The position numbers were made by a program, and so were the translations under genes. Source: Zootoca vivipara (taxonomy: Eukaryota). From it: a stretch of 64,000 nt of DNA. The stretch's first letter is position 1; each line of letters starts with the position of its first letter. Below are positions 1-64,000 of this stretch, piece by piece. Below the pieces are notes generated by a model. That model made no database searches and had not been told where the DNA came from. It was given only the letters and a program-made list of their open reading frames with translations. The stretch lies in the NCBI RefSeq assembly GCF_963506605.1, contig NC_083281.1, positions 53,568,001 through 53,632,000 of the forward strand, in the 5' to 3' direction.

Positions 1-431
1 TACTAGTTGTATTTCTACCATCATGAACAAAACTTGCAAGCCTACACATACTTACTAGGGAATAAGCCTTGTTAAAATTAGTAGGACTTACTTGCAAGCA
101 AACGGTCATGCTGCAAATTTCTAGTCTAGCCCTGATCATTTGAACTGTCCTAGTCTGCAGATTCAACAGTTCTATCATATTCTGTTCAAGATGCAATTGT
201 TAAAACTGCATAGAATTTTCTAAATAGAGGCACATGGGAGATGAACTGGAAACATTACATTAGAAATATAGGAAATAAATATATGAAGCGATCACCATTC
301 ACCTTTCTCAATGCTCACATTTATTTTCATATTTTATTCTTAAAATACACATTTGAAACACATTTGATTTTTTTAAAGCTAAGAATCATGTAAAAAATGG
401 AAATGTATGAAATTTGGAAAAAGTATGAAAA

Positions 432-497
432 GTTTCTGCATTGGTTGGGCTAGGTGACCCTTGAGGTACCTTCCAAGTCTACAATTCTATGATTCTT
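432..497 (+). mobile_element. CR1 LINE 3' tip
   Basis: ggtgacccttgaggtaccttccaagtctacaattctatgattct; ATTCTATG terminal repeat. Confidence 0.75.
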
Positions 498-720
498 TGA
501 AATCTGAAGGGTGATTGCATCCTGATCCACACATTAATCTGGAATTAGTTCAGATCTGTTCCCTTTACTTAGAATGGCAGAACTCTTGCTTTCTTCTGTG
601 TCCGATTTTGCATAGTAGTCTGTTTACTACAATCCCAAAACTCAAAAGAAAAGCAATAGCACAGGGGTTCAATTACTTCAGCAAACTCCTATGAAATGTA
701 AATTAGTTAAATGCAATTGG

Positions 721-729
721 ATGTTGTTG

Positions 730-774
<45 letters not shown>
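721..774. repeat. Compound (GTT)n(GCT)n microsatellite
   Basis: Directly visible. Confidence 0.95.
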
Positions 775-776
<2 letters not shown>

Positions 777-1290
777 CTGCCATGCCTCTATTATAGAACA
801 ATGTACCACTTTAGATTATGTGTCATTACAGTAATTGCAATTGTAATAATGATTGTTTTGATTTAGACCATCTCCACCTCACATTAGGTGAAAAATAAAT
901 ATTTCTGTGGAACTTCTAGCCAACAACTATGGGTAGGGGCTACAGTGGGGACTAGAAGTCAGTGAGCTATTAGAGAATAAACAAAACTTGCATGCTTTTA
1001 TAAATAATATTAGAAAGACAACTTCTCAACAATGAACAGAGGGGGGAAATAAGTTAGAGCTTCATAAAAAACCAGCAGAGGATGGTAGCAATTTATAGAG
1101 ATTGTAATGATGTGAGCCATTGTAAGATACATCACTAATTTGGTGTCATTGCAGAGTGTGTTTATCCTGCCTGAGAAGCTGTTAATCTTTTTTAAAGTAT
1201 TGTTTGTTTTTGCCTTCTCATTAATGAAACCTATTGTGTTTGCAACCACACAGAGTGGGGCGGCGGAGGATATTATTCTGTGGTGGTGAG

Positions 1291-1343
<53 letters not shown>
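1291..1343. repeat. (AAT)n microsatellite
   Basis: Directly visible; source of the poly-Leu spurious ORF. Confidence 0.95.
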
Positions 1344-1344
<1 letters not shown>

Positions 1345-1360
1345 GAACAACAACATTACA

Positions 1361-1535
1361 ATCATAGATTTGTAGAGTTGGAAGGGACACTGAGGGTTAT
1401 CTAGTCCAACCTTCTGCAATGCAGGAATCCAAAAACAACAATGACAGACAATGACAGATCTGCTTAAAAACTTCCAAGGAAGGAGAGACCAGCACTTCCC
1501 AAGGGAGTCTATTCCACTGTCAAACAGCTCTCCCT
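1361..1535 (-). mobile_element. CR1 LINE 3' fragment (diverged)
   Basis: atcatagatttgtagagttggaagggac...ctagtccaac...attccactgtcaaacagctc, homologous to the CR1 at 4826. Confidence 0.8.
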
Positions 1536-2231
1536 GAATGACATACTCTTCACTGACAGAAATCAGTGTGATGACTTGAATTCATTTATTTTATTTTTAT
1601 TTAATAAATTTATATACTGCTTGACTGTAGTGGTTTTCTAAGAGTTACTGCATGCACAGCTCATAAATATACATATTGAACGCCTCAAGGAATTCTGAAG
1701 GTATCTAAGCCCACCACCTATTAAAACAATGCTGAACAATTTCCTAAATTTGTACATTTGTATGTTGACAGTTACTGTCAACATTGTGCTCCATTGTTCC
1801 AACACTCTTTCACATTCTAGACTGACCAAAAAAGCAAGGTTGCTATTTTGCTATAGGCCCCAATTCAAAATTTTGTAAGACAAAGTAAATGGCCTGCAAT
1901 CTGAGCCACAATTATGTGCAGGGGCACCATCTCCCAGGGGTCAAGCCCCCCCCCCCATCAGCAATTTCCAGTTATGCCAATCCTTGATTGATGGATAGAT
2001 AGGAGTGTAGGGAGGGGCCGTAGAGTAGCAGGACTGTGAGTTTGAAGGAAGGAATGGAATCTCATCTCCACCAATGCACATCAAATGTGGCAAGTCTTCA
2101 GCTAGCACTCCTTACTTAAGATAGAGCTATCAAGTAGGCTACATAAAAAGGTGCTCAATACAACAGGGCCTGTGGAGATTCACAGAGCTTTTTAAAGTTC
2201 AAGCAAAGCAAGGTCTGAAATAGAGAGTGAA

Positions 2232-2234
<3 letters not shown>

Positions 2235-2282
<48 letters not shown>
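2235..2282. repeat. (CA)n microsatellite
   Basis: Directly visible. Confidence 0.95.
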
Positions 2283-2285
<3 letters not shown>

Positions 2286-2884
2286 CTGTGATGCATATGA
2301 TGTTCCCTTCGAGGATGCATGAGGTAGACATATTCAAGATCCCATTGGGGTGCTTGAGAAGTTGTGCAAAGCCAGGATGTGTGATGTGAAATCAATTATG
2401 TGCCAGAAGAGGTTTTTTCAGGCATCCATTCCCCTGCTTCCCAGGGGACTAAAGACCAAATCAGCTGGAGCTAGATTGCTAAGGCGTTGTCTTCACACAT
2501 GTGTTTACTTTGTTTCACTCTCCCTATTTCCATGAGCAGCAGGAAGTTCTAGACACAGCTTTCAATAAGGTCAGCTTCCTTTCTGCAGACACTGTCCTTT
2601 TGGACATTACCTGCAATGAAATGTTGCCGTGTAGAATGTTCCTACTCATGATTCTGGCAAGCTAGACAGACATCCATTCCCTTTTCCATGATACTACATT
2701 CCATTCATCTTTTCTTTGCAGCCCCAATTCCCCCCACCCCCATTCACTCCAATTATTATTCCATCTTTTGTGGGCATTAAGCTTGTTTAGTCCACATTGG
2801 GCTATTTTTGGCCCAGTCTAGTTTGCTTGAATTATTGAAGTATATTTTACTGCAGATAGCCAAAGGCTAAGAATCCCTATCTTC

Positions 2885-3055
2885 TATGAAAACAGTAAGT
2901 CAGACCAATGGTCCATCTAGTTCAGTGTGGTCCATCTACTCTGATAGCTGCTCTCCAGGATTTAAGACAGGTAGTCTTTCTCAGTCTGACCTGGAAATGC
3001 TAGGGATTAAACATCTACACACAAATCAGATACTCCTCTGGTGAGCTATGGTCCT
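2885..3055 (-). mobile_element. Decayed tRNA-derived SINE (same family as 31041)
   Basis: agtcagaccaatggtccatctag...gagctatggtcc is the reverse complement of the family head and tail. Confidence 0.6.
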
Positions 3056-3204
3056 TTCCTGCAACCAGTACAGGCCTCCCTCTTTTGCCTATTGTCACTT
3101 TACCCAGAGTATTTGTGCTAGCATTCCTGGACTACAAAGATCCACAGCTCTAAAAAGCACACATCTAATTACATGCAAGAAGCAGTCTCAAACCCAGATA
3201 TCTT

Positions 3205-3376
3205 AGGGAGCTGCATTATTCCACTTCAGACCATTGGCCCAACTAGCTCAACGTTGTACACAGTGACTTACAGTGATATTACAGGACTTTAGGCAGTGAA
3301 TTTTCCCCAGTCCTACCTGGACATGCCGACACCTGGGAGCTCCAGCACACAAAGCACGTGCTACTGAGCTATGGCT
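3205..3376 (-). mobile_element. Decayed tRNA-derived SINE (same family as 31041)
   Basis: tcagaccattggcccaactagctca...ctactgagctatggc. Confidence 0.6.
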
Positions 3377-4825
3377 TCTGTTCAATGCCAGACATGTTTT
3401 GCACCTATTCCACCTGCTCTTGTAGAGAACAATACAGTTTTAACTGCAAACTGCTAAACTCCAAGAGATGCACGTAGAATCCTACATCATTTACATGTTT
3501 TATGCATGCCAGCCCTGGGACGGTTTAATTTACAATGGCACAAACTGCTGGAAACTGTAGCTACATTTGATCTATTAGTCCTGGCTTTCCAAACAACTGC
3601 ACTGTAAAACCCCTAAAAGTGTCCATGGTGCATACAAGATATTATCATATACACTTCTTGCAAATGTTCAGATTATCAAGAAATCTGGAGGCATATTTCT
3701 TTCATCAAGCTGAGGTTTTTTTTTAAGTGCCTGTGCTCTAAAACAGGTGGCTCCTTGAGTAACGAATTGAACACTGCTTGAATCTAAGGGCTTTATATTC
3801 CTAGTTCTAAATAGCTCCAGGCAGATTGAATTCTACATCACAAAATTGTCTTCTGAAGATTTATTTACATCCTTTATGCTTTGGGCTTTCTAGATAGAGT
3901 TCCCGAGAAAACACAAATGTGATCCTGATTTGGAAATAGTTATATGCAACTTTACAGGTTCAAGGAAAGAATTTTTTGACACGTTTTTATTCTCCCCCGC
4001 CGCCGCCACTGCTGCTTTCCCACTCCCTCTGAACTCGTTGGAGAATTTTAGGGAATGCATGCATAAAGTTTTTAAGGACTGATATTTTAGTGTATTTTTA
4101 ATCTCTGTTGAAAACTGCCCAGACTTGCTGGGGAAACTGAGCCAGATGAGTGGGGTACAAATAATAAATTATTATAATTATATACCATTTTCAATCTTCA
4201 AGAAGCCTGGGAGAGACTCCTGTCTGAAACCCCAGAGGGCCAAAACTCTTAGGGAGATGGACCAGTGGTCTCACTATAAAGCACTTTCTAATATTCCTGT
4301 GTTCAGCTCTCATGGAAAATATTTGTCAGAATGATCAACAATGTCTCCGCTTCTGAATAAATTGTGTAAGCTATGGATCCAGTTTAATTTGTTGCTTATA
4401 ATTATTTTAAGAGTGTTGAATGAACTAATGGGCTTGGTCCCTTCTCCCTCCAGACCTACTCTCCAATAGAGGCTAGAGAGACCTACTCTCCATTAGGGCA
4501 AGCAGGATACTGCCCCACCCCTCACCCCTCAGCGAGCCTCCACCTGCCTGCCTTCTTACACACAACCAGGCCAGAGGGGTGGCTCTCGCTATTCACTTCT
4601 TCCTTCTTAGTCTCACTGTTGTGGATGAGGATGAGGGTTAAACTGGAGGAAGTCTGGCTGCACCTTCTGTTGAGTTGTCTGTCTTCCACCCTACCAGTCT
4701 CAATGGGCATCAGCCATCACTGCTTCTCTCCTAACTCATTTCCTTGCTTTCCAGAATTAGAAGTGAAGGGTTGGCAAGTGGCGTTTGAATGTATTCTCTG
4801 GGGCAGAGACTCAGGGCAGATGATT

Positions 4826-5364
4826 TCATAGAATCATAGAATCATAGAGTTGGAAGAGACCACAAGGGCCATCCAGTCCAACCCCCTGCCAAGCAGGAAA
4901 CACCACCAAAGCATTCCTGACAGATGGCTGTCAAGCCTCTGCTTAAAGACCTCCAAAGAAGGAGACTCCACCACACTCCTTGGCAGCAAATTCCACTGCC
5001 GAACAGCTCTTACTGTCAGGAAGTTCTTCCTAATGTTTAGGTGGAATTTTCTTTCTTGTAGTTTGAATCCGTTGCTCCGTGTCCGCTTCTCTGGAGCAGC
5101 AGAAAACAACCTTTCTCCCTCCTCTATATGACATCCTTTTATATATTTGAACATGGTTATCATATCACCCCTTAACCTTTTCTTCTCCAGGCTAAACATA
5201 CCCAGCTCCCTAAGCCGTTCCTCATAAGGCATCGTTTCCAGGCCTTTGACCATTTTGGTTGCCCTCTTCTGGACACGTTCCAGCTTATCAGTATCCTTCT
5301 TGAACTGTGGTGCCCAGAACTGGACACAGTACTCCAGGTGAGGTCTGACCAGAGCAGAATACAG
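4826..5364 (-). mobile_element. Young 5'-truncated CR1 LINE (ORF2 C-terminus and 3'UTR)
   Basis: Open [27 protein letters not shown]...[25 protein letters not shown]; (ATTCTATG)n tail; GATTTCA on both sides (4822-4828, 5364-5370) as likely TSD. Confidence 0.95.
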
Positions 5365-5455
5365 ATTTCAGAGACTCAAGGAGGAAACTCATAGCCTCAG
5401 AAAGGTGGAGGGGAGAGGATGTTCTTTTCCAGGCTGCAGCACAACACCTGTCCTG

Positions 5456-6366
5456 TAGAGATGGAGGAAGCTGCCAATTTCTGTTCTCTTGGTTTCCCAT
5501 TTTTCCCATTTCTAAATTCATTTCTCCACATTCTGCAGCTGTTTGGATTTTTTTTTAATCCTCATGAAATTTATCAGCATTTTACTGTGAAGTTCTTCTC
5601 ATAAACCAATATTTTTATGCAGTTTTGACCAATATAAAAGCCAATTCCCCTGATAGCATGCAACTTTGTATGTTATTTTCACTTGAGAGTCCCATGGACT
5701 GCAAGAAGATCCAACCTATCCATTCTGAAGGAAATCAGCCCTGACTGCTCACTGGAAGGACAGATCCTGAAGCTGAGGCTCCAATACTTTGGCCACCTCA
5801 TGAGAAGAGAAGATTCCCTGGGAAAAGACCCTGATGCTGGGAAAGATTGAGGGCACTACAGTAGGTGAAGGGGATGACAGAGGATGAGATGGTTGGACAG
5901 TGTTCTCAAAGCTATGAACATGAGTTTGACCAAACTGCGGGAGGCAGTGGAAGATAGGAGTGCCTGGCATGCTATGGTCCATGGGGTCACGGAGAGTCGG
6001 ACACAACTAAATGACTAAACAACAACAACAACAAGCATTTTTATTAATACATTCCCCTAATATATGGATTTTTTTGCATATTATTTGGTTGGATATATTT
6101 GATTGGAAATTTGCAGAATTCTGAGTGCAAATTTCAAAGGATGACTGAGTTTCAAATATTAGTGAAACAAAATGTTTTTTTACAAAAATGCGTATGTAGG
6201 GAAAATTGCATACAGACACACATATATATTTGAGAGAAAATATAACTTTTCATGAAAACATTTAATTTTTTTAAGTGAGCTGATATGAAAATGTAGAGAA
6301 CAGAATTGAAGACTGGAAAAATGAGAAACTGAGAGAAACCAACACTGACAGATTCAGCCATCCCTA
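5456..6366. mobile_element. AT-rich non-autonomous DNA transposon (TAGGGATG...CATCCCTA termini, hAT-like), interrupted by BovB
   Basis: tagagatgg...gccatcccta termini; internal sequence shared with copies at 23730, 37682, 48453, 54591 and 59410. Confidence 0.6.
5683..6034 (+). mobile_element. BovB (RTE clade) LINE 3' end
   Basis: gagagtcccatggactgcaaga...ctgaagctgaggctccaatactttggccacctcatg...ggtccatggggtcacggagagtcggacacaact followed by a (CAA)n tail. Confidence 0.92.
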
Positions 6367-6974
6367 GATGTAATATAGGTGAAATGAAATGAAACAGATC
6401 ATAATGACAGCATAATGAGAGAGAAAGACACAGAGAGCGAACAGTACCAACACAAAAGAAGCACTACTGAGAGTTTAAACAGACAAATTATAACTGAGCT
6501 GAAGGTCATATAATTTATAGAGCCCAACCGTAATGATTCCTAAAATACAAGTCACAATAGGTAAATAGGTAAATAGCTTCCATTCTAAGGTTACTCAATA
6601 TTTCAGCAGTCCCAAATATAAAGCCTTGGAACTATTGTGCACTGCATTCATAATTCAACAATCCTCCTTTTTGTTGCCTACTTGGGACTGTAAATGCAAA
6701 GGGTTGTCAAGCACCTGGCAGTTTTCACTTAATGGCTGAGGAACCAGGGTGATGTTGGCCATGCCTGAGTCTGAATTCAGTGCGATGTTTCAGTGACTCT
6801 CAAATTTAAATTATGTACCTGAAGAATACAGATGATGCTGGGACAAGTGGTCAGTCATTATGGTTTCTGGTACAAACTGGTGTTAAACCTGCTGAGCTAC
6901 TGTGGAAAGTTAGGCTGGGAGTGTGTGACGTGTGACCCTCCTGATGTTGATGGACTACAATTCCCATCATCCTT

Positions 6975-7145
6975 GTCCACTCAGGTGAAAGAGCCATCTT
7001 CAGTGCAGAAAAGAATAGGTGAGTTAATCATGAAGCCAACCTACCTCAGAGGGTTGTTGTGAGGGTAAGAAACCTACCTCAGAGGGTTGTTGTGAGGGTA
7101 AGATGTGGCATCTTGAGCTCCTTGGGCAAAACATGGGATATTTAT
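6975..7145 (+). mobile_element. CORE/MIR-like SINE 3' part with a 33-bp internal tandem duplication
   Basis: aacctacctcagagggttgttgtgagggtaaga twice, then ttgagctccttgg...gggata; similar to 18020 and 52955. Confidence 0.6.
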
Positions 7146-7164
7146 CCCATGTTTTGCCCAAGGA

Positions 7165-7855
7165 GCCTGGTACCAGAGCCTGCAATAAACCCAGATGCTA
7201 ACTTTGCTGCCACATACACACAGATAACACAATTACTGGACCCAACAACATCAAACATACCACCTCAGGCCTATTTAATTGCTAATCTTCTAACATTGTG
7301 TATGCCATCAAATGCCAGCAGTGCCCTTCAGCTCTCTATATTGGACAAACAGGCCAAACCCTATGCCAAAGGATAAATGGACATAAATCTGACATCAGGA
7401 ATCACAAGACAGAGAAACCAGTAGGAGAACACTTCAATCTCCCAGGACATTCTATACAAGATCTCAACGTAGCTGTCTTATTACAAAAGAATTTCAGAAA
7501 CAGACTTGAAAGAGAAGTTGCTGATTACAACTCATCACTAAACTGAAAACTATGGAGAGACCTGGTATTAATAGAGATATTCAATTCCTGTCTCATTACA
7601 TATGCTAATCATCTGCATACTATCCATTGCTTTTTCCTGTAGGACTAATTGCAGTTGTTAACAGTCATCAATAGGTTTACCATACCCATTGAGTCAATCA
7701 CCCATCTCCTACTACCCTCCTGAGAAAAACCCCAGCCTCCCACTATATATAAGGTCCTGGTGACTTCTGTTTCAGTGTATCTGAAGAAGTGTGCATGCAC
7801 ACGAAAGCTTATACCAAGAACAAACTTAGTTGGTCTCTAAGGTGCTACTGGACAA
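7165..7855 (+). mobile_element. 5'-truncated Penelope-like element: GIY-YIG endonuclease remnant plus pseudo-LTR
   Basis: VYAIKCQQCPSALYIGQTGQTLCQRINGHKSDIR...PVGEHFNLPGHS...RLEREVA (GIY-YIG motifs); TATA-like ctatatataag near 7743; terminal ttagttggtctctaaggtgctac shared with the 56945 element. Confidence 0.92.
7777..7814 (+). ncRNA. Minimal type I hammerhead ribozyme motif in the Penelope pLTR
   Basis: gtat-CTGAAGA-a-GTGTGCATGCACAC-GAAA-GC-TT-atac: CUGANGA and GAAA core, palindromic stem II, palindromic AAGCTT mini stem III, 4-bp stem I. Confidence 0.7.
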
Positions 7856-8286
7856 TTTATGTAACACAAGAAAGAAAAAAGGGAGGGAGAAAGACTTTAA
7901 CTGAAGATGCCAGAGATTGAACCAGAGCTTTTCTGTCCAAGGGCCACAATTCCCTCTTGGCAACCATCTAACAATCACATGGGCAGAGTCGGAGGCAAAG
8001 CTGGGCATAATGTAAATTTTACCTGTATGCAGTAGGCTAGTTTCTACACCCACCCACACCCTACACATTATCCATCTAGGCAAGCTGGGGGAAAACCAAC
8101 AAACCACCCAAGAAAAATGCAAAGCCGGGAACAATGATGGCGAGTGTGGTTGAGGAGATAATGTGTAGCTGGGGCAATGTGGGGAGATACCAGACAGTGG
8201 CATAGCATGGAGGTCACAAGGGCTGTTGCCCCAGGTGCAAAATTCTTATGGGTGCAAAATTACAACACCCACAGCTATGTGCTTCT

Positions 8287-8458
8287 CAGGGCCGGCCCTA
8301 AGGCAAGGTTGGGGGGCGCAAGGCGCTGGGGGGCGCCGTGCTGCTCTGCCTTTGTGGCAGCTGCGCTGCGCCCATGCAACAGCTGTGCTCGGAAACGGGA
8401 GGGGGGCGCCGGAGGGATAATGCGCGCTACAGTGCCAGCTATGCTTAAGACGGCCCTG
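8287..8458. mobile_element. GC-rich hAT MITE
   Basis: TIRs CAGGGCCG...CGGCCCTG; perfect 8-bp TSD GTGCTTCT (8279-8286, 8459-8466). Confidence 0.9.
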
Positions 8459-9185
8459 GTGCTTCTGATGCTGGGCTCTGCTGAAAATGGCTTCTCCATG
8501 CAAACTAGGAAGTAACATTTCCGGACAATTGAGGCAATTCTTCACTTATCCCTGTGGCTGCAATCTCCTGGGTGATGCAGATGCTTGAATGTGCATGCAT
8601 ACTCTGTCCAGTTCCCTCCTTCCCACCCACCACCACACCTCTGCATGGCTCCATAGACTGGAAACCCATGTTATGCCAATGTGACCAAAGTGTCTAACAG
8701 AGAGGCTTAGGGAGGCATTTTTAGCCCCTGGTCTGAGATTTCCCAACCCTGGTTGAAACACACAATGTAGAACCTAGTGCATAAAAGTGTGTATATACAT
8801 ATCCTATGGCACTATTAAAAGCAAGGTTTAACAACCTCTAATAAACTTTGCACACCCATACCCCCCACAGGTTTTGCTTATTAAAATATGTTGCAATATA
8901 TCCACTAACAGTGGGCTTTTGACTTGACCTTTTTGGTATCTCGGTCTCAGTTACTGCAACAACATTTGTAAGCAGTCTTCTTCCTTTTTTATCTTTGTAC
9001 TTTGTCAGGTCTTTCTGTGCAGCCATGGGAAATGAGTCAGATACTTACGCGCTACAGATTGACTAATGTTGACAGCCACCTACCTACACATTATGTTGAA
9101 ATGCAGGAAGCAAAGCAGCATTCAGGAACCCATGCTCCTCACATATCATATAACTTAGGGGAAGTTAGCATTCAGAAGCACCCAC

Positions 9186-9305
9186 CTGTATGTGGTTCAA
9201 CTGAGAAGTAAGGCTGTCCCTCCAAGATGCTGTAGACGAGCTTGGCACTGTTTCCGTAAACAGGATCATCTGCATCGGTGGCTGTCACTTTGGTAACGTA
9301 AGTAC
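9186..9305 (-). CDS. CDH8: Cadherin-8 internal coding exon (EC2; probably exon 4)
   Basis: Acceptor tttctttttcactag|GT, donor ACAG|gtggg, 120 bp, phase 1 to 1. Translates (G)[39 protein letters not shown] with the ATDADD motif, in frame with the 38638-38932 exon. Confidence 0.93.
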
Positions 9306-10400
9306 CTAGTGAAAAAGAAAAGTATGCTTGATGAAGAATACAAGTTGGCAATCTGTTAGGAATGAATATGGACAGAGGACTCGCTCCATACTCTTTTCCT
9401 CTGTCTTAATAAACCACTCATACAGAAAATAAAACATGATATCAACTGAGCAGTAAAGAAACAGCCGAAACGAGAGCAAGCCATTCCTCAAACAATCAGA
9501 AGACTCTGACAGTTGTTTGAATAAGGGTCAGCAAATTTTATCTCAAGGTCAGAAACAAGGCAGAAGGATGAACCTCCCCTTGGTATGGTAGTGAGCTCCA
9601 CATCCTCAGTATCACCATGCAGAAGGACCTGTCCTGGGTACTTCAGATGGCAGAGTTAAATTCATTATTAAACATACATTGATGTGCAAAGCACTGCAAT
9701 CCTAACATCCCTGCAGTTTATGAGCCCTCCTCTCCACCTACCCACAGACATGCACTCAGCAAGGCAATGAGCATAGCATCATTACAAATAACAATGTTCT
9801 CTAAATATTGATGTTTTATTTAAGACATCTGCACTGTGCCTTTCTGCATAAGCCACCCAAGACAGCTTGGCAGTAAACAAGCAAACAAGCCAAGGCCACG
9901 GAAACAATTAAACACTAAGGTATCAGCAGCCTAACAATAAAAACACAATCAGATCTAAACATTAGGATTTGCTACAAGCAGAAGAAAATAAAGCTGCTTT
10001 CAACTGGTACTTAGAAGAGGTAGCAATGTGCTGTGTGTGCAGTGTGCAGTGCTGGAGCCAAATTGACACTCCTACTGCTGTGCCCATACTGCACTGACCT
10101 TTCGACTGAATGGTCCCCCCCCCCTGCTTTGGTTACTGGCAGTGACTTCTGCATTGGGAAGCCAGGTAAGCAACAACACCACACCACGCCTTTCTGCCCC
10201 TATGGGATCCAAGCTATAAACACAATATAAAATATATGTTGTTGCTATACTATATAATATACGATGCTAATTAGTAGCACAACATCAATCAGCAATATTT
10301 ATCAGGGCAGCACAAATTGTGTATGGGAGGGGGCATTATCAGAGCAACCCCAAAGCCCATCTGAAATATGTTCATCTTGGTGTGGAACCTAAAAAGTGCT

Positions 10401-10715
10401 TAAAGATAAAGGTAAACGGACCCCTGACCATTAGGTCCAGTCGTGACCGACTCTGGGGTTGCAGCACTCATCTCACATTATTGGCCGAGGGAGCCGGCGT
10501 ACAGCTTCCAGGTCATGTGGCCAGCATGACAAAGCCGCTTCTGGCGAACCAGAGCAGCACACGGAAACTCTGTTTACCTTCCCACTGCAGCGGTACCTAT
10601 TTATCTACTTGCACTTTGAGGTGCTTTCGAATTGCTAGGTTGGCAGGAGCTGGGACCGAGCAACGGGAGCTCATCCCATCGCAGGGATTCGAACCACCGA
10701 CCTTCTGATCAGCAA
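10401..10715 (-). mobile_element. Sauria SINE (5' end missing)
   Basis: aaggtaaacggacccctgaccattaggtccagtcgtgaccgac...gattcgaaccaccgaccttctgatc. Confidence 0.92.
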
Positions 10716-12497
10716 AGTGAACTACAAAAGAGAAAGAGTTTTCCTGGAAGGAACTCACTCCAGAGAAGGCTCTATCCTGTATTGCCACTCGTCATACTTT
10801 AAGTACTGAGGGTGGTGGAAGGCACACAGAGCACAACCTGCAAGATCTGCAAGATGTATTTTTTAAAAAATAAAATACATTTATAAAAGCTTATTTTAAG
10901 TGAAATATTATGACAACAGCAGGCAAGGTGGGGGGGGGAAGAGAACCAAATATGGATAATCCATGTGATGGGTTATCCTTGGCAGGTTCTCACCAACAGG
11001 ATGGAAGTAAAAATGTTAGAGTGCTCTTGGGTTCTGTCTTTTTACAGATTTTTTATTTTAAAAAAATATGGCAAGGCTTGTGACTGTTTCCATGGTAGTA
11101 AGCAAGGGGCATTCAAAACTGGATCTTTCTCTTTGCCCTTGGCCTTCTGGACATTAGCAAAGGCACTTAAATAACACAGATGGAGTCTAGAGCGAAAAGT
11201 CTTATTAAAACTTTACTGAGGAAACTCAGCAAAGCACCCTGTATAGTTTGAGGAGAAAGGAACAGAAAGGTTTTGCTTTGTTTACTTCAGGCCTTGTCTG
11301 TAGCAGGGAGACTTTCAACTAAACACCAAGAGAAGAGAATGTCTCTCAGGATGATTCAGCCAATCAAAGAACACACTACCTCAACAATCATTGTGTCAAT
11401 ATGCCTGGTTGCTAAGCAACACCTGCACCTGTCCCACTTTTGGTGAGTTGATTTAAGAGAATTAACCCTTAAGTTGCATACTGAACGATCCCCGCAGTTG
11501 CACTTCTAACACCAAGAATATACAATTTCAGGTTATGGATTTTAAATTGACTTTTCAATAAATAACTTTAAAATGGCTTTGAAGTAAATTACATTAATAT
11601 GTAATTTAATGTTGCAACAGGTTGGAATGGATTTATGAATAAATCTAAGACTGGAAATCGACTGATTTATCTGTCTCTACACCTAAAAACCCGATTTCCG
11701 TGTGTGCCATTCAGCAGGAATACACCAACAGGGTGAAACTTCTTGAAATACTTTTATTTTAGAATAGTTATATTATTTGAAGTACCTTTGTAAAATGTAA
11801 AATAAAACTACCTATTTAAATTATGTGGATTTCCAAGCATTTCCAAAGGAAGCATATCAAAGAGATACAAAATTCCAGATGAATAATACAATATAATATA
11901 TTGCATTTAAGGTTTTGCAATAGCATATTTCAAAGAAACTGGCAGTGTTACAGCTGCAGCATACAAAATCAATGGTTTGAAAATGATATATTTTCCTTCT
12001 TTGATTTCCACTTATAATAGTTAGAGGAAGCCAGTGGCAGAAACTGAATATCCTCTGTTGTCTCAGAAATAGCTTTGTCTCCTCCAGTTTCTTTTACTTT
12101 TTGCATTAGCCAGAGTTTTTTTTTTAAAAAAAAATGTCAAATAATTTCTTAACCTTTTCAGATCATTCTTTGGATTTTGGTTGGAGAGAATGTTAACCAA
12201 ATTATATTTAAGTCATTTCTCCTTGATTTGTTGCTGGTATGTCTTTTAGAAAATGAACGATGGCATTAATTAATAGGATAGGCAATCTTGAGTAAATGGC
12301 CCAAGAGAAGGTTGTAGTGAATGGCTTGGTGTAACTTTGTGCATGAGGAAACATACTTCAGGAGGGGGAGGAACTGGGGTGTCGGCCTAATAGCTGAACT
12401 CGCAACAGAGTACTGTGATCCTGAGCAGGTCTGAGCTCACACTGATATCCCAATCATAAATGGACATCACTGGGATCCAAAAGTACAAACAAGCATA

Positions 12498-12685
12498 CAG
12501 TGGTACCTCGGTTTAAGTACACAATTGGTTCCGGAAGTCTGTACTTAACCTGAAGTGTACTTAACCCGAAGTGAACTTTCCCATTGAAAGTAATGGAAAG
12601 TGGATTAATCCGTTCCAGACGTGTCCACGGAGTACTTAAACTGAAAGTACTCAAACCAAAGCGTACTTAAACCGAGGTATGACTG
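12498..12685. mobile_element. Tc1/mariner (Tigger/pogo-like) MITE
   Basis: TA TSD; TIRs CAGTGGTACCTCGGTTTAAGTAC and GTACTTAAACCGAGGTATGACTG. Confidence 0.92.
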
Positions 12686-24871: not shown

Positions 24872-26649
24872 GAATGATGCAAGTGTTTTTTAACTGAAAA
24901 ACAGAGGTTTGTGTTCGACAAATCCCTATTCAGGGTATAACTAAGGAAATTAATGAACCTATATTAGCCATGTCCATTAACTTATGTAGATCTACTGTGG
25001 GTATGACTAGCACTGTACGTTCTTCAAGACTCCTACCAATCAATATCTAGCTGCAGGTACCCACTCAACTATACCCCACCCCCAAAAAATGCATCACCAA
25101 AAAGAAGTCAGATGCATACAAATTACATATACAAATTTATATCTATAAATGCAAAGTTAGAAATAATTTTCTATTATTTAAATAGGAAGAACATTTACCA
25201 TCACAGAATAATGGAAAAGGCTGTCTTAGGGTAGCTGCCCAGACTGCTGCTGGAGGTGCTGCTAAACATTGATGGGCAACTTCAAGTATTCTGCTCTCCC
25301 TTTTGAGGTTCTTTATCTTGCAGCCTAAAGCACTGAAAATGCTTTGCAAACACATAAATCTTTACATGGTGCTAATATGATACAAGCGTTGATGCCCAAG
25401 CGTGCTTCCAAGGAGAGAACATCGCCTGGTAGAGGCTGGCATGGTGAGGCTCACCTGACCTCCCAACATCTCACCTGACCTCCCAAAATCTGAGTCATTG
25501 CTGTGAAGGAGAAGGAAAGAGGTGAAGCAGCAGCAGCTGGAATGGTGCAAAGACACTGGCAGGAGTAATGCATTGACACTGCCAATATATTTGTACCCTT
25601 CCTCCCTTCCACCCCACCACCACCGCTCCTTCTCTACTTTCCAGTAGGCACTCAGCTGTTGGGAAGTGAGGTGAGTGCCACAATCCTACCATATTGTCCA
25701 CTACTGCATCCCACAAACAGGGCACAACCTAAGAGAAGGCTGTTTCCTGTGTCACTACATTGTGCCTATGCTCGGCTCTGCACTTGGCCTCCTCCACCCC
25801 CTCAACATTGAGGGGGCATGCCTCCCTTCCAACAAATATTAAGGAGGCGGAAGACCCCTTGGCTTCCTGTGTTCTATGTTCCTATGACTGTGCTATAAGT
25901 ACCCCAATATCAAATTCCCTGTGCATTTTCTATGAAAGAATTCATTACAATATTTTGATTGAGAATGCCATTCCTTGTCAGTTAAAGCTTTGCATATGAT
26001 CCCACACCCCACTACATGTAAGGAATGTCAAGATTCATCAAATGCCTAAACTGGCTGCAATTCTCTCATGCTCTCAGCAAGCTCCATGACAGGCACTTAC
26101 CATTCATAGTTACCACAAAAGGAAACAAGCAATTTACTATTATTTAAGAAAAAAGAAATTGCCTGCTTAAACGATTGTTCTCCACCCAACACATCAAGAA
26201 GTGGATAGAAATATTTTTATCCTTTGACAGTCAGTGTTCTAGTTTACCTCTTAAGTGGAAAAAGAGCAACTAGACCTGAAGTGCATATAAGGCTGGAGTG
26301 CAGAACCTGATCAGACCAGCAATCCAGATCCTTATTTCCACTACTCATGGGCCAAATTTCACAGGTGAGCAGTGTCCCCCGCATGTAAACCACCTGGTGT
26401 CGCAGTTCCCATCATCCCTGACCACAGGCCCTGATAGCTAGGGATGATGGGAGTTGTAGTCCCAAAACATCTGGAAGGCCGAGTTTGCCTATGCCTACTG
26501 TACAGAATCCAGAAGAAAATACGGTAATTGAAAACTAACAACATTATAATCAATGTAGGTTCTCTATTTGTATGACAGGCATAAAACACTCAAAATATGT
26601 TTGTACTACAAAATATGTTTGTACTATAATGTGCACCTGTATGCATGTG

Positions 26650-26708
<59 letters not shown>
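26650..26708. repeat. (TA)n(GA)n microsatellite
   Basis: Directly visible. Confidence 0.95.
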
Positions 26709-26710
<2 letters not shown>

Positions 26711-27227
26711 ATTATTTGTCAGCACATCCTCCAAGCAGATACTTTTCTTTTATAGTCTGCCTGTTTATTTGCAACCTCCCATTTTACTTTCCGCCTGCAA
26801 GTCCTCCACAAATCAAATATCCTCCCACACATGCAGGAACTATCTGCATCCAAACATTTTCTTAAAACGAATAGAGGAGTTTGTTGGATGAAGTGAGCTG
26901 AAAGGCAGTTGAGAAACACTATCAACAGTGAGTCTTTTGAGGCAATGCTTGCCCGATATAGGATAAGCAATCCTATGAGAAACAAAACAAGGCTGTTATC
27001 TGAGGCAGATGGAATTCTCTCCAAAACCACAGAAACCTGTGAATAACCATTTGGCAAGGGGTAATGACTGAGATTCTAACCATGTCTACTTAGAAGTAAG
27101 TCTTGTTGAATTCAGTAGAGTTTACTTCCATGGAAGTGTTGCTAGGACTGGAACCTTACACCAGAGAAAAGAACCTGCTTGTAGCATATGCTCACAATTA
27201 ATGACATAGGTGCCTTGCACAAGATAA

Positions 27228-27596
27228 GGTAAAAGAACCTCTGGACGGTTAAGTTCATTCAAAGGCAACTATAGGGTGCAGCACTAATCTCACTTTTCAG
27301 GCTGAGGGAGCCAGCGTTTGTCCACAGACAGCTTTGTCCATCTGGCCAGCATGACTAAATCACTATTGGTGCACGGAGGACTGTGGCAAGTGCCAGAATG
27401 CACAGAAACACTGTTTACCTTCCCACTACGGTGGTGCCTATTTATCTACTTGCACTGCCGTGCTTTCAAACTGCTAGGTTGGCAGAAGCTAGGACGGAAC
27501 GGAAACTCGCCCCGTCACATGGATTCAAACTGCCAACCTTTCGATCGGCAAGCTCAAGGGGCTTGGTGGTTTAGACCACAATGCCACCCGGGTCCC
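27228..27596 (-). mobile_element. Sauria SINE, diverged variant
   Basis: Family sequence; 12-bp TSD TGCACAAGATAA (27216-27227, 27598-27609). Confidence 0.9.
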
Positions 27597-28195
27597 ATGC
27601 ACAAGATAAAATCCCTAGTGGTAGTATTGCCCACATACCCAGCATCATAGTAGGAAACTCCTAGGAGCTGAGGGGTGTTTGCCCCCCAAAAAATATTTGA
27701 GGGGGCCAGGACCTCCCAAAGTTGATGGGCATTGCCATTCAATGGCTGTGTGTTCACCACGTCATGTGATCAATTCTGTGGGGCAGGGTTTACCTGCCCC
27801 CCCATATTTTATTCACATTGGCATCCCTGCCCAGCATGCAGATGCCAGGCCAGGTAAATAATGGTCCCAGCTTTGTGAATCAGTATTCTTAGAATATCTG
27901 CAGCAGTATAAAACCTCTTTTTTCAAGTATAGGCCTAAGTCTAATGAGGAGGTAAGAGAGAAATCTGGGCAATACCATATTGACTTGAAGCCCAGCACCC
28001 AAAAAATAAAAGATATGAATCTTTCATAGCTACTTCATTCTGAAGGCGAGTTGAGGATTGTCATGATTAAGATAATAGGTAGGGTTATGTCTATGGGGAC
28101 CCAAGACCAGTCTACAAATGTCTACTACCCCTACATCAGACAGCAATATGAGGCAGACTGGCAGAATGCTTATCACTTGAAAGATGTCTCTAGGA

Positions 28196-28331
28196 CAGGC
28201 ATCCCCAAACTTCGGCCCTCCAGATGTTTTGGACTACAACTCCCATCTTCCCCGACCACTGTTCCTGTTAGCTAGGGATCATGGGATTTGTAGGCCAAAA
28301 CATCTGGAGGGCCGAAGTTTGGGGGTGCCTG
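28196..28331. mobile_element. Palindromic hAT (Charlie/MER5-like) MITE; decayed relatives near 6910, 17620, 26404, 30310, 43125 and 47445
   Basis: CAGGCATCCCCAAACTTCGGCCCTCCAGATGTTTTGG and its complement at the other end; perfect 8-bp TSD CTCTAGGA. Confidence 0.93.
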
Positions 28332-29394
28332 CTCTAGGAGATCACCAAGAATGGATGCTCTTCTACAACCATCCCACACTATGTGCCAGACAAGTGCAAC
28401 AATTAGCCAAATTAACTACAGCACAGCTGGATACAAAAAGCAGGATAGAGCAGGTGAAAAGTTGGCTCAGCTGACTAGACAAGTCAGGAGACTCCCAAGA
28501 AAATCCTATTTTTCCCCTTAAAGATCACTGGTGAATGCAGGACAAGTGGGTGGGATGCCACCCTGAACAAATTGGGGATGGTGTAGAGTCCACACTTTCC
28601 AGATCACAGATCCTCAAAATTTGCTCCCATATTATTGACAGCAATGGCAATCTTTGTATAAATGAGCTATAAGGCCCACTGATATGAAAGGAGTCTATGT
28701 GCACAAACTCATGGATGGATTCCACCAAAGCTGGATTTAGGGGAGCGCAACCAGTTTGGACGCACTGGGTGCTGTGTCTTGGGGGCACTGCAGGGAGTGC
28801 CACAACTATGATTTAGAATGGAGTGCACTGTGTGTTATGAAGCAACCCTAAAAATATCCAGCTTTTGCTATGGTAACCTACACCTTAGAAGATAGTTTTA
28901 ATTTTGGCCTAGAGAGGTCTCAATGGAGATACTCCATTACAGCAAGCCAGGCTCACATGTTCCAGGCAAGTTGAGTTTCAAGGGTATCTAGTAAATTCAT
29001 TGTCTCTTTTCACTAAATCTACACCATACCTCCCTTACAATTGCAATTAAATAATAAATGAAAGCGCATCACACTCTTTGTAGAAGTATTCAACCAATAT
29101 ATGGTCACCTACAGATCACTCCTTCCACACACCCCAAATTACTTGTTGGCATCAGTTTTAAATGGCCTGAGGTGCTTGCCAGTGGAATCCAAAAGATATA
29201 CTAATTATTTCTCCATCTCACCTGGAAAGCAGAATATTATTTTTCCAGAAGTGATTTCACAAACATTTTTTAGACAAACATTGTTTGGTTGGCACCATGT
29301 TAAAACCTTCAACACTAATTTGTCTCAGATTCATGATCTAGACTAGAGCATGAGACTTCATCTCAGGGTCTTGGGTTTGAGTCCCATGTTAGGC

Positions 29395-29460
29395 CTCCTG
29401 CATTGCAGGAGGCTGGACTAGATGACCCTCGTTGTCTTTTTCAACTCTACAATTCTATGA
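29395..29460 (+). mobile_element. CR1-type 3' tip
   Basis: cctgcattgcaggaggctggactagatgaccctc...caactctacaattctatga. Confidence 0.75.
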
Positions 29461-29484
29461 GGCGATATCAGGAAAATCCTCTGA

Positions 29485-29607
29485 GGACCTGCAGGGTACC
29501 ATTTTGTCCACCATGCTGTTTAACATCTTTTGAAGCTTTTGAGAGGAGTCATCCAAGGATTGGAGTGAAGTTCATCAGTTTCTGATGACACCCAGTTCTA
29601 TCTCTCC
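29485..29607 (+). mobile_element. Decayed L2-like LINE reverse transcriptase fragment
   Basis: QGTILSTMLFNI ... (A)DDTQFYLS remnants. Confidence 0.7.
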
Positions 29608-30105
29608 ATTGAATATGACATTTCTACACACACCATGATTTTAAAGAAGAGTTTTATTTTACCACTACCTCATATATTTTCATTACAACTCTGCAGAATT
29701 TGATACATTATTGACCTCACTGTTCCGATAGTTCCTCAGTAGACAAATTCAAGGAGCTGATTATGCAAAGGATGTTCAAACAGTGGAACAAAAGCACAGG
29801 ATGTTATACATTTTTTCTTAACAGCTGTTTTACCATAACCATATTTTATAACATTTGAGATTATCATCTATTTTACTAACTTTCAGTTTACCCTTTGGGC
29901 TAATTTGAGGTTGATCACAGTATTAGAGCCCTTTTAGTACAGGGTCTCAGAAAATATAGCACATTAAAATATGAATGTAAACCTAGAAAGTGAACACAGA
30001 GAATTTGGAGAGGTTTGCTAATTACACAAGGCAATTAAACACCAACTTAGTACTGCTAACTTGCTCTCTTATTGTACCAGACATTGCCTGATGCTAATGC
30101 TCATG

Positions 30106-30282
30106 CAGGGCAGTCTCGAACAGGTTGCGCGCCCTGGTGCTGAGGGGCGGAGATCGCTCCGTCACCCCTGTCCTCGCAGGGCGCAGCATGGTTTCTGCAC
30201 AGCTTCGCCGCCCGGCGCCCTGCCTACCGGCCTGGCGCCCTGGCGCACCGCGCCACCGGGGATCTACCTAGAGCCGGTCCTG
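30106..30282. mobile_element. GC-rich hAT MITE
   Basis: CAGGGCAG...CCGGTCCTG termini; perfect 8-bp TSD TGCTCATG (30098-30105, 30283-30290). Confidence 0.9.
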
Positions 30283-31040
30283 TGCTCATGCTTGCTGATA
30301 TTGTCTGTGGCAGAGGGGAGTTGTAGTCCCAAAACATATGGAGGGCACTGGGTTGGAAGAGGCTGACATAGACTCAAGCATACTGTATATGATACTCAAC
30401 CAGTTCTGTCCTCAGAAGCTGGAAGTCTTTGGAAGGAGCTCAGGGCAGTAGCAGTAAGTTTCAGAACCCCTCCTGCAAAGTTTTCTGCCATGCTGAAATA
30501 TCAACCAGAATACCTATTTTCCCAGTTTATGAACAGGACTAGGAAAGAGATTGGAGGGACTAATGAAGGGCACTAACACTTCTTTTCAGTGTTGGCTGTG
30601 TTCAATCAGTTTGCTATTAGGGTTTATATTAAACCATCCTATGTAGTATACAGAGTAAAGGATGGTTTCTTCTAATTTCTGTGGTGGAATGTAAATTTAT
30701 GAAATCATAGTGGCAGGCATGTTGCTTGTTCTCAGTCATCACTGGACTGTTTTTGGGACCCCCTCCTCCAGGGGTTGTTTCTGTTTTGAATTATTTCTGC
30801 AACCCTTGGGGTTCCTCCATGCCTAAGTATACCTACTCCTTCTGCTATTTTGGCTACAGAACAGAGGCAACAGGGTTCATAGTCCCTGTTACAGGGAGTT
30901 ACTAGGTGAATTAAACTCAAATTTCTACTCCCACTCATATTCCCATCATGTGGATGATCTTAATACAAAGGAGGACTGTGTCTTACTTAGACACTTTACC
31001 TGTGTGATGTAAAATGGGAGGGATTAATCTTGTCATGGCA

Positions 31041-31230
31041 AGGGCCATAACTCAGTGGTAGAGCCTCTGCTTTGCATGCAGAATGTCGCAGCTCCAATCC
31101 CTGGCATCTCCAGGTAGAGCTGGGAGAGAACCGTGACTGAAATCCTAGAAAGTGTCACTGTCAGCCAGTGTAGACAATACTGAGCCAGATGAACCAATTG
31201 CTTGACTTGGTATAAGGCAGCTTCCTGCAT
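31041..31230 (+). mobile_element. tRNA-derived SINE (tRNA-Ala-like head)
   Basis: gggccataactcagtggtagagc...tttgcatgcaga...caatccctggcatctcca, then body ending ggtataaggcagcttcct. Confidence 0.85.
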
Positions 31231-31322
31231 TTTCACCTCATTTGTACAAGAAAAACTCCTTTGATCTAGCTTCCATGTAGTAAAAAGATTGAGAAGGTGC
31301 TGCAAATAGTAATTCCTTGGAG

Positions 31323-31682
31323 GTACAGTGCAGTTCCAAATGCCCCAGAACTTGTATATAGCTGCTGCATAGCCCTCAAGCAATGAATATGTTGCACAAG
31401 CTATTTCATTTTTAGATAAGTGTGTAAAGTTATATGTGAGATAGAGGGCAACTGCATTAATCACGCTAGTGCTCCACACACAAAAATGCCTCTTTTCATT
31501 GAGATCTCAGCATTTTTATTTGTGGAGGGCTGGAGAGATTAATGCACTCCCCCTCAATCTCACTTACAACTTTGTGCACTTATCGAAAAATGAGATAGCT
31601 TGTACAACATCTTTGTTGCTTAAGGGCTTGCTTCGCAGCATATATAAGTTCTTCTCCAGTTCTGGGACATGCAGAACCGTAA
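31323..31682. repeat. Long imperfect palindrome (arms ~165 bp), probably an old MITE-like element
   Basis: For example atgttgcacaagctatttcatttttagataagtgtgtaaagttatatgtgagat pairs with atctcacttacaactttgtgcacttatcgaaaaatgagatagcttgtacaacat. Confidence 0.85.
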
Positions 31683-33228
31683 CATAACTTCAAGGCATGA
31701 AAGCTTCCAAATGTATCCTAACCTTTGCTGCACAAAAACCTTGACCAAAGTAAGGTATAAACTGACAATGTTTTTCTTTTCTCTCTTTTTTTAAAGCCAT
31801 TCGGGATTTTCTACCAGGAAATGGAAAGAATGAAAGAGAAAGAGATCCTGACAACTCAATGAAGACTAATTCTTGACTGCCAACAATATGTTTTTCATCT
31901 TAACATCTTCCTCCGCAACCAAACATTCTATAAAATATGAGAACACATCAAAGGTCTGGTCTCGGGGCTTCTCAAAATGACATTTTTTCTGTACTCCCCC
32001 TGTGCAAGGTTTACACAAGAGGTTAGATTATATCTGCTCTTCAAGGAGCATTAGTTCCGATTTGGTGGTTATATGACAAAGAATTCATTTGGGATCTTGG
32101 AGAATTTTAGAGGACATGGAAGTGGAAAAGGCCAATGACCATTTATTTACCCCATTTCTAGAATATAAATAAATTTGGTAGATTTGGTGCATAAGGACAA
32201 CAGACTGTTTTAATTTACTTGAACTGACCAAACCTTAATTTCTGATAAGTACTTCCTCCACAAGATTCCCCCACAAAAAACAGTTGCAGTTTGGAGACAC
32301 CCTAGTCTGTCATCCTGTTTCTAAACTTTGAAAGCAAACAGAGTTTGGCTCCAGTTTTGAAGGGACTATAGGGCAGAGTGCATTCTGTTGAGTCCCTTCC
32401 TCAGTACTGGGCCCTGGCAGGCTAACCTGCCAGAATTGAAGAGCAGTGAGCAGCAACAGGGCATCAAATGAGAGGAAGTTAGGTCTTGAATGGTACTGTG
32501 CCAGGGCCTTTGGTTGGTCAATCAAAATGGTGGCTAGGTGAAGCATTAGGTTAGAGCTCTGGGGGGGAGAGCATAAAGGACATCAGCAGTTTGATATCTC
32601 AGGTCATAGGGGCCCTGATAGTTGCTCAGTGATGCCAGCTATTGATGTTGTCTCTGAAAGCAACAGTCCTCCTTTGTTGTTGATCCTTTGCATCTACTTA
32701 TTTAAAAGTATACTCTGGCTGCATGCACATGGCATTATAATCTACATTCAATGCACACTGCAAGCCAGGGTTTTTTCCCCCCTACCTAGTCCACACACAA
32801 TCTGCACCTATTTCATATTTTATGCCATTGGAAAGTGCTTTTTCACAGTCTAATTTCATTTTCAAAATAAAAGCTCAATTCACATTGATTCTATATTACC
32901 CCACAATGTGCCATTTTAAAAAGAGATGAAAGTGATCCCAGCAATCCGGGGTAGGGGGGTGTATCCACATCTGCTCAATAAATGTGTTGGAGGATATGGA
33001 AAAGGCATGGGAAACCTCATTAACAGTAGGGTTTTCAAAGGCATATTGAGTGACCACACTCACTTTTGTAGACCCAGGATGTAGAATACATCTAGATTAA
33101 AAGCAGGACATTGAGGACAACTCTGAGTGATTCTAGTTTGGGCTCTAAGCAAGTAAGTATGTATTCAGCCTCTCTCTGAACCTGGAAGTTCTATGTAGTT
33201 ATCATAACTAATGCCTTTTAGTAGCTGC

Positions 33229-33440
33229 CAAGTAGATAAATAGGTACCGTTACAGCGGGAAGGTAAATGGTGTTTCCCTGGTCTGCTCTGGTTTGCCAGA
33301 AGCGGCTTTATCATGCTGACAACATGACCTGGAAGCTGTATGCTGGCTCCCTCGGCCAATAACACGAGATGAGCGCCGCAACCCCAGAATTGGTCACGAC
33401 TGGACCTAATGGTCAGGGGTCCCTTTACCTTTACCTTTAC
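33229..33440 (+). mobile_element. 5'-truncated Sauria SINE
   Basis: caagtagataaataggtaccg...ggtcaggggtccc(tttacc)n. Confidence 0.92.
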
Positions 33441-33486
33441 TCATTTAAAGGGCATTGCAAGTACAAATGGGAAGAAGGGTTGAAAC

Positions 33487-33973
33487 TATTATTATTATTT
33501 GCATACCACCGTCCATCCAAAGATCACATACAGTGGTACCTCTACTTACAAATTTAATGTGTTCCGAACGCACATTTGTAAGTCGAAATTTTTTTTAAGT
33601 CAAATCCCATAGGAATGCATTGGGAGAAAAAATTAGTAAGTCGAAGCAACCCTATCTAAAAATTCGTAAGTAGAAAAAATCCTTTCTAAACCGCATCCAA
33701 GATGGCGGACAAAGCTCCATTCGTAAGTAGAAACATTCGTAAGTAGAGTTATTCGTAAATAGAGGTACCAGTGTAGTAGTTCACAACATAGAAATACAAA
33801 TTGAGAAGACAAATAAATAATAATAAACCAATAACCCCCCCCCCAAAAAAAAACCATTTAAAAGGTCATAGAACGTTAATCAACCAAAGGTCTGGTTATA
33901 GAGAAATGTTTTTGCCTGGTACCTAAATATATGTAATGAAGGCACCAGGCAAGCCTCCCTGGGGAGAGCATTC
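33487..33973 (-). mobile_element. L2-like LINE 3' end, split by a Tigger MITE
   Basis: (ATT)n tail; gtttttgcctggtacctaaa...ggcaagcctccctggggagagcattc. Confidence 0.6.
33531..33773. mobile_element. Tc1/mariner (Tigger-like) MITE
   Basis: TA TSD; TIRs CAGTGGTACCTCTACTTAC and GTAAATAGAGGTACCAGTG; repeated TTCGTAAGTAGA subterminal motifs. Confidence 0.92.
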
Positions 33974-34850
33974 AAATTCCCCCTTTATTTCAACTTTAGC
34001 TACAATAAAATACCCTGTGGTGGTATTACAGTTGCTATTGTTACTGTAAAATAAATGTAGTAGTTTTCAGTTGGTTAAAAGCAGAGGGAGAAGAGCAGAA
34101 GTGGCAGCAATTGGGGGGGATGGACTGCGAAAGCGGTAACAGTCTCAGGTTTGAGCTTGAATCAAAGTAGTAGAATTGTTGTTTATACTGAACTGCTTTT
34201 TACAGCCATTCATAACCCAAGTAATTCAATGGGACATGCACCCACTGCTTAAGAACAGCTGTTCCGAAGTGAGGCTCACAGGGGAAAGAAGGAATAAAAT
34301 CTATCACTTTGAGCCTCTTTTGTGTATTAGGTTGGAAGTAGGACACACTGGAAATATTTCAGTGTGTGTGTGTGTGGGGAATGCTCTGTTCATGGTCTAT
34401 TTACACAGACACACCCTTTCTCACGTAGGCCTCTTTGCCCATAGCTCCACAAAGAAGGGGCAAGACTATAGGTACTACATCTTGATGGCTACATGCCCTC
34501 ACCAGGATAAGAGACAGCCTGCCTTTGAAGGCCAGTTGATGGAGAACTGTAGTGTGAGGGTACTATTGCCTTTGCATCTCACTTGTAGGCTTCCCAAAGG
34601 CATCTGGTCCACCTCTCAGAGAACAGATTGTTTGTTAGAATGCTGGTCAGTGTTCTAAAGTGTGCATAAAGCCTATACAAGTACAGTAGAAGATGATGGT
34701 TTATAAAATTGTAGTCATGGTGCCTATATGCTACCTGTCAGAGACTGCATGCCTTTGAATGTCAGTTGCTAGGATACAGTGAGAGAGGGCATTTGAGATG
34801 CATCTCTCTGGCTGCTAGTGGAAACAGGTGCCTGAACTTGATAGAGCTTA

Positions 34851-34998
34851 AGGGCTGTGGTTGAGTGGTAGAGCATCTGCCTTGCTTGCACAAGGCCCAA
34901 TCTCCAACTCCTGGGCAGCTGCTGCTAGTCAGTGAAGACAATAATGAACTACATGGACCAAAGGTCTAACTCGGTATGAGGCAGCTTCCTATGTTCCT
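34851..34998 (+). mobile_element. tRNA-derived SINE (same family as 31041)
   Basis: gagtggtagagcatctgcc...ctcggtatgaggcagcttcctatgttcct. Confidence 0.75.
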
Positions 34999-36464
34999 GT
35001 CTCCTAAGCCCTACCTTGGATACAAAGTGATGAACTTTATTAGCATTTTAGTCCAGTGTCCCAACCACTTGTTTGTTTTGTCTTCACATCCCCGAGCATC
35101 TTGGTCCATGTGAGTGTTTACAGTCTCTTGCCAAGAAGCTGGCAAAAAAATATCTCAACCCCAGGCCTTTGCTGTGTTTGCCTCGCTGTATAATTAAGGA
35201 GCTTAACATATTGAACCCATGTTTGGGTCATAGGAGCTGACATGGTGGTGGTGAAGGCCTTTGCCAATTTCCACAGAAGTGATTTAAAGGAGCAAAGACA
35301 TCAAACCTCCAAAAGCGCTTGTAATTGACAAGCCAGCCTAAACTTCTCTCCGAAAGCGCTCCTGGGCCCACTCCAGTTAGAAGGGAAGATGGCTTTGTAC
35401 AACCAATTGTACTGGCTGTCAGCAAAATGACAGTTCTGGCCTCTTACACTAATGTGTACGGCTATAGTTCTGGTTTTTTTTTAAAAAAATTGCAGTAGGG
35501 CAGTCTATTGTTTCCAGAAGCCTGACAGGATGCAACAGTGGCAATAAAGTGTCCGGGCTCTTTTCCAAGTAAACATTTATGAGCATCTCGCCTTGACAGC
35601 TTTATAGAAATTACTAAAAGTCACATTGTTGGCCAATTCCAAAAGAAAAACACACTCCAGTTAGTTAGAGACTTCTCACATTTGTGTGTGAGTGTAATGC
35701 ACCCTCCTGATGCACATGTGCATGATTTAGTAATTTTATTTCTCCATTCTTTTGCTTAAATAATATCCTCACACAAGCCCACCAGCTTGGCCTCGAGACT
35801 GTGGGTGCCCAGGGCAATGCATGCTGCATACATGCGTCTGACGTCAACATGCTGCTGGGAGCACACAGCTGACATCAGCACACTCCACAGCATGCTGGTG
35901 TTACACACACAACTGACTGTGATTTATGTCATCAGACCAGGATTCCTCAGGGGAAAGCCCCCTAGCAACTGAAACTTTGAGGAGGATATGGACCCAATAT
36001 GTGGATGTATCCAAGGAGGTGGATTCAATTCCTGTGGGCCCTGGAGTTCACTTTCCCACTATGAGCCCTTCTGTCCTGAAACCCTGGCCTACCTGGCAGC
36101 AAGTCCCCAGTCTAGGGTCAATCCACATGTCCAAAGTCCAGTCCACAGCACAGTCCCACAAAGATCCTGGAGCATGCAAGCTGAGGTCCAACAGGGACAG
36201 TTGAGCAGACACAGCACCTCAGCTCTGCTGCCCTTGTATGCTAATTGCAGCATCCAGGCTTGACAAGGCATGTGACCCTCACCTGTTCCAAGCCTGCTCC
36301 AGCTGAGGAATCACACACCTCCTCCCAGAGCTAGCAAGCCCCACCTGGCCAACTAGGGAGCTTGGCTGTGGTCCCTTGCCTGCCTTAGCCTCCTGGAGTG
36401 CCCCACCCGCTGCTCCCTGTGCCTCAGAGCCCAACATGTTTGTGGAGACAGGGACCCCTCTGGC

Positions 36465-36554
36465 CATAGCTGTCAAGTTCTCCCTTTTTTTAAGGGAAAT
36501 TCCCTTATGCTGAATAGGCTTCCTCGTGAGAAAAGGGAAAACTTGACAGCTATG
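36465..36554. mobile_element. 90-bp hAT micro-MITE
   Basis: TIRs CATAGCTGTCAAGTT and AACTTGACAGCTATG; perfect 8-bp TSD CCTCTGGC. Confidence 0.93.
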
Positions 36555-37681
36555 CCTCTGGCTCTGGTGACTGATCCTGCTGCTCTGGTCCTTGTGCATT
36601 GACCCCCATCCCTTCATCATCCTTTGTCACCCAATGAGTAGTTCCTACACCAGCTTCTCCTTCCCCATCACCAGCTTGCCCATGTCTGTTCCAATCCCGG
36701 CTACACCCCTCACCGGGATCCTCTTCCTCCTCTCTCTCCTCCCCATTTTTCTGCCAGTTCATGATACCTAAGGAGACACTTCTGACATCAGTCCTGATGC
36801 CTACTCCAAAGTCTCCTGAAACCACATGTCAATTTCCTCCATGGTGATAAGTTTTGCCTTGGTGTCCTGGGAAAGCAAAATTTTCTGACTTCTGCTTCCT
36901 TGGGCCACCACTCTCCGTCAGTGGTGGGCATCTCTACAAAATTAATCCACTAACTTTATACTCTAGCAGCAGCCTTAAGCAGAGGTCTAGCCAGCATTCG
37001 TATCTTTTTAAGAGGAGATGTTGAGGACTGGAATGGGAACTGTAGCTTGTCTGAGTTACAAGACCTCTATACTGCTGTTTGAAAAGTTAGTGGCAACACA
37101 CCCCTTACTCCTCTCTTGACTTTCAGAGCTTCTCATTCTGCTTTGCTGCTTCTCCATTCAAACAGTTAATTGATTAAATCCACTCAAGGACCTTACCATC
37201 CGCTCCCAGACACAACATCTTTCCTTTTAGTGTCTCTGGCTAATTATAGTTGGAAGAGGGGAAATAGATAAGTATGTAGCCGCATATCCTAAGTGGTGCA
37301 TCTGTGTAGAAGAATGCACACAAACAGATAATTAAACATCAACCAAATATCAATGGGATTATAGTGGCGTGTTGGAACAAATCTTGATGAATTTGCTTCA
37401 GCAGCACAAGTCTCCACCACAACACTATGATTGGAATATAAATGTAATCCATGTGTTCTGCAAAAAAGACTTTGCAGTCTAGCCAACAACTCATCATCCA
37501 GAGGAGCTAAACATATTGCTTTAGTCAACTATGGATTTGCAAATGTAAGTAAGAGATGGGGAAATGAAACAAACACTTTTATGTTCATCTACCATTTGCT
37601 CAGTGTTGATACATTGCTAGTTTTGACTAAACCCTTAAACAATTTAGAACCAGAGTAATTAAAGGGCCACCCACATCCTGC

Positions 37682-38106
37682 TAGTGATGGATAAATATCT
37701 ATGTTTTGGGTTCTCTGAGTTTCTTATTTTTCCCCAAACTTCAGTTCTCCACAGTTCCATACCACTTGGCAATAAAAAAAAATCTGCATGAAAATTCACC
37801 AGCATTTTTGTGGTAATTTATTCTGATATGCACATTGTTGCATGCAATATTGCTTAATATACTTTTTTGCAGTAATATAATGCATTATGTATGTTATTTT
37901 CACTAATGTATGCATTCCAATGCACATTTTTCAACTGTATATGCATTTTTGTACATTCCTTGGCTGGAGGAATGCATTACAAAATTAAGTGTGTTTCAAA
38001 TTTTGAAGTGTGGTTGTGTTTTGATTATCATATTGTTTCTGGGTAAGTCATGTAAACTGTCATGTAAACTGCCATGTAAACTGAATTAAATTGCTCCCCA
38101 TCCCTA
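37682..38106. mobile_element. AT-rich hAT-like MITE (TAGGGATG family)
   Basis: tagtgatgg...ccccatcccta; shared internal sequence. Confidence 0.65.
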
Positions 38107-38637
38107 TACCATGTATATACTGTAAGGGCATCTTCAAAGTTATATGCCCATTGGGGCAATGCAATTGGGTTGGTGAGTGCTTGGGAGAATGCCTTTTCTC
38201 CAGTGATCCAATGTTGAAGGAATTCTGTTTCAAATGACTTTTGCATAACCCCATCATTGCAAGGCTTCAAATGAGAATCAAAGATGCATTTGTTCCAAAT
38301 AGCTTTTTCTTCTTCTCGATAACAATATTTCACTGCTGTTAATAGCTCTGGTGCTGAATTATTTTATTCCTTTGAATGTTCTTCTACTAAGTAAGATGTT
38401 GCTATGCATTTGCTTGTTTTGTTTTGTAGCTTTTTTATTGTTATAGATTCTTTTGCTGTTTTCTATGCTGCACATACATGATTTATAGAAAGCTTTTTTT
38501 TAATTGTGATTATACATTTAGATGATTGAAACTGCCTTGTGATGATTTGGTCCTAAAAGGGTGTCATTAAAGAAGCCAATGGAGAAATACATGTACACAA
38601 TATCTTTTGCAAAGTACTTTGGAACTCTCATACATAC

Positions 38638-38932
38638 CCACGATGGACATTTCAGGAACAGTTGCATGATATGGGCCATCAACAAACTCGGGGGGATTGT
38701 CATTGATGTCTTGGACCTTAATGATGAATTCCGATGGAGGCTCCAGAGGTTTGTTTGTATCCCTATCAACAGCTTGGGCCGTCAATGTATACTCAGCTTT
38801 TTCTTCCCGGTCAAGTCTTTTCATTGCATGAATGTCCCCTGTCTTGTCATTGATCACAAAGATAGTACCAGCTCCATCACCTGATAGGATGTACTTGATA
38901 TTGCTCATTCCAGGGTCCAAGTCTGTGTGTAG
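38638..38932 (-). CDS. CDH8: Cadherin-8 internal coding exon (most of EC1 and start of EC2; probably exon 3)
   Basis: Translates [98 protein letters not shown](G), with LDRE and DINDNPP calcium-binding motifs. Acceptor catttcag|CTA, donor GTGG|gtatgt, 295 bp, phase 0 to 1. [20 protein letters not shown] and [11 protein letters not shown] match recalled CDH8 better than CDH11. Confidence 0.93.
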
Positions 38933-40117
38933 CTGAAATGACAAAGAATCTATTGAGTGATCATTTTTAAAAAAGACACAAAGCAATTAGCTTTTGCATC
39001 AGCACTGCCACATATTTCATTTTAGGTTTATGGATTTGTTTTATTTAAATCAGGTGTAGCCAACATGATGACCTACAGATGTCTTTCCAGCCAGCTGGCC
39101 AATGGTTGAGGGTTATCCAACAGCAATTGGAGGCTACCATGTTAATACAACTGCATAAGGGTGTTCATGTGTTACATTACAGTTTGTGTAAATGTATACA
39201 AACAATAGAGCTGTATTATTCAACAAGCCTATAATCTGTCTACCTGTGTACACAATAGATGAGTTGTAAAAATCAGCCTATGTACATTTTTTCCCACATA
39301 AACACTTCTACATGTGCAGAGACAACTTGTACTTGTGAACAATGTTAGGAGTGAATAGCTGTCATACCACCCAATATGTTCCAGAATGGTGTACAGGAAA
39401 TAGAAACAATGATTTATTTCTATTATAAAACACTACAATATAAAAGACGATGATAGTTTTAGCAAATACTATGAGACAGCAGCTAAAGTAACCAAAATAA
39501 AATCACACAGCAAGCTAAGTCTTTACACAAATCTAAATGTCTTGAAAACGGAAATGTCTTAATCTGGTGACAGGTTTCAAGCATGCCTCTTCAGAAAGGG
39601 TGTTACATAACTGGGGCACCACCACCAAAAAAGTTCTCTTCTTGCTTGTCAAAGGCGGTTTGAGAAGAGCTTCAGAAGAAGATTTCAAAACACAGGGAAA
39701 TGTGCTCTTTCGGGTATTTGGATCCTAGTCACCCAAGGTTTTTATACTAATCTGTTGAATTGGGGCCAGGAGCAAGTAGGTAGCTAGTGCAGATATTTGT
39801 ATACCACCTTTCCAAAGCCATGCTCAAGGCGTCATGCAACATATAAAAATTTACATAACTACAAACATAAACAATAAACAGAACATCAAGAAGTACACAA
39901 CCAAACTGAACAATTTCCACATAAAAAATATAAACCAAAATAAAGATACAAAAAATAACAGCAACAAACAAGCAACAACCCCCTGCACAAAAACACTAAA
40001 TTTGCACTATAGTCCACTAGTGTTCCAGTAGTGGATTTTATGTTGTGTGCAAGCACAAACAGAATGAGGAACTTAACATTGTGAAAATGGAATAAACTGC
40101 CATGTGAATGCAGCCTG

Positions 40118-41040
40118 AGTCATAGTCAATGGTAGCCCTGTGTCTAACGCATTACAGTGATCTGACCAGAAAGTTATCGATGCTGGAATAAGCAACAGCC
40201 TTTAATTAATGCCCATGTTACTGTGGGAAAATCAGCCACTAAATCAGCCACTAAATAGTGTGCCTGGAAAAAGAAAGCAAAGTGGCCTTCCTGAACTGGC
40301 TGCTTTAATGACTCTTTCACTAGCTCGCTTGTTTCAGTTGTGTCCATATATGCCTGTTGTTGGTAAGTAAAAGATATAGCTTAAAGTTTACTGCTACTTC
40401 TCTCTTCAATGCGAAGAGACACTGGAGAGTAGGGATGAGAGGAGCTGTTCACAACAGGATGGAGAGTCTTCCTAGAGTATTCAGCAGCCTGCCTCATCTC
40501 TATCTCCTGATCCCCCTCTTCTCCTGCCTCTGAATCTGGGCAGCCCTCTGCCACAGCCTCTTCCTGCTCACTAAACCCTGTTACTTCTTCACCTTCTGAA
40601 ACCTCCTCCTTCCAGTCTGCTTCCTCTTCTCCCTCTGACCCAGAGGCAAAGCAACCTGTCCCAGGGGGCATGGCGCTCGTCCCAGGGGGCATGCCACTCA
40701 TCCCTGTGGTGGCTCATCCCAGGGGGTGTGGCACGCATCCCTGTGGGCGTGATGCTCATCCCAGGGGGCATGGAGCGCTGCCCGCAGGGGCATGGTGTAC
40801 ATCCTGGGGGCGTGGCGCGCCACCCACGGGGGGAGTACCACCTATCAGGGGGGTTGACATTTTGTCACTCACCTTTGGAATGGTACCCAGAGTGGACCGC
40901 CCCACCCCCCCTCGGAATGCCCACTCATCATTGTCTCACCACCAATCCCGGGCTCTGAGCCTTCTTCCTCTGGGGGTTCCCTTTGAGGTTCCCCAGCTGG
41001 TGCCTCCCACCATTCTTCTGCATCCAGACAGTCCGTGGCA
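40118..41040 (-). mobile_element. Solo-LTR-like element (probably Gypsy) with a nested insertion
   Basis: Minus strand begins TGCCACGGACTGTCTGGATGCAGAAGAATGGTGGGAGG, with a purine-rich GAG/GAA block recalled from squamate LTR-like repeats. Left boundary and TSD are unclear. Confidence 0.5.
40641..40925. repeat. Nested insertion carrying a ~21-bp GC-rich minisatellite (CATCCCAGGGGGCATGGCGCT-like)
   Basis: About 8-9 degenerate units at 40655-40835, interrupting the host sequence. Confidence 0.7.
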
Positions 41041-41399
41041 CTAACACTGTAGTTTATGATTGGGTTAGTTTGGTAAATTGGTTTGCAATACCATGACCTG
41101 TTAAATTTTAATAAATACAACCTTTATCACAGAATGGCATCTCATGAGTCTTCTCATGAGCAGGGGAGGGGAACCTACTCCACAACATTCAGAACATGGA
41201 TTGCTGTGGGCAAACTATCCCAGTCCATTTCTTCCGCCACTAAACACACATATAATGCGTACAAAGAGACGTTTGTTCTTTCATCCAACTTCTACTGATT
41301 CATATCAGAGCTTAAATACAGAAAGAGAGACTCTTTGCATGCATACTGATCAAACCAAATGTGATCAGAAGTGTAATTAGACTTTTTATATATAAAAAC

Positions 41400-41435
<36 letters not shown>

Positions 41436-41440
41436 CACAC
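41400..41440. repeat. (CA)n microsatellite
   Basis: Directly visible. Confidence 0.95.
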
Positions 41441-41511
41441 AGTATTAAGTACTGACGATTTTCTTATTATTATTTCAAGAAAGAGGTTGTGCACCCCCCC
41501 AAAGAGATTCA

Positions 41512-42971
41512 TTTTTTTTTTTTTATAAATACTTTTTAATTAAATTTTCCAATTAAAAAAAAACAATTCAATTATTTCAATTATATCCAATTATACATAT
41601 ACATATCAATTAAGCCAAATATTATGCCAAATCCTTAAAACAATTTTTTTCGACTCCCCATGCTCCAAAGTCCTGGGATTTTAAGCAGCTGTTAACATTG
41701 CCATCCTAATCCTATTGTCAAAATCTTGCTGTTATCCATCATAGTCCCAATCTTTTCAATAATCCTTCTAGATGTTTTCCTCTCTCTTTTATCTTTCGTC
41801 GCAGCTTCTGAGATAAGCATCAAACAAGATTTAACACTGTCCATTTTTCCTGTGTGGATTTTTTATCCAGTCCAACCTCCCCATAAATCTCTCTTAGTCC
41901 AGTATGCCTTTCTTGCCACATCAACAGTCCGACACAAACCAGCGCCATTTTAGGAATCTCGGATTCTATGCACTCTTCTTCCAAACTTCTTATAGATTTT
42001 GCACGAGTCCAGCTTTTGGCGTGGAACAGCTGTTTCACATTATGTATAACCTCTTATGATTGACTTACAGCCTTCCTCGTCCTTCAGCTGGTCCCCGCAC
42101 TCCGAGACTCCCGTTTGGCTGCTACTATCCATCAATTTTCACATACGCCACAACTCAGCGCCATCTTGAGTGCCTCGGGATATACCTTCTTCTTCCAAAC
42201 TGATTATGAACTTAGCGAGAGAACAGCTTTTTAGCGAGGGGCCGTAATTGATTTATAGCTTTCCTCACCTTTCTGCTGAACCCTGCAGTCCGAGACTCCG
42301 ATTAAACCACAATTAGCTCTCAGATTCCAAAGACGCCACAGCTCGTAAATCCCACTCGTCAGCGGCATTCAGGCAATACTGATAAACGTTCCGGGGAGGG
42401 AGGGTTTCCAGTTAAAAAAAACATTTTCTAAAATCATACCAGATGATAATCCTCTATTTAAATAAGATCCAATTCCACACAGTTCATTTCCATTTCTCAT
42501 TTGTCTGAAATAGTCAGGCAGTCCGTCCAGGAAAGTTATATGTACGTCTTAAAATATAAAAGTAGAAAGTTCACTTCCCTTTTCGTTCCGCCCCAGTCAT
42601 TCTTTTCTCTTGATAAAATACTCTCTCGGCTCTTCTCACTCAGAAGCTGATAAAGTCCTGGCAGTATCTTCCTCCCTTTCCTTTGAAGCATGTCCATGGT
42701 TTTAAATCTAATTATTCTTCTTACTCATGGCGTTCGTGCTCGCATGGGCGGCCTCCAGGAGTGCCGGCTCCCATGAGTGCTTAGCCCAGTCCCCCCCACC
42801 CCTTCAGGAATCGGGGTGGGTTAAGGGGCACCCGCGGGCCAGCGGCCCCCCCCGTCACCCCCGGGGGGGTCAGGGGACTGCCTTACTCCCCTGGCAGCCG
42901 CCAAAATTCCTCATGGGAGTCGGGAGCGATGGTACGGGTCAGCCATAACTCCCACGAGCACGAGCGGAAGT
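41512..42971 (-). mobile_element. ~1.46-kb poly(A)-tailed retroelement with a CpG-rich 5' end (L1-related, non-autonomous)
   Basis: Minus strand starts ACTTCCGCTCGTG, has a GC/CpG-rich 5' block (42725-42970), and ends in an AT-rich 3'UTR with ATTAAA and poly(A). No long ORF and no clear TSD. Confidence 0.6.
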
Positions 42972-44504
42972 TTTAAGGACAGTTAAATAAGTATCATCAC
43001 TATTCATATCCTCCTCCCCTGCTCCTGCCATGAAAAAGGAAATATGAAACACAACAGTGGGTTCGCACTGCACAGAGCAATTTATCTCAGTACAAATTGA
43101 ATATGCAGCACTGTATTTCAGCCTTGGGACCCCAGATTTGGATGGACTACAACTCTCATCATCTTTGGCTACTGGGCTAAACTGGCTGTGGATGATGAGT
43201 GTTGTAGTCTGTCCATGCCTGAGGATCCAAATTTGAAGGACACTGAATACAGCATCAAAACATTCCAGTTTTGTTTCCAAAATGGATAAGCACTGAGTGG
43301 GAACCCTCCTTGCGTGTTCATGGCTGGATGGTTAAGTGATAATGCTTCTTGCTAACCTGGGAGGATTAGAAAAATGCATGTGTAGAAACTAGTCTACTGT
43401 ACAATGGTGAAATTTACATTCATTCTTCTCTCCCTAACTTTGCTTCTGGTCTTATCCATCACCGGTATGAAGCCCCCAGAAAGTTGTCCAAGGTGTGTGG
43501 TTTAAATTACTTATACAGATAGATTATGCAATGCTCACAAAGGAGCATTGCAGCAATTCAAAGTTCAAGATGATCTCTAATGTCTGTTTTGGAACCTTTA
43601 TTCCTTTTTATTGAATTGAAATATTTTTTGTATATTTACAATACTGCAAATATTTGTGGCCCTCAGGTTTAAACATGTTTCCCATCCCTAGTGTACCTAT
43701 TTGATTGCAACATGCCCAATGTCTTTAAAAAAACAACTTTTTCCATACAAGAGATGCTTCTGAAATACATGCACACATATTTCATATACCGGTAATCACA
43801 GAGAACTGCTTAAAATATGAGATGGTGGACATGAAATAACAAAAAAGTACAAACCCCTCACTTGATAACCTTCATTTGTCACTGGCTTAGGGTCTGCAAG
43901 GAGCAAAAAATCAAAATATATATTTTCCCTCTTTTTTCCATCAAATACTAGTACCAGACAAAAAATGGTAATCATGCTTTCTCTAGTTTAAAGTAAATGA
44001 TAAATGTGATGTTTACAGAAATCTTTCTTCCCCTTCTTTATAGCAGCTGGCGGCAGTCAAAGATCATCAAGGCAGCTATTTGAAACATTCATGTGCTTTT
44101 TATCTTTAATACAGAAACATTACAATAGATGGCCTAGGCTAAGAAACAAGATGGGTAGATTAGCTCCATACATGGGCCATCATTTGTCACCATCACCCTT
44201 CCTAAAATCTGTGCTATTTTTTTTTAAAAAAAAAGAACAAAAGCTAAATATATTTGAAGTCATTAAGTATAGCAATTTCACCCCCCAAGAAACATTTCTT
44301 TAGTTCTATCAAATATGTATGAGTATGTAAAGTAATTGTCAAGATTCAGAACCCTTTGCTCATGTCAAGGTTAAAGATCATTAAGTTCATAATTATGTGG
44401 GACCATGAGGAATGATGGAGAGAGGATAAATGAATGTGAATTTCCACTGCAGAGACTTCTCAAATAGTAGGAGGTGTGTAAATCTGTTCTCTATAACTTC
44501 AGCA

Positions 44505-44663
44505 NNNNNNNNNNNNNNNNNNNNNNNNNNNNNNNNNNNNNNNNNNNNNNNNNNNNNNNNNNNNNNNNNNNNNNNNNNNNNNNNNNNNNNNNNNNNNNNN
44601 NNNNNNNNNNNNNNNNNNNNNNNNNNNNNNNNNNNNNNNNNNNNNNNNNNNNNNNNNNNNNNN
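44505..44663. other. Assembly gap (N run)
   Basis: Ns. Confidence 1.
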
Positions 44664-45401
44664 TCAGTAACATTATTACAAAGGAAAGTGCTCAGGGTAG
44701 GCTAAAACAATCTGGAAATTCAAAAGAACTGTCTTCCCGAAACCTGTTCAAACTCTTGTTTGTAGATCTATCATATGTTCTTCGCCTATATACCTCAGGT
44801 GGTTTGCTTTCATTATATGGCTATATCAAGGATGGGGAATCTTTTTTTTTCAGCCCAACAGCTACATTCATTTCCAGGCAACCCACACACTAGTGGTAGG
44901 TGTGGCCAGAGGCAAAAGTTTTGTGGAACATTGTTACCTTTGTATATTAGACAAACGTGTGCACGCATTCACACACCCATCTCTATCCAGGGAACCGAGA
45001 GGCATTATCAGAGTTCAAGAACACATTCTATCCAGGCAAAAACACTGGAAGAAGGTATGAAGTAGGGCTGATGAAGGCCTGGGAAGAGGATGTGTGGCCT
45101 GGGATGTATTCAGAGAGCCAGATATTGAGGCCTGGAGTGCCATGTTTGCCCCCCCCCCATCCTTTGGCCTGAGATAACCCACCCCTGTGTTAAACATATG
45201 TGAGCTTCTGAAATGACCTTATACCAAATGAAATACTGTCTGATCTGACAGGCAGTGGCTCATTAGGTTTGCAGGTAGCAGTTTCTCCCAGAACTGTTAC
45301 CTGTGATCCTTTAAATAGTGATGATGGGATAGAACCTGGGAATTTCTGCATGAAGAAACACGTGTTCTACCAATGAGCTATAACCACCCTCTGTTTATAA
45401 A

Positions 45402-45450
45402 CCTCCTCCTCCTCCTCCTCCTCCTCCTCCTCCTCCTCCTCCTCCTCCTC
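45402..45450. repeat. (CCT)n microsatellite
   Basis: Directly visible. Confidence 0.95.
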
Positions 45451-45894
45451 TATCAAAAAACTGTAGTTATGTGAGGAGGAATAGGGGGTCTCCTAAGCAA
45501 CTGTAGCAAACTACAGCTCACAGGATTCTTTGGAGGAAGCCATGACTATTTAATATGGAATGAGACTATTTTAAATGTATAGTACAAATGAGGCCAAAGT
45601 GTAAGCAGGTGAGGCTATGAATTGAGCACAGGAGATGAGGCTAGGGAAATAAGCACTCAGAAGGGTTGACTGATACTGATACTCTAGCAGGGACAGGGCA
45701 TGACATATGAAAGTAGACATCCAGGATAAGGCTGATTTCTAGTTTTCCATGTGAAGTGTGATTTATTCATTATTTTTGTATGGAGGAACATTCCATGACA
45801 GCAGCGTTCATCTGCAGCCTGAAGGGATACATTCAGACAAGGATTATCACTTCAGTGAGAATTGGGCCACAATATTATAGTGGGGTGAAATCAC

Positions 45895-47005
45895 TCAACA
45901 AAAGAGCCTTGCTCCATCTCACCAAAGGGCAATCTTCTTCGGTGTTTTGTTCTCAAAATGGCCAGCAATATGCAGATGAGAAGCAGATGAGTGCAACACC
46001 TATCTCACAACTTGTGATTTCCAGAAACTAGTATTCAGAGGCATACTGCCTCCAACAGTGGAGATGGAACATAGCCATCATGGCTACTGGCAGCTGATCC
46101 TCCTTGAATTTGTCTAATTTTCTCTTTTAAAATAAAACAAATCTGTATTACATTTTTAACACAAGTTCATGAAAAAACCCACAAAGACAAAATGTAATGA
46201 ATAAAAGAAATACATTTATATAAAATAAAGGAGTTGGAAGATGAGAAGATATCAAAGTAAATCAGTTATTACTTGTGTATTCACATCAAGGTTGTTGCTC
46301 TCCCCCAGGAGAACTCATCAGATTTGAGCCAGGTAAGTATGAAGAAAATGATGGGAGGTAAAGTTCATACTATCCAGATGTACATGGAGGTTGCTGGCAG
46401 AGAGCTTCCATGTTCTCTTCAGTTCATGCAATCAATAAAATTGTACTAACAGAAAAGTCTGGTTTACCCTGACCATGAGCTAACCTTAGTCTATGTGTCC
46501 ACATTTCCTTGATTACAATCTGACACACACTACTGTACCATATGTTTCCATTCCCTGGCAATTAATGCCCAAACAGCAATTATCAAGTGCTGAATCAGCT
46601 CTTTAGATGTCTAATCCTCTTTTAAAACCATCCAACTTGTGTGATCTTATAAAGCACTACAGCTTTGGGGATCAGATTTTATGGTTTAGCAATGTGTGGA
46701 GAAGCAGTTTCTTTTGTCTGTCCTGAACCTTCCAACATTCAGCTTCTGAGTACTTGCATTATGGAAGAGGGAGAAAAAGTATATCCTACTTTCTCTGCAC
46801 CTTGCATAATTATCTCTATCTCTATCATGTCTTCTTTCGTTTGCCTTTTTTTCTAAACTGGAAAGCCATAACTGTTATAACCTTTCTGCACAGAAGAGTC
46901 ACTTCCCCCCCCATGAACATCTTAGTTGCCATTTTTTTGAACCTTTTCCAGCACTAGAGTATTCTTTTTGAGATGCCGCAAACCAGAACTGTACACACTA
47001 TACAA
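45895..47005 (-). mobile_element. Old CR1 LINE 3' region interrupted by an L1 fragment
   Basis: ttttctaaactggaaagcc...ttagttgcc...ccagaactgtacacacta is CR1 ORF2 antisense; 3'UTR at 45895-46130. Confidence 0.65.
46133..46607 (-). mobile_element. L1 LINE 3' fragment
   Basis: KELIQHLIIAVWALIAREWK resembles the L1 ORF2 C-terminus; degenerate ~20-bp TSD TGTCTAAT..CTCTTTTAAAA (46111-46132, 46608-46627). Confidence 0.7.
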
Positions 47006-48452
47006 CTATAGTCACCCTACTGTTCTACTTCAGAAAGAAAGCAGGACAGAAATGGTGTCCTTAGAAATAAGAAATAAAGACCCTATAGCTTTTGGAAAAT
47101 GTAACCTGGGGCTTCTGTGTGGAACTTAGAACAAATCAGCAGAACAACCTCCACTCAGCTTTGAGCATTGATCCCATGGAGATCATATAAGCCTCTGTAA
47201 GACCTTTGTTCCTACAGAGCTCCTGGTTGTCATGGAGACACAGTACAAGAGTGGAGACATAATCTATTCTAGAACAGTGTCTCTATGCCAACCAGTCTTA
47301 AACCACCCTTGGCACTCTTATTCTCCCGCTTTCTGACACTTCTCCCCCATTAACAAATATTGACACCACTAATTCATCACCAGATGAATGACTTGTGGGT
47401 AATGCTTATCTCCTGCCTTCTTTTGTGCAACTATCCCTTTCAGTTAAGGCAAAGGTGGACAACCTATGGCCCCCAAGATGTTACCAGACTCCTAACTCCT
47501 ACTAGCTCCAGTCAGCATGGCCAACCATGGAGGACCACTGGTTCCCCATCCCTGAATTAAGGCACACTGGCAGAAGCTGTATAATATTCTAGTCATATTC
47601 ATTCCAACTAGTCTGCCAAGGATTAAACTAGAAGGGAACAGGAGGTGGAGGGAATAAAATGAGTCATATACAGTATGTGGGATTCACAGAAGCCATATAC
47701 ATCCAGCAATTGTTAATCATGCTGGATCCTCGGGGATCCAGCCCTGATCAATGGACTTGATAAAAATGTAAATGTTGTGTATACCATACTGCCACAAATC
47801 TTATTTGTTATTCTGCAGTAATGAATGTGTTTCTATGTTTGGGAGCAGGGAGTTGTCATGACAGTTACACTTATATTTATCACTTCCTGCCTGCATACAT
47901 CACAAGCCCATGATTAAAATCAAGCAATGAACAAGAGTAATTGCATAAACAAATATACTCATAGAAATATGTGTTCAGAGCTCCACAATGTGTGATTGTG
48001 TCTTAAGGTAAGCTTGCAGAGAAAAAAACTGAACTGTAGTTATTGTTTTGAAAGTTCTTTTTGGATGTAACAAGGTTTGCTCAGGAAACTCAGCCACTCA
48101 TTATTCTCCGCAACCCTCAAAGACTCTAAGGGAGGGCATGGGATGGCCTACAAAAGTTCAATTTTGGATATATTTTGAGACCTCCATTTACACACATATA
48201 GCCTATTTTCAGGTGTCCTCCCCCAAATCTGGAGATCAGGGTGCCTTGGGTGTGCAAGCATGACCATTTGGTTGTCCAGATCATCAGTACCTTAACCATT
48301 TTTATAGCCCTATCGGTCTCTTAGTTTTCCTAAACTAAACTAGAAAGTTATACACCCAGAACATCCTGGATACTTAAAACGAAACAAACAAACCCAATAT
48401 ATAGAGGGGCATTGCATTGCCCAAAATATATAGTGGATCCAAGTGTTCTGCA

Positions 48453-48867
48453 TAGAAATGGGGGAGAAAATTTATTCAGCTTGAATTGAACAATGAGCTT
48501 ACCTAATCTACACTTTCTGAAACAATACATAAACTAAAACCACGCCATCATTCAAAATTTGCACTTCTCTGAACTTTGCAAGAAATGTATACAAAAATGA
48601 ATGTAGTGGGGCAAAGTGTGCATAAAATGCATATATTAGTGAAGAATAATATGCAAAGATACTTTATATTATGGGGGATTGCTCTACAAAAAAATACTTA
48701 TAAGGCTAAATTGCATACAAAAATGTGTTTATTAGGATAAATCAGCATTACAATGCTGGTGAATTTTCATGAGGACTTTTTTTTTATCCTTGCAAGCCTA
48801 TGTGAACTGAAGACTGGAAAAATGAGACACTTAGAGGACTCATACTTGATGTATTCTCTCATCCTTA
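48453..48867. mobile_element. AT-rich hAT-like MITE (TAGGGATG family)
   Basis: tagaaatggggg...catcctta; degenerate TSD GTTCTGCA / GTTCTGAG. Confidence 0.72.
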
Positions 48868-49619
48868 GTTCTGAGGCCTCTTGGGAAGTGTTGCATTTTG
48901 GAGACAAGTCGCATTCAACAAGCCCAGAGACACTCCACCTCTAGCTCCCTGGATTCCTTCCCAATTTTCTATGAATGCCAATAAGCCCCAGCTCACTTTC
49001 TAAATATTGAGGGAAGTCAGTGGCTTTTTGCATTCATTTATATACATCACTGCTTCTAGTAATTGTCACACCTTCCTCTTGCTGTGAGCCTTTCCCCAGC
49101 CATCTTTTTATATTATTATTTGTCCAGTGTGACTTCTGTTTCTGCTAGATAGATGAAAAGTCATTAGGTGGCAAAGAGAACTTATCTTAGTGCCACTGGT
49201 GTCTTGTGACACCTGAAGGATGATGGATGTGTTCATCAATGACCCACAGTTTAAATGATCATTTACCAGTATAAGCATTCAAGAGAAGAGGCAGTTCATT
49301 TATTCTCACGAAAGAATTTCTATTGCAATTGCAACTTCAATTCAATATGATCTATTGTTTCCTTCAAGGACCCGCTGGCCCTTTTAATAGCACTGAAGTG
49401 TAAACCTTCACACTCTCTAGAGCATAGCTAGATGGATTGGGGAAGAAATGTACAACTGTGCACACACAAGCAGGTGCACACATACCTGCCCAAGAACTGG
49501 CTTGAATTGATGCCCACATAATGCATGAGAACAACCACGAAATGATGGGCAAATACATCAAATTCTGTTAATAACATAAGAACATAGGATGAGCCCGCAC
49601 ACTTTACCATATGACCCAA

Positions 49620-49769
49620 AAGGAGATGGACTCTCCTTCATTGGGGGTTTGAAGCAGAGGCTGGATGGCCATCTCTCCGGGATTCTATAACTATGATACC
49701 TGCATTGCTGGGGGTTGGACTAGTTGATCCTTGGGGTCCCTTCCAACTCTACAATTCCATGATTCTATG
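49620..49769 (+). mobile_element. CR1 LINE 3' end
   Basis: ggactctccttcattgggggtttgaagcagaggctggatggccatct...ccttccaactctacaattccatgattctatg. Confidence 0.88.
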
Positions 49770-52700
49770 GTTTTTGTACACATTCCTTGGCTGGAGAACT
49801 GCATTTCAAAATTCATAGAATTAAAAAAAAAATTGGGAAGGATGGCTGTGTTTGGTTCTTTGGTTGTTTCAGAAAGTGCAAATTAGGTAAGTTCACCTTC
49901 ACATGTGAACTGAATTTCTCCTCCTTCTTTATACCATGCACAACACTGTATGGCCATACAGTATTCAAAATTGTATGCCCATTGGTGCAACCAATTGGGT
50001 TAGTGAGCATTTGGGGGAGTGCCTTTTCTGCAGTGGCCCTACATTGATGGAATTCTCTTTCAACTGACTTTCATACAATTGAAATGAGAATTAAAGACAG
50101 CACAAGTATGTGTTTCCATCCATGTATTGATTTTGGAAAATGTGAATTAGGTTGGTTCACCTTTCAATGTGAATTGAATAAAAATTCTCCCCCATCCCCT
50201 ACAGCTGCCCACATGCAGCCTGGTGACCCAGACAGTATATACAGCAATTGTACATAGAACATGTGAAATAGACTCATGTTGTATGCAAAATAGTCTATTC
50301 TACATATGTGGTATTATGTACACATGTGTGTTTGTGTGCATGCGTGTGTGTGCATGTGTTGAGAAAGAATTGATAAGCAGAGAAAAATGTTTATAAAGCC
50401 CTCCTTTTGCCGGGGGGGGGGGAGGGAGAGGGTCCCAATGCAGGAAGGTGAGATAGCAAACATGAAGGCTAGGGAACATTATTTCCAGTGATTTTAAACT
50501 ACAAGACTGACATGTGAGTAGGCACTGAATTATCTCCCAGTCATGTACAAGCAGTGACATGCTCCCATTTGTTTCATCCATGCTGAGGATACTTATACTA
50601 AGTAAGATCATTGATTTCTCTCGCTCAATATTTTCCCACATTGACTAGCAACTGTCATTGATGGTTTCTCAATCATATAAACTAAACCTGGGATCTTTTG
50701 CATGCAAAATATGTCTTCTTACCACTGAGCTATGCCCATCCCCAATGCACCTGTCAACACTATTCAATGATTTTCTATTGGACTTGATATTTTGTGTCTA
50801 TGCTTTATGTTCCTGGTGATGCTTATCTACATTTTCTGAGGATTTTAGCTTTTTGTTGTCTCATTTTGGCTTTCACCCAATTTAGGAGACTTTATTACAA
50901 AGCCTTAAACTAAGTTAAAGAAGCCCACAATAGACATTAATAGGGAAATTAAGAAGTCTTCAGCCCCAAAATGCACCTGACTGAGGCCAAACAGCAAACA
51001 GTTCTACAATTTTAGATTGGGGGGGGGTGTCTTTAACAGTGGGTTGCTATTTGGCCCTACCAAGCATTTCTAAGACTGTGACCTCTTTAAATCTCAAAAG
51101 TGAATAAGAAGAGCCTACTGGATCAGGCTAATAGTTGATCTAGTCCAGAGAGCTGTTCTCACCAGGACTAACTTAATGCCTCTGGGAAGCCTGAAAGCTA
51201 GACCCAAGGGCAACATTCCTCCTGGAGCCAACCAAAAATGAATTATGTTCCACCATGTTTTGATTCAGAAGTCATGCAAGACACGGGGAACTGCAAAATT
51301 CAGGGGAGGATCCAGTTGAAAGGGATTCCATGACCACTCACAATAGCTTGCTAATTTTGCTGGTTTCATCTAGTTTAATTTAACACAAGCAAATGTGTTC
51401 CACCAACAGTAGTTTGGAAGCTGCTTGTTTTGTGTATCACAGCAAAGGGACGAAGGGGTATGACATTTCAAAAATAATTGCCCATTTGGCTTGTACTGTA
51501 TTGTTTCATAAAATTCTTTTATTGGTTTATTTTATATTTAAAAATTACTTTTCAAGTGTTGGGTATTTCACCCCATAAAAAGAGAGCTTAGGCTGCAATC
51601 TAAACCCCACTTGTTGTCCTTGTTGTTTAGTCGTTTAGTGCAAGTCCAGCTGAATTCAATAAAATCACAGTGTATACATGGGCGACTGTCCATTTCTCTC
51701 TCTGTCAGGTTCTCACTTTAGAATAGTCCTAATACACATTTTTTCCATTATTTTTTGCCTAAAAGATACATTTTTACAAAGCAATGTCTCCTAGTACAAT
51801 TTTTTTGTCTGTTATTTTCACTAATACAGTATATGCATGCTAGTATTTTCTACACATTAGTTGGCTGGAGAACTACATAAAAAAAATCATGGAATGACTG
51901 TGAGTTGCACTTTAGAAACTGATCAGTATGTTTGCCTTTAAATGAGAACTAAATCAAATTCACACCTCTATTTCTGAGTAGGATTGCACTACATTTATAA
52001 ATGCATTAAATGGAGGTCTAGCACAGCAAATGCATTTCAAAAATGAAAACAAATGAAAACATACAAAGCCAACTTGGCCAAAGGTGGAAAAACATTTCTA
52101 TCAACTTGTGTAAATTTCAGTAGCGAGAGCTTTGCAGCGCTGCAACCAAACACTGGAACTCTGCCACAATGATGTGCTTTTAACTACTTGCTGTTCCACC
52201 AAGGATGCTTTCCAAGGATACTGCAATTTATGTACAATGAACTGCTGGGATGCTAGTGACTATATATTAAAATACCTTGTTTCTTACAATCTGAATCTGA
52301 ATACAGGTAGGAGAGTGAATGTCACTGCTGTTTCTATGCAACATTATCAAATAAACCCTAATAGATTGGAGGAAAAGAGCAATTTGGGGACAGACAAGAA
52401 AGACAGAGACATAATGGTGCCACGGCACAAATTGCAGTGTGTGAGCGCACAGGAGGTGAGTGCTCTATTTAAGACCACATAATGTGCCAAGCTGACAGTC
52501 CAAATAGAAGAGATCACCCAGAAATTGGCTGCCAAACACATCCTGAATTTGAAAATATAAACATCAACTAAGCAGCCGTTATCTCAGCTAAAACTGAAAG
52601 CCATTGGGAAGGTGACTTTCTGGCAGTGTGAAGGAAAAGACTGGGCTACATAATGCAGAGAGGATTTCATTGTGGTTTGTAACAGAGCTGGGATGATATT

Positions 52701-52954
52701 TTTGTGAGTTTTGCTTTTCACATCAAGAATTGCATGTTCAATGAGGGAGGGATTCCATTGCAGGGCTATGGAAAATGTTTAATTGTCTTTCATCCAAGTG
52801 CTTCGCTAATCACCATTTAGACAGCAACTGGTCTCACAGACCAGTCTCCAAGCTAGCTCACATCGTGAAGGGAAGTCCTTGAGAGCTGAGAGCTAAGGAA
52901 CAGTATAATCCTTGACCTGATAGCAGAAGGAACCATATAATACCTGATCTTCTT

Positions 52955-53115
52955 GGGCAGGGGTTCAAAGCCCCACTCAACCATGAAATTCACTGCCTCT
53001 CTGCACAACCTACTTCACAGGGTTGTTGTGGAGATGAATTGAGGGGGAAAGCGTGTATGCCAGTTTGAGCTCCTTGGAGAAAAAGGTAGGATATAAATGC
53101 AATAAATAAATAATA
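52955..53115 (+). mobile_element. CORE/MIR-like SINE
   Basis: gggttcaaagccccactc...aacctacttcacagggttgttgtg...ttgagctccttggagaaaaagg, then an (AAAT)n tail. Confidence 0.7.
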
Positions 53116-53149
53116 ACAAATAAGTGAAATATTGAAGGCACAAATGCAG

Positions 53150-54521
53150 ACAATTCCAAGAAGAAATACATGTGGGATGGATCTAAACAAACCAGTGTGG
53201 CTGCATAAAGAGCTTACAGATGAGATGAGATTTGAGATGGGCATATAGAAGAAATGAAGAAAAAGGAAATCATGAAGGAAGAGTATACACTAGTAGCCAC
53301 CAGTTGCAGGAAGAAGGTCAGGTGGACCAAAACTCAGAATGAGCTTAAACTTGCAATAAAGGTTAAAAATAATAATAAAAGTTTTCTTAGGCTATGTTTG
53401 AAGCAAGAGGAAGAAGAAAAAAGTGGTAGGTCCTCAGCATGGAGAAGATGGAGAAATGCTATTGGGTGACAGAGAGAAGGCTTAACTTGCCTCTGTCTTC
53501 ACCCAAAATTAAAACTGTGCCTAATCTGGTGATGGTGGTAAAGCAGGGGTCGGCAAACTAAGGCCCCTGGGCCAGATCAGGCCCACCTGGGTCCTAAATC
53601 CGGTCCACACTGCAAAGCTGGAACCCGCCACGAAGCCAAGACTCCCAGCGATGGCGATGGGAGGAAGAGGTTGAGTGGCAGTGGCTCTGCCACTCAAACG
53701 CCATGCCTGGTTTACCTCAGCGGTGTTTCATTGGCAGATATGTCCCCATGCCACACTGAGGTAAACCAGGCACGGTGTTTGATTGGTAGAGCTGTTGCCG
53801 CTCAGCCTCTTCCTCCCATCGCCGGCAGAGCCGCCGCCACTCGACCTCTTCCTCCTGCCGCCATCGCCACCTTGGTGCACCTGTGGGCCAGAGAGTGGAG
53901 CGAACGAGCTCGCTCTGTCTACCCATGAGAAGTGGCAGCGGTGGTGGTGGTGGTGGCAGCCCCTGAGAAGGTAAGCACAGTGGCTGGGGTTGGGGGTGGG
54001 GAGGAGGACTACTTGCCCCCCTTGCCTCTTCTTCCAGCTCTCCCCCCGATCTCAGTGCCACTTCTCTGGCCCACCACAAGGTCTGAGGGACAGTGGACCA
54101 GCCCGTTGCTTTAAAAAAAAAACACTTGGCTACTTTAAATGTATTCATATCTCCAGGGCTTGGTGAGCTGCACCCAAGGATACTAAAGGAGCTTGCAGGT
54201 GTAATCTCAGAGTCTCTGACTATGATATTTGAGAGTTCTTGGAGAACAGGTGAAGTCCCTGTAGGCTGGAGGTGGGTAAATATTGTGCCCATCTTCAAAT
54301 GGAGAAAAAAAGAAGAGTCGGGTAACTACTGACTGGTCAGCTTGACTTTGATGCTAGGAAAGTTCCTTCAACAGCTGTTGGACTTTCCTTCATTGAAGGT
54401 TTTTACAGAGGGTGTGTGATCATTTGTCATGGATGCTTTTGTTGAGATTCCTACATTGCAGAGGGTTGGACTAGATAACCCTCAACATCCCTTCCAAATT
54501 TAGAATTCTATGATTCTATGA
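53150..54521 (+). mobile_element. Decayed CR1 LINE with the RT region deleted and a nested hAT MITE
   Basis: KPVWL...QNELKLAIKVKNNNKSF and SPGLGELHPRILKELAGVISESLTMIFESSWRTGEVPVGWRWVNIVPIFK, then a jump to the 3'UTR ending attctatgattctatga. Confidence 0.88.
53544..54112 (+). mobile_element. hAT-Charlie-like non-autonomous element (right TIR lost)
   Basis: CAGGGGTCGGCAAACTAAGGCCC start, ggtctgagggacagtggacc subterminal sequence, internal palindrome at 53660-53840. Confidence 0.75.
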
Positions 54522-54590
54522 GTCAGTGCTGCCTCCTCTAAGACCCACCACATTTGCAATCTGAGACAGTCATCTCATTTCCCTAATATT

Positions 54591-54870
54591 TAGGGATGGG
54601 GCAGAAATTTGATTTGGATAACATTTTAAGGTGAACTCACCTAATTCTAATTTTTGGAAAATAACACACACATCCTTCAAATTCTCCAAATTTGGCAATG
54701 CAGTTCTCTAGCCAGGTAATGTGTACAAATAATGCATTTGCTAGGGAAGAATGAGCATAGAAATGAACATATTACTGAAAATAACATACAAAATGCATTG
54801 CGCGGGGGGGGGGGGAGCAATTTGCAAAAAGGTGTATATTAGTCAAGATTGCATTAATAAGTGTATTTTC
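54591..54870. mobile_element. AT-rich hAT-like MITE fragment (TAGGGATG family)
   Basis: tagggatggggcagaaatttgat... family start. Confidence 0.7.
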
Positions 54871-56617
54871 AGTTGCTTTGCCCCTAAGGGAAAGGAAACC
54901 CCATGAACATCCCATTGATGCCTGAGCATGCTGAACTGATATGTAATGCTGATTGACCGTTGGAGGGGGAAATAGGAAACAGTGAAGAAGCGGATGGCAT
55001 ATTCTCAAAAGGGCATGCCTAGAACTCCAAAGAGGAGCACACACTAGCCACAGCTTTTTGTTGCACATCCCACTTAATGCTGAAATCATGCTCCTTGATG
55101 CTTGAACATGACAGATTTCTGAATCTGTACATGTGCATTGGCTCTACCTGAAATTACCTGCATCAGCTGCATTAGCTTAGCTGCTGGATAGGTTTTCTTC
55201 TGGAAAGGTATAAGCCTGAAGGAAAAGAAAGCTGAGAAGGACAATAATCCTCTTCAAGGTAGTGTATAGCTGCAACTGATTACAAAGCAATGAGGCTCAA
55301 CAGAGAACCCCGCAAAGCCTCATTTCTCTACTCTACCATCCCCTTATTTTCTTCAACATTGATTCCAAAAGGCATGTGAAATAGGCATGGATTCTATTTG
55401 AAATGAGGAGGAAATAATAAATCGGGACAGAAAAGGGATTGAGTTTTAAAACTCATCAATCTGAGCCTAAGAGCACAGGGGGGGGGGGAGAAGTAATATG
55501 GAATGATTTCCCGGGATTGCGGTTGAGCCCACAGCCAGGATAAAGAGATGAGATGTGTGTTGTTGGGTTAGCTAGGACCCCAGGTTTCTGAACTTTTAAC
55601 ATAACAAGGAGCTGTACAGCAATTCAAAAACTGTGAGTGGAGGACATCTAAAGTGAGAGGGGCTTTTAGCCCCACCCAAACAGGCAATAGCTAACAGCTT
55701 CCACCCAATCTGGCCACATCTCTTCCAGTACTGAAGGATGCCCTATCCAGTTCAGAATCCTGCAGACAGTGAGATTCTTGATTAAGGAAGCAATAGCCCT
55801 ATGAATGACAGGGTTAGAGAATCCCTGCTCACCGTCTTGGTATCTCCAGGTACTGCAAGAAGGCTGTAGCTCATGGAAGGCCCATAGCTCAGTAGTAGAT
55901 ATGTAAATCTATATGATATATAAATCTATGATTCTGTGACTCTGTAATGTGCAATTCCAAAACACAGGGAGAAAACTGAATAAGAAACATTTTTAAAAGA
56001 TTCCTTAAGCTTCATGAAAACCATGAGAAGAAAACAAAACAAAACAGATAAATAACAGCTGTTGATTTTTAGACACATTTTTGCCTCCTAGTCAATTTCA
56101 GAAAGTGTGATTTCTGTTATTCTTCTGCTTCCTTTAGAAAGGTCAAATGACTAACTCTAAGCTCCTCACAGTGGGCATCATGATTCAATTTTGATGGTCT
56201 CATTTCAACTCCTATTTTTCAAAATCTCTCCACACAGTTTGCCAATATGGCGAGTCCTTCTCAATTAAAACCTATACTGCTCCCGAAAAGAATACTACCA
56301 AACCACTGATTTGCCCTTCAAGCATCATAAAGTATAGAGTGATGTAGCTGACATCACTCCTGCCATGCACAGAAAACAAGGAAGTCTGACATTAAAAAAG
56401 AGATATTTGCAGAAGGCCTTTCAAAATTATCCATACTGAATGCGGTCAGATAAAATATCTGGGCCATTTTGACAAATTCATTAACTCTGTGGATTTAATT
56501 TCAAATTACCACTCTTTACGTGAATATGCACTGGAATTGTGAACAAAATCATTATATTACACTTCTTTTTATGTCTTTGACTCTTCAGATTCAAGAAGAG
56601 ACCTGAATAGTAGAAAG

Positions 56618-56790
56618 GTGATAGTTCAGTGGTAGAGAACCTGGTTGGCATGCAGAATGACCCAGGTCTGATCCCTGACATCCTGAGTTAGGAATGAAAA
56701 AGATCCCTACCTGAATCCCTGGAAAGCTGCTGCCAGTCAGTGTACTGACCTAGATTTACCAATGAACTGATTTAGTATCAGGCACATTTA
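56618..56790 (+). mobile_element. tRNA-derived SINE (same family as 31041)
   Basis: atagttcagtggtagagaacc...gcatgcagaatgacccagg...gctgctgccagtcagtgta. Confidence 0.75.
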
Positions 56791-56944
56791 GTACAGATAC
56801 ATTTAGTATCCCTGGGAACATAACTGAGGCCAAACTGAGCGTATTTTCACAGTGTTTTCTGCTTGCAGTATATTGACCATTTATGGTCAGCCTGTGGTGC
56901 TGTTTCTCTGTATCACTGGTGTTATGTGAAACCTAATGGCTGAT

Positions 56945-57120
56945 TACAGGTAGGTAGCCGTGTTGGTCTGGGTCGAAGTAAAATAAAAAAATTCCTTCAG
57001 TAGCACCTTAAAGACCAACTAAGTTTTTGTTTTGGTATGAGCTTTCGTGTGCATGCACACTTCTTCAGATATCTTTCCAGGGTCTTTAAGGTGCTACTGA
57101 AGGAATTTTTTTTATTTTAC
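56945..57120 (-). mobile_element. Miniature Penelope insertion: pLTR end plus an inverted partial pLTR
   Basis: Homologous to 7777-7850; ~39-bp inverted repeat (56978-57016 / 57081-57120); 12-bp TSD CTAATGGCTGAT (56933-56944, 57120-57131). Confidence 0.9.
57035..57072 (-). ncRNA. Minimal type I hammerhead ribozyme motif, sense to the CDH8 pre-mRNA
   Basis: Minus strand reads atat-CTGAAGA-a-GTGTGCATGCACAC-GAAA-GC-TC-atac, with a predicted CUC cleavage triplet. Confidence 0.7.
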
Positions 57121-60100
57121 TAATGGCTGATGTCATCCTGCATCACTTACTTCCACTCAGCCACAACCACAGTCTCTGAGAGGACTGGAAATTAGAATTG
57201 GCTATTTAAAACCTATTTGTTTCATGCCTGTAGGTGATCCATGTGGTTGGACTCCTGAGTGGTGGGGTGGTCCCATTTGTGCTTATGGATGCACAAGTGT
57301 TAACATGGATGCTCCATTGCAGGTATCATGTGTTCCTTGGAGTTGTTGGAGAAGAGGAGCCAGTGGTCTGTGGCACCGGAGGTGGCTCTAGCAGGTGTTT
57401 AGTGCACGCATGGATGGATTGTGTAGAAAGGACTAATATTTCAAATACATTCAAGAACATGATCTACTCTGCTATGTCAAAAACACGTTGAAGTTATCAA
57501 TTATAATTGTCACTTCTACCATCTATTAGCTCATTCACAATTTGTGAATGAGCTAATAGACTGTACCAACTGTGAAAAATGCCATAAATCACAATGTTAT
57601 TAGTGTCATTCAATAGGAGGTGGCAGCATCTGTCAGGTTTTTGCCAACTTTTTCAAGCTGTGGCAAGTTGGAGTAGGAAACAGCCAATAATTCAAGATGG
57701 TGGCTAACACAGATTCAGACATAATGAGCATAACCTTTTCTGCACACGCACTAGAGTGAAGATTTGTGAGACATAAGTATAGTATATAATCACAATTTTA
57801 ATAACTGTTTGCATAAAATACCTGCAACGAGGAAATTAACTTTGGACTTGGATTTGCATAGAGAATAAAGCATGCCAGATTTCTTTATTGCCCAACTTGT
57901 TGGGAGGCCAACACCCATCATTAGATGAGGTTCTCAGTGCCAACTCACCATGAAATTGAGCTGAGGGGGCATCTCTCTTAACCATCCTGTCCCCATTGTC
58001 CAGCATTCATCAGGGCAGGTTCTTCAGGTCTCAATAACATCAGACCAAGCAAACCTGTCTAGCTGGCAATGTGAGATGATTGGTCAGATGTCCTTTATTC
58101 AGCGGTACATTGAGGTCGTTACGTGGATAGTCACATTGCTATCCACCCTAATTTCCTAGTTGTGACAATATAAAGCAAACCAACAACCAAATGAGGTGCA
58201 TCCCTCTAACACAGAGGAAGTGCACTAGGCCAATCCAATATATCCCTTCAAAAACCCTACCCTGAAACCGATTGGCTAATCTTGCACTGCTTAAATGATG
58301 AGTCACTGCCAAATGATGAAGAGCAAGTTGGAGAGTTCCACATCCCTTTTCACGGAGGAAGCCACTCTCCTCCTATTGTCACAAAAGGCCAGCCATGGTC
58401 TCACCACTGTCTCTCTTGAGATAAAGCCTCATGAGGCTTCCTCTATGCAAAGGGGCGATGGGGCAAAATAACCCCTGCTTTCAAAGGAGGCAACATTGCT
58501 ATGCAATCTGTTTAGAGATTCCGTGTTTTGCAAACATTACTGGAAGCCCGTGTTTGGGAGGGGAACATCATGGAAATACCCATGATGCTATGCACTCAAA
58601 GCTGGCCTATAAATAAGCATTTTTTTTTTTCTAGGAGCAGACACAAACCAACCAATGAGTCTTCTACTAAACAAACTACAATCAGAAAACAGCTGGGGAG
58701 GGGATGAAACATACAATAAGGAGCAAGAAATGAAACATACAAAGAGTTCAAAAAACATGGCATGGAAATAATCTGCTAATGGCATGTTGAAAGTTGTTAC
58801 AAAACCATTTGGGCATATTAAGTTTTGCATAGAAAATATAGCTGTCAGCTATTTTAACATCCAGATGCCCCTTTATTGATTACAACTGGCTCTATAAACA
58901 AACAAGTCATGCCCCTCCAAATTCCTCTAGCAAGGAACAAGCGGGCTATGTAGGACTGAGATAACGTTTACCTTCAGGGGTAACCTGAGAGTTTTACATT
59001 TGCTTAAGGCTTATTTGTTTTAAGCAAAAGGACAAGGCAGAATAGACTGGATTTGACAATAAATGCACTTTGTGAGCCAACTGCAGAGCAAGGCAAAGGA
59101 ATGTGGATGCAATTGGAAGGATGAGAGACGTAGCTCGGAGGGAAGAAGCTCTTCCAGGCGATACCCACATGAGGAAGAAATTAGACGTGAGCAGCTGGAC
59201 AAAATAAAAAAAAATATGTTCCTGAAATGTGGACAGCAAATTATTTGCACACAGCAGAGGTTGCAAAATTGCTTCCTTGTTTTTTATGTTGTGGATGAAA
59301 ATCAGAACAAATGAAGAAGAGACCAGACAGACTGTGTGTCCAGGGGGGGGGGTCCTCTGGAAAGTTTATCTTTCCCTAGTTTACTAATGGACAAAATGCA
59401 TCTCATCACAGCTATGATGGGGGAGAAAGTTGATTTAGTTACATTTTAATACATGCCTACCTAATTCACACTTCCCAAAGCAAAAGCTGAACAAAGTCAC
59501 AGCTATCCTTCAAAATCTGCACTTTTTCATTTTGTGATGCAGTTCTCCAATTTTAAAAAATGCATATATAATGTATACATCCATGAAAAACAGAAATGCA
59601 TGATATTAGGTAAAGTTGAATTCTAAATGCTGACAATTTTTGTGGTGGTTTTTTTTTTAAAAAAAACCATAGACCTGGAAAAATTAGAAACTGATATTAT
59701 TATTATTTTGATTTACAGAATCACCCATTACAGCTATGGCAAATGCATTTATTTTGATAAACAAAGGCTCGCAGGCCATCAATTAATTTGGCAAAGTATC
59801 ACATTGCCTCTTGACTATGTCAGGTTTTTAACTAGAATGTAAGAACATATGAAAACCCTGCTGGATCAGGCTAGTGGCCCATCTAGTCCAGCATCTTCTT
59901 CTCACAGTGGCCAACCACATGCCTATTGGAAGCACCCAGGCTCTGCACTTTGCCCTCAAAGTTGTAGAGGGTTGTAAAATGGTACACCCCTTCCAACAGA
60001 GCACTGCTTTTCTGGCTAAAACAGATTATTGAGTCAAGAATGCTTCCTGCCACATGAGACCCTTGGGAATATCCCATAGTTGTCGTGGTGTCTGCGAAGT

Positions 60101-60260
60101 CCTGAGCCACATTCAATGAGGCAACCTCAGCATAGATGTCAAGAGTCGAAGTCATACTAGTAAGAAGCTCAGTCAACAAATCTGCTAGGCAGAATGAATG
60201 GGGTGAACCAATATCAGTCTCAATTTCCTTTGAATTTTCACTTCCTCTACTAGATATAAA

Positions 60261-60774
60261 TGGTGATATGATTTCATATTTTAACTACAACAAGACCAGC
60301 AAGAGTTAAGTTGCAAGGGAGGTAAATAGCCAATAGGAGCTCTCCAGGCAGAAGCAGGGGTATATAAGGAGAAGCAATCAGTCAGAAGGGGAGTGGAGTT
60401 GATGAGAGAGGAGGAGAGGATTTTGAGATAGAGAGAGGGTTAGAGAAGCTAGTGAGGTGAGTTGTGGTACAGAATCTGAGAGAGTAATAAGAAGGGAACT
60501 TCAGTCAGGGAGGAAAAGGGGGGAACTAGTACTAAAGGTTAAGTTTAAGCAAAAGTACTTGAGAAACCATGAAGAATTTATATGCTTGTAAGATCATCAC
60601 CTAAATAAACTTAATTGTTTTGGTTTACTTTTCACCTGACTGGAATCCAATATTTGTGTCCCAGTAAGCATACTTACTGGTTGGTGGCAGCAAGGGAAGA
60701 ATATAGGCGAGGGAGGTACTGGGTCAATAGACCGTTAAACGTCCGGGGGCCCTTTGCCGGTGTATCTCACCACA
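60261..60774 (+). mobile_element. Solo LTR (Gypsy/ERV-like)
   Basis: TGGTGATA...TCTCACCA(CA) short terminal inverted repeats; CCAAT (60331), TATATAAG (60361) and AATAAA (~60604) in U3-R-U5 order. Confidence 0.7.
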
Positions 60775-62317
60775 TTTCCCTTCACCTTTTATCAGATTAA
60801 CAAATTCAGTAATAATTAAAATCCAGTGATGGAAATGATTTCACCACTACTCAGGGGGAAATGTGGGGGTTTCCATAAGCTGTTTTCCCCAGAAAAATGA
60901 CATAAATAGGGCTAAAACTCTTCCTGCTCCTAATAAAATGGTGTCTTGAGTTGGGCCCAGCTCTCCAAAGACCATTTATTACTTAAATAAATGTGGTCTA
61001 TTTAAACAAGGTCCTTAATCTAAGCCACTGTTTAATATAAAACAAAAACTATTTATTTTGTTTATTGTAGATTGAGCAAAATGAAGCTTCAGTTTTTCAC
61101 TTATTAGGCTCAGAGTCACTTTTCGATGCTATATGACTCACGCCATGAGATTACAGGAAGATGTTTAGTGGGGGCTTTTTTTGCTTGTCTGCTTTGAAAT
61201 TTCACTGTAATCATAACGGCAACTTCAAAACATTTTAGCATACACGTATCAAGATACGTTATGCTTTGATTTAGAGGATCACCAATGTTCATGTAATTAC
61301 TATCAAGAAATAACGCAAATGAGCCTTTTTCATGTGTTTGGTCTGTCTGCAGGAGACAATTCGGGGGCTTTCTCTTTAAGTTTATAACAGCGTAAACAAG
61401 AAAATTGACATTCTACTCATGGATTTAGAGCAAACACCCATTTTATTGAATGCTTTAAAGACTTTAAATGAATGAGATAAGCAGCTCTTGTTGGCATTCA
61501 TCTAGCATTTATTTTACATCTTTTAAATCCAATCTCAGATGGTAGTTCAGCATCATATAGATTAAGTTATCGCCTGTTAATATATCTCACCCATGGAAAA
61601 TAGGCATTGTGCTTTACTGATAAGGGGTAGCACATCTATAACTCAGAGGCTGAATGTACAGTGAGAATAAGTAATCACATCAAGATGAGTTAGGGCTGGG
61701 AGGGAAAATCCACATTTACAAAAACCCTGGAGAGATCTTCTGAAATTATGTAAGATTTAGCAGGACTTTTATGTTTATTTAAGCATTCCTTTTCAGCAGA
61801 AAGGAATAAAAGTTATTGACCCGCAGCAGGGGGATGATCAATCCTCATATGCACACAAGCCCTTTAACTAAACAATTCCTGTCATTTCCCAAAGACAATT
61901 GTATAATTCCTGTGATGTAAAATAAAATTCATCCTGCTATGCTCTATCTATGTGTAATTTTTAAGGACAAGGCATGATATTATATCTTTCTTTCCCCTCC
62001 AGATGTCAAACAAGTTGCTAAAAGCAACAGTCAGGTCACATCATATTCATTCATTTGTATCTAGTCATCAGACCAGCAAAAAAAACAAATATTTTGCATG
62101 AAAATATGAAAGTAACACAGGGGAACAGCAATCGACACCTAACACCTTTATCAAGACTGAGCAAAACATCACAAAGTAATGAGGTAGCTTCTGAGTTCAT
62201 CCCAAAGTCTCATTCAGACTGGATGATAAGTGGAAAGAAAGAAAGAAACAGTAACAATGTGGGGAGAAGGGTGCTGGTGGGCCTAATAGAAAAGCCCCAG
62301 TCTGCAGGTTGTAATGG

Positions 62318-62407
62318 CATAGCTGCCAAGTTTTCCCTTTTCTTGTGAGGAAGCCTATTCAGCATAAGGGAATTTCCCTTAAAAAAGGGGAGAACTTGGC
62401 AGCTATG
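62318..62407. mobile_element. 90-bp hAT micro-MITE (inverted relative to 36465)
   Basis: TIRs CATAGCTGCCAAGTT and AACTTGGCAGCTATG; perfect 8-bp TSD TGTAATGG. Confidence 0.93.
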
Positions 62408-62971
62408 TGTAATGGAGCTTTGCAGAGTTCATTAGATTAGAATAATGCAGAGGTAGCTACCATGGTGTCCCACCAGGAAGGAGGGCAAACAAATGTGTGT
62501 ATCTCTATATAGTGTTTTAAGACCCCCTTGGGGGGGGATATAAATAAATAAGGTGAATGGATGGCTTACCCCACTTTGTAATCAATACAAGGAATAGTTT
62601 TGCTTTGTTTTTAAGAAAAAGCTTCAGGCATTGCAGCAATAAAGAGAGAGGCTGGGAAAGAGACACAAAGCAGGAGCTATTAGTTTTTCCAGGGCAATTG
62701 CCCATGTTCTAAACCACTACTTTAATAGATCAAACATTGTGTTGCCTTTACAAATATATGAAAATTGACACAGCTACCATAAAGTTGTATACTTGGGGGA
62801 AAGTTTCATTTGGAGAGAAAAAATGAGTTTACTGTAGATCACCTCTCACTATCCACTCCTGTCAGGGGCCAGGATTCTGAAGCAGAAGGGGTAAGTCTTG
62901 CAGAGGACCCAGAGGACTCCATGGATGATTTTGGGTGGCCAGAGACTCCCTTGCTCAGTTGCAGTAAGTGA

Positions 62972-63705
62972 CTAATGGAAGTGAAAGGAAGAATAAATTT
63001 CACTTCTGACTCTTTCTCTCTCTCTCTTCTTATGTGGCAGTGCCTTCTTTTTGTCCCTGGTCTCTACCAGTGCATCTTCCCGCCCTTTCCCAAATAGCCT
63101 GCCTCCCTTGAAGGGGTTGTTGGCCAGGCTGGTCTTGGCTTTGGCACTCCCCTGCCACTGTTTTAGCCAGAGCTGCCTGCAGACCTCCCCGTCTGCTGCC
63201 ATGGACCTTGCTGCAAAGTGCAAGGCATTTGATGAGGCCACACAGGTGGAAGCCTTTGGCTAGCTTTGCTATTCCCTGCTGGGCATAGACAAACTCTGGT
63301 GGGACCTCTGTCTGAAGAGCCTGAGCTGCTCTGGCCATGAAGGAATCTGCAGCTGAGACCTTAATAACTAGGGCAGAAACTTCATGTGATCTGCACAACA
63401 AAACCTCTGCCCTTTCGTCCTCAGGGGTAACCCTGCTCACCTCTGGAAACCATGGATCCATGAGCGAGGGAACATATGGGGGCATCTACGAGAGGAACAC
63501 TCAGAAACCCCACTCCAGACTTATCAAATGGATATAGCCGCTTTATGAAAGAGCGTGTTGCCTTGGAGGCCCCAGGTGTCTGCCATTCCTGCAAGATGCT
63601 CTCCTTAAACTCCACTGGATGGAAAGGGGCGAAACCCTCTTGGGGGCCTAACACACATTGCCTGCTGCCTGGGGTTGGCTCCTTGGCTTCCTGGGCCTGC
63701 TCAGG
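62972..63705 (-). mobile_element. Decayed DIRS1-like retrotransposon gag (LAP2alpha-domain-like) fragment
   Basis: Three frameshifted segments: ILQEWQTPG..IKRLYP..LSVPLVDAPI / EDERAEVLLCRSHE..ADSFMARAA / ALHFAARSMAA..RQLWLKQWQ..KTSLANNPFKGGRLFG. The pattern is recalled from vertebrate DIRS1 ORF1. Confidence 0.78.
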
Positions 63706-64000
63706 GAGTTTAAATAGTAACAACTCACAAGTAAACATGGTGAGGATTATAACTTTAATAATACCTATTCTATGCAATATTTGTTTTGATATTTTGTTTC
63801 TTTTTAGAATTTTTGTTTTAAGAATAAACCCTACGTGTTTCAGCAAAATAAAATAAAAAGTCACTTTAAAACATCTTTAGAATGCATCCCCTTTTCTTTC
63901 TTTTTCTGGTCATTTCTTTGTGTGTGTGCCCCCCCCCTTTCCTTTAAGTAATTGAAGGATGGTTTTACTTGATGTCTATCTTGTTCCCCCCATGAGATTT

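Follow-up and report, generated by a model that had tools for sequence, protein, structure and literature searches.

The 175 bp enclosed by two perfect target-site duplications (TSDs) within an intron of the cadherin-8 gene (CDH8) of Zootoca vivipara are best explained as an abundant Penelope-like retroelement inserted in two-ended, 5'-truncated form, the long hairpin being a likely by-product of the insertion and the hammerhead ribozyme that it encloses being predicted to be inactive at this locus; we assign to this reading a probability of about 0.88. Positions refer to the window, that is, the whole stretch of 64,000 nucleotides analysed, and the features are collected in Table 1. The TSD, CTAATGGCTGAT, is 12 bp long and perfect, as the initial annotation of this DNA had it, whereas the inserted length is 175 bp and not the 176 bp given there. 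The long piece corresponds to positions -3 to +123 of the leader of an intact 3,030-bp element (the C of CUGA is counted as 0, hence the product of ribozyme cleavage begins at +30), with two mismatches in 127 nt, and this 125/127 identity to the leader of a parent encoding reverse transcriptase (RT) and GIY-YIG domains bears out the Penelope-like origin proposed earlier. The short piece, likewise, is the inverted partial pLTR that had been suspected. The arms of the hairpin (56978-57016 and 57081-57120, 39 and 40 nt) do differ, as had been noticed, by one base in an A/T run (7 versus 8), and the minus strand has a predicted folding energy of -66.3 kcal/mol (z = -9.4), none of 200 shuffled sequences being equally stable. 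On this strand the core reads CUGAAGA-A-stem II-GAAA-GCUC-AUAC, beginning at 57068. The junction filler is a 9-mer of the element ORF and also overlaps a 10-mer in the flank at 56717-56726, 220 bp off; given these matches it was likely templated, and either sequence could have served as the template. A small near-perfect palindrome with 24-nt arms and a 1-nt spacer is located 390 bp from the insertion (57517-57565).

Table 1. Features of the insertion and of its surroundings in the window.
Feature	Position	Strand	Remarks
TSD, left copy, 12 bp	56933..56944		TSDs of 12-17 bp in 21/30 like copies
TSD, right copy	57120..57131		First 1-2 bases fit the element end too
Long piece, Penelope-like 5' leader	56945..57071	-	Begins 3 nt ahead of the ribozyme core, reaches nearly to the tail end
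Tail, 33 nt here, at one end only	56945..56977	-	Tail concept as in the cited parts of PMC11167929 and PMC3846280
Minimal type I hammerhead motif	57035..57071	-	Stem I of 3 bp; predicted cut 57039/57038
Hammerhead parts	CUGAAGA 57068-57062; extra A 57061; stem II 57060-57047	-	Followed by GAAA and GCUC
Junction filler, 9 nt	57072..57080	-	Sits where the family has a stem I base
Short inverted piece; second hairpin arm	57081..57119	+	End of the same leader, without tail
Cadherin-8 coding exon, EC1 into EC2	38630..38932	-	Nearest coding exon found on the downstream side of the insertion; bounds approximate
Another copy of this Penelope-like family, older	7500..7852	+	Antisense to CDH8; no hairpin

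The parent, a tandem unit of 3,030 bp, encodes a 901-aa protein, in which both domains score over the Pfam cut-off (RVT_1, 46.8 bits; GIY-YIG, 23.7 bits), and a leader-to-leader spacing of 3,030 bp at two loci represents the tandem arrangement that forms pLTRs. A CX4CXXC linker precedes the GIY-YIG stretch and fits the CX2-5CXXC linker between RT and endonuclease (EN) given for the Neptune/Nematis type in the cited part of PMC8557442. Judged from its sequence, the parent is thus classed as a Neptune/Nematis-type EN+ Penelope-like element (PLE), with the clade assigned by the linker motif rather than by a tree. Its leader contains, in order, a TATA-like box at about -35 and an initiator-like sequence at about -7 (both labels assigned by eye), the ribozyme, a T-run and the tail, and ends just before the ATG of the ORF; longer copies have the end of the GIY-YIG ORF upstream of the motif, as seen in 4 of 12 ORFs scanned. 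Exact matches to the 34-nt ribozyme motif with its extra A number 17,721 in the 1.44-Gb genome, with none for the reversed control, and a 27-nt arm motif has 20,150 matches genome-wide. A MITE or another separate non-autonomous family was considered and rejected, since junctions and arm lengths vary from copy to copy and each copy has its own TSD. The element 3' end with the ribozyme also occurs in head-to-tail arrays, one consisting of four copies of a 598-bp unit (L125, G000:C1:2777500-2779750) and another of five copies of a 293-bp unit (G000:C3:91909243-91910510), retrozyme-like tandems possibly able to form a dimeric hammerhead.

The host gene is recognized by its exons. The coding exon listed in Table 1 is matched best, among solved structures, by cadherin-8 (184 bits for the stretch versus 161 for cadherin-11), and what we take, by its type II cadherin N-terminus, to be the first coding exon lies on the same strand about 52 kb upstream of the insertion (L105:4846-5316, minus strand), with further downstream CDH8 exons at L114 and L116. 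Since exons flank the insertion on the same minus strand, the ribozyme motif lies, as the initial annotation had stated, in sense within a CDH8 intron; this intron measures about 70 kb, the nearest coding exons found being about 18 kb and about 52 kb away. The older copy of the family in the window carries the same ribozyme motif, intact, at 7781. Other elements are present in the region, namely a 304-aa reverse-transcriptase-like frame at 18695-19606 (minus strand), presumably a CR1-type LINE as labelled by eye, and, in CDH8 beyond the downstream end of the window, a 418-aa open frame with Ty3/gypsy-type gag domains (L115:4430-5683, minus strand).

The arm-to-flank junction is found in DNA contigs of three samples from two studies, extending 24, 35, and 31 letters into the arm, of which the 24-letter junction falls under the 31-letter bar and comes from a sample that may be the assembly's own source. 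Compared with the window, two junction-bearing samples show 8-9 differing sites plus one gap over about 715 bases and, thus, the insertion, being common to these haplotypes, predates their split. In a fourth sample, one run contains a contig that reaches 57120 with 24 further letters and a neighbour that ends at 56938, while a second run contains a contig that ends at 56932 with 44 further letters, a neighbour that begins at 57134, and also a filled-junction contig (57096-57163). These extents, with 30-base overlaps, exactly fit an empty allele, so that this sample is likely heterozygous, and the contigs indicate that the insertion is likely polymorphic for presence and absence, with a putative empty allele in one of four conspecific samples. 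The presence/absence test suggested earlier was worthwhile. The description of the insertion as young agrees with its few mismatches to an intact element and with its likely polymorphism, but is to be qualified in view of its occurrence on haplotypes as different as those above. Nearby, positions 56759-56911 have no contig cover in two DNA runs, and joints 56739 to 56944 and 56739 to 56984 are seen at single-copy depth; this gap may be due to filtering, to a deletion allele or to another locus.

The catalytic core of the CDH8 copy is intact, with CUGANGA, GAAA, NUH, and the G10.1-C11.1 pair, and both the extra nucleotide between 9 and 10.1 and the palindromic 15.2-16.2 are present, in agreement with the minimal hammerhead with minimal stem III described previously. 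In a set of 79 copies taken without regard to the core, 17 differ at N7 and at most 4 at any other position, and this concentration of variation at the free N7 suggests that the source elements keep a working-type core. The extra A, present in 78 of the 79, had been regarded as a caveat; it is not a defect, since all the exact genomic matches carry it and it is the norm of the published family in the cited part of PMC4209133. Helix I falls short of the 4-5 bp of metazoan PLE minimal hammerheads, with 3 bp in the CDH8 copy against 4 in the family, because the G of the family's fourth pair was replaced at the junction. The arms had been proposed to give this stem a long closing helix, but they lie beyond the 9-nt filler and about 19 unpaired bases from it. 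The predicted probability of stem I in the clamped CDH8 copy is 0.06-0.07, with or without 300-nt flanks, versus 0.14-0.17 at best when the arms are removed and 0.38-0.88 in a standard family copy, and 13 of 30 like copies reach at least 0.35. In the model, therefore, the clamp does not help stem I, as had been supposed, but lowers its occupancy (0.06 with it, 0.15 without).

Helix III cannot close in a single molecule, since the paired bases leave no loop. A dimer needs both helix III and helix I between molecules and is, thus, opposed by the intramolecular clamp: the strand-swapped double hammerhead is predicted at -107.7 kcal/mol versus -132.6 kcal/mol for two separate hairpins, although the dimer of a standard copy is also slightly unfavourable (-12.7 versus -15.2 kcal/mol). 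As these folding energies omit tertiary contacts, Mg2+, and protein, they serve to rank copies and cannot exclude activity. The hammerhead model search called for in the initial annotation returned no Rfam hammerhead family among 21 matches at E up to 10 in 56000-58000, and the miRNA families matched were rejected, their scores lying far below the gathering scores and reflecting the hairpin only. According to the published passages cited here, a single minimal hammerhead does not show cleavage (PMC4209133), and the ribozyme of an anole element cleaves only with its protein (PMC11167929). The CDH8 copy is, therefore, predicted to fold its ribozyme worse than ordinary copies do, and CDH8 RNA is likely not cut.

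It has been proposed that the clamp permits cleavage of the nascent intron; alone or with the element protein or a partner transcript, it would then alter CDH8 output. We consider this highly improbable. The intact core, the sense orientation, and the N7-concentrated variation that points to source elements with a working-type core are in its favour, as are the abundant family transcripts, which could serve as partners, and the protein-assisted cleavage of a related element (cited part of PMC11167929). Nevertheless, the monomer lacks helix III, its 3-bp stem I is less populated with the clamp, two separate hairpins are more stable than the double hammerhead, and the motif is one among thousands of like motifs in the genome. 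Moreover, family reads cross 57039 without a drop in three RNA runs (depth at 57037 versus 57046, 2331/2252, 1057/1162, and 621/688) and without a pile of read ends at that position, a weak test of cleavage as the libraries are fragmented and of unstated tissue. These reads derive from other copies of the family, whose transcripts are abundant in the three runs: 94-96% of the reads on the insertion continue unlike the CDH8 locus, and the unique flanks have zero depth in the same raw runs, about 6 in 100 of each having been read.

On transcription of CDH8, the arms would zip into a helix of 38-40 bp, which ADAR may then edit, and the ribozyme would be carried in the transcript without helix III and mostly without stem I. 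In the family RNA reads, A>G mismatches reach 3.1-5.3% at 57037 and T>C mismatches 1.3-5.4% at 57036, versus 0.2-0.3% at the same positions in a DNA run of another sample. Positions 57036-57037 form a TA step, compatible with A-to-I editing on both strands. The mismatches are a hint of family-wide editing, but may also be alleles. Penelope is a massively edited repeat in lizard brain, with over 40,000 sites according to the cited part of PMC5625713. The dsRNA substrate envisaged in the initial annotation is plausible but not particular to this locus, and for lizard Penelope copies it has already been published. Editing of the stem is likely, given its very high stability, but we regard as very remote the prospect that A-to-I editing or processing of the stem exerts even a small effect on the CDH8 pre-mRNA: no read comes from the CDH8 locus, the genome contains over a thousand longer perfect hairpins of the same family, and the nearest coding exons are tens of kilobases off. 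A phenotype from editing is, therefore, not likely.

The enclosure of a ribozyme by an inversion, to which the initial annotation drew attention, is repeated elsewhere in the genome. Inverted arms ending at most 13 nt from the core give 48 matches with arms like those of this locus, 38 with shorter and 140 with longer arms (pattern matches with slight overlap, verified in part; about 220 in total), which led to the rejection of a unique architecture for the CDH8 insertion, and fully head-to-head pairs give 1,307 pattern matches, many counted on both strands. Close inspection covered 30 of the 48 like copies, of which 25 keep an intact core and 29 have the tail at exactly one end, on the long piece in 15 and on the short piece in 14. 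The wider set, formed by the first 100 arm matches on contig C1 and unselected for the clamp layout, includes 54 with an inverted partner upstream within 2.6 kb; these represent 32 distinct insertions, after pairing of rows by ourselves, and 31 of them have exactly one tail, an outcome with a probability of about 8e-9 if tails were independent at 50%. In many longer-arm copies, the inverted arm joins exactly at the cut-site side of stem I, and a perfect helix of at least 50 bp directly closes the ribozyme core; these are true 'clamped' hammerheads and better test cases than the CDH8 locus.

The order of events suggested by these scars is one of paired priming. The endonuclease would have nicked both strands 12 bp apart, and each nick would have primed reverse transcription, one at the start site at the tail end and the other at an inner site about 35-40 nt upstream. 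One cDNA would have run to just ahead of the ribozyme, likely the RNA 5' end behind the TATA-like and initiator-like sequences, while the other would have stopped after about 40 nt, and end-joining would then have fused both cDNAs head to head with the 9-nt filler between them. The hairpin could, alternatively, have arisen from a single cDNA folding back or self-priming, or from a later rearrangement, as the short palindromes and fillers at many junctions might suggest, and self-priming on an antisense template was proposed by Arkhipova et al. 2013 (cited part of PMC3846280). This origin seems unlikely, since it leaves unexplained the regular stop of the second end at the inner site, abutting the TSD, as well as the presence of exactly one tail in 31/32 and 29/30 insertions, whether on the long piece or on the short one. 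Paired priming on mostly uncleaved RNA is supported, instead, by the one-tail asymmetry and by 5' ends located immediately ahead of the ribozyme.

These 5' ends are concentrated in a narrow interval. Among the 100 pieces on C1, 39 end at -13 to +16, including 12 at -5, none ends at +27 to +33, and 27 extend past -320. Genome-wide junction patterns, which required three non-element bases ahead of the position, number 3,241 at -4, an upper figure because the pattern covers all subfamilies and may take in variant upstream sequences, in addition to 16 at +27, 57 at +30, and 13 at +33. The excess at +30, the cut site, is thus 3-4-fold over the two neighbouring controls; it is weak and no more than a lead. 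Of the 57 matches, 30 were inspected; in 4 of these, element sequence persists upstream, which suggests an internal deletion or duplication, and three loci had been counted twice. Microhomology in AT-rich sequence could also inflate the figure. Most simply, reverse transcription would have proceeded largely on uncleaved RNA, with run-off at the RNA 5' end just ahead of stem I. That the -4/-5 pile is run-off at the transcription start, and the +30 excess a trace left in the genome by infrequent in vivo cleavage on the part of a metazoan minimal hammerhead, is a tentative proposal, which we deem improbable; if true, such cleavage would become testable from genome sequence alone. A 3' splice site behind the pile-up is not favoured, as the dinucleotide is AG in one subfamily and AC in the commonest young one. 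Immediately 5' of the -4 junction, a G recurs (in about 70 of the first 100 rows, as counted by eye), which possibly derives from the cap or from the inverted arm.

The CDH8 locus itself seems to matter little, being one of a few hundred similar stubs and among the weaker ones as a ribozyme. Were the CDH8 pre-mRNA cut, a polymorphic transposon ribozyme would be acting on a gene for neural adhesion, a notable case; the evidence argues against this, however, and the family-level pattern of tails and 5' ends is more useful than the locus.

Among known systems, amniote domesticated intronic hammerheads, such as that of RECK, also lie in sense in an amniote intron, but, as described in the cited part of PMC6155905, they are conserved between species and are similar to canonical type I motifs, whereas the CDH8 copy is likely polymorphic within the species and has neither helix III nor an Rfam hammerhead match. 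Domestication was rejected on the grounds of the putative empty allele in one of four samples, which speaks against fixation. A non-LTR retrozyme was also rejected, since it needs head-to-tail hammerhead units (bioRxiv 10.64898/2026.07.22.740005, as far as the cited text goes) and the CDH8 insertion has a single motif and an inverted layout. Poseidon of Anolis carolinensis (Frangieh et al. 2024, PMC11167929, in the part cited) offers a closer mechanistic parallel, as its two RT start sites bounding the tail, its cuts on both strands, and its use of uncleaved RNA as the main template all fit the scars of the CDH8 family. However, Poseidon belongs to another clade: its ATG lies in stem II, whereas the CDH8 family has its ATG after the tail and a linker of Neptune/Nematis type. 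In D. virilis Penelope, an internal promoter resides in the pLTR, according to the passage cited from PMC2377424. Among the openly accessible papers listed by literature searches, supplements aside, none deals with a short inverted pLTR that encloses a ribozyme or with start-site run-off.

The motif itself shares with the minimal type I hammerheads described for metazoan PLEs (Cervera and de la Pena 2014, PMC4209133, in the sections cited) the core, the extra nucleotide between 9 and 10.1, the G10.1-C11.1 pair, and the palindromic 15.2-16.2 without loop 3, but, unlike the motifs described there, its stem I has been cut to 3 bp by the junction and a long helix encloses it. The insertion unit of EN+ Penelope-like elements, as presented in the cited parts of PMC8557442 and PMC3846280, has in common with the present one the TSD, the head-to-head inverted 5'-truncated pLTR, and the tail of 30-40 bp at one end, a one-tail rule that was already described in those articles, and, at the level of the family, the TATA-like and initiator-like pLTR sequence and an ORF with RT and a cysteine linker plus a C-terminal GIY-YIG domain. 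In contrast to that unit, both pieces of the CDH8 insertion are very short, and the inverted piece stops before the ribozyme, which is left in the loop. The CDH8 insertion is, therefore, a member of the inverted-pLTR class of EN+ PLEs that carries a minimal hammerhead shortened in helix I.
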